Part shown: positions 1 to 55,115 of the stretch, piece after piece | Layout: each line of letters opens with the position of its first letter | How positions within the stretch are numbered: position 1 is the stretch's first letter | Virus record (IMG/VR): IMGVR_UViG_3300047487_000176 | Coordinates: 1 to 55,115 of that record | Origin: a virus | Taxonomy: Duplodnaviria; Caudoviricetes | Length of the DNA stretch: 55,115 bases | Direction: 5' to 3' (one strand) | Notes under the pieces: model-generated | Databases searched by the model: none | What the model was told of the DNA's origin: nothing | What the model saw: the letters and a program-made list of their open reading frames with translations, nothing else | Made by a program: the position numbers and the translations under genes

Positions 1-482
1 ATCGAATTGAAGACGCCGTCGACGCTGAACCCGACGGCGGGGTCGCAGTCCAAGACGATCGTCCACGCCGTCTTCGGCGCCTCGTCGCGGACGTACCGCA
101 GGCACTCGTTGCGGCAGTAGGCGAGGCGGTTCGTGCGGTCGGCCCCGAACCCGCGGATGTCCTCGCCGCCGAGCGTCTCGTGGTCGACAACCACGCCGAA
201 CGTCTCCCGGGCATATTCGTCGAGCAGTTGGGCCGTGCCGTCGCGAGAGTCGTTCTCGAACACGTAGACGCTCGAGTCGTTGAAACCCTTCCGCATCTCC
301 TCGACCAAGAGCAGCGTGTTCGCGAGCGCCGGCCGGGCGTTCCTCGCGATCATCACAATCGCCGCGTCGAGTTCCTTCGCCGCCCCGCGGCCGATGGCGA
401 CGGCGGTGCGGTAGGACTCCTCGTAGACCGGGTCCACCGGCCAGAAGTCCTCCGGCCGAATCAGTTGTTCTGGAACGTCCAT
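1..482 (-). CDS. GT-A fold glycosyltransferase, truncated by left window edge (absent from ORF track)
   Basis: Manual translation from ATG 482: MDVPEQ...AIVMIARNA...VFENDSRDGT...RLAYCRN...IVLDCD; contains GT2-like NDS.DGT and DxD motifs. Confidence 0.75.
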   Translation of the reverse strand, partial: MDVPEQLIRPEDFWPVDPVYEESYRTAVAIGRGAAKELDAAIVMIARNARPALANTLLLVEEMRKGFNDSSVYVFENDSRDGTAQLLDEYARETFGVVVDHETLGGEDIRGFGADRTNRLAYCRNECLRYVRDEAPKTAWTIVLDCDPAVGFSVDGVFNS

Positions 483-1231
483 AGTTCGATCGGTTGGTTG
501 ATGATCAGTCGCGGATCGCACCATATCTCACCTCCCAGTTGTCGTATTCGGTCGCATAGACCGACGAATCCCTCGTTCTCCATCCGAGCGCCGCATCGCA
601 GGTACTCACCCTTGATGAGCGCGACGCTCCCCACCGTGTCGAGGCGGAACGGCTCCGTCGAATAGCACGGCGAGTACGGGGGCACCGAAGTGAACCTGTT
701 TCCTTCGTGCCGATACCCCCATGTGTCATAGAAAAACGGCAGCGGCGCCGGGCCGCCGTTCAGGTGCAACTGGAGGTGCTCGCCGAGCCTGAGCGCCCCG
801 TCGCACAAGTCGAGCGAGCGGTCCATGCCGACGCTCGCGAGGCACGGCCACCCGCCGGCGACGGCACGCTTCTCGTCGCCATCGAGGACGTCGGCCAGCC
901 GCTGCACCACGTCCGGCGGCGAGATCAGGTCGCTCTCGTGGATGAGCACACGCCCCGCCCCGTGCATGAGCGCGGCGTTGATCGCGACGTCCCCCACGAG
1001 CGAGCAGGCGAGCAAACGATCGGCCGGCTTGTCCCACGGCTCGACAACAAGAATCACCGGCACCGGCGAGTGCTCGATCACGTACCGCAGCATCTTCTCG
1101 GTGGCGTCGTTCGTCGGCCGGACGATCCACACCCAGCCGGACACGCCGGCTTTGTCTACGAGGTGGCTGGTCCGCCGGATGAAATGCTTCCCGACGTCGC
1201 CCATCCACGCGGAGATGCCGATGGTCGTCAT
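461..1231 (-). CDS. Putative GT-A glycosyltransferase-like protein
   Basis: ATG 1231 overlaps aminotransferase stop; LIHESDL, FYDTWGYR, TVGSVALI, IWCDP segments resemble phage GT-A proteins; flanked by sugar genes. Confidence 0.55.
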   Translation of the reverse strand: MTTIGISAWMGDVGKHFIRRTSHLVDKAGVSGWVWIVRPTNDATEKMLRYVIEHSPVPVILVVEPWDKPADRLLACSLVGDVAINAALMHGAGRVLIHESDLISPPDVVQRLADVLDGDEKRAVAGGWPCLASVGMDRSLDLCDGALRLGEHLQLHLNGGPAPLPFFYDTWGYRHEGNRFTSVPPYSPCYSTEPFRLDTVGSVALIKGEYLRCGARMENEGFVGLCDRIRQLGGEIWCDPRLIINQPIELWTFQNN

Positions 1232-2307
1232 GCCGAGCACCTCTCGAGCGCCTCGCACACGGTCTTCGCGTCGTCCCTCGTGAGGCCGCAGTGCGTGGGC
1301 AGGACGATGCCCTCGTCGTGGAGCCGGTGCGCCGCGGAGCCGCCCACGGTGCGAAACGTCCTCATGTGGCGGTGCGTGTTCATCGGAGGGAACGCCGGCC
1401 GCGTCTCGACGCCGGCCTGCGCCATCCGGCGGATCACGGCGGCTGCCTGCATCCCGCTCTTTCGCGCCGCGTAGGCCCAGTACCCGCTCGTGTCGTTCGG
1501 GTGCGTCGCCTGCGGCACGAAGCCGGCCGGCAGGAACTCGCCGTACCAGCGGAAGAGCATCCGGCGGTGCGTCAGGAACGAGTCCAGTTTTTTGAGTTGC
1601 TCGACCAGCACGGCGGCCTGCAACTCCGTCATCCGGTAGTTCGTGCCGGCTGCGTCATGCACGTACCGCTCGCGTGTCTGGGCCTGACCGGCCATGTGCC
1701 GGACCCGCGCCCCGTGCAGCGGATCGCGCCAACCGACGGCCCCGCCCTCCCCGCAGGTCACGGTCTTCGAGCCGTAGAAGGAGTACGTCGTCAGGTCGGA
1801 AACGGCCGGCACGCCGGAACGTAGCGCCCCCAGTCCCTCGGCGTTGTCCTCGATCAAGGCGATGCGCCGGCCGGTCGCGAGGTAGTGATCGTGCCGCCAC
1901 TGCTCGAGCGACGGCGGCGGCGTGCCGTAGAGGTTGACCGTGATGATCGCCTTCGTCCTCGGCGTCACGGCGCCTGTCAGAAACCCCGGCTCGATCGTCC
2001 ACATCTTGTCGTCGATGCCGACGAACACGGGCTTCGCGCCGCAGTACAGGACCGCGTTGGCCGTCGCCACGAAACTGGTCGCCGGCACGATCACCTCGTC
2101 GCCACGGCCCACGCCGGCCGCAAGGAGGGCCAAGTGCAGGGCGGCCGTCCCGCTCGACACGACGTGGCACGGCTGGCCGGTGATGGCTTCCATCGCGGCG
2201 TCGGCTGCATCGCACACCGGGCCGCGGGTCAGCCGGCCGGATGCCAGCACCGAGGCCACGGCGGCGGCCTCCTCCTGCCCGACGATGGCGGCGCCGAACG
2301 AGATCAC
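1228..2307 (-). CDS. DegT/DnrJ/EryC1/StrS PLP sugar aminotransferase (GDP-perosamine synthase-like)
   Basis: SSGTAALHLAL, EDNAEGLG, SFYGSKTVTCGEGG (PLP lysine), GTNYRMTELQAA motifs. Confidence 0.9.
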   Translation of the reverse strand: MISFGAAIVGQEEAAAVASVLASGRLTRGPVCDAADAAMEAITGQPCHVVSSGTAALHLALLAAGVGRGDEVIVPATSFVATANAVLYCGAKPVFVGIDDKMWTIEPGFLTGAVTPRTKAIITVNLYGTPPPSLEQWRHDHYLATGRRIALIEDNAEGLGALRSGVPAVSDLTTYSFYGSKTVTCGEGGAVGWRDPLHGARVRHMAGQAQTRERYVHDAAGTNYRMTELQAAVLVEQLKKLDSFLTHRRMLFRWYGEFLPAGFVPQATHPNDTSGYWAYAARKSGMQAAAVIRRMAQAGVETRPAFPPMNTHRHMRTFRTVGGSAAHRLHDEGIVLPTHCGLTRDDAKTVCEALERCSA

Positions 2308-2597
2308 TGGAGGCTCTCCAAGAAGTGCCGGGCGTCAGCCGCGCTCGTGACCGTCGTCACGGCGCACCCGTAGGAGGCCAGTTCCCTCTGGCGGTGCAGT
2401 TGCACGCGGGTCGGATCACAACCGGGTCGCTTGACCTCGATCCACGCGGCACGACCGTCCTTGATCGCGAGAACGTCAGGCAGGCCGACAACGGTTCCAT
2501 ATGAGCCTCCGTGGGTTTTCATAACCCACCAGCCCAGAGACCGCGCCTGCGCCATGACCTTGGCGACGATCGTCCTCTCCAGAGGCTCGCGCCGCAT
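2304..2597 (-). CDS. VRR-NUC domain nuclease / resolvase-like
   Basis: E..I, GLPD, WIEVKRPG, Q motifs of the PD-(D/E)xK VRR-NUC family. Confidence 0.85.
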   Translation of the reverse strand: MRREPLERTIVAKVMAQARSLGWWVMKTHGGSYGTVVGLPDVLAIKDGRAAWIEVKRPGCDPTRVQLHRQRELASYGCAVTTVTSAADARHFLESLQ

Positions 2598-2609
2598 GGC
2601 CTGATTGTA
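2598..2609 (-). promoter_or_regulatory. -10 element TACAAT 6 nt upstream of ATG (probable leaderless transcript)
   Basis: Minus strand GGATACAATCAGGCCATG; no SD; same spacing at 21192 and 36022. Confidence 0.55.
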
Positions 2610-2630
2610 TCCGCGTGTCGCATTGGCTGC

Positions 2631-2906
2631 CTAGTGGAATCTGTGAGTTTTTGCCACGACCGGGCGGATGCCGCCCCGCGACTGCCGCTTCTTCTTCGAC
2701 CACCGCTCCTGCGCCGCCTCCGCCCCGGCCGCGATCTCATCCTCAGACGGGTCCGGCTGCCGCGTCCAGACCGCCACACGCCTCGGCGGGAGGCCGAGAG
2801 CCTTGGCTCGCCGTGTCACCGTCGCCGCCGATACGCCCAGTGTTTTCGCCAACTCCATGATCGAGCACGTCGCCCAGAGCCGCCGCAGAACCAACTCGTC
2901 GATCAA
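2631..2906 (-). CDS. HTH DNA-binding protein (GcrA-like N-terminus) with DPxxxEI...W C-terminal motif
   Basis: TTG start overlapping upstream TGA; LRRLW..SIMELAKTLGVS..V..RAKALGLP. Confidence 0.6.
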   Translation of the reverse strand: MIDELVLRRLWATCSIMELAKTLGVSAATVTRRAKALGLPPRRVAVWTRQPDPSEDEIAAGAEAAQERWSKKKRQSRGGIRPVVAKTHRFH

Positions 2907-3271
2907 CGCAGTCTCCCGAGGGAATAGACGGGGAAGTGGTACGGCAACGGCCTGACACGCCCGATCGAGCGAAGGGCGAACATCTCGTCCGTCCACCGCG
3001 CCTGCACCTTCGCCATGCGGTGCTGCACCTCCTCCGGCTCGAGTTCCGGTTCAGGGTCTCTGTTCCGCTTCCCCTTGCCGGGGTTGTGCCACGGCTTCCG
3101 CGACGACCGCCGAGGCAGCCTAAGATCGCGCTTGATGCGGTCGAGCACGTAGGCCGACACGCCGAGCGCGGTGCAGATGTCCTCGTTGAGCGCGTCGGTC
3201 CCCCAGATCGCCAGCAGTTTCTCGTGATCGACGACCGCCAGCGGGACGCGGCGGGTTCGCGGTTGCGTCAC
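2903..3271 (-). CDS. HTH DNA-binding protein, paralogue of 2631-2906
   Basis: LLAIW...DICTALGVS..VL.RIKRDLRLPRR; shared QARWT C-terminal motif. Confidence 0.6.
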   Translation of the reverse strand: MTQPRTRRVPLAVVDHEKLLAIWGTDALNEDICTALGVSAYVLDRIKRDLRLPRRSSRKPWHNPGKGKRNRDPEPELEPEEVQHRMAKVQARWTDEMFALRSIGRVRPLPYHFPVYSLGRLR

Positions 3272-3525
3272 CGGCCGCCCCACAACTCGAGTATCCGCAG
3301 GCTCAGGCGGGCGATCTTCTTCTCAGTCTCGTGGGCCTCGTGACGCAACTTCTCCACCTCGGCCGACAGGAGCGTGTTCGTGTCCTCGAGGCGGTGACAC
3401 TTCGCTCGCAGCCGGCGGATCGCCTTGTTCGCACTCACGGCCCCCGCCGTGGCCCGGCGCCACTGCAACTCGTAGTGCCGGCAGAGCGCGAGGAGCCGCT
3501 GGATTTCTGCGTGCAAGTCCATCAT
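3268..3525 (-). CDS. Coiled-coil hypothetical protein
   Basis: ATG 3525 coupled to upstream stop; heptad pattern. Confidence 0.55.
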   Translation of the reverse strand: MMDLHAEIQRLLALCRHYELQWRRATAGAVSANKAIRRLRAKCHRLEDTNTLLSAEVEKLRHEAHETEKKIARLSLRILELWGGR

Positions 3526-3734
3526 TCGATGCCCACTCCGACCTCGTTGGCGATCGTGAACAACTCCTGCCTGACCTCGTCGTAGACCTCGACGCCGTCG
3601 GTGCCGTACTTCGCCTTGTTCCTGAGCCACGACGCCACCCGGCGGAGAACGCTTTGGTACTTGTGGCCGTTCTGGGCTACCTCGAAGTCCTTCTCGTCCT
3701 CCGGCAGGCGGAAGTGCAGGCTCGCGGATGGCAT
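3522..3734 (-). CDS. Hypothetical phage protein
   Basis: Translationally coupled on both sides; LHFRLPED N-terminus common in phage hypotheticals. Confidence 0.6.
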   Translation of the reverse strand: MPSASLHFRLPEDEKDFEVAQNGHKYQSVLRRVASWLRNKAKYGTDGVEVYDEVRQELFTIANEVGVGIE

Positions 3735-3949
3735 CAGTCGTCACCCAGATGCTTGCGTGTGTACGCGACCATTTCGAGCGAGTAGACGGCGAGCGCCTCG
3801 CGGATCATGTAGATGGAGAACGCCATGCCCTTCTGGTCGTCGCCGTTGCACTCGCCGGCGACGCCGTCGAGGTAGTCCATGAGCGTGCGGATCGTCTTCT
3901 GTGCGGCGAGCATCCGCCGCACGAGGTCGAGCCGCTCGTCCTCGGTCAT
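3734..3949 (-). CDS. Hypothetical protein
   Basis: ATG 3949 overlaps upstream TGA. Confidence 0.5.
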   Translation of the reverse strand: MTEDERLDLVRRMLAAQKTIRTLMDYLDGVAGECNGDDQKGMAFSIYMIREALAVYSLEMVAYTRKHLGDD

Positions 3950-4422
3950 GCCCGCGCCCATTCGTCGCCCTTCTTCTGGAAAAGGGTCGGATGCAGGCAA
4001 GCCCGCCGTGCCACGAGCAGCATGTGCGGATGGAAGACGGCGACGTTCGCGCCGTTTTCGTGGAGCACTCCGGCGGCGAGGCCGGCGGCGCACCACGCGG
4101 CGATGCCGCGGTTCCGGTACTCCGGCGCCACGAACGCCTCGAGCGTGTCGTGGTACGTCATCTCCCAGCAATACGGCGGCCCGCCTTGGTCAAGGAAGAC
4201 CGGACTCGTCCGCTCGCCCCACTTCTCCGTCCGGCACCACCCGACGATCTCCCCGTGGTCGCTCGCGATCGCGATGTGCCCGTCGGCCTCCTCCGGCTTC
4301 TGGCCGCGAAGCCACGCCGTCAACTTCCTCTGAAAGTCGCTCCCCGGCTTCGTGAGGCGGTCGCGCAGCCACTCCGCGGCGTGTTCGGGGAGTTGTGTCG
4401 CTGGGTGGATTAGGCAGTGCAT
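3946..4422 (-). CDS. GNAT-family acetyltransferase
   Basis: EIVGW strand and FVAPEYRNRGIA acetyl-CoA-binding motif A. Confidence 0.7.
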   Translation of the reverse strand: MHCLIHPATQLPEHAAEWLRDRLTKPGSDFQRKLTAWLRGQKPEEADGHIAIASDHGEIVGWCRTEKWGERTSPVFLDQGGPPYCWEMTYHDTLEAFVAPEYRNRGIAAWCAAGLAAGVLHENGANVAVFHPHMLLVARRACLHPTLFQKKGDEWARA

Positions 4423-4423
4423 T

Positions 4424-4957
4424 TCATGGCTCAAAGAGTCGCTGTTGCGTGGCCTGCGTGTACTGCCATTCGTCTCCCACCAGCGTGCAGTCATCCATCT
4501 TGATGAAAGCGTTTGCACGCTCCACCTCGCCGCCGTTTACAGTCTCCTGCGTCGTCGTCCGATCGCATCGAAACGGCACGCAGAAGTCCCCTTCCCTGTC
4601 CACGATCTTCTGCAACATCAGCACCCGCGAGTCCACGAGGTAGCAAAACCCGTACAGAGGAATGCACAGCGACCCGCATACGTCTCTCGCGGTCGTGATC
4701 TTCCGCATCGTGACAAGCCACTCGTTATTCCACACCGTGCGGAAACCCTCAAGCGTGATGTCGTACCGACACTTCGCCTCGACGCCCGCGGATATACGCC
4801 CCGCCGGGGACACAAGAAACCCGTCGATCGATGACTCGCTCGTGTCTGGAAACAGCATCACCTTCCAGCCGGGATATGCCTTCTCCAGCATGACGACGGC
4901 ATCCGCAAGGTCTTTGAGTGTCTGTTGCCCGCGAGGTGTTTTGACGGCGAGTCCCAT
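4424..4957 (-). CDS. PD-(D/E)xK nuclease-like protein
   Basis: IDGFL...GVEAKCR motif. Confidence 0.55.
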   Translation of the reverse strand: MGLAVKTPRGQQTLKDLADAVVMLEKAYPGWKVMLFPDTSESSIDGFLVSPAGRISAGVEAKCRYDITLEGFRTVWNNEWLVTMRKITTARDVCGSLCIPLYGFCYLVDSRVLMLQKIVDREGDFCVPFRCDRTTTQETVNGGEVERANAFIKMDDCTLVGDEWQYTQATQQRLFEP

Positions 4958-4959
4958 GA

Positions 4960-5199
4960 CTACACGCTTTCCGGGGTCGCTTCGGACTCCATCCTCTCCC
5001 GATGCCTCGCGCCAAGCACTCCGACGATTTGATTGGCCTGCGCCTGCGTCATCACATCGATCTCATTCTCAGGCGGCATGTGCGGCTTCACGTACCTCTT
5101 GAAGGCGTAGTCGAGTCCGACGCCCATAGTTGCCGCAACCCGCGCTGCCTTGTAGTAGTAGTCCAGCAAGGACAATGGTTCATTGCTTTCACTGCTCAT
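4960..5199 (-). CDS. Hypothetical protein
   Basis: ORF in operon, GGAG upstream. Confidence 0.5.
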   Translation of the reverse strand: MSSESNEPLSLLDYYYKAARVAATMGVGLDYAFKRYVKPHMPPENEIDVMTQAQANQIVGVLGARHRERMESEATPESV

Positions 5200-5224
5200 G
5201 TCATTCGCACTCCGATGGCTCGCG

Positions 5225-5476
5225 TTAGTTCGTTCCGCCGATTAGCGACTCGTACTCATCGTCCGTGATGGCAATGTGCGGCGCTCGTCCACCTTGAGGG
5301 ACTGGTATCCCATTCGACTGAAAGAACTCAGCAATATCTCGCAGGCTCATGTTTTTGAGGTTCGCGGTGGGGTCGATCCTCAGAATGATTCGCGCCGCTT
5401 CCATCCAGTCTGGGTGCTTTCCGAGAGTCGCCCAGTCCCTCTTTCGCATCACAACTATCTTGTCTTCGCTCACCAA
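5225..5476 (-). CDS. Hypothetical protein
   Basis: ORF coupled to upstream gene. Confidence 0.5.
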   Translation of the reverse strand: MVSEDKIVVMRKRDWATLGKHPDWMEAARIILRIDPTANLKNMSLRDIAEFFQSNGIPVPQGGRAPHIAITDDEYESLIGGTN

Positions 5477-5742
5477 ATCACCCTCACCTTCCTCCGCGAC
5501 TCCCGAACCCTGTCACTCCACGATGCCTGTAGACGCAGGCACTCGCGTGTGATCTGCTCCTCCGTCGGGTCGCCCCACTGCCGCTCGCCGTCGCCGTAGA
5601 CCGGGCGTTCGCGGACGACGCCGCAGTTCATGCACGACCTGCACCACGCGGCGAGGCCGTCTGGGCTGGACGGGTGCTTGTAGAACTTGCGGGCCTCGAG
5701 GTGCTTCTTGCATTCGGGGCAGCGTTTGTAGGCGGGGGTCAT
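5470..5742 (-). CDS. Zn-finger protein (CxxC...CxxC) with DPTEEQI...QASWS motif
   Basis: KRCPECK...DGLAAWCRSC; C-terminal motif shared with the HTH paralogues. Confidence 0.6.
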   Translation of the reverse strand: MTPAYKRCPECKKHLEARKFYKHPSSPDGLAAWCRSCMNCGVVRERPVYGDGERQWGDPTEEQITRECLRLQASWSDRVRESRRKVRVIW

Positions 5743-6479
5743 CACTCCACCATCCCCCTCACCTGCTCGATCCACTCCGAAAACAGCGACACGTCGGTGT
5801 GCGCGCTCTCCTCGCCCTCGCGGCTGCGGAGCGGGCCGGTGCCGTCGCGCATCGTGAACGAGTGGATGCCGGCGATGCGTGCGTCCGAGCCGGAGCCTGT
5901 GAAGAGCGGGCCGCCGGAGTCGCCCGGCGCGATCCCGAACTCACGGGAACTCGACCGCCTGTTGATTCCGCAGATGAGGAGCGTCCGCTCCCGCCTCTTG
6001 ATCGTGTTCGTGCCTGCCCGCAGGAGGCCGTCTGATCGCGAGTATCCGCCCGAGATCGGCCCGGTCGCGCCGTATCCTGCCAGCGAGCACACAGTGCCTT
6101 CGTTGTCCGGTTCTGTCGCGTAGCACGGGTAGTGGTCGAGGCCGAAGTCGCCTTTGCACCGCAGGATCGCGAGGTCATGCCAGCCGATATTCGCCTCGTC
6201 GAACTTCGGGTGGACGAACACGGTCGTGACCGGATTGCCGCCGACCGCCACCGTCATGGCCTCGTTGACGACGTGCGCCGCGGTCATTGCCAGATGCGGA
6301 GCGAACACGACGCAGGTGCCGATCGCCAACCTGCCCGACGGCTCGACTACCTCGCACTTCCGCACGTAGGGGGCGAAGGAGGCGCCGTACTTCACGTACA
6401 CGGAGTCAGGCACGGAGTCGTCGATCGTGCCGGCGGCAGCGGCCGATGCGAGAGCGGCGAATGCGAGCGTCGACCTCAC
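5742..6479 (-). CDS. Trypsin-like (S1) serine protease with signal peptide
   Basis: TAAH, HDLAIL, GDSGGP catalytic triad motifs; Ala-rich N-terminal signal sequence. Confidence 0.88.
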   Translation of the reverse strand: MRSTLAFAALASAAAAGTIDDSVPDSVYVKYGASFAPYVRKCEVVEPSGRLAIGTCVVFAPHLAMTAAHVVNEAMTVAVGGNPVTTVFVHPKFDEANIGWHDLAILRCKGDFGLDHYPCYATEPDNEGTVCSLAGYGATGPISGGYSRSDGLLRAGTNTIKRRERTLLICGINRRSSSREFGIAPGDSGGPLFTGSGSDARIAGIHSFTMRDGTGPLRSREGEESAHTDVSLFSEWIEQVRGMVE

Positions 6480-7123
6480 GCTTCCCTCCGCTCAAACTGG
6501 TAGTACATCAGTTCGTCCTCGCCGGCGGTCCACTTCCACCCGGCGGCCTCGCAGGAAAACTCACGCGAGAAGACCTCCCACCGTTCGTGGCCGGCGAGCG
6601 GCCTGCCGATGAACGCCCCGCCGTCGTGCCAGACGACGCGGTTGTTCGGCTGGCAGGCCAGCCTGCCGCAGTCGAGAGCGATGACGTGTCCGCACTTGTG
6701 GCCGGCGGCCATCTCCGCGTAGCCGGTCTGGTGATCCGGGCCGTGGCACCAGTCGATCGTGAAGAGATACCGACCGCTCTCGGTCGACTTGTCCTTCATC
6801 ACGACCGTGCATTTCGCGTTCTTCAGGTAGTCGTGCCTGACGACGCTGAAGTAGGGCGAGAAGCAGTCCCACAGTTGCAGCCAGTCCAGCGGGTAATCAC
6901 GCCGGGTCGCTTCCGGCACGTCCATCCGCAGGTAGTGGATCGGCACCCTCGCGTGCTGGCTGCCCATCTCGCTCATCACCGAGAACATCAGGCACCGCCT
7001 CGGAATGCTGGTCACGCCGAAGACTTCGACCAACAGGCCGTCTTCGCCGGTTGGCAACGAATCGTGCAGGAAGCCCGAGTCGAGCCACGCCCAGAACGGT
7101 GGGATGTCCGCGTTCAGATACAT
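6476..7123 (-). CDS. Conserved-looking hypothetical phage protein
   Basis: MYLNADIPP...LQLWDCFS...YLFTIDW...HKCGH...QPNNR. Confidence 0.6.
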   Translation of the reverse strand: MYLNADIPPFWAWLDSGFLHDSLPTGEDGLLVEVFGVTSIPRRCLMFSVMSEMGSQHARVPIHYLRMDVPEATRRDYPLDWLQLWDCFSPYFSVVRHDYLKNAKCTVVMKDKSTESGRYLFTIDWCHGPDHQTGYAEMAAGHKCGHVIALDCGRLACQPNNRVVWHDGGAFIGRPLAGHERWEVFSREFSCEAAGWKWTAGEDELMYYQFERREA

Positions 7124-7341
7124 CGCTGCTTCTTCTCGAGCCAATCGGCCGCCTTCACGAGCCACGCGGCAGTCTGCCGAAGCAGGTCGACGCGCTCGCT
7201 GTAGTCGAGGTCGCCTTCACGCGGCGGGATCGTATCGATCCGCAGGTCGACATACGGCCTCGTGCATTCGTCCTCGATGCACTGGAGGCAGAACTGATCC
7301 TCGTCGACCACGAGTGCTGCGGGTACCACTTCATTCGGCAT
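7114..7341 (-). CDS. Hypothetical protein
   Basis: ORF with GGAG SD in operon. Confidence 0.5.
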   Translation of the reverse strand: MPNEVVPAALVVDEDQFCLQCIEDECTRPYVDLRIDTIPPREGDLDYSERVDLLRQTAAWLVKAADWLEKKQRCI

Positions 7342-7345
7342 GACG

Positions 7346-7429
7346 TCACTCCATGTATCGCATGAGGCTCAGATACGTCGCGGCTCCTGCCGCAACGAGG
7401 ATCACGAAGACGTTCGCCCATGTGTCCAT
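7346..7429 (-). CDS. Small single-TM peptide (27 aa)
   Basis: MDTWANVFVILVAAGAATYLSLMRYME; coupled to csrA stop. Confidence 0.4.
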   Translation of the reverse strand: MDTWANVFVILVAAGAATYLSLMRYME

Positions 7430-7605
7430 CACGGCTTCTCCGCGACGGCTGGCTTCGGTGCGACCAACTCCTCGCGGAGGACAGTCGTGTCCCGCGGGGC
7501 GACGACGCCGATGCGGACGCGGCCTTGCTCTACGCCGCGCACCTCGATGACGACGTCCTTGCCGATCAATATCCGCTCGCCAATTCGTCTGGTCAGGCAC
7601 AGCAC
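7429..7605 (-). CDS. csrA: Carbon storage regulator CsrA/RsmA RNA-binding protein
   Basis: GTG start after AAGGAG; MLCLTRRIGERILIG.DVVIEV....GRVRIGVVAPRDTTVLREEL matches the CsrA consensus. Confidence 0.92.
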   Translation of the reverse strand: MLCLTRRIGERILIGKDVVIEVRGVEQGRVRIGVVAPRDTTVLREELVAPKPAVAEKP

Positions 7606-7640
7606 TTGAGGCTCCTTCCTCGTTTGTGTCGGTCGGAAGC

Positions 7641-8108
7641 CTAGCAGGCTGCCGGATTCTCTGCAAGCCATGTTTGGCACGCTTCTCTCGCCGCAGAGTC
7701 CTTGTGGTTTTTGGCTGCGTATTCGCAGTATTCCCGCCATCTGGGTTGACCTGCGGCCTCCGCGATCCCCATCCCCTGAAAACGTCCGCTTGAGAACGCG
7801 AACGCTTTGTGCTCGCCTGCCGTCTCCTGCTCAGGCTCCGGCTCTTCGCGGGCGTCGATCCACTGCCCGGTCCCGCAGTAGCAGCACTCGATACGCCACT
7901 GGTCTCGGCACTTGTCGGTCACGTCGTGGCACGCCCCTTGACAGTTCTGGTCAAGGCACAAGACGTCGCCGTCGAGCCGGCCCAGAAACGAGATCGCCCG
8001 CCGAACCGTCGGCATGAACGTCGCCTTGGCCTCTTCCGGCGAGACCGCCTTCTTGGTCTTCTTCTTCCGCGGCTCGTCGGTGGGCGAGATGTCGAAAAGC
8101 AGGCTCAT
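7641..8108 (-). CDS. Cys-rich (Zn-binding) hypothetical protein
   Basis: ATG 8108 coupled to helicase stop; CLDQNC..C, CCYCG. Confidence 0.5.
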   Translation of the reverse strand: MSLLFDISPTDEPRKKKTKKAVSPEEAKATFMPTVRRAISFLGRLDGDVLCLDQNCQGACHDVTDKCRDQWRIECCYCGTGQWIDAREEPEPEQETAGEHKAFAFSSGRFQGMGIAEAAGQPRWREYCEYAAKNHKDSAAREACQTWLAENPAAC

Positions 8109-9742
8109 AGTGGCAACCTCATCTTGTAGTCGGCCGCTTGCTCCGTCCCCACGATCAGCCGCCGGCGTGCCCGCGTGACGCCGACGTACTCGATCCTTCG
8201 CTCCTCGTCGTGCTGGCCCGCGTCGATCCCTTGGGCTTCGGCGATCCGCCGGCTGATCGTCGTCGAGAGCACGACCGTGTCGGCCTCCATGCCCTTGGCC
8301 GCGTGAATCGTGCCGATCCGTATCGCCGGCTTGCTGGCGAGTTCCGCACCGTACTTCTTCGCCGCGGTCCTCCACCGCTCCGCCCCCGCGAAAAGCCCGC
8401 CCCACTCGCCCTTCCGCAGCCTGTCGGCGAATTCCGGCTTCATGCCGGCGTCCTCGAGGTCGCCCGGGAGCACGACCTCCCAACGTCTGAGCGTTTCCTC
8501 CCGCTCCCACGTCTTTTTTGTGCCGCGGGCCATGTTTTTGCCGTCGTTGCTCGGCATGAGTTCGACAGCCGCCGCGAAGTCCTCCGGCGAGCAGTGCTCG
8601 CCGTGCTCGATCGACCACAAAGCGCCGACGGCCCGGTAGAACTTCGTCTGCTCCTTGGCCTTGAGTTTCGCGAACGGCAGCCCAGCCTTTGCCAAGGCTT
8701 CAGCCCAGATGTCGAGCGTGTAGTTGCAGCGGGCCACGACCAGCGTCTGGTCGGTCGGCGTCAGCGACCGGACGATGCTCTCCGCGTACCCACCGCGGAC
8801 GACCTCGCCCTCGTGGTCGGCTGGAGCGATCCCGCGATCCCAGTAGCCGTTCCGCATCTTCTTCAGGCACGCCTCGCCCAGTGCCAGCACCGGGGCCGGG
8901 CATCTCCACGTCTTCTGCATGACCCGCTCTTTGTCGGCCTTCCAACCCATGAAAAACCGCGAGTCGCTCCCTCCGAAGCCGAAGATGGACTGCATTGGGT
9001 CTCCGCCGAGGTACACCCACTGCACCAGCGGTCCCGAGGCGAGCCGGCGGCAGCATCGATCGACCAGCGCGGATGCGTCCTGCTGCTCGTCCATGACCCA
9101 CGCCTTGACGCTCGGAGGCAGTTCGCCCTCCGGGTCCGTCTCCTCCCAGCCATCCGGCGAGAACCTAATCCCACCGAACCTCGCGAGGAGGTCGGTGAAG
9201 TCGAAGCGGTTCTCCAGCCGCTTCGCCATCTCGTACTTCTCGATGTACTGCTTGCAGGTCGAGAACGACGGCACCTCCTCGCCCATTCGTGCCGACCGCA
9301 GGATTGTGTCCTTCAGTGGTTCAAGACGCGACCGGGCCTGCTCCCACACGTTCAGCGCGGCGGCGGCCGACCGCTCTCCCGTGAACCGCGTGTAGCCGGA
9401 GTCGTCGTCGATGATCGACCGCACGTTGACCCCTAAAGCCCCTGCGATCCACTCAGACGACTTGTTCCCGTCGTCCAGCATCTCCCCCTTCTTCACGCCC
9501 AATTGCCTGTAGGCGATGCTGTGGACGGTCCTGAACCACCCGTCCTGCGACAGCGTCTCCGACGGCACACCCCACGCGGCACTGGCCCTGCCGACCGCCT
9601 CGGCCCGGGCGGCCCTCGTGAAACTGGTGAACCCGATGGCGAAAGGGCTACCACCCAAGGCGTTTTTGGCTCCCTCCATGACCCTCAAAAGTTCCGTCGT
9701 CTTTCCCGTGCCTGCCCCACCTACCAATCTTGCCACTTGCAT
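8105..9742 (-). CDS. Superfamily 1 (UvrD/Rep-like) DNA helicase
   Basis: GGAGTGKTT, DEQQD, GDPMQSIF, TIHAAKGMEAD, YVGVTRAR. Confidence 0.92.
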   Translation of the reverse strand: MQVARLVGGAGTGKTTELLRVMEGAKNALGGSPFAIGFTSFTRAARAEAVGRASAAWGVPSETLSQDGWFRTVHSIAYRQLGVKKGEMLDDGNKSSEWIAGALGVNVRSIIDDDSGYTRFTGERSAAAALNVWEQARSRLEPLKDTILRSARMGEEVPSFSTCKQYIEKYEMAKRLENRFDFTDLLARFGGIRFSPDGWEETDPEGELPPSVKAWVMDEQQDASALVDRCCRRLASGPLVQWVYLGGDPMQSIFGFGGSDSRFFMGWKADKERVMQKTWRCPAPVLALGEACLKKMRNGYWDRGIAPADHEGEVVRGGYAESIVRSLTPTDQTLVVARCNYTLDIWAEALAKAGLPFAKLKAKEQTKFYRAVGALWSIEHGEHCSPEDFAAAVELMPSNDGKNMARGTKKTWEREETLRRWEVVLPGDLEDAGMKPEFADRLRKGEWGGLFAGAERWRTAAKKYGAELASKPAIRIGTIHAAKGMEADTVVLSTTISRRIAEAQGIDAGQHDEERRIEYVGVTRARRRLIVGTEQAADYKMRLPL

Positions 9743-9836
9743 GACCACTTCTCCAAGGGGTGCCAGAAAACGTGGATCACGCAAGTCCTTGCCGCCACAC
9801 GACTTGCGAAGCAAAAACCACGTTTCCACGTTTCCA

Positions 9837-11561
9837 TCAGTTTTTTTCGATTCTCAAAGGGACTTCCTCGTGAATAGAAAAGGCCGTCTCGCTCTCGGCC
9901 CCGAATTCACCTGCCGCCAGACGCTCTAGGACGCGGATGTGCTGGCTTGTGAACCGGACGAACCGGCGGCTGCTGTCGCCCTCCCCGGCCGATCTGGAGG
10001 CCGGCAGGCTCTTCTGGCCGACGCCCGCCAGAAGCATCTTCTTGATGGTCAGGATGTCGCCGTCCTCGAGTTTCCTCCGGCCGCGGTCAACCATCTCCCA
10101 CGCCTTCATCCATCCGAACCACAACTCCCAGACCCCGTCGCGGCCACGGACCCACGCCGGCATCCCCGTGACGTCCGGGCTGCCGCTCTCCTCGGCGTCG
10201 TCGTCCGGCTTGGGGGTCATCATCAGGACGTCGAGCAGCCAACCCGCGACCGTCGCGAATCGGCAGTTCTCCGCTGTAGCCGGCTCTTGAGTGGACTCGT
10301 CCATCAGTTTCGCCTTGAGGCCGCGGACGGCCGGCTTCCCCTTCTTCTTCCCCTGCCCGTTCCAGATCGTGAACCACTCCTCCGGCACCTCGTCCACGAT
10401 GACGGTGTGCGTCGATTCGAGGATCGCTTGGGCGACCTTCGCCGCCGACCGGAACACTTCCACGCTGAGTGGCACGGAGACCTTCACAGTCTTCTGCTCG
10501 CCGCCGACCTCCCTGAACACAGGCACCGTGAGCGAGTACCTGACCGGGTCGCCGTGGATCACCTTCAGGTGCCACTGGCCGGGCCACCACTGCTCGCCGT
10601 CGTACCGCAGGCCGGTGAAGGTGAACGGCAGGTCTTTTTTGGCGTCCTCCGTCGGCTCCTCGGCCCCCTTCTCGAGCCGCTCCGCCACGGCCTTCGCCTT
10701 CTCGGCCTCGTCCGCGACGCCCTGAGCACGCTTCCGCGTCGCCCACTGCAACTCGTGGCGGAAGATGTTCTCGATCTCTTCCTCGCCCTTCGGCGGATTG
10801 CACTTGGTCGTGTTGATCGCCTTGATCAACTCCAGAACATCCTGCTGCTCGACAGGGTCGTGGACGTTGACCATGTTGATGCACTGACGCGCCGCGAACC
10901 GGACCAGAGAGTGGTGGCGGTCGCCCTCCCCTGCCGGCTTGTAAAGGATCATGTTCGCCGACGGTTGCCGCTCGCCGCCTTCCTCGCCGGCGTCGTTCAC
11001 GATCGCGACGAGCAGTTCCTTCGGCAGTTCAGCGACTTCGCAGTCCTCTGGACTCATCCCGTTGACCCACGAGTAGGACGCCCCGCTGGCGTGGGCGCTC
11101 GGCGGCATGATCGACTGCGCTCCGCGGGCGCCTCCGCCGATGCGAATCTCGAGGCCGGAGAGTTTGTGGACGGCCTTCTGCGGAAGGCGACGGTCCCACT
11201 TGAAAAGCCGGTGCGTCGATCGCTTCGACGTGAACGTGGGCGTGTACGCCTTGTCGATTCCGAACCGCTCGGCCGTCTTCCGGCCCTGCTCGGTGTCGAA
11301 CTCGATGTCGATGATCCCGCTCTTCTCACCCAGTTGGACGCCGACGTTGTACTTCCTCGACCCGTCGAACCAGTGACCCAACTCGTCCTCGTCGATCGTG
11401 GCCTTGTGCTGCCACGCGGTCAGCACAGGGTGCTTCCCGGGCGTCGCGCACTCCGGGTTCAAGCATGTGCATTTGTCGCCGTTCAATCCGTGGCACGGCA
11501 CGACGTACCATCCCCGCGCCGCGTACTGGGCTGCCCACTTGAACTTGGTGTCACTCATCAA
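9837..11561 (-). CDS. Bifunctional primase/polymerase (Prim-Pol) protein with PriCT-like region
   Basis: GWYVVPCH..C.C...C..PGKHP, NVGV, IDIEFD, H, PPSAHASG.YSW; EGDRHHSL. Confidence 0.85.
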   Translation of the reverse strand: MMSDTKFKWAAQYAARGWYVVPCHGLNGDKCTCLNPECATPGKHPVLTAWQHKATIDEDELGHWFDGSRKYNVGVQLGEKSGIIDIEFDTEQGRKTAERFGIDKAYTPTFTSKRSTHRLFKWDRRLPQKAVHKLSGLEIRIGGGARGAQSIMPPSAHASGASYSWVNGMSPEDCEVAELPKELLVAIVNDAGEEGGERQPSANMILYKPAGEGDRHHSLVRFAARQCINMVNVHDPVEQQDVLELIKAINTTKCNPPKGEEEIENIFRHELQWATRKRAQGVADEAEKAKAVAERLEKGAEEPTEDAKKDLPFTFTGLRYDGEQWWPGQWHLKVIHGDPVRYSLTVPVFREVGGEQKTVKVSVPLSVEVFRSAAKVAQAILESTHTVIVDEVPEEWFTIWNGQGKKKGKPAVRGLKAKLMDESTQEPATAENCRFATVAGWLLDVLMMTPKPDDDAEESGSPDVTGMPAWVRGRDGVWELWFGWMKAWEMVDRGRRKLEDGDILTIKKMLLAGVGQKSLPASRSAGEGDSSRRFVRFTSQHIRVLERLAAGEFGAESETAFSIHEEVPLRIEKN

Positions 11562-11562
11562 A

Positions 11563-12264
11563 TCACTCCTTTGATTGATCGCTTCTCCAACTCTTCTGGT
11601 TTTCTTCCGGCGTCACCAACCGGAGGCGGCAGTGCGACTGGTGGTACAGAACCCAAGCCTTCTCAAATTCCTCGTCGGCCAGCACCCAGCCGCCGAGGTC
11701 GTCCTGCTTGAGCGGAATGCTCTCTGCCGGGTGGGGCCAGCCGGCCAGAAAGTCGTCACGCAGTTTCGCGAACGTCAGCGGGCGGACGTGATCGACTTGG
11801 CAGGTGTCCCAAGTGATCGGCTTTCCGCTGATGTCGCTGGTCAGTGACGAGGACGACGCGAATCGCAGCCTCTTGTAGGCCCGAACGTCGCGGTCGACCG
11901 CCACACGCATCCCGTGCGTCAGCCAACTCGACCGCTTCCTGAATCCGGTGCAGCACTGAACCCAAGAAAACGAGATTTCCAGACCTCCGCGGTAGACGAC
12001 GAACGTGTGATTGCACGCCGCTTTTCGCAGGACAGCCTTGGCGGATTCGTGCCGCACACGAACGCCGATGACCTCGTCCTCAAGGCCGGGGAGAATCTTC
12101 TCGTCAGGCATACTGTGACGCTGGCGGATCAGATTCAGCATGAAGTCTCCGCACTCGATGAGTTCGCCATCTGCCGTGGCCGATATGGCATTGCGGCAGT
12201 ACGCAACCAGTTCTTTCAGGCTCGCGAACTCGACGCCGGCGACCATTGTCTTTTTTCGAGCCAC
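11563..12264 (-). CDS. DCL/DUF3223-like domain fused to HNH-like domain
   Basis: HTFVVYRGG.EISFSWVQC then QVDH...LRLVTPEEN. Confidence 0.5.
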   Translation of the reverse strand: MARKKTMVAGVEFASLKELVAYCRNAISATADGELIECGDFMLNLIRQRHSMPDEKILPGLEDEVIGVRVRHESAKAVLRKAACNHTFVVYRGGLEISFSWVQCCTGFRKRSSWLTHGMRVAVDRDVRAYKRLRFASSSSLTSDISGKPITWDTCQVDHVRPLTFAKLRDDFLAGWPHPAESIPLKQDDLGGWVLADEEFEKAWVLYHQSHCRLRLVTPEENQKSWRSDQSKE

Positions 12265-12297
12265 TGAAAAGCCTCCTTCTGGCGTGCCTTCAGTGAG

Positions 12298-12591
12298 TCA
12301 GTTCCAAGCCGCGAAGTTCGGCCTGTCGACGATGCTGCTCGGCGCATCGTGAACAATCGTCGTGGTGCACATGCCAGTCTTTTCGTCCCACACTCGCCGG
12401 AACTCCGCGATCTGATCGCTGTCGGGGTGTATGTCCCATGACACGACAGCGCCGAACGTCTCGTAGGCCAACGAGAATGCGTCCACTCTCAGGATCGTGG
12501 ACGACCCTCGGTCGTTGCCGATGAAAGTCCCGACAGCGGCGAAAACATTGGCAACGCTTGACGGGCAATCCAACTTGATTCGCATGATCAT
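12298..12591 (-). CDS. Hypothetical protein
   Basis: AAGGA SD upstream. Confidence 0.5.
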   Translation of the reverse strand: MIMRIKLDCPSSVANVFAAVGTFIGNDRGSSTILRVDAFSLAYETFGAVVSWDIHPDSDQIAEFRRVWDEKTGMCTTTIVHDAPSSIVDRPNFAAWN

Positions 12592-12619
12592 GTTTCGATT
12601 CCTTGTTGTTGAAGAAGTG

Positions 12620-12662
12620 TGAAACCCCCCCGCCGCCCCGACCTCTCGATCGGGGCGGCGGG
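12620..12662 (-). terminator. 13-bp GC hairpin, possible intrinsic terminator/attenuator
   Basis: CCCGCCGCCCCGA-N8-TCGGGGCGGCGGG followed by only a weak U tract on the minus strand. Confidence 0.45.
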
Positions 12663-12802
12663 TCAGGTTCGCCCGCCGGCGTGGTGGAATACGACACCAG
12701 AGGCTCGGTCAGACTTCCGGTCGGTTACGACGCCACCGCCGGCTGGGCGGCCGGCTCGTCGCGACGATGACGACGAGTGCGCCGCCGGCCCGGCGGGATG
12801 CA

Positions 12803-13594
12803 CTACTCGTCGCTCTCGACCACCTCGGCGGCGACGGCGCCGCCGCTGAACGTCGTGAACATCCGGGTCAGCGACTCCGTGTAGAGACGGCGAGCGACCT
12901 CGCCCTCCTCCTCGGAGATCGTGCCCACGAGCCGCGGGACGATCTGGGAGTACGGCTGGCCGCCGGCACCCTTCGCCTTCTGCAACTTGAGTCCGATCAC
13001 GCACTCGTAGTGGAAGGCCGGCAGCCGCTTCCGAAACGGCAGCCACGACGGCAGCGACCCCGGCCCGACGGTCACGAGCACCGGCCAGACGTCGCCCTGA
13101 CGAAGGATCGCGAGGATGCGACTCTCCTTCACCCGCTTCGCACCACCCTTCGACGAGCCGAACCCAAACTCCGGCGAGATCGAGATCGCCGCCCAGTCGT
13201 AGAGACGATCGCCGATGCGATACTTCTCCAGCGCCGCCGGCGAAATCTCACTCCCGAGATCGTCCGAGAGACGTCGCGCGACGATGAGGTCGCGCGACTC
13301 GAGGATCGGACGCTGCTCGCTGGGGTCGAGCGACGGCCACAGGTAGCCGCGCTTCCCCTCGCCGACGAGCAGTCCCTTCAGTTCATCGGTGCTCTCGGTA
13401 TTCCCGTCCACGTCGATCTGCCACGTCGTCGACCCGCCCAGCGGTGTCTTCACGCGGACCAAATCCATCTCCCGCATCTGCTCACCATCCAGATTGCTCT
13501 GGATGATGCGTGCCTGCCGACTGTTCGGCTGAAGGCACGGGTAGGCGACCTCTGTGGTCGCCGTCGCAATCGCTGTGGTAGCCATTTGTGGCAT
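12803..13594 (-). CDS. Putative ssDNA-binding/recombination protein
   Basis: Position in replication module, strong SD, acidic C-terminus VVESDE. Confidence 0.45.
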   Translation of the reverse strand: MPQMATTAIATATTEVAYPCLQPNSRQARIIQSNLDGEQMREMDLVRVKTPLGGSTTWQIDVDGNTESTDELKGLLVGEGKRGYLWPSLDPSEQRPILESRDLIVARRLSDDLGSEISPAALEKYRIGDRLYDWAAISISPEFGFGSSKGGAKRVKESRILAILRQGDVWPVLVTVGPGSLPSWLPFRKRLPAFHYECVIGLKLQKAKGAGGQPYSQIVPRLVGTISEEEGEVARRLYTESLTRMFTTFSGGAVAAEVVESDE

Positions 13595-13630
13595 ACTCCT
13601 GTCGTGTAGATCAGACCATCAACCTCTGCG

Positions 13631-14080
13631 TCACCCGACCGTCGTGTGCCGCAGTTTCGGCGAGACGAACTCGCCGACGATCCCGTCGAACTCCGTCCCA
13701 GCCGAGTAAGGCAGGCTGGGGTCCGTCCCAGCCTCTCGTGCCCTCTCGGTCAGCAAGGCTTTCAGCCTTGCTGTGTTCACCTGCGTGACCGCCTCCAGCA
13801 GCCCCGCCGATCGGGCGGCCTCCATCACCGCCTCCTTTCGCGCCTCCGGCGCAGAGAACGAGTGTGTCCACTCGATCCTCCAACTCCTCCCTGCCGCCCG
13901 GACTCCGTCCAAGCGTTGTCCCTGAAACTCTTCGATCGCGATCGACTCGTAGTGGTCGCGCTTTTTCTTGAGCGCGTCGATCTGGTCGTTGAGCGCGGCA
14001 ACCTGCTTGTCAATCGCCGTGATCTCAGCGAGCGCCGTTTGCAGTGCCGGCGCGTCGTTCATATCCGTCGATGATGTCAC
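13631..14080 (-). CDS. Coiled-coil replication-module protein (Gp157-like)
   Basis: N-terminal coiled coil; located between helicase and SSB-like gene. Confidence 0.45.
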   Translation of the reverse strand: MTSSTDMNDAPALQTALAEITAIDKQVAALNDQIDALKKKRDHYESIAIEEFQGQRLDGVRAAGRSWRIEWTHSFSAPEARKEAVMEAARSAGLLEAVTQVNTARLKALLTERAREAGTDPSLPYSAGTEFDGIVGEFVSPKLRHTTVG

Positions 14081-15425
14081 TGAGCACCTCCCTTCGATCC
14101 CTCAGAGCCTCGTACACGCGGCCGTCCACCGTGGAGCGGCCGTCGATTGTCGCCACTAGATGCCAAATAGACACCTTGCGTTCCTGCCCGGGGCGATGCA
14201 GACGCGCAACCGCCTGAAGGTATTCAGCCAGTGAGTAGCCTAGCGAGAAGAAGACCGCGAAACGTGCCCGCGTCAGATCGATCCCGATGCCGCCCGACTG
14301 AATCTGCACGATGAGCACGTTCGTCTTCCCGGCCTGCCAGTCGGCGAGATCGTCTGCGGAGCCGCTGAGTTCGCCCCACGATCGCTTGAGCCGCTCACAC
14401 GCGGCTCGCGCCGCCACGATGTCGCTCCTGAAGCGACAGAACACGACCCACGGCTCGTCAGCGGGGGAATCCCACAGCATATCCTCGAGGACTCCGGCCT
14501 TCGCGGGGTCGGCGACAATCTGCCTCGCGAGGCTCTCGCCGTCATACGTCACCGCACCACCGCAAACCTGTTGCAGGCGTAGCAGTTGGACGAGAGCGTT
14601 CGCCGGCGTGATCGTGCCCTGCTCGAGCACAGCACAGAACTCACGCTCGATCTCGCGGTAGACCTTCGCTTCCTGCGGCGACAGGTCGCACGGCAGGTCG
14701 ATGAATTGTATTTGTGGGAGGTCTAGAACATCAGCGGCCACCGCACGGTGCGTCGTGGCGGCCACGCGGCGATGAGCGTCGTCGAGGTTCTTGTAGCCGA
14801 TGACGAAGTTCTGGCCGGGGGCGATCATCGCGTACCGGGCCTTGTGCAGCGTGTACGTCGTGCCGAACGTCTGGCATTCAGGACTCTCGACGGCTCGCCA
14901 GATGCCGTAGCAGTCGAGGACACTATGCGGGATCATCGTGCCGGAGAGTCCGATCTTCACGGCCTCGGCGTTCTTTTTGCACACCCGGCTCGCCCAGCGG
15001 CTCGCAGCCCCGCTCGGACTCTTGAGCCGATGCACCTCGTCCCAGACGATCGCCGACCACTTGGTCTTCTCGATGATCGGCATCCGCCACGCCGTCTCGT
15101 AGTTGACTACGAAGACCACGGGCGTGCGATCGGCGAGCGCGGCCTCGACCTGCTTGACCTTCTGGGCGCTCGTGCCCTTCGTGAGGGCGACGACGCGGAC
15201 GTCAGGCCACCAGAGGCTGCATTGCTTGACCCACGCCGCGATCACGGCCTTCGGGCAAGAGACAAGCACGGAGAACCCGCCGCGATCGCCGCGAGCCATG
15301 CGGCGCCTCAGAATCTCGATGGCCGTGCGGGTCTTGCCGCACCCCATCTCGTGGTGGAGCAGCACCGCGGTGCGGTCCTCGCTCCACTTGATTGCGTCGC
15401 GCTGATGCGACCACAGGCCGTCCAT
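14025..15425 (-). CDS. SNF2-family (SF2) helicase
   Basis: EMGCGKT, DEVH, LSGT, GGIGIDL, QAVARLHRPGQ. Confidence 0.92.
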   Translation of the reverse strand: MDGLWSHQRDAIKWSEDRTAVLLHHEMGCGKTRTAIEILRRRMARGDRGGFSVLVSCPKAVIAAWVKQCSLWWPDVRVVALTKGTSAQKVKQVEAALADRTPVVFVVNYETAWRMPIIEKTKWSAIVWDEVHRLKSPSGAASRWASRVCKKNAEAVKIGLSGTMIPHSVLDCYGIWRAVESPECQTFGTTYTLHKARYAMIAPGQNFVIGYKNLDDAHRRVAATTHRAVAADVLDLPQIQFIDLPCDLSPQEAKVYREIEREFCAVLEQGTITPANALVQLLRLQQVCGGAVTYDGESLARQIVADPAKAGVLEDMLWDSPADEPWVVFCRFRSDIVAARAACERLKRSWGELSGSADDLADWQAGKTNVLIVQIQSGGIGIDLTRARFAVFFSLGYSLAEYLQAVARLHRPGQERKVSIWHLVATIDGRSTVDGRVYEALRDRREVLSDIIDGYERRAGTANGAR

Positions 15426-15474
15426 GCCGCTCCTCCTTGGCGGGCGGCATGGTACGCGGCTGCTAGGCGGCCAG

Positions 15475-16047
15475 TCAAGAGAAATCCCGAGGCCGCCCCA
15501 CCTTCCCTCCGGCGTGCTGCTGCTGCCTCACGATCTTCGCGTTTTCGAGGCAGGACTTCCTCGAGCAGATGTAGACCGCTCGGTGCCGCGTGAGGACTTG
15601 ATCGCGTGAGTGGAGCCGCCTGCCGACGATGTCGCCGGCCTTGATCATCCGCGGCACGAACGACGGGTGGACGCCGAGGATGCCAGCGGCCTCGCGGACG
15701 CCGATGGCGTCGCCGAACGCGATCGGCTCTTCGATCGCCGCGAGTTTGCGAAGCATCGGCTCACGCAGATGAATCCACGCGCGCGGCCGGCGGTCGTTGG
15801 TGCCGCCGCGTGCCTGCACCCTCTCGTCGTACTCGCGGTAGTTCGCGTCGCACTCCGTGCCGTTGTAGAGCACGAACGCCCGCTGCCCAGTGCCGGCGCC
15901 CTCCATCTCGCTGGCCGACAACCAGCCCTTCGACAGCATCCTCGCCGGCACGGACCAGTGCAGGCCCATGATGGCGGCGGCCTCGTGCGGGCCGACGGCC
16001 TGATTCACGGCCTGCCGAATTTCGCTCTCTGTCAGTCGTCTAGCCAT
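15475..16047 (-). CDS. Tandem Xis/MerR-type HTH protein (excisionase- or regulator-like)
   Basis: Two internal repeats VGPHEAAAIMGLHWSVPARMLSKG / IGVREAAGILGVHPSFVPRMIKAG; divergent from recombinase. Confidence 0.6.
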   Translation of the reverse strand: MARRLTESEIRQAVNQAVGPHEAAAIMGLHWSVPARMLSKGWLSASEMEGAGTGQRAFVLYNGTECDANYREYDERVQARGGTNDRRPRAWIHLREPMLRKLAAIEEPIAFGDAIGVREAAGILGVHPSFVPRMIKAGDIVGRRLHSRDQVLTRHRAVYICSRKSCLENAKIVRQQQHAGGKVGRPRDFS

Positions 16048-16096
16048 CGATCGCATCCTCTACGTGTCCGGCGGCAAACTGCTGCCGGTTGGGTGG

Positions 16097-16162
16097 ATTT
16101 TGACGGCGGGAAAGGTGGTTGGCAAACTCCGGTTGACAAGATGCAATGGAGGCGGCAACACT
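16097..16162. promoter_or_regulatory. Divergent sigma70-like promoter pair
   Basis: Minus: TTGCCA-17-CAAAAT (16125 to 16097); plus: TTGACA(16133)-18-AACACT. Confidence 0.5.
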
Positions 16163-16214
16163 CTAACTCCGAGGCGGCTGGACACACCCTCAGAAACGCG
16201 AAAGGAGTCGATAA

Positions 16215-16427
16215 ATGCCCATCCAACGTGCCTATATCGCGGTGATTTCGTGGATCGACGGCGACGTCGAGGACGCCGATGAACTCAGGGTCTTCGCCGA
16301 ATCGGCCGAACAGGCCAAAACGCTCGCCCGGGAAGTCTGGCTCCGAGCCAAGTCGCCCCGGTGGCCGACGTGCCGGATCACCTCGGTGGAGGCTTTCCCC
16401 CCTGCGAGGCTCTCGACGCTTGCGTGA
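16215..16427 (+). CDS. Hypothetical protein
   Basis: AAAGGAG SD before ATG. Confidence 0.65.
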   Translation: MPIQRAYIAVISWIDGDVEDADELRVFAESAEQAKTLAREVWLRAKSPRWPTCRITSVEAFPPARLSTLA

Positions 16428-16466
16428 TCGGAAGGGTGGTGTCACCCTCCGCAGTGAGGTTGCAAC

Positions 16467-17330
16467 ATGACTCACACTCTCCTGTCTGTACTCCACGATC
16501 TGTACGTGCCGCTCAGGTCGCTCTGCCCAAGAAGCGTCGAGAACTACGAATTCACGATTCGTGCGTTTTCGACGTTTCTTGGGCGAGAGGCGACTCTGGA
16601 CGACCTCGACGAACTGACCGTCGCGAGGTACCTAACCAATCGCGTCAAGGAGCGCGCGATCGCCACGGCCGCGAAGGACCGCGCCCAACTCCGCGCACTC
16701 CACGAGTTCAGCGTTCGCCGCAAACTTTGCGACCACTGGCCTCAGTATCCGCCGATTCGGGTGCCCGACCGCGTGCCGGAGGCGTGGTTCTCCGGCGAGA
16801 TGCAGAGGCTTCTTGACAGTGCTGGTCAAGAGAAGACGGTCCTCGACGGCATCCCCGGCGGCTTGTGGTGGCGGGCGCTCCTGCTTCTGGCCTACGACAC
16901 GGCCGAGCGTGCGACCGCTCTGACGAGCCTCCGCTGGAGGAACGTCAGAGGCTCATCGGTCCTCTTCGTGGCCGAGGACCGCAAGGGCCGTCGCCGCGAC
17001 ATCCTCCGCGAGATCGGCGAAGACACTCTGGCGGCGCTTGAAGCGATCCGTGGCGACCGCGGGCCTGACGACCTCGTCTTCCCGTGGCCTCGGACGAAGA
17101 CGTACCTCTGGCGGCGGCTCGAGATCATCCTCGAGCGAGCCGGCCTGCCTCACGGCCGAAGGGACAAGTTCCACAGAATCCGCCGGACGACCGCGTCCTA
17201 CTACGAGGCCGCCGGCGGCTCGGCGCAGCGGCTTCTTGACCATTCCGACCCGGCGACGACGAGGAAATACATCGACCCGCGGATCGTCAGGCCGCAGGCT
17301 GCGCCGGAACTGATCCCGAGGGTGTCGTGA
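16467..17330 (+). CDS. Tyrosine recombinase / integrase
   Basis: Catalytic R(TAER)-K(RKG)-H..R(HRIRR)-H(LDHS)-Y(RKY) with SAM-like core-binding N-domain; GAGG SD. Confidence 0.88.
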   Translation: MTHTLLSVLHDLYVPLRSLCPRSVENYEFTIRAFSTFLGREATLDDLDELTVARYLTNRVKERAIATAAKDRAQLRALHEFSVRRKLCDHWPQYPPIRVPDRVPEAWFSGEMQRLLDSAGQEKTVLDGIPGGLWWRALLLLAYDTAERATALTSLRWRNVRGSSVLFVAEDRKGRRRDILREIGEDTLAALEAIRGDRGPDDLVFPWPRTKTYLWRRLEIILERAGLPHGRRDKFHRIRRTTASYYEAAGGSAQRLLDHSDPATTRKYIDPRIVRPQAAPELIPRVS

Positions 17331-17545
17331 CCGACATCGTGACACGCCTGCGCCGGTGGACGCACGCCGTGGACGCTGCACCGGCGAGCGACCTGATGGA
17401 CGAGGCGGCGGATGAGATTGAGCGGCTTTTGCGAATCATCAACCGGGCGGCAGGAGACTTGAGCAGGCTTCAGGGCGAGAACCTCCGGCTGCGGTCGCTG
17501 TGCGGGCTGGCGGCGAACCAGCCGATACCGGAGATAATGTCGTGA
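17327..17545 (+). CDS. Small phage protein, DIV.RLR...AADEI family
   Basis: GTGA overlap with recombinase; paralogous to 18105 gene. Confidence 0.65.
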   Translation: MTDIVTRLRRWTHAVDAAPASDLMDEAADEIERLLRIINRAAGDLSRLQGENLRLRSLCGLAANQPIPEIMS

Positions 17546-17592
17546 GTGAGAGCCTGAGAAGAACTGACGCCACACGCACTAGGTAACGCCGC

Positions 17593-17769
17593 ATGAACCT
17601 CGCCGCCGCCGCCGAATTCCAGCAGGAGATCGCCCGCCTCCAAGCGGTCATCGACTCACTACGTCAGGAGGTGCGCGAGCAACGCCGGGAGATCGCCGGC
17701 CTGCGCGAAGAGCGGCGAGCGATACTCGACGCGGATCGACCGAGGGTGGATCAAGCGCTCGGAGGATGA
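17593..17769 (+). CDS. 58-aa coiled-coil protein (below ORF-track cutoff)
   Basis: MNLAAAAEFQQEIARLQAVIDSLRQEV...; AGGT upstream. Confidence 0.55.
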   Translation: MNLAAAAEFQQEIARLQAVIDSLRQEVREQRREIAGLREERRAILDADRPRVDQALGG

Positions 17770-17875
17770 CGCCCATCCCATATGCGAAAACCATCAGTAA
17801 TGAGTGTTTTTCACATACGATTTGGGCGGCCGGAACTAGGTAACTTCACAAAGAATTAGGTAGTAAACTAGGTAA
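17770..17875. repeat. AT-rich imperfect palindrome plus ACTAGGTAA repeats (candidate attP / recombinase-binding region)
   Basis: Inverted repeat 17770-17828; AACTAGGTAA at 17834 and 17866, AATTAGGTAG at 17854, ACTAGGTAA at 17578. Confidence 0.5.
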
Positions 17876-18104
17876 TACCACTCACTTTGCTCGCCGTCAT
17901 ACCGGCTGGACGCCATATCCAGCCAACTGGACGCTGCCCTCATAGTCAGCGGCTGCCGGCGGGCTGCCCCGAGGCGTAACGCGGCCCGACAACGGCTTGG
18001 CGACGAGTGGACCGGGACAGTGGCACAGCGATCCCGGCGGGCAGGCACCGCACCGATAAAGCGGCCAGCCGAACCCGCCGGGGTCGCGTTCTGGAGAGTG
18101 GAAC

Positions 18105-18620
18105 ATGAAAGAATTCGATACACCGCAGCCCATCGACATCGTCATCCGCCTGCGCCAGACGCGGGCCGAAATGATTGGCACTGACGACGAGCAGCACTAC
18201 TGGGACTGCCATGATGCGGCCGACGAGATCGTTTCGCTGCGGGTGTTGCTGAAGCGGCAGAGCGAGGCGGCACATCAAGCAGTCACAATGATGGGCAGGT
18301 ACGCCGAGCGATACGGATTCCTGCTGGGCGGGCTGGAGATGGTTGCCATCGGGCATACGACGGCCGAAAGGGTGTTGAGGTGTGCGAGAGACAAATACCC
18401 GGAAGACCCCGCAAGTACCCCGCAAGTAGCCCGCAGAACGCACAAGAACAGGAGCGGCGAGACATGGACACTGAGAACACGCAAGGCGCGGCCGAGCCGT
18501 CTCCTGCATCCGCTGGTTCTCAGCCGGTGGCGTGGGCTGTCTGGTCGCCATCTTTCGGCTATCCGTTTGGCGATGCGGCAATCTTCAAGCGGAACGAACT
18601 TGCAATCGAAATGTGCGTGA
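18105..18620 (+). CDS. DIV.RLR...AADEI family protein; 3' end runs through an 11-nt tandem repeat into the next gene
   Basis: GGAG upstream of ATG; sequence after about 18405 looks out of frame. Confidence 0.55.
   Translation: MKEFDTPQPIDIVIRLRQTRAEMIGTDDEQHYWDCHDAADEIVSLRVLLKRQSEAAHQAVTMMGRYAERYGFLLGGLEMVAIGHTTAERVLRCARDKYPEDPASTPQVARRTHKNRSGETWTLRTRKARPSRLLHPLVLSRWRGLSGRHLSAIRLAMRQSSSGTNLQSKCA
18433..18522 (-). mobile_element. attC-like recombination site 1
   Basis: Minus strand: TGAGAAC-CAGCG-GAT[G]CAGG-AG-[A]-CGGC...GCCG-CT-CCTGTTC-TTGTGC-GTTCTG; 5/8/7/6 spacing, two extrahelical bases, one mismatch in L box. Confidence 0.72.
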
Positions 18621-18781
18621 TGAATGGGTACGGCGTTGACGACATTGTTCCGCTGTATCGCAAGCCGATGTTGGCAGACGAGGAGTTGAAAGCGATCCGA
18701 AGGGCGAAGGCAGTGGCACGCGAGATGCACGACTCGCGAATAGAGGCTGCGCTGGGTGGCCTACTGGAGCGGCTAGGCTGA
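18464..18781 (+). CDS. Cassette A gene, SQPVAW...GLLERLG family
   Basis: AGGAG SD and ATG inside attC-like 1; TGA inside R box of attC-like 2. Confidence 0.7.
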   Translation: MDTENTQGAAEPSPASAGSQPVAWAVWSPSFGYPFGDAAIFKRNELAIEMCVMNGYGVDDIVPLYRKPMLADEELKAIRRAKAVAREMHDSRIEAALGGLLERLG

Positions 18782-18863
18782 GAACGGCTGCATTGAGCAG
18801 CCCGAGAGGGGACTTTGATATGACGCAGGACGATGCCGGGTCTGCTCCAATGCTTGGTTCTCA
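18779..18863 (-). mobile_element. attC-like recombination site 2
   Basis: Minus strand: TGAGAAC-CAAGC-ATT[G]GAGC-AG-[A]-CCCG...CGGG-CT-GCTCAAT-GCAGCC-GTTCTCA; canonical attC geometry. Confidence 0.8.
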
Positions 18864-19173
18864 GCCGGTGGCGTGGGCTGTTGTGCGCACCGATGGGGAG
18901 TTTGAGTGCGTGCGCGAGTTGGAGGATGAGGCCCGCGAATACGCTGCATGGGTGCGGTCGGAGATGGGCGGGCAATACGACGTTCTGCCACTCTACGCCA
19001 GCGACAGGTGTCCTCACATTCTCGGAAAGACGACGCACTACTGCTCGCTCAACTTCACGCTCACCAATGCGGAGCGGGCGGCGATCAGCGAGGCTTGCGA
19101 CGAGGGGCGATGGTATCCACGCGATTACCACCATATTCGCACGCTGCGCGGGCTGCTGGAACGGCTAGGCTGA
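18820..19173 (+). CDS. Cassette B gene, SQPVAW...GLLERLG family
   Basis: GAGGGG SD and ATG inside loop of attC-like 2; TGA inside TGAGAAC at 19171. Confidence 0.7.
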   Translation: MTQDDAGSAPMLGSQPVAWAVVRTDGEFECVRELEDEAREYAAWVRSEMGGQYDVLPLYASDRCPHILGKTTHYCSLNFTLTNAERAAISEACDEGRWYPRDYHHIRTLRGLLERLG

Positions 19174-19226
19174 GAACTTGTGTTTACACGGTCCGTATAA
19201 CACGCCGCTTCCGTATATCACGCCGC
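19168..19226 (-). mobile_element. attI-like site: lone R box plus two 17-bp direct repeats
   Basis: GGCTGAGAAC with no partner arm; TCCGTATAACACGCCGC (19192-19208) and TCCGTATATCACGCCGC (19210-19226). Confidence 0.5.
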
Positions 19227-19288
19227 CCCACTCATACGCGAAACTCATCGCAAAACGACTGATTGCCAATATGATCGGGGCGTCGCGA

Positions 19289-20204
19289 TCAGACGGCGCA
19301 GCCGCTCGTCGCCCGCCACCACGCCACGGTCTCGGCGATCCCTTCTCGCAGCGTGACCTGCGGCTCCCACCCGAGCACCTTGCGTGCCAGTGAGGCGTCG
19401 ACCGCACGGCGAGGCTGGCCGTCCGGCTTCGAGGAGTCCCAGCGGATCGTGCCGTGATGCTCGCACTCGCCGGCGATCAGTTCGGCGAGGTCTCGCATCG
19501 TCACCTCGCCGCCGCCGCCGAGGTTGACAGGCTCCGGCGTCTCGATGCGTTCGGCGGCACAAAGAATCCCTTCGGCCGCGTCGGCGACGTGCAGAAACTC
19601 GCGGCTGGCACTTCCGGTCCCCCAGAGCGTGACGTCGCCGGCATCGCAGAATCGCCGGATCATGGCTGGGATGACGTGGCTGGACGCCGGGTCGAAATTG
19701 TCCCCGGGGCCGTACAGATTGGTCGGGATCACGACGGCCCCCTCCATCCCGTACTGGGCGTGGTACTGCTTCAGGAGTTCGTAGACGGCCCTCTTCGCCA
19801 CGCCGTACCCGGCGTTCGTCGGCTCTGGGTAGCCGTTCCAGAGGTCTTCCTCCTTGAACGGCACGGGCGGCGAGACGGGGTACGAGCATACCGTCCCGAC
19901 GGCGACCGTGCGGCGGCACTCGTGCAGGCGGGCGGCCTCGACGACGTTCAGGCCCATCGCGAGGTTCGCGTATGTGAACCTGCCCGGCGTCCGCATATTG
20001 GCGCCGATTCCGCCGACCTCCGCGGCCAGATGCAAGACGACGTCCGGCCGGCAGGCTGCGAACAGTCTCGCCGTGGACCGCGGGTCGGTCAGGTCGCACA
20101 CGCGCCGCCGCGGCACGGTGACCTGCGTGCAGCCGCGCTCCTCGAGCAGCCGGCACACGACGCGGCCGAGGAACCCTGCCCCGCCGGTGACCAGCACACG
20201 GCAG

Positions 20205-20227
<23 letters not shown>
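19289..20227 (-). CDS. fcl: GDP-L-fucose synthase
   Basis: [60 protein letters not shown]. Confidence 0.93.
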
Positions 20228-21185
<958 letters not shown>

Positions 21186-21206
21186 GGCGGCATTGTAGCG
21201 TTTTGC
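21186..21206 (-). promoter_or_regulatory. Promoter GCAAAACGCTACAATG, probable leaderless gmd transcript
   Basis: TACAAT 6 nt before ATG; 15/16 identical to motif at 26205-26220. Confidence 0.6.
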
Positions 21207-21209
21207 CGC

Positions 21210-21443
21210 CTACGAATCGCGTCCTCGCCAGAATGCCCACGCCCCCGCCACGAGCGGCGGCAGCCAGATGGCCCACGCCTGCGGCACCTGCCAGCCGAGC
21301 GAGCCGCTCGCCACGATTGCGAGGACGCCGACGATGCCTCCCGCGATACGCCAGCCGCACGCCGACAGGACGGCCGCGACGAGTCCGAGGAGGAGCACGG
21401 TCGCGACAATTGCCGCGACGAGGAACGCGAGGGACTCCATCAC
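21210..21443 (-). CDS. Small multi-TM membrane protein
   Basis: Almost wholly hydrophobic 77 aa; possible holin or exclusion protein. Confidence 0.5.
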   Translation of the reverse strand: MMESLAFLVAAIVATVLLLGLVAAVLSACGWRIAGGIVGVLAIVASGSLGWQVPQAWAIWLPPLVAGAWAFWRGRDS

Positions 21444-21751
21444 TCCGGCCCCGCCACTACGCCCTCTGCCACGCCCACCTTCGCCACGTACTGCATCAAC
21501 GCCCCCACCGCCGCCGCGAGGTCGGGATCGGAGTCGGCTCCCGCGAGCAGGTCGCGTACGTGCAGCCGGATCGGCTCGGCGGGTGCCTCCTCCACGCCGG
21601 TCTCGGTGGTGCGGAATCGGACCAGCGTGACGCGGGCTTCGGCTTCGCCTCCTGTCACGCTTGACACTACGATTTCACGGACCCACAGGCGGTCGTACGT
21701 GGCTGCGTAAGACAGCGGCTCGGCAGCGTACAGCGTGGGGATGTCAGGCAT
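21440..21751 (-). CDS. Hypothetical protein downstream of fibre (possible assembly factor)
   Basis: GAGG SD; position. Confidence 0.5.
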
Positions 21752-23858
21752 TGATCCTCTCCTCTAGTGCGGCGATGCGTGCGTTGCTTTCTTGCAGTGC
21801 CTTGATCAACACGGGCACCAACTTTTCATACGCCAACCCCAGATGGTCGCCGCACTGCGCGACCACGCTGTCGGCGTAGTCGGTGCCCGCGAGTGCCGCC
21901 TGAGCCTCTTGTGCGATCAGTCCGACCTGACGCTCGGTGGCGAAGTTGCGGTCGCTCTGCGGTATGAAGTCGAACGCGACGGGTCGCAGCGATTCGATGA
22001 CGCTGGTGGCGTCGGTCAGCGATTCGACGCGAGTCTTGAAGCGGGCGTCTGAGGTGGCGATCGTCGCGTTGGTGGCGTAAATCTGGGAGTTGACTTGCAG
22101 AAGGTAGGCACCGTTGTCGGTGGTGGTGCCGATGAGTACCTCACCGCCCAGCGCCTGCATGTAGATCGGATACGAAACGGACGATCCGAAACTCTGGCAC
22201 TGGATGTACGTGCCTCCAGTGCTTGTGTTTACTCCTCCAATGCCAAGCCCATAGCCTGCCGAGAAGTTCTCAATCGTCAGAGGGTAGTATGTTTTCGCAC
22301 CAAGCGCCGGAGTGCCGTTTGCAGATTGATACAGTGACGACGTGCCGACGATGTTCAGTCGCTCCGTCGTCATCTGCGTCCCAATCCCCACATTCCCGCT
22401 CGCATCCACCCGCACCCGCTCAAGCGAGTCGGTGACGATCGACAGCGAATTTGCACCGCCGACCTGCTGGATGCCCGTATCGTCGTCCCCGCTGATCGCC
22501 AGTCCCGGCTTGTACGAGCCGCTGCTGCCGCTGCCTGCGGTGACGAAGCATTGCCCAGCCATCACCGTCTGCGCGACACCTGTGCTGGCATCGGTGCGAC
22601 ACCGCATCACCTCGCTTAGGCTGCCTGCACCGCCGCCCGTCTGCGCGAAGAACACCAGCGCGCCAGCGTAGTTCTGTGATGCGGACGAGTCCTTGACGCC
22701 CTGAATCGCGCCGAATCCGTAGTCCGCAGTGCTGTTCCCTGTCTGGCCCTTGAAGAACACAGTTGGTCCGACATTGACCGCAGCGGTCGCCGTAGAGGTA
22801 AGGACAACAGTATGAGACGTGCCGTTTGCCGGTGCAGAACCGACGCTGCCAGACACGGAGACGCTTCCCGACGTAACCGCCGCCGCACCGGTGAACGCCG
22901 GACTCGCCGTCGGCTGCACGGACAGCACCGTGCGTGCCGTCGCGGCGTCCAGTTCCTCCACGTCGCCTGCACCCGCAGACGAGCGACCGAGAATGCGGTT
23001 GGTGGCGGAGACGTTCTGGAGTTTGGCGTAGGTGACGGCGTCGTTCTGAATCTTCGCCGTGCTGACGGTGTTGTCCGTCGGCGTGCGGGTGTCGCTGAGA
23101 CGCGAGTCGTTGCCCTGACACGCGGTGCCGCCACTGGTCCCGTACGTCACGCTCACCGTGCCGTTGATTGACACGCCCAGCCCCGAGCCGACGATCATCG
23201 CACCGGCGGCACCCGTCGTCGCGAGTGGCAGGCGGGCGGCGTCCAGCGTGCCGGAGGTCACGGCACTGGCCGCGATGGCGATCGTCGTGTTCGACGCCGC
23301 CGTCAGGCGACCGTCAGCGCCGACGGTGAACGTGGCGACCTGCGTTGCCGAGCCGTAGGACGCTGCGGACACACCGCTCGCGGCGATTGTCGGATTCGGG
23401 TATGTGCCTGCGAGCGAGCCGCCTGCACTGCCCGTCGGAGTGCGGGAGTCGGAGAGCCTCGCGTCATTGCCGATGCACACGGTGCTCGAAGACGAGCCCG
23501 TCGGAATGCGGGCAATGTCCAGCGTGCCGGACGTGATGTCCGACGCTGCGTGCGTGTGCGACGACGACGCCTTGCCATCGAGCGCCGTCTGAAGCCCGGT
23601 CACGTCGGAAATCGCGTGCGTGTGGCTGCTTGACGCCTTGCCGTCGAGGGCGGTTTGCAGCCCCGTTACATCAGAGATCGAGTGCGTGTGCGACGCGAGG
23701 GCGTAACTCTGGAACGTGAACGACGTGATGACGTTCGAGGCGTCCTTGAAATACAGAACTTTGTCGGCGTAGTTCAGTGCCAACTCGCCGTGCAGGAGCG
23801 ACGACGGGGCCGATGCTCCGGGCGTGCCGTTGCGCTTGAGTTGGACCGGCGTTGGCAC
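21744..23858 (-). CDS. Tail fibre / receptor-binding protein with C-terminal S74 intramolecular chaperone
   Basis: N-terminal VQLKR...[23 protein letters not shown] tail repeats, TSDARFK cleavage site, GLIAQE, terminal coiled coil. Confidence 0.88.
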
Positions 23859-25288
23859 TAAAAAGACCCTCCATCGAGCGTCTCAAGAAACGCCACCGAC
23901 GTGCCGGACGCGGAGTAGGTCAGGATGCCGTCGGTCGTGCCGCCCTGCACGGCAGAGACCGTGTCGAGCGCGTTCGACCCGAGGACGCTGCCCTTCGGCA
24001 CGGTCGCGAGGCCAGTTCCACCCTTCGTAGGCCCGATCGCCGTTGCAGACCACACGCCGGTGGTCACCGTGCCGAGCGTCGTGATCGACGTCTGGCCGGC
24101 GTAGGCCGTCGAGATGTCGATGGAGTCGGCTGCCACGCTGATCCGATCCGCCGTCCCGACGGCGTTGATCGTGCTGCCGTCCTTCGTGAGGCCGTTGCCG
24201 GCGGTGATCTGGCCGGCGCCGGAGAACTGGGCGAACGCCAGCGACGTCGTGCCGACCGTGATCGTGCCGTTTGTCGTCAGCACCCAGCCCGTGTCCGCGT
24301 TCGTCGTGCCTTCCTCTACGAACGTGAACGCACCCGGCGTCACTTCGGCGTCAGCGTCGAAGTCGGTGGCACGCACCGCCGCCCCGGACGCCTGCACGAC
24401 GTAGATGCCGTTCTGCGACGCCGTGTCCTGATTCTTGACGAGCACCCGGTCGCCCGTGGCGAGCGTCACGCCGTCGATCGCGTCGCCGTTCTCAAGCGCG
24501 CTCGACAGGTCGATGTTCGCCGTGGTCGCGGCCCTGACGCTTTGCTTGACGTCGAGGCCGTTCCTCGCAGCATCGACGTCCGCTTTCCTCGCGGCGTCGT
24601 TCGCATCTGTCGGCGCCGCGAGGTTCGTGATCTTCTGCGAGTTCATCGTCAGCGACGCCGTCGGCGCAGCGAATGACGTCAGGTTGTACGCCTTGACCGT
24701 GGTCTCGAGGTCGGTCACGTTCGCCGCGACGTGTGTGTGGACGGCGGACGCGGCGGAAACATCGACCGAGGTCAGGCTGACTGTGCCGACCTTTCCGTTG
24801 ACGCTTGAGACCGGCCCGTACTTGGCCGCCTCTGTCGCGAAGTCAGTGACGTCGGCTGCGACGTGCGTGTGGACGGCGGACGCCGCGCTCACGTCGACTG
24901 ACGTCAGGCTGACAGTCCCGGTCTTCCCGTTGACGCTGGAAACCGGCCCGACGAGCGACGCGGCTGTCGTGAAGTCGGTGATCTTGACGCTGGTCAGCGA
25001 CGGGATGTCGTCGGCCACGAGCGCACGGAACGTCGGCGCCGCGTCCGGCCCCGAAGTCGGCCCGGCGAGCACCTTGTTGGCCTCGCGGACAGTGACGATC
25101 GAGATGAACGCCCCGCCGCCGCCGATAGCGACCACGTTCGCGGCGTTCGTGCCGCTCGAGCCGGTGCCGATGTAGAGCGTGCCAGCACCGCCCGTGCCGG
25201 CGGCTTCGGCGTAGGCTAACTCCGCATTCAGGAGATGCTCAGGAGCCGAGCCGCCTGTAGACCTGCGGATACGAATGCGATTAGCCAT
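23858..25288 (-). CDS. Fibre protein with VSSVNG repeats
   Basis: IRIRRS...AELAY N-terminus, 44-aa repeats, [18 protein letters not shown]...NGIY domain, DGGSF C-terminus. Confidence 0.8.
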
Positions 25289-25572
25289 GCGAAGTTACCT
25301 CCATCCACTAGGTTTGTTTCTGCGTAGTCGCGCCATTTGCCTGTTGAGTACCGCAGCACGTCGCCGTCCGCCGGCGAGGCGATCTGCACGTCCGTCAGTT
25401 GGCTCAGTGCCGTGGCGCCTCCAGTCGCCCCGATGTCGCCGGACGGACCCTGCGGCCCGATGCCGCCCGTGACCGCTGCCGCGACGGCTCCGCTGCCGAC
25501 GGTCGCCGAGACGCCGGCGCCGCTGACGGTCGCCGAAATCCGCGTTCCCGTGACGCTGGCCGTGATGCTCAC
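25228..25572 (-). CDS. Short fibre-anchor protein (collagen-like triplets, LSQLTDV motif)
   Basis: GIGPQGPSGDIGATG; LSQLTDVQI...GDVLRY...W; DGGNF. Confidence 0.6.
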   Translation of the reverse strand: MSITASVTGTRISATVSGAGVSATVGSGAVAAAVTGGIGPQGPSGDIGATGGATALSQLTDVQIASPADGDVLRYSTGKWRDYAETNLVDGGNFAWLIAFVSAGLQAARLLSIS

Positions 25573-25892
25573 CGCGCCACCTCGACGAAGCCCGAAAGTG
25601 CCGTCCGCTTCACGTCGCCCGGGGCGATCCACTCAAGCCGCCACGAGTACGTGCCCGGCTGGAGCGCCTCGGTCTGTGCCTCGGTCATCGCGACGGACAC
25701 GACGCCCGTCGAGGCGTTCGTGATCGTCGAGGTGATCGTGCCGACCGAGTTCCCCGTGATCGGCGACACGATCGACGATGACACCGTGTACCCCGACATA
25801 TCTATGTCAAAGTCGATAGTCGTTCCGAACTGGTCCCCGCGACGGAGCGAGAGGTTCAGCGGACCCGGCAGTTGGCTGTAGGTATTGCTCAC
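25569..25892 (-). CDS. BppU-N-like fibre attachment protein
   Basis: Paralogue of 35647-36015; LRRGD, QTEAL, Y.W.L, LSG.V.V. Confidence 0.6.
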   Translation of the reverse strand: MSNTYSQLPGPLNLSLRRGDQFGTTIDFDIDMSGYTVSSSIVSPITGNSVGTITSTITNASTGVVSVAMTEAQTEALQPGTYSWRLEWIAPGDVKRTALSGFVEVAR

Positions 25893-26161
25893 CGAGGCTG
25901 CTCCACGGAGACCTTGTATTGCCTCGCCTCTTCAGCGGCCTTGGGCTGGAGCGCGTAGAGGAGCCGGGTCTGCTCCTCGATCGCGCTGGCGATGTCCTTC
26001 TGCGACTCCGAGATCGTCTTCAGGAACGCCGAGTGCTGCTCCACGAGCGGCAGGAGGACGTCGGTGCGGAGGAAGTAGCCTCCGGCCACGCAAAGCAAGG
26101 TCGGCAGGCCGTAGCGTTCGAGGACCGTCTTCAAGACGTCGTTCATTTCTTCACCGCTCAC
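25889..26161 (-). CDS. Single-TM protein, possibly holin-like
   Basis: ERYGLPTLLCVAGGYFL hydrophobic segment then coiled coil. Confidence 0.45.
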   Translation of the reverse strand: MSGEEMNDVLKTVLERYGLPTLLCVAGGYFLRTDVLLPLVEQHSAFLKTISESQKDIASAIEEQTRLLYALQPKAAEEARQYKVSVEQPR

Positions 26162-26198
26162 GGGACGCCTCGTGACGCCACAAAGGCAGAATGCGGCG

Positions 26199-26750
26199 TT
26201 ATTTCATTGTATCGTTTTGCAGCCTTACCCACGCAGCATCCACGCGGCCGGCGAGGACCGACAAATCCCCATCGTTGAGCACCTCGTCGTCCACGAGGCG
26301 GGCCTCGATGCCACGCTCGCTCGAGTGCGACCCGGCAGAACCAGCCAATCCAGCCCCGGGCCTGACGACGCGCCAGACGTACCCGCCGCGGGCGTGGATC
26401 GCCTCGGCCTCGTTGTCGAATCGGACGTCCGTGATCACGGCGAGCGGCGACTCAGAGTCTTCGATCCGCTTCATGGTCGCCATCACCCAGATTTCCGGGT
26501 GGATCGTCTCGCGCCCCCACTCCGTGCCGATCGTCTGGAGGAGCCGCCGCGGGCTGGCCGGCAGCCACGGCAGGTCGCGTTCCTTGTGCCGGCGGTCCTG
26601 CAACTCGGCGATCGACATCCCGGTGATCGCCGAAATCGCCGCGTACAACGGGTCAGCGAATCCGAAGACGCCGGCGCCGTGCCGTGCCGCCAGCATCTCC
26701 GCCACCGTGTTTTTGCCGCAGCCGGCGGCGCCGCAGAGGCCGAGGATCAT
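26199..26750 (-). CDS. Deoxynucleoside monophosphate kinase
   Basis: GLCGAAGCGKNT, FADPL, PRRLLQTIGTEWGR, ITDVRFDNE, HSSE. Confidence 0.9.
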   Translation of the reverse strand: MILGLCGAAGCGKNTVAEMLAARHGAGVFGFADPLYAAISAITGMSIAELQDRRHKERDLPWLPASPRRLLQTIGTEWGRETIHPEIWVMATMKRIEDSESPLAVITDVRFDNEAEAIHARGGYVWRVVRPGAGLAGSAGSHSSERGIEARLVDDEVLNDGDLSVLAGRVDAAWVRLQNDTMK

Positions 26751-27919
26751 CACTTCACCCCTGCGACGTGCATGGCCGTCAAGCCGCCCTCTGGGCGGTA
26801 GAGGAACGTCTCCATCGCTCGGCGGGCGCCTATGAATCCGTGCTCGGAGTGCCAGTCGTCCGTGGCCCCGACACTGGGAGCGGTTCGGACGATCACCGAC
26901 TCGATGGTCTCGATCGGCCGCTGCCACTCGGCGGCCTGCGAGTGGTAGTGTCCCGTGTGGTACTCGCGGTACGGGCATCGCGCCCAATCGGCGGCGGCCT
27001 CGATCGCCATGATCTGCGGCAACTTCCGCTTCGCCCGGTGGCCGTGGGCGATTCCGAGCAGATTGGCCCCGTGCGTGACGTACTGCCGGCCGGTGAACTT
27101 CATGCTCACGGCGACGCGCTGGTCGTTTCGGAACCGCTCGAACAGGATGCGCTGAAACGCCCAACTGAGGGTCTCGTCATGGTTCCCGTTCACGACGTGG
27201 ACGTCGGTCGGCGTCGTCGCGGCGGACTGCTCGACGATCGACAAGAGCGCGTCGCTGCCGACCTCGATCATCTTCTGAAGGCGGCCGTCGCGCTCCAACT
27301 GCGTGCCGCTGGTGGTGGTCCCGTGCGGCGAGTCGTAGTGAAAGAGGTCGCCGAGGTAGAAGATGCTCCTCCGAGCGGGCTTGTACTCGTTGCCGACGGC
27401 GATCAGTTCGTTCGACGTCTGCCTGATGACGCGGTCGGCGATGTCGAGATCGTAGTCGCCGTGTCCGGTTGTCTTGCTCCACGCATACTTGCCGACGTGA
27501 ACGTCCGCCACCACGATGACCTGCCACAGTTCTCCCTTCGGCTTCTTGTGGCGGCTCACCGGCCGCTGCTTGAGGCCGACGGCGCCGGCGATCATCGCCT
27601 CCACAACCTCGCGGGTCGTCGGCCCCGCCTTGGGCTTCAGCCGGACGAAGACGCGGTGTAACTCGGTGACGGTCGTGCCGCCCTTGCCATCGCTCGTCGC
27701 GCACTCCCACTTGGTGGCTTCGGATGCCGCTACTTCATACCGCTGCAAGTCCGCCTCGATGTGCGCGAGGAGGTCTTCGACGGTCTTGATGCGGCGGCTC
27801 GTGCTGCGGGCCTCGAGCACGTCGCCCTCGCGCTTGGTCGTGACCTGCTCCGCGTCCGGGGCGGGTTCAGGCTGTGGCAGTTTGGCCGCCACCTTGGCGA
27901 TCAAGTCCTCCTGAGCCAT
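26750..27919 (-). CDS. Calcineurin-like metallophosphoesterase
   Basis: ADVH, GDLFH, GNHD, HGH, GHYH motifs. Confidence 0.85.
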   Translation of the reverse strand: MAQEDLIAKVAAKLPQPEPAPDAEQVTTKREGDVLEARSTSRRIKTVEDLLAHIEADLQRYEVAASEATKWECATSDGKGGTTVTELHRVFVRLKPKAGPTTREVVEAMIAGAVGLKQRPVSRHKKPKGELWQVIVVADVHVGKYAWSKTTGHGDYDLDIADRVIRQTSNELIAVGNEYKPARRSIFYLGDLFHYDSPHGTTTSGTQLERDGRLQKMIEVGSDALLSIVEQSAATTPTDVHVVNGNHDETLSWAFQRILFERFRNDQRVAVSMKFTGRQYVTHGANLLGIAHGHRAKRKLPQIMAIEAAADWARCPYREYHTGHYHSQAAEWQRPIETIESVIVRTAPSVGATDDWHSEHGFIGARRAMETFLYRPEGGLTAMHVAGVK

Positions 27920-28158
27920 GCCTTCACTCCTTGCGGGCCGATGACGATGCCCAGTTCGCCGAGCGTCGCCGAGATCGCCCGGCACGCCGTGATCTCCCGC
28001 TTGCCGAACCGGCCTGCAAAGTACGCATCGCGGAGCGGCAGAACCTGCTCCGCCTGCTCCGGCGTGAGCCGCTGCCACCACGGTTTGACGTGCGGCGTCG
28101 TGTCCACCCGGGACGCGACTCGTTCGATGAGGTCATCCGCTGACAACTTCTCGTCCAT
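27901..28158 (-). CDS. Hypothetical protein
   Basis: GAGG SD before ATG 28158. Confidence 0.55.
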   Translation of the reverse strand: MDEKLSADDLIERVASRVDTTPHVKPWWQRLTPEQAEQVLPLRDAYFAGRFGKREITACRAISATLGELGIVIGPQGVKAWLRRT

Positions 28159-28166
28159 GCTGCACC

Positions 28167-29231
28167 TCACGAGAGACCGTCGCACGCCATCAGGAGTGCG
28201 CTGATGTGATGCCCGACACGCTCCTCGTCCCCTGACAGGATCGCTTCCACGCCAGACCCGGCGGCGTCGATGGCCCCCGCGTGGACGCTCTCGCAGACCG
28301 CGGCGTCCTCGGCGAACACGGCTCGGTTAAAGTCCACGACCGCCCTGTTGAACACCTCGCGGCGTTCCGCCTGTGCCGGCGAGAGGTCGCCGACCTTCGT
28401 CGCGTAGACCAGAGACGTGAACTCCGTGTCGCCGACGCCAGCCGGCGAGAAGAACTGGACCGATACGCTCATGCCGGCCGCGCTCGCGATTGTGCAGTGC
28501 GGGAAGACCAGTTGGTGGACGTAGCCGGCAGGCTTGTACGGACGCGACGCGAACACGTCCTCCATCGATTCAAGCCACGCCGTGGTCTTCGCGGACAAGG
28601 GCGTCGACCACGACGAGTGCGGGCCGGCGAATGAGAACTCGCCGCCGTTCGCGCCGAGCCGGTGGAACGTCTCCGGGTGGACGTGGCCGACGTGGTACGC
28701 CTCGAGCGTGTTCTCGACGGCGATCTTCCAGTTGCACCGCATCCAGATGCGGTTCGTGTCGAGTTTCTCGCCGCAGGCTTCCGTCATCGCGGCGATCGTC
28801 CCCCAAGCATCTCCGAGCCACGCCTCCAGTTCGATCGCTTTCGTGCGGCAGACGAACACGAGGTTCCCGCACCGGGCCGTCTCGTACACGGCGAGGCCGT
28901 GCTCCGCGAGGTTCACGCCGTCGAAACTGGGCCGCTTCGGCACCCGGCACGGTAGGCCGTCAGGCCCGAACTCCCAGCCGTGGTAGCCGCAGACAAGCGG
29001 GCCGGTCCCGCAGGGCTTCGTGACAAGCCTGTTGAGGCGGTGCGGACAGACGTTCAGGAACGCCTTCAGTTCGCCGTCGACGTTCTGGACGATGACCTTC
29101 CCGCGGACGACGTAGTCGCCGTCTCCGGCGATCTCGTTCGCCATGCAGGCCGGAGTCCAGACGGAGTTCGCAAGCGCCGTCACCTCGCGGGCGTACTGCT
29201 CCTCAGAAGCGTAGTAGGCGGCCGGGATCAT
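28167..29231 (-). CDS. Rieske non-heme iron oxygenase (ring-hydroxylating alpha-subunit family)
   Basis: NVCPHR...CGYHGW Rieske ligands; NWK...ENTLEAYHV..VH and ED mononuclear Fe ligands; ATGA coupling. Confidence 0.9.
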   Translation of the reverse strand: MIPAAYYASEEQYAREVTALANSVWTPACMANEIAGDGDYVVRGKVIVQNVDGELKAFLNVCPHRLNRLVTKPCGTGPLVCGYHGWEFGPDGLPCRVPKRPSFDGVNLAEHGLAVYETARCGNLVFVCRTKAIELEAWLGDAWGTIAAMTEACGEKLDTNRIWMRCNWKIAVENTLEAYHVGHVHPETFHRLGANGGEFSFAGPHSSWSTPLSAKTTAWLESMEDVFASRPYKPAGYVHQLVFPHCTIASAAGMSVSVQFFSPAGVGDTEFTSLVYATKVGDLSPAQAERREVFNRAVVDFNRAVFAEDAAVCESVHAGAIDAAGSGVEAILSGDEERVGHHISALLMACDGLS

Positions 29232-29959
29232 TGTGCTGTCATGCCCCCGTCGATCGTGAGGATGGCCCCCGTCGTCCACTTCTGCCGCAGGAGGTACTGG
29301 ATCGCCTCGGCGACGTCCTCCGGCTCGCCGAGGCCGAGGAGGTGATCGTCGACCACGGCTTGCCACTGCTTCGGAGACATCGTGTGCTCGAGCCGCTCCT
29401 GCATCGGCGTCCTGACGACGCCGGGGGCGACGGCGTTGACCCGGATGCCGGAGGGGGCCAGTTCGACCGCCAGCGCCTTGGTCAGCCCGAGCACTGCCGC
29501 TTTCGACGCGGCGTAGGCGCTCGCAGCGGCCTGTCCGACGATTCCAGCCACGCTCGCCACGAACACGATCGCGTCGGACCCGCCGGCCCGAACGGCCGGC
29601 TGCCGGAACGCCTTGGCGACGTGCCACGCCGTGTGGTAGTTCGCCGCGATCATCTCGTCCGCTTTGGCGTGCGTCTGGTATCGCAGGGGGATCAGCGAGT
29701 GGATGCCGGCGGCGTGGACGACGCCATCGAACTTCCCGTGGACCGCAGCGATGTCCGCGAGCACGTCGTCGGTGCGGTCGCCCAGCGACACGAGGTCGAT
29801 GCTCTTCCAGCCGTGGTTGCCTGCTGGCAGTGCGTCGTGGACTTCCCGCAGGCGGCCGTAGTCCCGGCCGAGCAGGTAGACGTCGTGGCCTCCGGCGGCC
29901 AAGAGTCTCGCCGTGGCGGCCCCGATGCCGCTGGACCCTCCGGTCACGAGGTATCTCAC
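29228..29959 (-). CDS. SDR oxidoreductase, FabG-like ketoacyl-ACP reductase
   Basis: TGGSSGIG, ASV, YAASK, RVNAVAPG, IDGG. Confidence 0.9.
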   Translation of the reverse strand: MRYLVTGGSSGIGAATARLLAAGGHDVYLLGRDYGRLREVHDALPAGNHGWKSIDLVSLGDRTDDVLADIAAVHGKFDGVVHAAGIHSLIPLRYQTHAKADEMIAANYHTAWHVAKAFRQPAVRAGGSDAIVFVASVAGIVGQAAASAYAASKAAVLGLTKALAVELAPSGIRVNAVAPGVVRTPMQERLEHTMSPKQWQAVVDDHLLGLGEPEDVAEAIQYLLRQKWTTGAILTIDGGMTAQ

Positions 29960-30891
29960 TCGGCGACCTCCACGAGGTCGTGGAGCCTCGTCGTGGACAG
30001 GTCGGCGGCGACGGCGCAGTACGACCAGCCACCGCCGAATCCGGCCATGACCGTCTTCCCCTTGCCGCCGGTGGTCACGAGCGCCAGCGGGATCGACGCG
30101 CTCGACACGTTGCCGAACCGCCGGACGACGCCGTCGACCCACTTTGACTCCGGCACGCCGCACTTCTCGCGGAGGTGGCGGAGCATGAACTGGTTCGGCT
30201 GGTGCGGCACGATCTGGTCGACCGTGTCCATCGTCCAGCCGGCCGCAGCGAGCGACTCGGTGACCATCATCGGCACCGTCCGCACCGCGAACTCAAAGAC
30301 CTCGGCGCCGTTCATCTTCAAGTACGCCGTGTCGCCGTGACCGAGCGACAGATGATCCGCCCCGCTCCCGTCGCTGCCGAAGGCGACGTGCATGGGCGGA
30401 GCGTCCTCGTCCCGCTCGAGGATCGTCGCGCTCACTGCGTCGCCGAAGAGAGGCTCGGTCGCCCTGTCGTTCGGCGAGACGACGGTCGACAGGCAGTCGC
30501 CGGCGACCAAGAGGACGCGGGGCACGCCGGCGGCCACGAGGCCGGACGCCACCGCGAGGCCGTAGGTGTAGCCGGAGCACCCTTGGTTCACGTCGAACGC
30601 AGCACACGCCGTGCCGAGATTGAGCCTGCCGTGCAGGACGTTCGCGACCGGGGGGATGCGCTGATCCGGCGTCTGCGTGACGACGACGATCGCCTGCACC
30701 GCCCGGCCGAGCACCTCGCGGCACGCGGCCTCGGCCAAGTCGGTGAGCGTCAGGCGATCGACGACACGACGCTCGCGGACGCCGGTGGCGGCCTCCAGTT
30801 TCGACGCCGCGGCGCCCCAGCGCGACTGATCTCGCACGGTCGAAGGCACGGCCACGGCGATGTCGCGGATCGCGACGCCTTGGATGCTCAT
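29956..30891 (-). CDS. 3-oxoacyl-ACP synthase III (FabH-like)
   Basis: Cys-His-Asn triad: NQGCSG, PHQPN, GNVSSASIP; LFGDA; GFGGG. Confidence 0.92.
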   Translation of the reverse strand: MSIQGVAIRDIAVAVPSTVRDQSRWGAAASKLEAATGVRERRVVDRLTLTDLAEAACREVLGRAVQAIVVVTQTPDQRIPPVANVLHGRLNLGTACAAFDVNQGCSGYTYGLAVASGLVAAGVPRVLLVAGDCLSTVVSPNDRATEPLFGDAVSATILERDEDAPPMHVAFGSDGSGADHLSLGHGDTAYLKMNGAEVFEFAVRTVPMMVTESLAAAGWTMDTVDQIVPHQPNQFMLRHLREKCGVPESKWVDGVVRRFGNVSSASIPLALVTTGGKGKTVMAGFGGGWSYCAVAADLSTTRLHDLVEVAE

Positions 30892-31106
30892 TGGATTCCC
30901 ACGAGCGCGGCCAAGTCGCCGACGGTCCTTGCTTCCATGAGCCGTGCGGCGCTCACGATCACGCCGTACTTCTTGTCGGCCATCGCCATGAACCCCATCG
31001 CGCTCATGGAGTCCCACCCGGCAAGGTGGTTCAGGGACATCTCCGGCTGGCTGGTGCCGGCCGGCTGCTCGACCAGTTGGTCGAGCGCTTCGCAGAACTC
31101 GCTCAT
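30888..31106 (-). CDS. Acyl carrier protein
   Basis: 72 aa, WDSM phosphopantetheine serine, TVGDL end; ATGA coupling on both sides. Confidence 0.85.
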   Translation of the reverse strand: MSEFCEALDQLVEQPAGTSQPEMSLNHLAGWDSMSAMGFMAMADKKYGVIVSAARLMEARTVGDLAALVGIQ

Positions 31107-31714
31107 TGTGGCTTCCTGTAGATAACGGCCGCAGGGACTCCCATCACGGTGGATCGCTCCGGCGCCTCGCGGACGACGACGCTGCCGCTGCCAACGATCG
31201 ACCAGTCGCCGGCGTGGGCGTGTGGCAGGATGCTCGCGTGCGACCCGACGAGGACGCCCTCTCCGAGGCTCGCGTGCCCGCAGATGTCGGCGTGGCTTGA
31301 GATCGAGCAATAGTCGCCGGTCACCGTGTCGTGGCCGACGGTCGCAGCGCAGTTGACCGTCACGAACCGCCCGATGGACGAGCCGACGCTCAGGATCGCA
31401 TGGGGGCAAATCACGCAGCCCTCTCCCATCGCGGCCGGCTCGGTGACGATCGCGGTCGGGTGAACGAGCGTCCAGAACCGCGCCCCGCGACTGCGGAGCC
31501 GCTCACAGACGATCCGCTTGAGGGCCGGCTCGCCGATGCCGCACAGGAAGACGTCGCGAGGTGAGAATACGAGGTCGTCAGGCAGGACGGGCAGGCCGCA
31601 CGCGACGCCCTCGGCCGTGTCGAGGAAGGCGTCCACGTCGATGCCTGCGTCCCGTGCCCAGCGGAGCACCTCGCGGCCGAAGCCGCCGGCGCCCACGATG
31701 TACGTGTTGCTCAC
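31103..31714 (-). CDS. Left-handed beta-helix sugar N/O-acyltransferase (PerB/NeuD/PglD family)
   Basis: GAGGFGREV, IGEP..KR, LVHPTA, GHD catalytic His, hexapeptide repeats, GVPA. Confidence 0.88.
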   Translation of the reverse strand: MSNTYIVGAGGFGREVLRWARDAGIDVDAFLDTAEGVACGLPVLPDDLVFSPRDVFLCGIGEPALKRIVCERLRSRGARFWTLVHPTAIVTEPAAMGEGCVICPHAILSVGSSIGRFVTVNCAATVGHDTVTGDYCSISSHADICGHASLGEGVLVGSHASILPHAHAGDWSIVGSGSVVVREAPERSTVMGVPAAVIYRKPQ

Positions 31715-32016
31715 GGCTGCTTGTCCTCTTGCAGGCGGTAGCCTAAGAACCAGAGGATTCTGCTCACGTCGCGGGCGCTCGCCGTGATCGTCTCCTCGGA
31801 CATCTGCGGGAAGCACACATGGAGCGCCTCGTGGATTTCGGTCTCCATGCGAGTCCGACCTTTCAGCCGCGAGTCGATCAAGACCTTCCGCACCGACGGC
31901 TCGTCGGGCTTGTTCGGGTCAGGCAGGTACGCCCACCCAGCCGCCTGCCCTCGGAGACGGCTATATCGCCACACCCAGCGGGCGCCAGCGATCAGGAAGT
32001 GGTGGGTCGCCGCCAT
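31711..32016 (-). CDS. Small HExxH zinc metallopeptidase-like protein
   Basis: IHEALH followed by a downstream E. Confidence 0.6.
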   Translation of the reverse strand: MAATHHFLIAGARWVWRYSRLRGQAAGWAYLPDPNKPDEPSVRKVLIDSRLKGRTRMETEIHEALHVCFPQMSEETITASARDVSRILWFLGYRLQEDKQP

Positions 32017-32097
32017 GCCGGATAGTGTCCTTGGGACGCCTAGCGTAAGTCAAGTGATGTTTTTTGGTGCTAGCACGCACGCGATGTGCTGCTGCTC

Positions 32098-32643
32098 TCA
32101 CCGATCCTTCACAACGACGACTTGGGCTGCTTTGTGCAGGACTCGCATCTTGAGGCAGTAACACCGCAGAAAAGCGTCAATCCCTTCTTTCGTGTCGATG
32201 CTTCCAAAAGAGTGCTCGTGTGGGATCACGTACCTGTAGTCGTCGAACACAAGAACTCCACCTCTAGTCAGGAGCATCCACGACAGCACGGCGTTTTCAA
32301 GCACAACCCTGCCGTCGTGGTTGCCGTCTATGTAGATGCACTCAAATTCACGTCCTGCTTGAATGAATGATAGGAGTGCCTTCGTGATGTCGGACTTGAC
32401 CATGATGGCGCGACCAGCAGTGTTCTCCGCAAACCTCCGCTCAATGCGCTCATCTAGCCAATGGTCAACGCACGTCAGTTCGTCGCCGTCGCTCATGGCG
32501 TTGCTGATGAGCCACGTCGCCGACCTGCCCTCGTAAGAGCCGAGTTCCAGAAATCGCCTTCGGCCCTGTGGGAGCGCCGGGACGACCACCTTCTCCCATA
32601 CTGGAATCGTGTATGAGTGCCAGTCTGACGTGAACGTGGTCAT
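32098..32643 (-). CDS. Class I SAM methyltransferase (Methyltransf_24-like)
   Basis: LELGSYEGRSA, CVDHW, IYIDGNH, GGVLVFDDY. Confidence 0.85.
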   Translation of the reverse strand: MTTFTSDWHSYTIPVWEKVVVPALPQGRRRFLELGSYEGRSATWLISNAMSDGDELTCVDHWLDERIERRFAENTAGRAIMVKSDITKALLSFIQAGREFECIYIDGNHDGRVVLENAVLSWMLLTRGGVLVFDDYRYVIPHEHSFGSIDTKEGIDAFLRCYCLKMRVLHKAAQVVVVKDR

Positions 32644-33782
32644 CCGTCCTCCATCCTTCCCTGAAAATACCGCAGCGCCAAGTGGCTGTAGTCTTGGTCC
32701 CTCCACACCAGAAGGCCGTCTGGTCGCCTGTCGAGAGGGTATTCTCCGGCCACCATCTGCGGCATGAACAGATAGCGTTCCTCGTACTTTCTGTTGTCTC
32801 GCGAGCCGTGCCATTTGTGGTACACGGTGCCTCGCAGAGTTCCTACAGTCGGCTTCAGCGACAGCATCCGCTCCCGATACGCCTTATAGGACGGCGTCTC
32901 GGCGAATGCGTGGCTTTCGCTTTTTGGCAGCCTCGGCACACCGGGCGTCATTGAAAACACCCACGCCGCGTCTCCTCCGCCAAGCGGGTGCCTGTCATAA
33001 AACCCGCCGCATCGCGCAAAGAATTCCCTCGTCATCGCCCATGCGAATCCGGGGTGAAATCTTCCGAGAAGCGGCTGCTCGCCTTGGCGTATCGCCATCG
33101 CCGACGGCTCCCTGACAAGTTCGATGGCGTTGTCTTTTGAAAGCCACGCCGCCGCCGAGAATGGTTGGATCGCATCGCACTCGTCGAGCGCCTCGCTGGT
33201 TGCGTCGAAGATGTCTCGCCGCGAAAAAAACACGTCCGCGTCGAGGAACAGCATCTTCGGCCGCGACGTCATGCCGGCCGCTAGGTTCCAGAGGTTTTCC
33301 TTCAGAAACAGCACCGAGTCGCTTTGCATCACCTCGGTGCGTACTCTGAGCGGAGTGTGTGCCGGTGATTGGTTTTGCTTGACGACCTGAAGAACGAGTG
33401 GCTCAACGCCAGAGGCCGTGAGCGACTCGCACACCTCGAAAAGCAACCGTGGCGGCGTCTTCCACCCGGCCGGGTTGTAGTGACACAGAATGACGTCGAG
33501 ATCGGATCGTCTCGGCGACCAATACGAAGCCGTTCTGGCCTTGTGGGCCGCCGTGACAATGCGATCCGCAAGGCGGCGGTTGATCGAATGGCCCCGCTTC
33601 GCGGCCTCCTCGGCGAGCCATGCACGTTTCGTTTCGTGGTCAAGTGAGGGGTCGGTGTCTGCCACACGAACGCGGGCCTCGAGCGTTTTGCCGGTGAGTT
33701 TTGCTCCGGCGAGCCGCTCGCATATTCGCCTCGCCCTGCTGCCGGCTAACTGCTGGCCCCGCAACACGGCGTCACCCTCCAC
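32640..33782 (-). CDS. GT-A glycosyltransferase-like protein (start uncertain)
   Basis: LKENLWN, FLDADV, PGFAWA, GGFYD..LGGGD, YHKWHG. Confidence 0.7.
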   Translation of the reverse strand: MEGDAVLRGQQLAGSRARRICERLAGAKLTGKTLEARVRVADTDPSLDHETKRAWLAEEAAKRGHSINRRLADRIVTAAHKARTASYWSPRRSDLDVILCHYNPAGWKTPPRLLFEVCESLTASGVEPLVLQVVKQNQSPAHTPLRVRTEVMQSDSVLFLKENLWNLAAGMTSRPKMLFLDADVFFSRRDIFDATSEALDECDAIQPFSAAAWLSKDNAIELVREPSAMAIRQGEQPLLGRFHPGFAWAMTREFFARCGGFYDRHPLGGGDAAWVFSMTPGVPRLPKSESHAFAETPSYKAYRERMLSLKPTVGTLRGTVYHKWHGSRDNRKYEERYLFMPQMVAGEYPLDRRPDGLLVWRDQDYSHLALRYFQGRMEDG

Positions 33783-35650
33783 CGCATAGACACTGGGTCG
33801 TACAGCAATTCTGCCTGATCGTTCTCATCAAGCGTGCGATTGGTGCCTGCATCCAGAAGAAGTCTGTTTGTAGAGTCGCTCGCGGTTGAGTTGTGGACGA
33901 GCGTCAGGATATTCGTCGCGACATTGATCAGGCGGAGTGCTTTGTTCTCACCGCCGCCAGAAAACCCTGTGATCGACCTGTTCGCGCTGTTTGCTGAGAT
34001 ACGCAGCACCGTCGCCGTGCCCGGCGAGTGGTCGTTGAGGTTGGCCGTGGCCTCTATCGTGTTCCAAATGTACGCGCCGGCCGCCGTCACGTCCGATGCG
34101 CTTATGGTGACCTGACCAGACTTCCCATTGACGCTGGTCACGGAACTTCCTGCCGTACCAGCCGCGGCGCCAGTGATTGTGATGAAACCAGCGGACGTTG
34201 AGATCGTGACGTTGTCGCCGGCAAGGATTGAGAGCGTGCCTGTCTGGGAGTTCAGGCTCTGGACGTAGGAGTGGGCGTGCGTTGATGAGGCAGCCGAGAC
34301 ATCGGTCGCCACGAGCGTGACGGTGCCTGTGCGGCCATTGACGCTACTGACGGGGCCATATTTGGCCGCTTCCGTGACGAAGTCGGTCACATCAGCGGCA
34401 ACGTGGGTGTGGCTCGCGCTGGCCGCAGAGACGTCGGCTGATACAAGGGTGACCGTGCCCGTGCGCCCGTTGACGCTCGATACTGGGCCGACCTTCGCGG
34501 CCTCCGTGGAAAAGTCGGTGATATTCGCGGCGACGTGCGTGTGGCTGGCACTAGCCGCGGAGACGTCGGTCGAGACCAGCGTGACCGTGCCTGTCCTGCC
34601 GTTCACCGAGGACACGGGGCCGAACTTCGCCGCTTCGGTCACGAAATCCGTGATGTTGGCCGCGACGTGGGTATGGCTTGCGGAGGCCGCGGAGACGTCG
34701 GAGGCGACGAGGGTGACCGTGCCTGTACGGCCGTTGACGCTCGACACGGGGCCGACCTTGGCCGCCTCGGTCGCGAAGTCCGTGATGTTCGCGGCAACGT
34801 GGGTGTGAACGGCACTCGCGGCCGACACGTCGGTCGATACCAGCGTGACGGCTCCGGTCCTGCCGTTGACGCTGGTCACCGAGCCGCCGCCTGTCCCGCC
34901 GGCCGACCCTGTGATCGTGATGAACCCTGCGGACGTCGAGATCGTGACGTTGTCGCCGGCAAGAATTGAGAGCGTGCCGGTCTGGGAGTTCAGGCTTTGG
35001 ACGTAGGAGTGGGCGTGCGTCGTCGAAGCGGCCGAGACGTCGGAGGCGACGATTGTGACTGTGCCAGTCCTGCCGTTCACCGAGGACACTGGGCCGTATT
35101 TGGCCGCTTCGGTGGCAAAGTCCGTGATGTTCGCGACAACGTGTGTGTGGCTGGCCGAGGCCGCTGAGACGTCAGTTGAGACGAGCGTGATCGTCCCCGT
35201 TCTGCCGTTGACGCTTGAGACGGCCCCGCCTGTCGTGCCGCCTCCGGCCGAACCGACGATCGTGATCCCGCTCGAGGACGTCGAGATCGTGATGTTGCTG
35301 CCGGCGAGGACGTTGAGCGTCCCGGTGAGGCTGTTGAGGCTCTGGACGTATGAGTGGCCGTGCGTATTGCTGGCGGCCCCGACGTCGGTGGCGTTCAGGA
35401 CGACCGCCCCGGTCTTCCCGTTGACGCTCGAGACTGGGGCGTCTGCGGCGGCGATCGTGAAGACGCCGCTTGTGGTCGTGACGGTGACGTTGTTCCCGCC
35501 GGCCACGAGCAGGCCGGTCACGGCTTGGGCGACCATCGTCCCGATGCCGACGTCGACCGATCCCGGCGAGCCGACGGAGACGCCGATGGTCGTCTCGGCC
35601 ACGCTGGCAACGACGTTTGTCGTCCCGACGACCGTGACGTTGATGCTCAT
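33746..35650 (-). CDS. Ser/Thr/Val-rich repetitive fibre protein
   Basis: Many VSSVNGRTGTVTL..DVSAAS.HTH repeats and three HSYVQSLN repeats. Confidence 0.75.
   Translation of the reverse strand: MSINVTVVGTTNVVASVAETTIGVSVGSPGSVDVGIGTMVAQAVTGLLVAGGNNVTVTTTSGVFTIAAADAPVSSVNGKTGAVVLNATDVGAASNTHGHSYVQSLNSLTGTLNVLAGSNITISTSSSGITIVGSAGGGTTGGAVSSVNGRTGTITLVSTDVSAASASHTHVVANITDFATEAAKYGPVSSVNGRTGTVTIVASDVSAASTTHAHSYVQSLNSQTGTLSILAGDNVTISTSAGFITITGSAGGTGGGSVTSVNGRTGAVTLVSTDVSAASAVHTHVAANITDFATEAAKVGPVSSVNGRTGTVTLVASDVSAASASHTHVAANITDFVTEAAKFGPVSSVNGRTGTVTLVSTDVSAASASHTHVAANITDFSTEAAKVGPVSSVNGRTGTVTLVSADVSAASASHTHVAADVTDFVTEAAKYGPVSSVNGRTGTVTLVATDVSAASSTHAHSYVQSLNSQTGTLSILAGDNVTISTSAGFITITGAAAGTAGSSVTSVNGKSGQVTISASDVTAAGAYIWNTIEATANLNDHSPGTATVLRISANSANRSITGFSGGGENKALRLINVATNILTLVHNSTASDSTNRLLLDAGTNRTLDENDQAELLYDPVSMRWRVTPCCGASS
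34110..35440 (-). repeat. Coding tandem repeats (132-bp / 44-aa core unit plus a longer linker unit)
   Basis: Visible in DNA and protein; same unit recurs at about 24710-24990. Confidence 0.85.
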
Positions 35651-36015
35651 GGGTTCGCCACTGTCACGGTGCCGGAGAGAACGGTCCTCGTGACCTGCCC
35701 GGTATCAACCCACCGCAAGTACCAGCGGTAGGCGATCGCCGGCGAGAGCGCGGCGGTCTGTTGCTCGGAGAGGCCGATCGTGATCTGGCCTGCGGCGAGG
35801 TTTGTGTTCGAGATGGAGAAGGTTGCCGCCGTCTCGCCGATGCCCGTCACGAACCCGGTCCCGCCGCCGCCGGAGGCGTAGACGGCGGTGACGTAGACGG
35901 CCGTCGTGATCGTGTACCCGGTGAGGTCGCGATCGAAGTCGAGCGCGATGGCAACCTCATCTGCGGCCACAAAAGTGACGTCGAGGGTGCCCGGTAGTTG
36001 CGAGAAAGTAGCCAT
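35647..36015 (-). CDS. BppU-N-like fibre attachment protein
   Basis: MATFSQLPG; paralogue of 25569-25892; TAAAAT 6 nt before ATG. Confidence 0.6.
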   Translation of the reverse strand: MATFSQLPGTLDVTFVAADEVAIALDFDRDLTGYTITTAVYVTAVYASGGGGTGFVTGIGETAATFSISNTNLAAGQITIGLSEQQTAALSPAIAYRWYLRWVDTGQVTRTVLSGTVTVANP

Positions 36016-36064
36016 TAGTCCATTTTAGCCTTTCTGCGGGCGTTTTATGACGGTGCGTGGCACG

Positions 36065-36367
36065 TCAATTCAACCCGTACCAGCGGGCGGCCCTGTTCAG
36101 CACTCGCTCGATCTTGTCTTGCTGCTGGTAGCCCCACTGGTTGAGCCACCTCTGTCGCTTCGCGCAACCGCAGTCCTTGACGCGGAGCCACTGCCTCACG
36201 CGATCCTTACTGATGCCGATGCGGGTGAGCATCCGTTCGACGAGGTCGCCGACGGCGATGCGAGGCAGGCGGCGACCGGACGAACATCTCCGGTACGTTG
36301 GCAGGCGCAGCGCTTTGTGCCCGCACCGCACGCACGCGAGCGTCTGGGTGTCATAGTTGCAATTCAT
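36065..36367 (-). CDS. Small Cys-rich protein
   Basis: CVRC, GDLVE, DCGCAKRQRWLN. Confidence 0.6.
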   Translation of the reverse strand: MNCNYDTQTLACVRCGHKALRLPTYRRCSSGRRLPRIAVGDLVERMLTRIGISKDRVRQWLRVKDCGCAKRQRWLNQWGYQQQDKIERVLNRAARWYGLN

Positions 36368-37374
36368 GGAGCCAGTATCTCGACACTGAACGAACAGGCT
36401 GCACTTGTGGCGTTGTCGCTGTCGATTGCCGTCGTCATCACGGCATCTTGTGCCTCAACGACGGCTACGGAATTGCACTCGGGCACTGTCGCGGATTGCC
36501 CGTCGCCAAACGGGTCTCCGGGCGGACGTGTGCGAAATTGAATTGAGGCAGACAGCGATCCTGAAATGTCTCCTCGCAGGTCGCAATTCGGTTCGCTCAG
36601 AACGGTCGTGCTGTTGGCAAAGAAACTCAAAAGCACAGGCGCAGATTCGTTTGCAGCAAGGCCGTTGTCGTACAAGTCGCCCAACGGGTTCCCGTTCGCT
36701 CCTGTGTTGGTCAACTGTCCCGGTATGCCGTAGTACGTCTGGCAGTGGGCGTAGGCGAGATTAAAGTTGACGGCGGTCTGGACAGTCACGGAGACTTTGT
36801 ACTGCGAGCCCGGCATCAACAGGCTCGGAGAGCCATTTGCTGTTGACGTGTAAAGCGTCTGGCCCGGGTCAGATGCGTACACCGCGATAAGCATCCCGGG
36901 CACAAACACCGGAGGGGTAAAGGTGCCTGTTTCTGTGTCTCCGTCCCAATCCCCACAGGTGTATTCGTCGCACGAAGGCTGGTACAAGTATCCGCAGTTA
37001 GTGCTGCTAGTCTGCTGCTTGTCATTTCCCAGAAACGTGCTTGAAAACTGCAAGACGTAGTCGCCCTCCATTTCGTCGCAACTCGGCGTCACCTCGAGAC
37101 AAGGGCGATTGGGTATACAGTCGTTTGGCCCGGCAGCGCGGTCCTGCGCTGTCGACACGGCGTTGGATAGCCGCACTGTGATCTCGCTTGGTTGAGTTCC
37201 GGCACAGCACCAGTTGGCAGTGTTCCTGTATGCGGTGCCGCTTGCAAAATCTGCGAACCCGCAAACGCAATTACAGCAATCCGAGCAAGCCCCAAACAAA
37301 AAACCGACCGGGTACATCGCGGCCGCCATGAGCCACGACGACCACAGCACAAGCGAGAGTGGGTCGTCGATCAT
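36364..37374 (-). CDS. Cys-rich tail-tip associated protein
   Basis: Hydrophobic N-terminus, CSDCCNCVC; lower GC; ATGA coupling. Confidence 0.55.
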   Translation of the reverse strand: MIDDPLSLVLWSSWLMAAAMYPVGFLFGACSDCCNCVCGFADFASGTAYRNTANWCCAGTQPSEITVRLSNAVSTAQDRAAGPNDCIPNRPCLEVTPSCDEMEGDYVLQFSSTFLGNDKQQTSSTNCGYLYQPSCDEYTCGDWDGDTETGTFTPPVFVPGMLIAVYASDPGQTLYTSTANGSPSLLMPGSQYKVSVTVQTAVNFNLAYAHCQTYYGIPGQLTNTGANGNPLGDLYDNGLAANESAPVLLSFFANSTTVLSEPNCDLRGDISGSLSASIQFRTRPPGDPFGDGQSATVPECNSVAVVEAQDAVMTTAIDSDNATSAACSFSVEILAP

Positions 37375-37721
37375 GTTGCCGTCCCGCACACTGCCGCGAT
37401 GAGAAACCACGCTGTGCCGTCCTTCGCAATAGCGCAATCGCCACTGCTCGTAGGTGCAGGAACAGCGGCGAAGAGGTTGAGCGCATTCACCGTATTCGTC
37501 GCCCCCGGCACATACTTGAAGTTGACCGTCTTCGTCTCATTGATCGCCCACGACCCGGTGAATGTGCAAATCCGAAACACCTTCGCCGACCGCGCTTCCT
37601 CGCCCTCGAGGATGACCTGAGTTCGCCGGAACCCTGAGCCGATAGGCTCCCCGTCGACGCGGTCGATGGTGCGTCGTATCTGCGAGAGCAGGTTCGGGCC
37701 AAGGAGGAAGCCTTCGGCCAT
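37371..37721 (-). CDS. Minor tail protein
   Basis: Position in tail-tip operon. Confidence 0.5.
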   Translation of the reverse strand: MAEGFLLGPNLLSQIRRTIDRVDGEPIGSGFRRTQVILEGEEARSAKVFRICTFTGSWAINETKTVNFKYVPGATNTVNALNLFAAVPAPTSSGDCAIAKDGTAWFLIAAVCGTAT

Positions 37722-37722
37722 G

Positions 37723-38847
37723 TTATTGGAGTCTCAGGTCGAATGGAGACGAATTGAAGTCGATGTCTGGCTGAATCTGGTACGTGTAGACGAGCACGGG
37801 TGGATCGGCTCCGCTCCATCGCGGCGTCCCGTTCGGATTCAGCGCAATCGGCAGGGCGCATGGCCGCTGCGTCGGCTTCGCGTCCTCGCCGATCAGGATC
37901 ATGCCGCGGACCTTTGTGCCGGCCGTGTTTTCGGCGATCGCGATGTTGTTAGGCCAGCCTTCGATCTCCGTGGCGATGCCGCTTGTGCTCTCCTTTTTCT
38001 TGAGCGCGAGCGATCCGGCCTCAACATTGGCCGCCTCTGCGGCGGCTTTTGAGGCGTAGCCGATGTTCAGGATGTTGACGCCTTCGACGATCTGGGCGTG
38101 GTCCCAGCCGAGATTGATGCTGGACCCGCTGATTTCAAGTTCGTTCTGCTTGTACACGAACTCATACGACGCCTTCCAGCCTCGGTACAGGACAGTCCCG
38201 TACTGCTCAAGAGCCGGTTGCGTCGACACGCCGCGGAACATCAGCGTGTGCTGGGAGCATGTGAGTGATCCGATGGTGATCGGAGCGCTGTTTACGTAAC
38301 CCGCGTAGACGCAGAATCGCGTTGGGTCGTTCAGTACGAACTGATCGACGGTCACGGTGCTCACCGGAACCAGCCTCGTCACGCCTTCGTACCTGTCGCC
38401 AGCCGGGTTCACTGGGGCCGTCCAGTCCGTACCGCCTCCGATAATCAACGCGCTTGCTGCGTCGCCGAACGGCTTCCACTGAAACGCCGGCGCCTCAGTG
38501 AGCGTCGTGGAAATCGACCATTTCGCCGGCCTGATGTCCGGCGAGAACTGCCCGGGGTCTTGGCCTGCGTCACCACCTCCCGGCGTCGTCCGGTAGTTGA
38601 ACGTCGCGACGATCACCATCCGGCTGTCGCCGTCGTACTGGGCGGAGTAGGACGCGCAGTAGAGGCCGGACTCGGTCGGATGCTCTTGGCCGATCTGGAC
38701 GCCGCAGGTCGCGGCTACGTTGATGTACTCGCCGACGTCGGACTTGATGATCCTGAAGACCCGCGTCGTCGAGGAGGCGATCTGCCCCTCTTCCGACGAG
38801 AAGTCGTACTGGACGCCGGCGTAGACCTCTTTCACCATCTTCGGCAT
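37723..38847 (-). CDS. Tail tip / hub-like protein
   Basis: Second gene after tape measure; beta-rich. Confidence 0.5.
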   Translation of the reverse strand: MPKMVKEVYAGVQYDFSSEEGQIASSTTRVFRIIKSDVGEYINVAATCGVQIGQEHPTESGLYCASYSAQYDGDSRMVIVATFNYRTTPGGGDAGQDPGQFSPDIRPAKWSISTTLTEAPAFQWKPFGDAASALIIGGGTDWTAPVNPAGDRYEGVTRLVPVSTVTVDQFVLNDPTRFCVYAGYVNSAPITIGSLTCSQHTLMFRGVSTQPALEQYGTVLYRGWKASYEFVYKQNELEISGSSINLGWDHAQIVEGVNILNIGYASKAAAEAANVEAGSLALKKKESTSGIATEIEGWPNNIAIAENTAGTKVRGMILIGEDAKPTQRPCALPIALNPNGTPRWSGADPPVLVYTYQIQPDIDFNSSPFDLRLQ

Positions 38848-38850
38848 GGA

Positions 38851-39219
38851 TCAGCCCTCTGTGATGTCCACGCGGAGGCGGGCGCCGGAGACGCCGATCG
38901 CGACGTACTCGGTGCCGCTCGTCATCCTCGTGATCGCCGGCTCGCCGCCCCGGAGCGTCGCGAACCCGACGAACGAGCCGCCGGCCTCGATGCCGATCTG
39001 CACGGTCGATGCCGACGAGGTCGCGAGGTTCCGCAGGAACGCCACGCCGACCGTCGACAGGTTCGCCGTCGATATGACGGTCGAATTCGTCGTGAGGTCG
39101 TAGACGACGCTCTTGTAGCCGGCGGCGGCCATAGAGGCCGTGACCTGACTGATTTGAATCTGGTTCGACAGATTGCCCTTGTCGACCTTGAGCGTCATGG
39201 AGTAGGTGATGTCTGCCAT
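38851..39219 (-). CDS. Virion structural protein
   Basis: Follows tape measure; FLRNL motif shared with 47304 (FVKNL) and 46842 (YVKNK). Confidence 0.5.
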   Translation of the reverse strand: MADITYSMTLKVDKGNLSNQIQISQVTASMAAAGYKSVVYDLTTNSTVISTANLSTVGVAFLRNLATSSASTVQIGIEAGGSFVGFATLRGGEPAITRMTSGTEYVAIGVSGARLRVDITEG

Positions 39220-39230
39220 CGGTGGGTTCC

Positions 39231-42200
39231 TTACTGGGCTACCTGCGGGCCTTCGCGTCCTATCTGCACCAATTCGTTGAGCGCCTGCGTCTGCTTCTGG
39301 AGTTCAATCAGGTTCACGTCCCTCGCCGGGTCTTCGCCGCGGAGGAGCCTGTTGAGTTCCTGCTGGCCTTGGAGCGTGGATGCGTCGGAGGCTTGCAGGG
39401 CTGCCCGCGACGGGCCTTGCAGGAGGGCGTTGGCGACTTCGTCGGAGAAGCCGACGAGGAGCGGAGCAACCTGTTCGGCCTGCTGGCGGAAGGCTCGTTG
39501 CTGCGCTTCGGCGACTGCTAATTCGTCGATCGGCCTGTTTTGCTCCCCCGCATTCCGTTGCGCAGCCAGCCGGATATTCTCAAAATCTCTCGCCAACTGC
39601 TCGCCGGCGCGCTCGGCCGGGGTTTCAAGCAACTCTTGCCCTGCGGCCTCAAGAAGTGGTCGCTGTCGTTCGCGGATATCTTGGGCAACGGCTTTTTGTG
39701 TGTTCTCTTCGAGAAACCCCCTAAAAGTCCCTATCTGTTGGTCTTGTATTTCTTGAAGTCGCTGTCGCGCGGCCTGCACTCCTTGCAAATTGAGCGTTCC
39801 AGATGAAATCTGATCGAGCAGCCGCTGCCGCTCCGCAAGTATTTTTGGGCCGTTGCCCAAGATATCCGCGAACGACTCCGCCTGCGTTCTAATTCTTTCT
39901 AGCCTAACCTGCGCGGCGTTGGCCGACTCGCGCTGCCGGGCGAGGTCTTGCCTCGCTCGCACGACGTCGCGCTGCGACTGCGGCGTGCTGAATGCGGTGT
40001 TTCTTTCAATGGCGGCATTAAGCGCCTGCTGCGCCTGTTGTGTGCGAGACACGACTCCGTCTTGGGCATCGTTGATCGCCTCTGAGAACAATCGTATGGC
40101 GTCCGTGGAGGACTCTAGTCGACTTGCCTGAACAGAAATCGCGTCGAGCGAGTTTTGAGCCGATTGCTGTGCCTGTGGGTTTTGTGCCGCTCGCGCGTCC
40201 TCGAATTCGCGAACAGCCTCGCTTCGGCGGAACTCTAAGTCCCGCAAAACCCTCGCGGCCCGCCCTTCCGGCACTCTCGCTTCATCTAGGCTTTGGCGGA
40301 TACGAGCGAAGCGGGCGTCAAGCGTAGACTGAGGATCAAGTGCCAATCGCTGGCGGAACTCGAATGCCTCGTTCTCTAGGCCGAAGCCACTTTTTCGCAG
40401 TTCCGAAACACGCTCGGTCGCTGCCCGACGACGGCGTTCTGCGGCATCAATTGCGCCCGCTCTCGTGGGGTCGTTTGCCGGCAGTCGCTGCGCGTTTACC
40501 AGAGCGTTGGTGGCATCGTTGACCTCGCGCTCCGCGGCCGTGAGCGCTTCCGCGAGTTTTGTCAATTTCTGGTTGAACGAGACGGCATTCGGCAGTCCCT
40601 GACGTATGGCTTCTCGCAAATCGTCCTGCGCCTGACCAATGCCGAGCGCCGCTGCACGCAGGGAGATGACGACGTTGACGGCTTCCTCGCCGATTCTTGC
40701 TATATCCTCTCGCTGGATAGCCGCAAGGAGCGAGGCGATCTCCTGCAATTGGCGATCGATTTCTGGTCTTTCGGAACTTGGAACTGGAGAAACAGTGTCG
40801 CGGCGACGAGCAGTCAATTCATCGCGGCGACTCTCCAGCGCAATCTCGGCATCCCTCGCGGAGCGGATGGCGGCACCGTCGCCGGCGAGGAACTCCTGCA
40901 CTCTCCTTTCTGCCTCCCGCCTGCCTGCGTCTGGCGCTTGGGTTCCTCTAAAAGTAGCCAGCGTCAGTCGCTCAATTTGCGTCGCGATTTCACTGACGAC
41001 GTCTGCGACTGCTGCTGGTGGACGCACGGCAGCGGCATCCGCCGCCGCCCGTTCCCTTGCCTGCGACTGCTCGATCTCGCGGCGAAGCGAGACAACCTGC
41101 CCTACTGTGGTGGCGTTTTGCAGTTCACGCTCGCGGGCAGCCTGCAAGGCGCGCTCGCGCTGAACCGTAGGATCAAGCGCCGCCGCCTGCTCTCGTTGGG
41201 CCTCTCGCTGCTGCTGCCGTAGTTGCTCGATCTCCCGGCGGAATTCCTCTGCGTCGCGGGCGCCTCCAGAGAAGGCACCGAGCGTGATCGACTGTCCTAG
41301 ATTCCTGAAGGACTCGGCCAACTGATCGACAAGCGTTCTCTGCTGCGACAGGGCGTCGTTGAGGGCTTTTGTTCGGTCGGTCGCTTCGACCCCTGAGTTT
41401 GCCCATTTGATTAAAAACGCAATCGCCTGCGCGCCGACAGAAGCGCTGACGCCAGCGATCAGGCCGTAGGTGCCGCCAAGGACGAAGCCCAACTGCGAAA
41501 TATTGTTTCCGACAGCCCTGATTCGCTGGTTTATGTCCCCAGTCACGGAGAAGAAGTCATCTACCGCGAATGCGGCCTGCTGGATAGCGAGTCCGGCGTT
41601 TCCGAACGATCCGCGCGCGACGTCACCGGACCGGTTGAGGTTCTCGTTGAGACGACGCACGCTGATGCCTGAAACAGCGGCGGTCGCGTTGACGGCACTC
41701 TGCTCGACCCTGTTGATTTCAGCCGCGAGCCTGCGGAAGCCGCCCTGCGTGTTCGCTGCCTGCTGGAGCGTGGCCGCGTACCTGTCGGCGGCGGCCTCGG
41801 CCTGCGTCGTGTCGCCTGTGGCTCTTGCTAGTTGCTGCCGCAGGGCAGCGAGCCGGCCGGCAGCACGTTGGATGTCGCTCGCGTCGGCAAAGTCGCGAAA
41901 CGAACCGCCGAACGCATTGAAAGCCCGCTCTGCCCGGCCGACCTCCTGCCGCAACTGCACGACACGTTGCGTGGCACGCTCCAGTTCCTCCGGGGAGGCG
42001 TCGGTCGCGGCGAGGCGGAGGAGTTCGTTCTCGGCATCGCGGATTGCCGGGATGAACCTTGCCCTCACGCCGACTGGCAACTGGTCGATCTGGTTCTTGA
42101 CCTGAACCGTCGCGGTCTCGAGCCGTGCGAACTCGGCGGCCGACGAGGCGATGTCGGGACCGAGGCGGTCGGAGATGCCTTGGAGTTGGGCGGTGCGCTC

Positions 42201-43568
42201 TGCTGTCGGGTCCGGCTGAGTGATGACTGGTGGGAGAAACGTAGAGGCCGCCTCAACGCGGCGGCGGCGGTCGGCGATTGCCTCCTCTGCGGCTGCTCGT
42301 TGCTCCCGCTCCGCCGCGATATCTCTGATTCGCTGTTGGATCGTGCGGCCCGTCGGGTCTCTGTCGGACCTAAGAGGAGTGGACGCACCGATGTTTGCTG
42401 CGATCTCGCGTTCTCTGTTCTGCGAGTCGATGCCTGCCTGAATCTCCTCGCGGGCGCGAATAGCGTTCCGCCGCACTAGGTTAAGGCTGCTTAAGGCGTC
42501 GGTCACGTCCAAGCCGAGTTCAGTCTGCTGCTGCACCCGCAACTGATATTGTGTGACTAGTTCTTCCGCATAGTTGAGTTGTGAGAGCAGGCCAGCGAAT
42601 CGTGACGGGTCGGGCGCCTCCGACGCCGCCCGTCGCAGTGCTGCGGACGAACGCAACTCTCTCGCAACGTCTGGGTTCGTGAAGATCAGTTCGTTGCCAC
42701 GAGGGCCGGCTGCCGTGAGCGCCTGCAACTCGGAAGCCAGCCGCGTTTGACGCTCGAGTTGTGCGTTGACTTCTCCGAGCCGCTGCACCTGACCATCCAG
42801 AGCACGCTGCGCCCGTGCGATCGCGTCGTAGTCCTCCTGACGTGTGTTTCGGATGTTTTCAAGGACTGCGAGCAGCCTCGCGGCCTCTTCCGCCTCGCGC
42901 TGCTGGAGCGCGACGATTCTGGCGATCTCGTTGCCGTAACTTCCTCGTGCGCTCGCCGGCAGAGCGCCGGCCTGACCCTGAATCGCCGCAGCGCGCTGAA
43001 GTTCGGCTTGCAGGCCAGCCTGCTGAAACCGCAACTCTTGACCGCTCGCAAGGCCGGAAACGGCGGAGCCTGCCTCGGAGAGGCGGCGGATCGAAATCAC
43101 CGTCTCGTCAACCACCCGCTTGTATCGCTCGTAGTCTTGGGCGTTCTTGATCGCGCCGCGCGAGATTTCAGCCTGAGCGGTCGCAGCGGCCTCCTGCGCC
43201 TGTACCAACGACCCGATGAACTCGTTCTGGATCGTTGCCGACAGGCCAGCGAACGCTTTGGCGCTTGATCCGAGCGGCCTTGCGATGTCCTCGGCGGCAC
43301 CGACAATCGCACGCAGTTTTTCTTCAGCCCCGCCGGTGTCGATGTTCAGGCGGTCTCGCGACCTCGCCTGAATCGCACGCTCCAGTCGCTGGATCGGCGT
43401 GAAAATCTGGTCGAAGGACCGGGCGGCTGCCGAGTTGGCCGAAGAGAGCGTCGAACTGATCCGTTTGGCGAATCGATCGACGTCCTTGGCGCTGTTGTCC
43501 AGCCCGCGGCTGAACTGCGCCATGTTGATCGTGCCAACGGCGGCGATCTTGCCGATGTAGTTCGCCAT
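39231..43568 (-). CDS. Tail tape measure protein
   Basis: 1445 aa, Ala/Arg/Gln-rich helical, central hydrophobic segment, follows chaperones. Confidence 0.9.
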   Translation of the reverse strand: MANYIGKIAAVGTINMAQFSRGLDNSAKDVDRFAKRISSTLSSANSAAARSFDQIFTPIQRLERAIQARSRDRLNIDTGGAEEKLRAIVGAAEDIARPLGSSAKAFAGLSATIQNEFIGSLVQAQEAAATAQAEISRGAIKNAQDYERYKRVVDETVISIRRLSEAGSAVSGLASGQELRFQQAGLQAELQRAAAIQGQAGALPASARGSYGNEIARIVALQQREAEEAARLLAVLENIRNTRQEDYDAIARAQRALDGQVQRLGEVNAQLERQTRLASELQALTAAGPRGNELIFTNPDVARELRSSAALRRAASEAPDPSRFAGLLSQLNYAEELVTQYQLRVQQQTELGLDVTDALSSLNLVRRNAIRAREEIQAGIDSQNREREIAANIGASTPLRSDRDPTGRTIQQRIRDIAAEREQRAAAEEAIADRRRRVEAASTFLPPVITQPDPTAERTAQLQGISDRLGPDIASSAAEFARLETATVQVKNQIDQLPVGVRARFIPAIRDAENELLRLAATDASPEELERATQRVVQLRQEVGRAERAFNAFGGSFRDFADASDIQRAAGRLAALRQQLARATGDTTQAEAAADRYAATLQQAANTQGGFRRLAAEINRVEQSAVNATAAVSGISVRRLNENLNRSGDVARGSFGNAGLAIQQAAFAVDDFFSVTGDINQRIRAVGNNISQLGFVLGGTYGLIAGVSASVGAQAIAFLIKWANSGVEATDRTKALNDALSQQRTLVDQLAESFRNLGQSITLGAFSGGARDAEEFRREIEQLRQQQREAQREQAAALDPTVQRERALQAARERELQNATTVGQVVSLRREIEQSQARERAAADAAAVRPPAAVADVVSEIATQIERLTLATFRGTQAPDAGRREAERRVQEFLAGDGAAIRSARDAEIALESRRDELTARRRDTVSPVPSSERPEIDRQLQEIASLLAAIQREDIARIGEEAVNVVISLRAAALGIGQAQDDLREAIRQGLPNAVSFNQKLTKLAEALTAAEREVNDATNALVNAQRLPANDPTRAGAIDAAERRRRAATERVSELRKSGFGLENEAFEFRQRLALDPQSTLDARFARIRQSLDEARVPEGRAARVLRDLEFRRSEAVREFEDARAAQNPQAQQSAQNSLDAISVQASRLESSTDAIRLFSEAINDAQDGVVSRTQQAQQALNAAIERNTAFSTPQSQRDVVRARQDLARQRESANAAQVRLERIRTQAESFADILGNGPKILAERQRLLDQISSGTLNLQGVQAARQRLQEIQDQQIGTFRGFLEENTQKAVAQDIRERQRPLLEAAGQELLETPAERAGEQLARDFENIRLAAQRNAGEQNRPIDELAVAEAQQRAFRQQAEQVAPLLVGFSDEVANALLQGPSRAALQASDASTLQGQQELNRLLRGEDPARDVNLIELQKQTQALNELVQIGREGPQVAQ

Positions 43569-43569
43569 C

Positions 43570-43890
43570 TCACGATCCCTGCGGCGGGCCGAACAACTTG
43601 GACAACTCCGCGATCATCTGCTCGTTGGACTGCGGCTTCTTCCTTGATGCCGGGATGAACACGTCCTCGTCGGGGATGCGCTTGTAGTTCCCGCTCGCGG
43701 CCATGATCGTCCGGCAGATGCGTGCCGTCTGAAGCCACGGGTTCGGTAGCGGGTATATCTGGTCAAACGCTGCCCACTCGGAGAGTTCCTCGCTGTCGAC
43801 GGTGTTCAGGAGTTCCTTGACACTGCGGCCGAGCGCCAGAGCCAGCCTCAAGTAGAAGAGGCGTTCTGGGCGCTCGGCGAATCGTTTCCC
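43570..43890 (-). CDS. Tail assembly chaperone, -1 frameshift extension (gpGT-like)
   Basis: Slippery G GGA AAC at 43890-43884 leads into KRFAERPERLFYLRLALALG...ELSEWAAF. Confidence 0.85.
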   Translation of the reverse strand, partial: GKRFAERPERLFYLRLALALGRSVKELLNTVDSEELSEWAAFDQIYPLPNPWLQTARICRTIMAASGNYKRIPDEDVFIPASRKKPQSNEQMIAELSKLFGPPQGS

Positions 43891-44213
43891 AGCGCCTCCA
43901 CGGCGGCCGGCGTGAAGGCGTTGAACTCCCACGCGACGTCGAACAGGCGATTGATCACCGCGCTCGACTTCTTGTTGAGAGCCTCCACCTCGTCGTTCGT
44001 GAAGAGGCGGTCGCCGTCGGCGTTGCAGATGGTCAGCACGAGGAACCTCGTGCGGAACGACTCCATCTTCTTGTCGGCAAACGCCTGCTCGAACACGTCG
44101 CGATCGGCACCGCTGATGACGCGGACGCAGACGCTCCCGCCCCACTCGGCGACCTCGACCTCCTTGGTCTTGATGTCCTTCGCTTCGAGGATCGCCTTCT
44201 TCGACAGGATCAC
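43848..44213 (-). CDS. Tail assembly chaperone (gpG-like)
   Basis: EVAEWGGSVCVR...GDRLF; ends just after slippery site (ALGN). Confidence 0.85.
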   Translation of the reverse strand: MILSKKAILEAKDIKTKEVEVAEWGGSVCVRVISGADRDVFEQAFADKKMESFRTRFLVLTICNADGDRLFTNDEVEALNKKSSAVINRLFDVAWEFNAFTPAAVEALGNDSPSAQNASST

Positions 44214-44223
44214 GGATAACCTC

Positions 44224-44589
44224 CTACACCGTGGAATCGGTCATACGAAACTTCAACTGGCCGCGAACCACGTCGGCCGTTTGTGCTGTGACACTCGCGC
44301 TCTCGAGGATCGCCCGCCGGCTGACCGAGTAGGCCGAACTGGTGAACGCGAGGATGCCGTTGGTTCCGATCAGCGTCTGCGGGTCGGTGCCGCCGGCGTA
44401 GAGGAAGTCCACCGTCACCGAGCCGCCCGTGATCGCTCCGGTCGCGACCTGCACCGTGTACCCCGTCGCGTCGCCGACGCCCGTCATGTCCACGATCTCG
44501 GCGACAGGCGTCTCCACCTGCACGCTGGTCACCGTCGCGGCGATGCCGTTGAAGGTGAAGGTCGCGTTGTAGGGCACGCCGATCGGCAC
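44224..44589 (-). CDS. Tail tube-like protein paralogue 3
   Basis: TFTFNG, IVDMT, G.VTVDF, VRGQLKFR. Confidence 0.65.
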   Translation of the reverse strand: MPIGVPYNATFTFNGIAATVTSVQVETPVAEIVDMTGVGDATGYTVQVATGAITGGSVTVDFLYAGGTDPQTLIGTNGILAFTSSAYSVSRRAILESASVTAQTADVVRGQLKFRMTDSTV

Positions 44590-44591
44590 GG

Positions 44592-44948
44592 TCAGACCTG
44601 CACGCGGAAGGAGGCGCTCCCTCGCACCAAGTCACCTGCGGACGCGGTGACCTGCACCGACACGCACGTCGCGACGGCGCCCGTAAAGGAGAACGCTCCG
44701 GCGATCGAGATCGCCCCGGTCGCCCCGATGGCCGGCGGCGTGCCGGAGATGAACTCCACCTCGACGTTTGGCCGCTCGTCTGATGTGCGGTGCGTGATGT
44801 ACGTCGGCTCGAAGTCGTCGCGGCCAAGGCCCATGTGCGGAGCCGAGACCGTCGCACGCTCGGAGCCGCCGACGTATCGCACGCTGGTCGATGCGAACGT
44901 GGCGCCGTTGAACGTGAAAGTCGTGCCTTGGGATGAGACTCCCGCCAT
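44592..44948 (-). CDS. Tail tube-like protein paralogue 2
   Basis: MAGVSSQGTTFTFNG...GDLVRGSASFRV. Confidence 0.65.
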   Translation of the reverse strand: MAGVSSQGTTFTFNGATFASTSVRYVGGSERATVSAPHMGLGRDDFEPTYITHRTSDERPNVEVEFISGTPPAIGATGAISIAGAFSFTGAVATCVSVQVTASAGDLVRGSASFRVQV

Positions 44949-44951
44949 CGC

Positions 44952-45287
44952 TTACGCGACGCGGAACGTCGCACTCCCAGAGACGAGGGCGCCGACCGAC
45001 CCGCCGAGCGACGCGGACGCACAGGTCGCGTTGCCGCTGAAGTTGATCGGCCCCGTGATCGACAGGGCGCCGGACGCACCGGCGGTGAGGATGTTCGTGG
45101 AGATGTAGTCGACGGTGACCTCGCGGTCGGTCGCAAAGCCGCCGACGAACTCTCGCCGCTGGTTCGGGCCGATGCCGAGGTGGCTGCCGTCGATGAGGTC
45201 TTGCGTGTCATTGACCTGCACGCTCGTGATCGTCAGCGTCGTGCCGCCGAACGAAAACGTCAGTCCCTGTGCGGAAATACCAGCCAT
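44952..45287 (-). CDS. Tail tube-like protein paralogue 1
   Basis: MAGISAQGLTFSFGG...GALVSGSATFRV; AGGAGG SD. Confidence 0.7.
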   Translation of the reverse strand: MAGISAQGLTFSFGGTTLTITSVQVNDTQDLIDGSHLGIGPNQRREFVGGFATDREVTVDYISTNILTAGASGALSITGPINFSGNATCASASLGGSVGALVSGSATFRVA

Positions 45288-45326
45288 TGCCGCGCCTCCT
45301 TGCGCCTAGTTGTGTTTTTCTGTCGG

Positions 45327-45749
45327 CTAAGACTGCGACTCCTGCCACCTCGCCTGCCACAGTTGCCGGACCTCGTAGGCCGGAGGCATCTGCGAACCGA
45401 CGGTGGTGGGGTCTAGGAAGTCGTCCGTCTCCGACACCAACCTCATATCTTCAATTGTAACCCCGGCAAGCGTGCCAGTTCGGCCGTCCAGCGCAAGCCG
45501 GACGTCGTCTGCGAGTTCCCTCGCGGCGTCGTGGGTGAGCGCCCACGAGGCGACTTGGATGCTGACCATCGGCAGGTAGAGCGGCCCCGAGAGCGTCGAC
45601 TCCCGGGCCACATTTGCTCGCTTGTAGACAAGGAACGGGAAGTCGGTCTTCGGCACCGCCACGGCGTAGATTCGGAACCCGACCCGCCGGGCCACCGCGG
45701 GGTTGCCGGCGAGGACTTGGTAGATGTGCTTTTCGGGCTGGAGGAGCAT
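45327..45749 (-). CDS. Tail terminator / completion protein (DUF3168-like)
   Basis: VG.RIY..P....PFLVY; VR.ALDG; synteny. Confidence 0.75.
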   Translation of the reverse strand: MLLQPEKHIYQVLAGNPAVARRVGFRIYAVAVPKTDFPFLVYKRANVARESTLSGPLYLPMVSIQVASWALTHDAARELADDVRLALDGRTGTLAGVTIEDMRLVSETDDFLDPTTVGSQMPPAYEVRQLWQARWQESQS

Positions 45750-45751
45750 GG

Positions 45752-46525
45752 CTAGTTGCTCAGGTCGGCGACGAACTTGGTCAGGGACGCCCGCACCGCC
45801 GACAGGACGGCCTGCCGGCTGTCTCCGATGGCTCGCTCCATCGGGTGCTGGGCACGCATGGCGCCGTAGGTTTCGTTGGGCGACAGGAAGTACGGCCGCG
45901 TGCCGCCGCCGCTCGTGCGGACGAACGCCCCGCGGCCGGTCCTGCGGGCCGGGTGCCGCTCGTTGATGCTGCCCATCAGGAAGTAGTACCCGCGGCCCAT
46001 CTGCTCGAATTGCTCGTTGTCGAAGACGAACCCGCCCTCGCGGTTTGTGATCCGCCGGAAACGCCGGTTGATCTTCTCGTGGACGTTCAGGTACGTGCGG
46101 CGGTTCTGGGTGGACGGCCGGCGGCGGTCGGTGCCGAATTCAAGCAAAAATGCGTGGTTCCCGGCCCCCTTCTCCTCGACGTCCCACTCCTTCCCCGACA
46201 CGGAGTGCTGCGGGCCGGCGACGGCGATGTAGATGCCTTCGTAGGTCCGCTTTCCCTTCCGCGAGACCGTGGCGCGGCTCAGGTTCCCCGTGACGCTGTT
46301 GACCTTCCCGCGGTACGAGTCGCGGACGGCCTCCATGCCTTTGATGATCGACTTCTGAAGGTAGCCGCCGGGGTCTTGCAGGCACTTGTCGGCCGCCCGC
46401 TCGAGCGCGGTGATCAGGTCGCCGATGCCGGAGATGTCGAAACTGGCGAACGACTCAGCCGCCTCGCGTGCCGTGCCGCCGCGAGGCAGAATCCGCGATG
46501 TCGTTGCGTCGAGGCGAACTGCCAT
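45752..46525 (-). CDS. Neck protein (HK97 gp10-like)
   Basis: TGNL, HAFLLEFGT, M.AQHPM..A; synteny. Confidence 0.7.
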   Translation of the reverse strand: MAVRLDATTSRILPRGGTAREAAESFASFDISGIGDLITALERAADKCLQDPGGYLQKSIIKGMEAVRDSYRGKVNSVTGNLSRATVSRKGKRTYEGIYIAVAGPQHSVSGKEWDVEEKGAGNHAFLLEFGTDRRRPSTQNRRTYLNVHEKINRRFRRITNREGGFVFDNEQFEQMGRGYYFLMGSINERHPARRTGRGAFVRTSGGGTRPYFLSPNETYGAMRAQHPMERAIGDSRQAVLSAVRASLTKFVADLSN

Positions 46526-46845
46526 CACTGCACCTCTCTGGCGAGCATCTCGAGGTACGTGCGGTTCCCGCGCTCCGTCACGCTCGCTAGTTCCATTGTC
46601 CTGCCCCTCCAGACCACGCGGTGGAGGTGCGTGACGTCCTCGCGATACCGGATGCGGATGCGGTGGGTGGCGATCACGTTGGCCTGCTGGGCTTGCAGGA
46701 CGTCCCGGCTCGACAGCCCCTCCACCTGCGCCCAGAACGTCCCGACGGTCGTCTCCCACGAGAACGTCGACTCGCCCGAGAAACTCCGCGTCTCAGTCGG
46801 GGCGAGGATCGTCACACGCTCGGTGTACTTGCCGATGTCGATCAC
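46525..46845 (-). CDS. Head closure / head-tail adaptor
   Basis: IGKY.ERVTI, WAQVE, THRIRIRYR. Confidence 0.85.
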   Translation of the reverse strand: MIDIGKYTERVTILAPTETRSFSGESTFSWETTVGTFWAQVEGLSSRDVLQAQQANVIATHRIRIRYREDVTHLHRVVWRGRTMELASVTERGNRTYLEMLAREVQ

Positions 46846-47300
46846 GACACGCTCCCGTTCCCGAGGAGCACGATGTCGTAGGAGCCGCCGTTGGTCCCGG
46901 TCACCGTCACGCCGGAGGCCGACATCCCGGTCGCCGACGGGTCGGACTGCACCGCCACGGCTCCGGCCGCCACGGTCAGGCCGGAGGCCGGGAACGGCGC
47001 TCCGGCGAACGCGAGGCTCGACGCCCCCTTGTTCTTGACGTAGTAGAGTTTCACGGCCGTGAGCGTCACGGTGACCGTGGCCCCGTCACGGACGTCCGAG
47101 AGCGTCGCCAGCGAGAACGTCTGCGACGCCCCGGAGAGCGTCTTCGTGGCGCTCCACGCCAGTTGGGCTTGGTTGCCCGCCGTGCCGTTGGTCAGCGACT
47201 GGGCGTAGGACGCCGGCGTCACCCGCAGCGACGAGGACAGGTCCGTCGCCGAGGTCTCGTGTGCCAGTACCGACAGGCTGATCTGTGCCGAGAATGCCAT
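46842..47300 (-). CDS. Virion structural protein (neck region)
   Basis: Thr/Ser-rich; resembles 47304-47792. Confidence 0.5.
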   Translation of the reverse strand: MAFSAQISLSVLAHETSATDLSSSLRVTPASYAQSLTNGTAGNQAQLAWSATKTLSGASQTFSLATLSDVRDGATVTVTLTAVKLYYVKNKGASSLAFAGAPFPASGLTVAAGAVAVQSDPSATGMSASGVTVTGTNGGSYDIVLLGNGSVS

Positions 47301-47303
47301 CGC

Positions 47304-47792
47304 TCACGTCCCCATCGCGTAGAACTCGTACCGTTCGGAAGGCACGCCGCCAACCCGGAGGATCGATCCCCCGACGGTCGTTCCGAACCCGTCCGAGTTC
47401 GGGCACGACAAAAGCCACGCCCCCAGCGGCCGGATCGGAAACCCGCGGAGCGTCAGGCTCCCGAGGTTGACCATCGGCGAGAAGTTCCACGACGTCACGT
47501 CCTGCCGGAAGATCGAGAACTGCGTGCCGTTCCAGCCGGCCGACAGGCCGATCGCCGACGTCTCCGAGAGGTTCTTCACGAAGAGCAACTTCACGACCGC
47601 GAGGCCGCCGGTGGCGAAGTTGATCTCGTCGTAGCCGATCGCGCCGAACGTCCTCCGCTCCGCGTACACGCGGTCGCAGTCGCCGGCGTCCACGCCGATC
47701 GAGATCGGCTTCACCTCGACACCCGTCGCCAGCCCGCTCTGCGTCGTGCGGCGGGCGTCGACGCTTGCGCGAATCTGGGCGGTGAGGGTCAT
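47304..47792 (-). CDS. Virion structural protein (neck region)
   Basis: ATG 47792 overlaps connector stop; LTAQI / VKLLFVKN similar to the next gene. Confidence 0.5.
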   Translation of the reverse strand: MTLTAQIRASVDARRTTQSGLATGVEVKPISIGVDAGDCDRVYAERRTFGAIGYDEINFATGGLAVVKLLFVKNLSETSAIGLSAGWNGTQFSIFRQDVTSWNFSPMVNLGSLTLRGFPIRPLGAWLLSCPNSDGFGTTVGGSILRVGGVPSERYEFYAMGT

Positions 47793-48439
47793 CGGTAGCC
47801 GGCCCACCCGGAGGCCGCCAAGAGCGTGTCGAACGTCTGCGGCACCGGCAGCACCTGCGAGTAGCCGGTGACCACGGGCTGCCGCATCTCGTACCAGTGT
47901 GCGACCAAGAGCGCAATCGCCTGCCGGAGGATCGGTGGCGTCGAGGCGCCGGAGGGGCCGTAGCCGGCCGTCCACTGCACGACCACGCTGTTCTCGTCGC
48001 CACGAACCGCCGGCCAAACGCCGTTGTAGTTCGGGTAGATGCGGCCCGGCGTCGTGTAGCGGTCGACCTGAAAGTCGCCGGCGGCGCTCGAAAGCGAAAG
48101 ATTCTGCCCTGCCTCGTTGCGGTAGGTGACCGTCACGGTCTCCGGCTGCATCGGCGGGCGGGGCAGAATGAGTTCCCACAGCGGGAACACGTCATAGCGG
48201 GCTTGCCAGACCTGCGTGATGACGCTGATGTCGAGGATGTCCTCGACGTACTGCCTCGCGGCCGTGATGTACGTCTGGACGAGAGCGTCGGAGGTGTCGT
48301 CGTCGATCCTGCACTGCGCCTTCGCCTCGGCGAGGCTCAACGGCTCGACCACGGGCGGCGTGGCTTGATACAGGCTCCGGTACGGCGTGATGCCGATCGT
48401 CGGTGACCTTGGCTCGCCGTAGACGATGGTGACGTTCAT
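47789..48439 (-). CDS. Head-tail connector (gp6 / phiE125 gp8-like)
   Basis: EPLSLAEAKAQCRID, AAR.YVE, AGYG, QAIALLVAHWYE.R. Confidence 0.88.
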   Translation of the reverse strand: MNVTIVYGEPRSPTIGITPYRSLYQATPPVVEPLSLAEAKAQCRIDDDTSDALVQTYITAARQYVEDILDISVITQVWQARYDVFPLWELILPRPPMQPETVTVTYRNEAGQNLSLSSAAGDFQVDRYTTPGRIYPNYNGVWPAVRGDENSVVVQWTAGYGPSGASTPPILRQAIALLVAHWYEMRQPVVTGYSQVLPVPQTFDTLLAASGWAGYR

Positions 48440-48639
48440 TTCTTCGGCTTCCTGCGGTGCTGCTCGACGGCCCGCTCGAGCGGAGGATCGGTCGCGTCCG
48501 CGGTCTCAACCTCTGGCGGAGCAGGCCGGACCTCCTCGATCAAGCCGCGGGCGGCTAGGACGCGGGCCATCCCGTCGCCCCAGTCGAACTCTTGGCCTTC
48601 CTTGTAGTTCGCGAAGTTCTTCTTGATCCGCACTCTCAT
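48436..48639 (-). CDS. Small head-module protein
   Basis: ATGA coupling; A..LAARGLIE motif. Confidence 0.55.
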   Translation of the reverse strand: MRVRIKKNFANYKEGQEFDWGDGMARVLAARGLIEEVRPAPPEVETADATDPPLERAVEQHRRKPKK

Positions 48640-49364
48640 GCCACGAATCCCCACGCGCCGTCCGGCGCCTGCTGGCCGCTGTTCCAATACTCGGTCGTGT
48701 GCTGCTGAATCTTGCCGCCTTCGGTGGTGCGGCTGGGCCATGTGATCATCAGTTCGGCGTGGCCGACGCTGACGTGCGTCGCGATGCCCAGCGTGTTGCC
48801 GGCGGACTCCCATGCGCGCCAGAATGCGATGTCCTCATCGACGTGGCCGCCCGTGAACTCGCCCTGCTCGTTGGCTTTCGCCAAGAACCACGGCTTGGGC
48901 GTCTTCTTGAGCGCCGAGCACCGCAGGAACGTGCAGCCGAAGTGCGCTGTCGCGACCCGCTGGACGGGCTTCTTGAACCAGTCCTCGTCGACCGTCGTCT
49001 GCTGCTCCGGCGTCACGCCCGGCAGGGCGAACATCACCGCGTTCGCCTCCCGCTTCGTCTGGAGCGGAGCGATCGCGTCCACGCCCGAGTGCATCAGGAG
49101 TGCGAGCAGCGCCTCGATCGTCTTCGACGTGAAGATCGTGTCGTAGTCGAAAGTGAGGATCACGTCGTGGTTGTCCACGACGGTTTCCATCGAGCGCTGG
49201 AGGCATTGGCCCCAGAACGCCCCGGTGTACTTGATCGGCGAGATGCGATGCGGCGCGAGAGCCTGCGCGACGCAGAAGAAGTTGTCCGTGAAGCCGAGGC
49301 GTGGCGTGCTCATCAGAGCAGCCACTTTGACCTCGGCTTCCACGTTGCCGATACGCAGTAGCAT
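48636..49364 (-). CDS. GT-A glycosyltransferase-like protein in head module
   Basis: TFDYDTIF (DxD), HFGCTFLR, PKPWF, DEDIAFW, VGH. Confidence 0.7.
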   Translation of the reverse strand: MLLRIGNVEAEVKVAALMSTPRLGFTDNFFCVAQALAPHRISPIKYTGAFWGQCLQRSMETVVDNHDVILTFDYDTIFTSKTIEALLALLMHSGVDAIAPLQTKREANAVMFALPGVTPEQQTTVDEDWFKKPVQRVATAHFGCTFLRCSALKKTPKPWFLAKANEQGEFTGGHVDEDIAFWRAWESAGNTLGIATHVSVGHAELMITWPSRTTEGGKIQQHTTEYWNSGQQAPDGAWGFVA

Positions 49365-49439
49365 GGAGTGCTCCTTGGAAGGAGCGGGGGCGCCTCCATG
49401 CGCCTGCTCGGCCGTCATGGCCGTCCCGCTGTACGGGAA

Positions 49440-49877
49440 TCAGCCCTTGACCCACTTGGCGACGTTGACCTCGGTCTCGGTCGACGGGAACTCCTCGCCT
49501 CGCGACAGGAGCGCCACGACGCTGACCGCGGCGGTCACGTCGGGGGTCACCGTCACGCGGAGATACCGCTTCCGAGCCTTGCAGTCGACGTCCATCTTGA
49601 CGATGGAGCCGACCGAGGTGCTCACCGCCGCCATCGTGAAGCCGCTCGCGCCGTCCTTCACGAAGGCCGCGACGTCGCTGTAGGACGAGTTGTCGTCGGA
49701 CTCCTCGACCTTCAGGACGCTCGCGAACGACGTGCCGGTGGAGGGCGCCTTCGACACGACCACGGAGGCGTAGTCATAGTTCCGGCGGTCGACGACCATC
49801 GTGGTGGTGGCGGTCGAGCCGACGGTGACCGGGCCGCTCGTGTGGCCGACGACCTTGAGGTTCTGGCTGTGGATCAT
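49440..49877 (-). CDS. Capsid decoration / cement-like protein
   Basis: Directly after capsid gene; VEESDD.SSYSDV, KRYLRV. Confidence 0.55.
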   Translation of the reverse strand: MIHSQNLKVVGHTSGPVTVGSTATTTMVVDRRNYDYASVVVSKAPSTGTSFASVLKVEESDDNSSYSDVAAFVKDGASGFTMAAVSTSVGSIVKMDVDCKARKRYLRVTVTPDVTAAVSVVALLSRGEEFPSTETEVNVAKWVKG

Positions 49878-49896
49878 CTCTGACGTGCTCCTGTTA

Positions 49897-51261
49897 TCAC
49901 GAGGCCGCGGACTTGAGGGCCACCACCGGGCCGACCTCGCTGGTCGATCCGAGGGAGTGGTGGTTCACGTCGAACCGCATCGTCCCTTGCAGGAGGAGTT
50001 GGTCCGTCGTGGCGTAGACCTGATCGTAGAGCCGGACGCTGAAGTCACGCCGGCGGGCGTAGATGCTCGACAGGCTCATGTTGCCGAAGAGCACCTTGAT
50101 CTTGCTGACGTCCGCACCCAGCGTGCTGTTCATCACATGCACGAGCGTGACGGGGTAGCCGAGGAACGTGTCGACCGTTCCAGCCTGCACGTTCTCGACG
50201 GTGTTGCCACCGGCGGCGTACTTCAGGCGGGCGATCGACGCGGCGTAGCCGGCCGGAGACACGTACCACCGAGCACCGGCCCTCGCGTAGATCGGCAACT
50301 TGCCCATCGCGGCGAGGAAGTCCTCGAGGTCGAGGGTCTCGAAGCCGGTGTTGCCAGCGATGGCACCCACAACCGAGGCGGTGTGCGTGCCGTCGTTGAT
50401 CTTGTCAACGATGCCGTGGATGCCACCGTAGGTTCCGAGCGTCCCGTCACCGAGCCAGCCGCAGAGGTCGATCTTGTAGGCGAGGCTCTGGGCGAACTCG
50501 GTGGCAACTGCATCGGCCAATCCCACCACGCCCTGCGAGTCTTCGACCAACTCGGTAGACATCCTGCAACCGACCGCGAGTTTGCGGGCCACGAGCGACA
50601 CGTTGCCGTAGGTCGGCTCGCTCTCGGTCACGGCCGAGCCTTCGCCGACGAAGTAGGCGGTCGTGCCGGTGAGCCGCTTGGGGATGACCAGCGTGTCGCG
50701 GGTCATCGAGATGTTCTCGCACGCCGGCGGGAGCGTCCCGTAGGACTCGACCAGACGGATCACGCGATTGGCGAACTCGTCGGGGACGAGCGCTCCGCCG
50801 GAGGCGTTGCTGTTTTCGCCCATCGCACGGCTCTCGACGCCGTGATCCTTGCACCACCGGAGGTCTTCGGAGTTCTTGAAGATGTGCGCCCGGAGCCACC
50901 GGCCGCAGCGGTAGGCGCTCTCGACGGCGTCGGGGCCGTCACCGAAGGCACGCAGGGAGGTGTGATGCGGGAGGCTGGCCCGAATCTCGACCTTCTTCTG
51001 CTCCTCGGCGCGAGCCTCGGTCTCGGCGGGCGTCACGACGGGGGCGGGGGCCGCCTTCTCGATGACCTCGCGGAGTTCCTTCTCCTTCTCGGCGAGCCGA
51101 CGCTCGAAGCCGATCTGGGCGGTCAGTTCGCTGGCCTGAGCGCCGAGCGCGACGAACTCCTGATTGTCCTCGGCCGAGCGATCCTCGATCTTGCCGAGTT
51201 CGGCCATGCGAGCGGCGACCGCGGCGGCCCGGTCCTGCAACTTCTTGAGATTCGACGCCAT
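49897..51261 (-). CDS. Major capsid protein, HK97 fold
   Basis: AAGGAG SD, coiled-coil delta domain, GGALVP.EF, VGEG, FLGYPV, LFGN. Confidence 0.93.
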   Translation of the reverse strand: MASNLKKLQDRAAAVAARMAELGKIEDRSAEDNQEFVALGAQASELTAQIGFERRLAEKEKELREVIEKAAPAPVVTPAETEARAEEQKKVEIRASLPHHTSLRAFGDGPDAVESAYRCGRWLRAHIFKNSEDLRWCKDHGVESRAMGENSNASGGALVPDEFANRVIRLVESYGTLPPACENISMTRDTLVIPKRLTGTTAYFVGEGSAVTESEPTYGNVSLVARKLAVGCRMSTELVEDSQGVVGLADAVATEFAQSLAYKIDLCGWLGDGTLGTYGGIHGIVDKINDGTHTASVVGAIAGNTGFETLDLEDFLAAMGKLPIYARAGARWYVSPAGYAASIARLKYAAGGNTVENVQAGTVDTFLGYPVTLVHVMNSTLGADVSKIKVLFGNMSLSSIYARRRDFSVRLYDQVYATTDQLLLQGTMRFDVNHHSLGSTSEVGPVVALKSAAS

Positions 51262-51413
51262 GATTGGCCTGCTCCTTGTTGAGCCGGCCATACGCGACGA
51301 TGCGACGGCCGGCGGGTGTTCCCGCTAGCGCGCCGCAGGCGTGAATCCTCACGTCGCTCGCACTGACCATCGCGACATCCATCGCGATGCTTGTATCTAC
51401 TTGTAGGTTAACA

Positions 51414-53468
51414 TCAACCGTCGGTGTCGTGCAACTTAGTCCAGAGCAGAGCCTCCTGAAGCGCGGCCAACTTGGCCGCTGCATCAGTCGCATCGACGTC
51501 CACGACCGGCTCCGGCTGCTGCACCTGCTCGACCTGCTGCTCGACCTCGGCGACCGCAGGCTCCGACCGCTCTGCTTCGCGTTTCATCTGCGCCACCTTT
51601 CGTGCTGACCACACTTGCCCGGCGTTTCCGCCCCACAGTTCCCACGCCACAAACCCCGGCTTTTCAGCACCCGGCGTGTCCCAGCCGGGCGACTTGCTCG
51701 CCGATTCGTGGCGTGCGAACCACGCATTCATCTCGCGGACGTGGTCCGGCGTGAGTTCCTCGCGGCGTGCGATCTTATTCGCCCTCGCGACCGTCTCCGG
51801 CTTGAGGCCGTCGCCGGACTTGCCCTCCTCGTGGAGGCGGAGTCCACGGCGGGCCGCGGCGGCCATGCCGGCCGTCGGCTTCAGGTCGACTTCTCGCTCC
51901 TCGACGTCCGCCTCGACGCTCCGCTCCTTCGACGACTTCGGGTGGTCGGCCGGCAGGAGGTCGTTGTCGGTGACGTACTTCGCGTCCTGCGGCCTGCCGT
52001 TTCGCAGGAGGTACAGGTAGGCGTTCACGCGGGCCATCGCCCACGCGCCGCGGCTCACGCCCGGCCGGTGGCTGGTCGAATACGCCCCGGCGCCTCGCCG
52101 GTAGACCGCGAGCAACTGCCCGAGCGTCGTCCGAGACCACGACGGCTTCTCGTCCTCACGCATGGCTTCGTTGTGGTCGCGGACCTTGTTCTGGAGGCCG
52201 GCTCGAACCGCCTGCGACACGGCGATCCGGCCACTCGCGTTCTTCGCCGATCCCTCTTTGTTCTTGTCGCTGCCGGCGATCCGGTCCTTCTCCGGGGCGG
52301 GCGTCGACTGGGACTTGTCGCCGGCGGCACGGTCCTCTTCGTCGTCCTCGTCTGGCTCCGGCTGGTCGGTCTTCGTGAGTTCCGAGACCATCACGGCGAC
52401 CATGTAGTCTTCAGGCTCGCCGTCGTCGAACGGCGTCACCACGGCCAGCGGCGCCTCCGGCGTCGCCGTCATGCCTTGGATCGAGCCTTCACGCATGACG
52501 TGCTCGACGCGGCCGATGCTGCCGTCCCACGCGACGAAGTCGCCTTCGGAGAGTTCGTTCGGGGCGGCGCGATCCTCGGCCGTTCCAGATTCTGGAATCT
52601 GGAATGCAGCCTCCGGCGTCCGAACTTCGCTCTCTCGCTGTGCGAGAGAGCGACGCTGCACCCACTTCTCGCCGCCGTCGCCGCCGGCCAGCATCCACTC
52701 GACCCACGCCGGCGAGCCGGACCAGCCGACGGAACGGACCTCGTGGCACCGCTGATGCGTGCCGGCGAGGAACTCGACCTCCTCGACGGAGAGAACCTCG
52801 CGCTCCGCGATGCGTTCGGCGACCGCGACGAGCCGCTCGTCGAAGTCACCACGCGACTTGGCGGCCCGCAGACCCTTCCGAGCCGCGTTCGCCATCGTCT
52901 GATTCGGCCGGAAAGCGTCGCCGAGGGCCATTTCGATCGCCCGACGGCTCACGACCACGCTGGACGCCTCGTAGGCAGGCCGAACGACTGGTCCGACGTC
53001 GTCGAGCAGTGAGATCGAGCGGATTTCTCGCCGGCGGATGCCTCGTTCGTCCGTGCTCCACGAGTCTCCGCCGCTCCGAGACACTGCGAACGCGAAACTC
53101 GACCCGGTGACGTACCCGCCGGAGACCAATTCGACGACCTCGTCGGCCGTTTTCGTCTTCGGAGGCATCATTTCGTAGCGCAGGCCGTAGGGATCGGCCT
53201 TCAGGCGGAGCGAACCGTTCGCGGAACGCGCCAAAAGCATATTTTTGTCGTGGTTGAACACGCCGACGACGTCGGGATTCGTCTTCAGGACGTCATCGAA
53301 CGCCCGCGGGTGGATGGTCTCGATGAAACCACCCAAATCTCTCGAAGGCGACTGGAATACGGCCGCATACCCGACAATCACGGGCCGCTTTTCGCCGCCG
53401 TCGACCTCGCGGTACTCGATCGCCGTGTCGGATGCGGTGATCCGGCGCTCAATTTCGTTCGCGGACAT
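51414..53468 (-). CDS. HK97-type prohead protease with long multidomain C-terminal extension
   Basis: GYAAVF, FNHD, SSFAF, DVGPV.PAY in first ~175 aa. Confidence 0.9.
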   Translation of the reverse strand: MSANEIERRITASDTAIEYREVDGGEKRPVIVGYAAVFQSPSRDLGGFIETIHPRAFDDVLKTNPDVVGVFNHDKNMLLARSANGSLRLKADPYGLRYEMMPPKTKTADEVVELVSGGYVTGSSFAFAVSRSGGDSWSTDERGIRRREIRSISLLDDVGPVVRPAYEASSVVVSRRAIEMALGDAFRPNQTMANAARKGLRAAKSRGDFDERLVAVAERIAEREVLSVEEVEFLAGTHQRCHEVRSVGWSGSPAWVEWMLAGGDGGEKWVQRRSLAQRESEVRTPEAAFQIPESGTAEDRAAPNELSEGDFVAWDGSIGRVEHVMREGSIQGMTATPEAPLAVVTPFDDGEPEDYMVAVMVSELTKTDQPEPDEDDEEDRAAGDKSQSTPAPEKDRIAGSDKNKEGSAKNASGRIAVSQAVRAGLQNKVRDHNEAMREDEKPSWSRTTLGQLLAVYRRGAGAYSTSHRPGVSRGAWAMARVNAYLYLLRNGRPQDAKYVTDNDLLPADHPKSSKERSVEADVEEREVDLKPTAGMAAAARRGLRLHEEGKSGDGLKPETVARANKIARREELTPDHVREMNAWFARHESASKSPGWDTPGAEKPGFVAWELWGGNAGQVWSARKVAQMKREAERSEPAVAEVEQQVEQVQQPEPVVDVDATDAAAKLAALQEALLWTKLHDTDG

Positions 53469-55101
53469 CGTTCTCCTCCTCGAAATGAGCCTCGAACCAG
53501 CGATCGGTGACCGTTTCGTAGGGTTTTCCGCTGCGATGACAGTCCAAAAGCAGGTCTTTCGAGCGCTCTAGCCACGATACCACGAACGAGTCAATGTCTC
53601 GACCAGTAGCATTTGCTGCGTCGAGTAACTCTTCACGCAGTTTCTCCTCGACTTGGCCGAACCATTGCGTGATTTTCTCCGCTTTCGACCGGCGGGCGAG
53701 GATTCCGTCGGCTTCGACGGCTGCGATGCGTCGGAGAGTCGTGCGGAAAAGTGCTTCGGATGCGTCGATGGATCGGTCGGCCTCGGCTTCCGCTGGCGGT
53801 TGGTCGCCGTCTTGCTGCTCTGGAGGCTGCTCCTCGGCCGGGAGGCTGGTCGGAGGGGCTTGGGGCGGCTGGCCGTTCGGTGTCTCAAGGGTGAATGCGT
53901 CCAGAAGTTGCATATTGACCTGCACGAACCGCTTCTTGCCGAGGTCGCCGGGGAGCGGGTTGTAGCCGATCTCCGCCCGGTACTCGTCGACATCGAGGGC
54001 GCCCGTGTTGAACGCCTCGCGGAGGTACGTTGAGCGGGCCGCGTAGTCGCCGGCCATGAGCGAGTTCATATCGAACCCGACGAAGTACGTCTTGTCGTCC
54101 ACCACGAGGTCGCGACGGCACGCCAACTCCCACCGCCGGCACCACGGCATGATGCTGAACGTCTTGTAGTCGATCGCCGCCTGCTCCACCGTGCTGTAGC
54201 GGACATTCGACAGGTCGCCGACCAGATGGGGAGGCACCCGGTATGCCCGGCAGACCTCCTCCAACTGGAAGCGCCGTGTGGACACAAGTTCCGCGTCTGC
54301 GTTGTTGACCGGATCGTCCTTCTTCTTGAAGCCGAACGGCATCACGACGGTCTTGAACGCTCGCTCCGGCCCGCGATGTGCCTCGTCCCACTGCTGGCGG
54401 AACCGCTGGAGAGCCTCCGGCTTGTGGGGCTGGTCGGTCTCGATGTACGTGCCGACCTTGGCTCCGTTGCCGAAGAACGCGCTCGAGTGCAGTTCCGTCG
54501 CCCGAGCGAGGGCGATCGCGTCCTTCGACAGGGCCGTTGGCACGTACCCTCGAACGCCGTCCGATGACATCCACCGCAGGTGAAAAATCTCGTCCTGCCG
54601 GTACTCCGTCGGCTGCGGGTTCGGGTCGGTCACCGTCGCCGGCTCGCGGTAGTAGTACCGCAGTTTGCCGTTCTCGAGCCGCTTCACCTCCATCCGCGAC
54701 GGGTGGAGCGGGATCAACTCGTCCACGGCGCCGCGGCGGATGCTGCCCTTGATGTGGGCGTAGGCGTTCCCCCACAAGAGAAGCCACGACTGCATGAGTT
54801 CCTTGAACTCAAAACTCGTCATCCACGAGTTGGGCTGGTAGGCCAGAATCTCGTGGAGCGGCTGGTCGTCGGCGATCTCCTTGCCGCCGCCGGGGAGCCG
54901 TCGGTACAGGTTCGTCGGCATCGCCGCGATCGACTCCGACAGGAGCCGGACGCAGGCCAGCACGGCCGTGCATTCAAGCGCCGTCTCAGGCGAGACGTGG
55001 ACGCCGGCGGCCGTCTTCCGCGACTCCGCGATCTCCTCGAAGACCCGTGACAGGCTCTGCGACCGCAGCGACAAGAGGCCCGTGTACGGCGCTTCGTCCA
55101 T
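53449..55101 (-). CDS. Portal protein, HK97 family
   Basis: AVLACVRLLSESIA, PNSWMT, LLWGNAY, IFHLR, FFGNGA, YRVPPHLVG. Confidence 0.95.
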   Translation of the reverse strand: MDEAPYTGLLSLRSQSLSRVFEEIAESRKTAAGVHVSPETALECTAVLACVRLLSESIAAMPTNLYRRLPGGGKEIADDQPLHEILAYQPNSWMTSFEFKELMQSWLLLWGNAYAHIKGSIRRGAVDELIPLHPSRMEVKRLENGKLRYYYREPATVTDPNPQPTEYRQDEIFHLRWMSSDGVRGYVPTALSKDAIALARATELHSSAFFGNGAKVGTYIETDQPHKPEALQRFRQQWDEAHRGPERAFKTVVMPFGFKKKDDPVNNADAELVSTRRFQLEEVCRAYRVPPHLVGDLSNVRYSTVEQAAIDYKTFSIMPWCRRWELACRRDLVVDDKTYFVGFDMNSLMAGDYAARSTYLREAFNTGALDVDEYRAEIGYNPLPGDLGKKRFVQVNMQLLDAFTLETPNGQPPQAPPTSLPAEEQPPEQQDGDQPPAEAEADRSIDASEALFRTTLRRIAAVEADGILARRSKAEKITQWFGQVEEKLREELLDAANATGRDIDSFVVSWLERSKDLLLDCHRSGKPYETVTDRWFEAHFEEENDVRERN

Positions 55102-55115
55102 GTCAGAACACCATC

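Follow-up and report, generated by a model that had tools for sequence, protein, structure and literature searches.

Integrons are bacterial gene-capture devices, and to our knowledge only a handful of attC clusters of cultured phages has appeared in print. The window analysed here, i.e. the whole 55,115-nt stretch of DNA from an uncultured and probably temperate freshwater phage, harbours two hairpin-like sites and a terminal element between positions 18433 and 19226. The question raised by this locus is whether it represents an integron-type cassette array and, if so, which enzyme would act on it.

Two attC-type sites in the phage genome

In known attC sites, the extrahelical base of the L'' box at position 16 is usually G, a conserved T is found at position 23 or 24, the length varies from 57 to 141 bp and the terminal structure is variable. 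Two recombination sites of the attC type are present, at positions 18433-18522 (site 1, 90 nt) and 18779-18863 (site 2, 85 nt); the + strand corresponds to their "bottom" strand. The initial annotation described both as palindromes of shared geometry, and the coordinates as well as the geometry were verified. On the + strand, each site starts with NNNNAAC, which is separated by 6 nt from a 7-nt L box; after the stem and loop, the 3' arm comprises an unpaired T (position 23) and, six pairs further on, a second extrahelical base (position 16), then 5 nt and GTTNNNN, with the AAC and GTT triplets closing an imperfect hairpin. Since the unpaired T23 and C16 sit on the arm across from AAC, the gene strand is the "bottom" strand of the site. 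The attC-like spacing and the two extrahelical positions that had been claimed also proved correct, as they match positions 16 and 23, the six pairs between them and the central spacer of 5-6 nt given for attC in the available text of Nivina 2016 (PMC5027507); the unpaired central spacers of the window sites are 6 and 5 nt long.

The outer boxes of site 1 are GCAGAAC (18433-39) and GTTCTCA (18516-22), its L' box is GAACAGG, its unpaired bases are T 18500 and C 18507, and its loop contains SD and ATG 18464. The pairing of this site is incomplete, with one mismatch in the L box (8/9 L-box+2 pairs) and two in the outer R box. In the case of site 2, the 5' arm (TGAGAAC 18779-85, 6 nt, L' ATTGAGC 18792-98, AG, CCCG) and the 3' arm (CGGG, T 18841, CT, GCTC, C 18848, AAT, 5 nt, GTTCTCA 18857-63) provide 9/9 L-box+2 pairs and flank a loop (18805-36) which includes SD and ATG 18820. 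In the suggested folding check, energy alone set only site 2 apart from shuffles (z -2.74 on the + strand and -3.47 on the - strand), whereas site 1 gave no signal against shuffles (z +0.84 and +0.20).

Several features depart from classical attC sites. As initially noted, the R boxes (GCAGAAC and TGAGAAC with GTTCTCA) lie outside the consensus RYYYAAC / GTTRRRY (PMC5027507), which counts against a classical attC; position 16 is occupied by C instead of G, and the 5' arm of site 1 is weakened. A search of positions 17700-19400 against Rfam returned no family at E up to 1, and a promoter and terminator consensus scan of 17300-19400 returned 0 and 0. The two sites are separated by 257 bp and intI is absent from the 55-kb record, an arrangement corresponding to a CALIN, which is defined as at least two nearby attC sites with no intI nearby (PMC9892861). 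Near-identical copies of site 2 precede different genes in the viral loci L006, L008 and L013-L015.

Cassettes and their genes

Cassette A (346 bp, 18439..18784, +), the limits of which assume a crossover between A and C of AAC, comprises the interior of site 1, the body of ORF A and TGAGAA. Cassette B (392 bp, 18785..19176, +) is composed in the same manner of the interior of site 2, the body of ORF B and TGAGAA. Both units have the limits initially assigned to them, and their 10-nt ends, GTTCTCAGCC / GGCTGAGAAC, are exactly complementary, as had been stated. Since the start and end boxes of an integron cassette are complementary, the circle re-forms a paired R box.

ORF A (18464..18781, +; 105 aa) and ORF B (18820..19173, +; 117 aa) are preceded by a small gene of the same + strand unit (18105..18620), the frame of which continues through site 1. 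None of the three products matches Pfam, PHROGs or NCBIfam, the protein atlas places them in unnamed viral clusters only, under 0.9, and a blastn search of INPHARED phages with positions 16400-19300 produced no match. Relatives of ORF A at 85-90% identity are found in 8 loci, and homologous bodies of cassette A occur elsewhere in other contexts. ORF A and ORF B are identical at 36/120 positions; GSQPVAWAV at the N-terminus and GLLERLG at the C-terminus are the only motifs in common. The L020 homologue of the gene at 18105..18620 is itself flanked by GTTCTCA and TGAGAAC.

Site 1 encodes, in its loop and 3' arm, the 20 N-terminal residues of ORF A, the TGA of which lies inside the next R box. 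In agreement with the initial annotation, the genes of both units run antisense to the attC top strand, SD and ATG are located in the loops of sites 1 and 2, the N-terminus is translated through one arm of the site, and the stop codon TGA falls in the following R box. The ORFs are read toward the attI-like site described below, not from a promoter at an attI/intI end as in a complete integron.

Relationship to the chromosomal integrons of Planctomycetota

A covariance model (R1) was derived exclusively from 52 sites in chromosomal arrays of Planctomycetota, representing 9 loci. The AAC and GTT triplets are invariant in these 52 sites, helix 2 is 96.9% paired, and compensatory stem changes give a covariation of 0.556 versus 0.152 in shuffles; hence, the predicted covariation preserving stems and bulges was found in the host sites. 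The suggested check with an attC covariance model was likewise positive when made with R1, which matched only 18779-18863 (54.9 bits, E 3e-13) and 18433-18522 (43.8 bits, E 3.9e-10) of the window, both on the + strand, the next best score in 55 kb being 12.3 bits. IntI (TIGR02249 over cut-off) is encoded in 4/5 genomes searched, which hold 5/9 of the model loci, and IntI and an array share one contig in the metagenome-assembled genomes G010 and G011.

Judged by sequence and geometry, the window sites belong to the same class as the attC sites of Planctomycetota chromosomal integrons, the host sites having been located by a pattern taken from the phage sites, so that the choice of host arrays was not blind. 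The designation "integron-like" was thus right as regards an attC-type array and understated as regards this shared class. When phage cassette bodies were compared with host genomes, 45/157 matched genome loci; these were small phage-like MAG contigs only, never IntI-adjacent arrays.

A family of sites in related viral contigs

Related viral contigs yielded 235 distinct sites. At least 139 viral stretches contain the site pattern, the longest arrays have up to 15 sites, and the sample includes 147 cassette types. The base at position 16 is C in 234/235 and that at position 23 is T in 227/235 of these sites; AAC and GTT are present in all 235 by construction of the scanner. Applied to 23 related loci and the window, the geometry scanner returned 36 matches for the gene strand and none for the opposite one, compared with 1, 0, 0, 0 and 0 matches in five shuffles, and none of 131 site-bearing loci has sites on both strands. 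When only the 3' arm was used as a pattern, a complementary 5' arm was present at the right distance in 126/152 viral matches (chance ~2e-4 per match). Compensatory changes are found throughout the stems, and the boxes of some relatives do fit the R box consensus, e.g. GCCTAAC / GTTAGGC.

By AAC-to-GTT span, the relatives form two classes, one short (41-50 nt) and one long (77-84 nt). Short sites keep both unpaired bases yet carry no start signals, and stem mismatches of the types G.T (19) and A.C (14) are about equally frequent, as expected for DNA and not for an RNA-only fold. On these two grounds, an RNA-only hairpin for translational coupling was rejected as the main explanation. The reading frame passes through the right box in 74/141 phage cassettes compared with 0/43 host cassettes. 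Conservation ends at GTTCTCA whatever the next codon letter is, and therefore the residue encoded there is Q or H.

Cassette borders and breakpoints

The right box of one site and the left box of the next are complementary at 4/4 variable positions in 98/128 cassettes, whereas the same complementarity within a single site is seen in only 44/235. The mean number of box matches across cassettes is 3.60 versus 2.34 in permuted pairs, and eighteen different box pairs were found. One 280-bp cassette is present in four contexts at ~90-99% identity, with divergence starting right after AAC, in one context into the attI-like site. Within 15 pairs sharing the same cassette, the 45 nt 3' of the terminal AAC differ in 14, and the interior of the upstream site differs as well in 8. 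A hairpin moving with the upstream gene was also considered and rejected, given the 14/15 pairs differing after the terminal AAC and the arrays that end without a hairpin. Site and body can also come apart at the GTT box, an outcome that a simple bottom-strand exchange does not produce.

The anticipated breakpoints at GTT/AAC were accordingly found exactly at AAC, and those at the GTT box in 8/15 pairs. The gain, loss and shuffling of cassettes put forward in the initial annotation are backed by the box complementarity, by the four-context cassette breaking at AAC and by a conserved terminal site, and we infer that recombination is ongoing in the phage of the window. Both the sites and the terminal site recur in other contigs, which become unlike the window at their edges. 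Mining of the runs, which consist of contigs, for circles or deletions revealed no recombination event. The single joint close to a cassette border (18786>19173) is unreliable with its 29-letter side at 85% likeness; the joints in general, with sides of 23-43 letters at 85% likeness, were not trusted either.

The attI-like terminal site

The array ends with a conserved attI-like site at 19171..19226 (+) that forms no hairpin and may serve for cassette entry. It consists of TGAGAAC of the last cassette (19171-77), TTGT and an imperfect inverted box, GTTTACA (19182-88), followed by two 17-nt direct repeats (19192-19208 and 19210-19226). The strict pattern of this site has 20 distinct copies, and the wider family was recognised by reading of the list at 22/32 array ends. 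Comparison of the attI located beside intI in G011 with 26 phage terminal 30-mers gave a median of 15/30 and a best value of 20/30 identical positions, against a control mean of 7.8 and a 99.9th percentile of 16; the host attI of G010 showed no ungapped likeness to the phage terminal site. When 401 Planctomycetota genomes were searched for prophage copies of the phage attI-like core, 3 matched, a number expected by chance, and in none of them were there sites in the vicinity; therefore the host stays a presumptive one.

In a search for another copy of the terminal core beside distant integrase genes, the pattern was found in 1/5 records and there only at the array end, the pattern being too strict because variants exist. 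No conserved recombinase was found downstream of the terminal site. In four loci, the gene 3' of this site was read as putatively RusA-like.

Acting enzyme and alternative explanations

Irrespective of the enzyme, positions 18433-19226 probably constitute an integron-type cassette array without an integron integrase of its own, that is, an attC cluster with an attI-like site. On the gene strand, each cassette begins with an attC-type site that would act as folded DNA and ends with NNNNAA. Cassettes would be excised, inserted and reordered by an exchange of strands in the AAC box, between its second A and C, and incoming cassettes would enter at the attI-like site 19171-19226. The loop of the site provides SD and ATG, its 3' arm encodes the end of a short leader, and the preceding gene has its stop codon within the R box. 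With start signals in the loop and a leader encoded by the arm, the same element would therefore be a recombination site and a translation start together.

A search of the window and of 4 further phage records detected no intI over the TIGR02249 cut-off, and tblastn of host IntI against 162 viral loci gave no match. The window encodes a Xer-like tyrosine recombinase of 287 aa (16467..17330, +), presumed to be the phage integrase, which has no TIGR02249 match at E 0.01, its best match being XerD (41.5 bits). Its catalytic arginines are 91 residues apart, compared with 134 in host IntI, where the stretch between them binds extrahelical bases. The idea that this protein might be an integron integrase failed on the missing TIGR02249 match and the arginine distance; by its sequence, the recombinase at 16467 is not one. 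As the acting enzyme, we lean towards the IntI of a host that has a chromosomal integron, provided in trans. In PMC9892861, 5/6 tested phage sites were recombined with attI1 by IntI1, and host enzymes can therefore use phage-borne sites.

It is possible, if rather doubtful, that the array is instead an integron look-alike, run without host IntI by the phage's own Xer-like recombinase (16467-17330) acting on the hairpins and the terminal site. The gene of this enzyme is 1.1 kb upstream of the array, and in L074, L086, L088/L089 and L043 homologues are encoded no more than 2.5 kb from arrays, with a remnant in L020; however, its position relative to the array is variable (either side, either strand), and in G005, G015, G023 and G029 it is 10-40 kb away. 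A homologue is present in 29/49 array-bearing records, and in 9/10 of those at least 90% complete, although this co-occurrence may only mirror the kinship of temperate phages, and G017 (98% complete) has arrays and no homologue at E 0.001. The terminal site does resemble a simple core site, with two inverted boxes and 6 bp between the presumed cut positions, yet both it and the attC-type sites resemble those of IntI-bearing hosts, and the recombinase departs from IntI in the very stretch between the arginines and in the TIGR02249 search. An extended form of this explanation, which we regard as unlikely, is that phages run their own cassette shuffling by means of integron-type hairpins and a short Xer-like recombinase without the IntI insert. 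The AAC and GTT borders would then act like exon borders, leader peptides and bodies being re-paired independently, and protein parts would be shuffled along with whole genes.

In addition to the choice of enzyme, it must be considered whether the array is still active. It would be a fossil if its cassettes came from a host integron, its sites now serve only as translation-start or mRNA structures, and its mosaicism arose via homologous recombination between a few conserved site types. Few site types are indeed near-identical across many phages, so that 85-90 nt of homology are on offer; one body is found with differing upstream sites (8/15 pairs), the loops carry SD and ATG, 74/141 cassettes are read through the right box, and site 1 is partly degraded. 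Homologous exchange, however, explains neither the 18 different complementary box pairs across bodies nor the breaks exactly at AAC beside unrelated sequence, including the terminal site. The strict retention of both unpaired bases in short sites without start signals, and G.T pairs that are not favoured over A.C, make a fossil array still harder to accept, and it is considered distinctly improbable. By far the least probable explanation is that of chance palindromes, or of paralogous genes with ends conserved at the protein level only. ORF A and ORF B are paralogues sharing N- and C-terminal motifs, and the fold of site 1 is no better than that of shuffles; nevertheless, conservation stops at GTTCTCA whether Q or H is encoded, compensatory changes run throughout the stems, and this explanation is already contradicted by the shuffles (0-1 matches versus 36 real ones), by the arm-pattern test and by the matches of both window sites to a model made from sites of other genomes.

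Returning to the integron-type array favoured here, a family of uncultured freshwater phages would keep small accessory genes as integron cassettes. Compared with classical integrons these cassettes are reversed, the genes being read away from their attC; the recombination hairpin precedes the gene and gives it a ribosome site, a start codon and the first residues. With an attI-like entry site and no integron integrase, the phage would depend on a host enzyme or on a simpler Xer-like one, and the system allows a direct test of the need for IntI in integron chemistry. Should the host IntI be the acting enzyme, the phages and the chromosomal integrons of Planctomycetota-like hosts would share one cassette pool, a hardly charted route of gene flow, possibly for anti-defence genes.

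Comparison with known systems

The integrons of Planctomycetota (MAGs G010 and G011) resemble the phage arrays in site geometry, including C16 and T23, in part in sequence (GATCAGC GG CTCGCGA...TCGCGAG T CC GCTG C ATC ..GTT), in box complementarity across cassettes and in an attI at the same array end relative to the bottom strand, that of G011 resembling the phage terminal site. They differ in that the phage lacks intI, has its genes on the bottom-strand side, commonly read through the site as given above, carries SD and ATG in its loops, and has boxes that are mostly NNAGAAC and smaller cassettes, mostly of 200-350 bp; no shared cassettes were found. Folded single-stranded phage DNA is also used by XerCD when the CTX phage integrates at dif, where the site is formed by a hairpin, only one of its strands is exchanged by the Xer-type tyrosine recombinase, and the junction is then resolved through replication. 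The Xer-like enzyme considered above thus has a precedent, but this one involves one integration site for the whole phage, no cassette arrays and no attC-type extrahelical geometry.

Phage attC clusters as such are already published: Qi et al. (2023, Front Microbiol, PMC9892861) reported 17 CALINs among 10,705 phage genomes, which like the present array lack intI. The available text of that report differs from our observations in giving the usual cassette orientation for two phages, and mentions neither start signals or coding within sites nor an attI-like end that is conserved, nor a large uncultured phage family. The reversed gene orientation, the start signals in the site loop and the encoded N-terminus are new here. 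The function of attC depends on structure, so a site can sit inside other sequence, as described in the available text on synthetic attC sites placed within coding and other sequence (Nivina et al. 2020, Sci Adv, PMC7439510). Those sites were engineered and tested with IntI1, whereas the phage sites, known from sequence, are a naturally occurring case in which a structured recombination site also codes for protein.

Genomic setting of the array

At 55,115 bp, the phage genome takes up an entire IMG/VR virus record, the completeness of which is estimated at 97%; it encodes an SNF2-type helicase, a primase-polymerase, a UvrD-type helicase, tail-fibre genes and a GDP-sugar gene pair. The cassette array forms the tail end of a short plus-strand block, which comprises a tyrosine recombinase gene (16467-17330, 287 aa), small ORFs starting at 17327, 17593 and 18105, ORF A (18464-18781) and ORF B (18820-19173), and after which convergent genes of the other strand follow. 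Family searches of ORF A and ORF B gave no match to any family; their products are identical at 36 of 120 positions, the likeness being confined to the N-terminal GSQPVAWAV and the C-terminal GLLERLG.

Several features of the surroundings deserve mention. Immediately 5' of the first attC-like site lies an exact 11-nt tandem duplication (ACCCCGCAAGT twice, 18406-18427), perhaps a site of slippage, perhaps an effect of assembly. ORF 18105 continues out of frame as far as 18620 when two copies are present; one copy would fuse it in frame with ORF A, and three would place TAG 18427 in frame. The 10-nt AACTAGGTAA, present twice, 32 nt apart, in intergenic DNA ahead of the plus-strand block (17834-17875), could be an operator or promoter element; a sigma-70 scan found nothing. 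Genes for a GDP-mannose 4,6-dehydratase and a GDP-fucose-type epimerase/reductase (19289-21185, minus strand) adjoin the tail-fibre genes. The phage may alter the surface sugar of its host or its own.

Structure of the two attC-type sites

The two palindromes reported in the initial annotation were recovered at 18433-18522 (site 1) and 18779-18863 (site 2), and the ends of the two units, cassette A (18439-18784, 346 bp) and cassette B (18785-19176, 392 bp), which had been called perfectly complementary, are exactly so over 10 nt in both. Read along the plus strand, each site opens with a 7-nt box whose last letters are AAC; after 6 nt come a 7-nt L' box, two pairs and a four-pair stem. The loop carries a Shine-Dalgarno sequence and ATG. 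On the 3' side the stem is followed by an unpaired T, by 2+4 pairs up to an unpaired C, by 3 more pairs and, after 5 nt, by GTT plus 4 nt. All nine L-box-plus-two pairs are formed in site 2 and eight of nine in site 1, the outer box of which is less complementary.

According to the description of integron attC sites in PMC5027507, the cut in the bottom strand falls at AA|C in R', the arm opposite AAC carries the extrahelical bases, position 16 is usually G, a conserved T stands at 23 or 24 with a six-pair stem in between, and the central spacer measures 5-6 nt. Numbered from the 3' end of the GTTNNNN box, both window sites have unpaired bases at 16 and 23 with six pairs between them, in agreement with the attC geometry originally proposed; hence the plus strand is the bottom-type strand. 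Position 16, however, is C in the window sites. Judged by folding energy by itself, site 2 stands out (z -2.74 and -3.47) and site 1 gives no signal (z +0.84 and +0.20).

A site family in related viruses

The geometry exceeds chance and is under selection. When a scanner for it was applied to 23 related viral loci and the window, all 36 matches fell on the gene strand; five shuffles yielded 1, 0, 0, 0 and 0. With a degenerate pattern limited to the 3' arm, at least 139 stretches were detected in viral contigs, and among the 152 distinct 3'-arm matches having enough upstream sequence, AAC, 6 nt and the complementary 9-mer were correctly placed in 126 (chance about 2e-4 per match). Of the 235 distinct sites collected, 234 have C at position 16 and 227 have T at position 23. 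In each of 131 site-bearing loci all sites are on one strand; the largest arrays hold 15.

The L boxes occur in many compensated versions, including ATTGAGC/GCTC-C-AAT, GATCAGG/CCTG-C-ATC, GATCAGC/GCTG-C-ATC and GATGAAT/ATTC-C-ATC, and in the upper stem AT, TA, GC and CG pairs are all found at the same positions. Mismatches of the G.T and A.C kinds are rare to much the same degree (19 versus 14), which accords better with DNA in which each strand has to pair than with an RNA-only fold. Two classes are distinguishable by their AAC-to-GTT span: long sites (77-84 nt), where the gene start tends to be in the loop, and short sites (41-50 nt), with a tiny loop and the gene start downstream. Since the same cassette is found with either, loops are gained or lost. 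Examples of short sites, about 50-58 nt overall with a loop of only 3-4 nt, are seen in the viral loci L017 (4722-4780), L010 (287-345) and L013 (4663-4712); their boxes and their unpaired T and C are those of the long sites.

Cassette signature and mobility

The four variable box letters differ from site to site, and they pair across the gene body, not within the site. The box after one site is fully complementary to that before the next in 98 of 128 distinct cassettes, full complementarity within a single site being found in 44 of 235; the mean number of box matches is 3.60, against 2.34 (sd 0.075) for permuted boxes. Eighteen different complementary pairs occur (e.g. GTTATGC..GCATAAC, GTTCGCC..GGCGAAC, GTTAGCC..GGCTAAC). 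This is the look of a cassette able to circularise and re-form a paired R box.

Conservation goes exactly as far as the boxes. Site 2, near-identical over its 85 nt, stands in front of three or more unrelated bodies, namely those of L006/L008, of L013-L015 and of the window, and the codon after GTTCTCA is Q or H, as set by the following letter. The 157 distinct bodies sampled fall into 147 clusters, eight of which have more than one neighbour. Gain, loss or shuffling of small genes, as envisaged at the outset, is supported by a 280-bp cassette found in four contexts at about 90-99% identity: directly after its terminal AAC the sequence diverges in every one, and in one it passes into the terminal site. 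When copies of one cassette from different places were compared, 8 of 15 pairs also differed in the interior of the upstream site; body and site are thus separable at the GTT box, which could occur by other-strand exchange or by homologous exchange between similar sites. In four lake and freshwater runs, other contigs share the sites and then differ from the window at the site edges; no trustworthy excision joint was found in these contigs. At the two sites (18452-18537, 18781-18863) and at the terminal site (19151-19232), summed contig depth in runs X2 and X5 is 2-3 times that of the flanks, since these are the only pieces that further contigs from those lake samples have in common with the window.

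Many cassette proteins whose N-terminal parts are unrelated, both in the window (18464-19173) and in cassettes of L006, L009, L017 and L020, have in common a C-terminal module (L-T-x-A-E-R-E-A-I, about 30 residues, then L-R-G-L-L-E-R-L-G or -T-K). Several bodies contain a PVAW...PLY motif, and others a motif ending in HWMPLP, which may be that of DUF551.

Planctomycetota arrays and the attI-like end

Searched with one genome per species, the 3'-arm pattern gave 115 stretches, about the chance expectation; those passing the geometry test came mostly from Planctomycetota metagenome-assembled genomes, where they form long arrays. The integron integrase model TIGR02249 scored above cut-off in four of five such genomes (390-466 bits), and in two of them, G010 and G011, the integrase gene adjoins the array on the same contig. 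These sites resemble the phage sites in geometry, in C16/T23 and in much of their sequence. They also covary as the phage sites do: helix 2 is 96.9% paired, with both sides changed in 14 of 16 pairs, and the covariation score is 0.556 (0.152 shuffled, 0.07-0.09 slid). A covariance model built from 52 host sites only and run against both strands of the whole window retrieved two places only: site 2 (18779-18863) at 54.9 bits, E 3e-13, and site 1 (18433-18522) at 43.8 bits, E 3.9e-10. The next-best match reached 12.3 bits. Ghaly et al. 2021 (PMC8352920) describe attC sites as conserved within taxa and a Planctomycetes attC model as at least 98% specific, with the caution that attC sites cluster by environment. 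No phage cassette was found in IntI-adjacent host arrays, and no prophage copy of the terminal core beyond chance in 401 Planctomycetota genomes. The assignment of the host is an inference.

The array ends at 19171-19226. No hairpin lies 3' of the last TGAGAAC (19171-77), which is followed by TTGT, by GTTTACA as an imperfect inverted box and by two direct repeats of 17 nt. A strict pattern of this terminal site has 20 distinct copies after the last cassettes of arrays, and, out of 32 arrays in which the terminal complementary box could be located, 22 have listed tails that by eye belong to the family. The letters left of AAC change with the cassette and those right of it are conserved. If the plus strand is the bottom strand, the terminal site stands at the attI end. 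The attI beside intI in G011 matches 26 phage terminal 30-mers at a median of 15/30 and at best 20/30 positions (control mean 7.8, 99.9th percentile 16); that of G010 shows no ungapped likeness to them, the alignment needing a gap.

The other ten of the 32 ends include those of L019 (1237-), L050, L041, L103, L032 and L095. Three run into a further site, six each have one of three other recurring tails (CATGCAATTGAGCC.., CATGTAATTGACCCC.. and MAGAATTAGGC..), which may be other entry-site classes, and the tail of L047 was found once only. In L020 (4602-5052) a homologue of ORF 18105 (18105-18420 in the window) follows an attI-like site, flanked by a 3' half-site (..GTTCTCA) and TGAGAAC; it is therefore cassette-like and lies across the entry site from its position in the window. 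Four loci, L010, L080, L085 and L093, have in common a 133-aa gene 3' of the terminal site, conserved among them and read from its motif only as a putative RusA-like Holliday junction resolvase. At other loci HNH and portal- or terminase-like genes take this place, which puts the arrays at the end of the early region.

Candidate recombinases

No integron integrase was found in the window, none scored over cut-off in five phage records (four at least 96% complete), and tblastn of host IntI against 162 viral loci gave no match. The enzyme acting on the cassettes may be the phage's own recombinase (16467-17330), the family of which accompanies the arrays in 29 of 49 array-bearing records, including 9 of the 10 that are at least 90% complete. 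This protein is Xer-like (top match XerD, 41.5 bits) and unmatched by TIGR02249; its two catalytic arginines are separated by 91 residues, as opposed to 134 in host IntI, and genes of its family sometimes lie to one side or the other of the array at no more than 2.5 kb, and sometimes 10-40 kb off. Because both sites and entry site resemble those of IntI-bearing hosts, host IntI supplied in trans seems, from sequence likeness, the more likely enzyme; according to PMC2095811, recognition of an attI is confined to the cognate integrase.

Comparison with known cassette arrays

In 74 of 141 phage cassettes the frame G-GTT is open from the right box to a stop at most 20 nt from the next AAC, the TGA of TGAGAAC being the stop in 32 of them, so that each cassette, headed by its attC, is a translation unit complete in itself. 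None of 43 host cassettes is read through the right box; in 27 of the 43 the longer open frame is on the opposite strand, where their genes seem to lie. The literature, searched at listing level, yielded no published phage cassettes with start signals inside attC, no conserved attI-like end without intI in phages and no Planctomycetota-type phage cassette family. The kind itself is already known, since Qi et al. 2023 (PMC9892861) report integrons or parts of them in 21 of 10,705 phage genomes, 17 of the 21 being CALINs, and recombination of five of six phage sites by IntI1. In contrast to the Planctomycetota arrays, the phage array is read towards its attI-like end, not from it.
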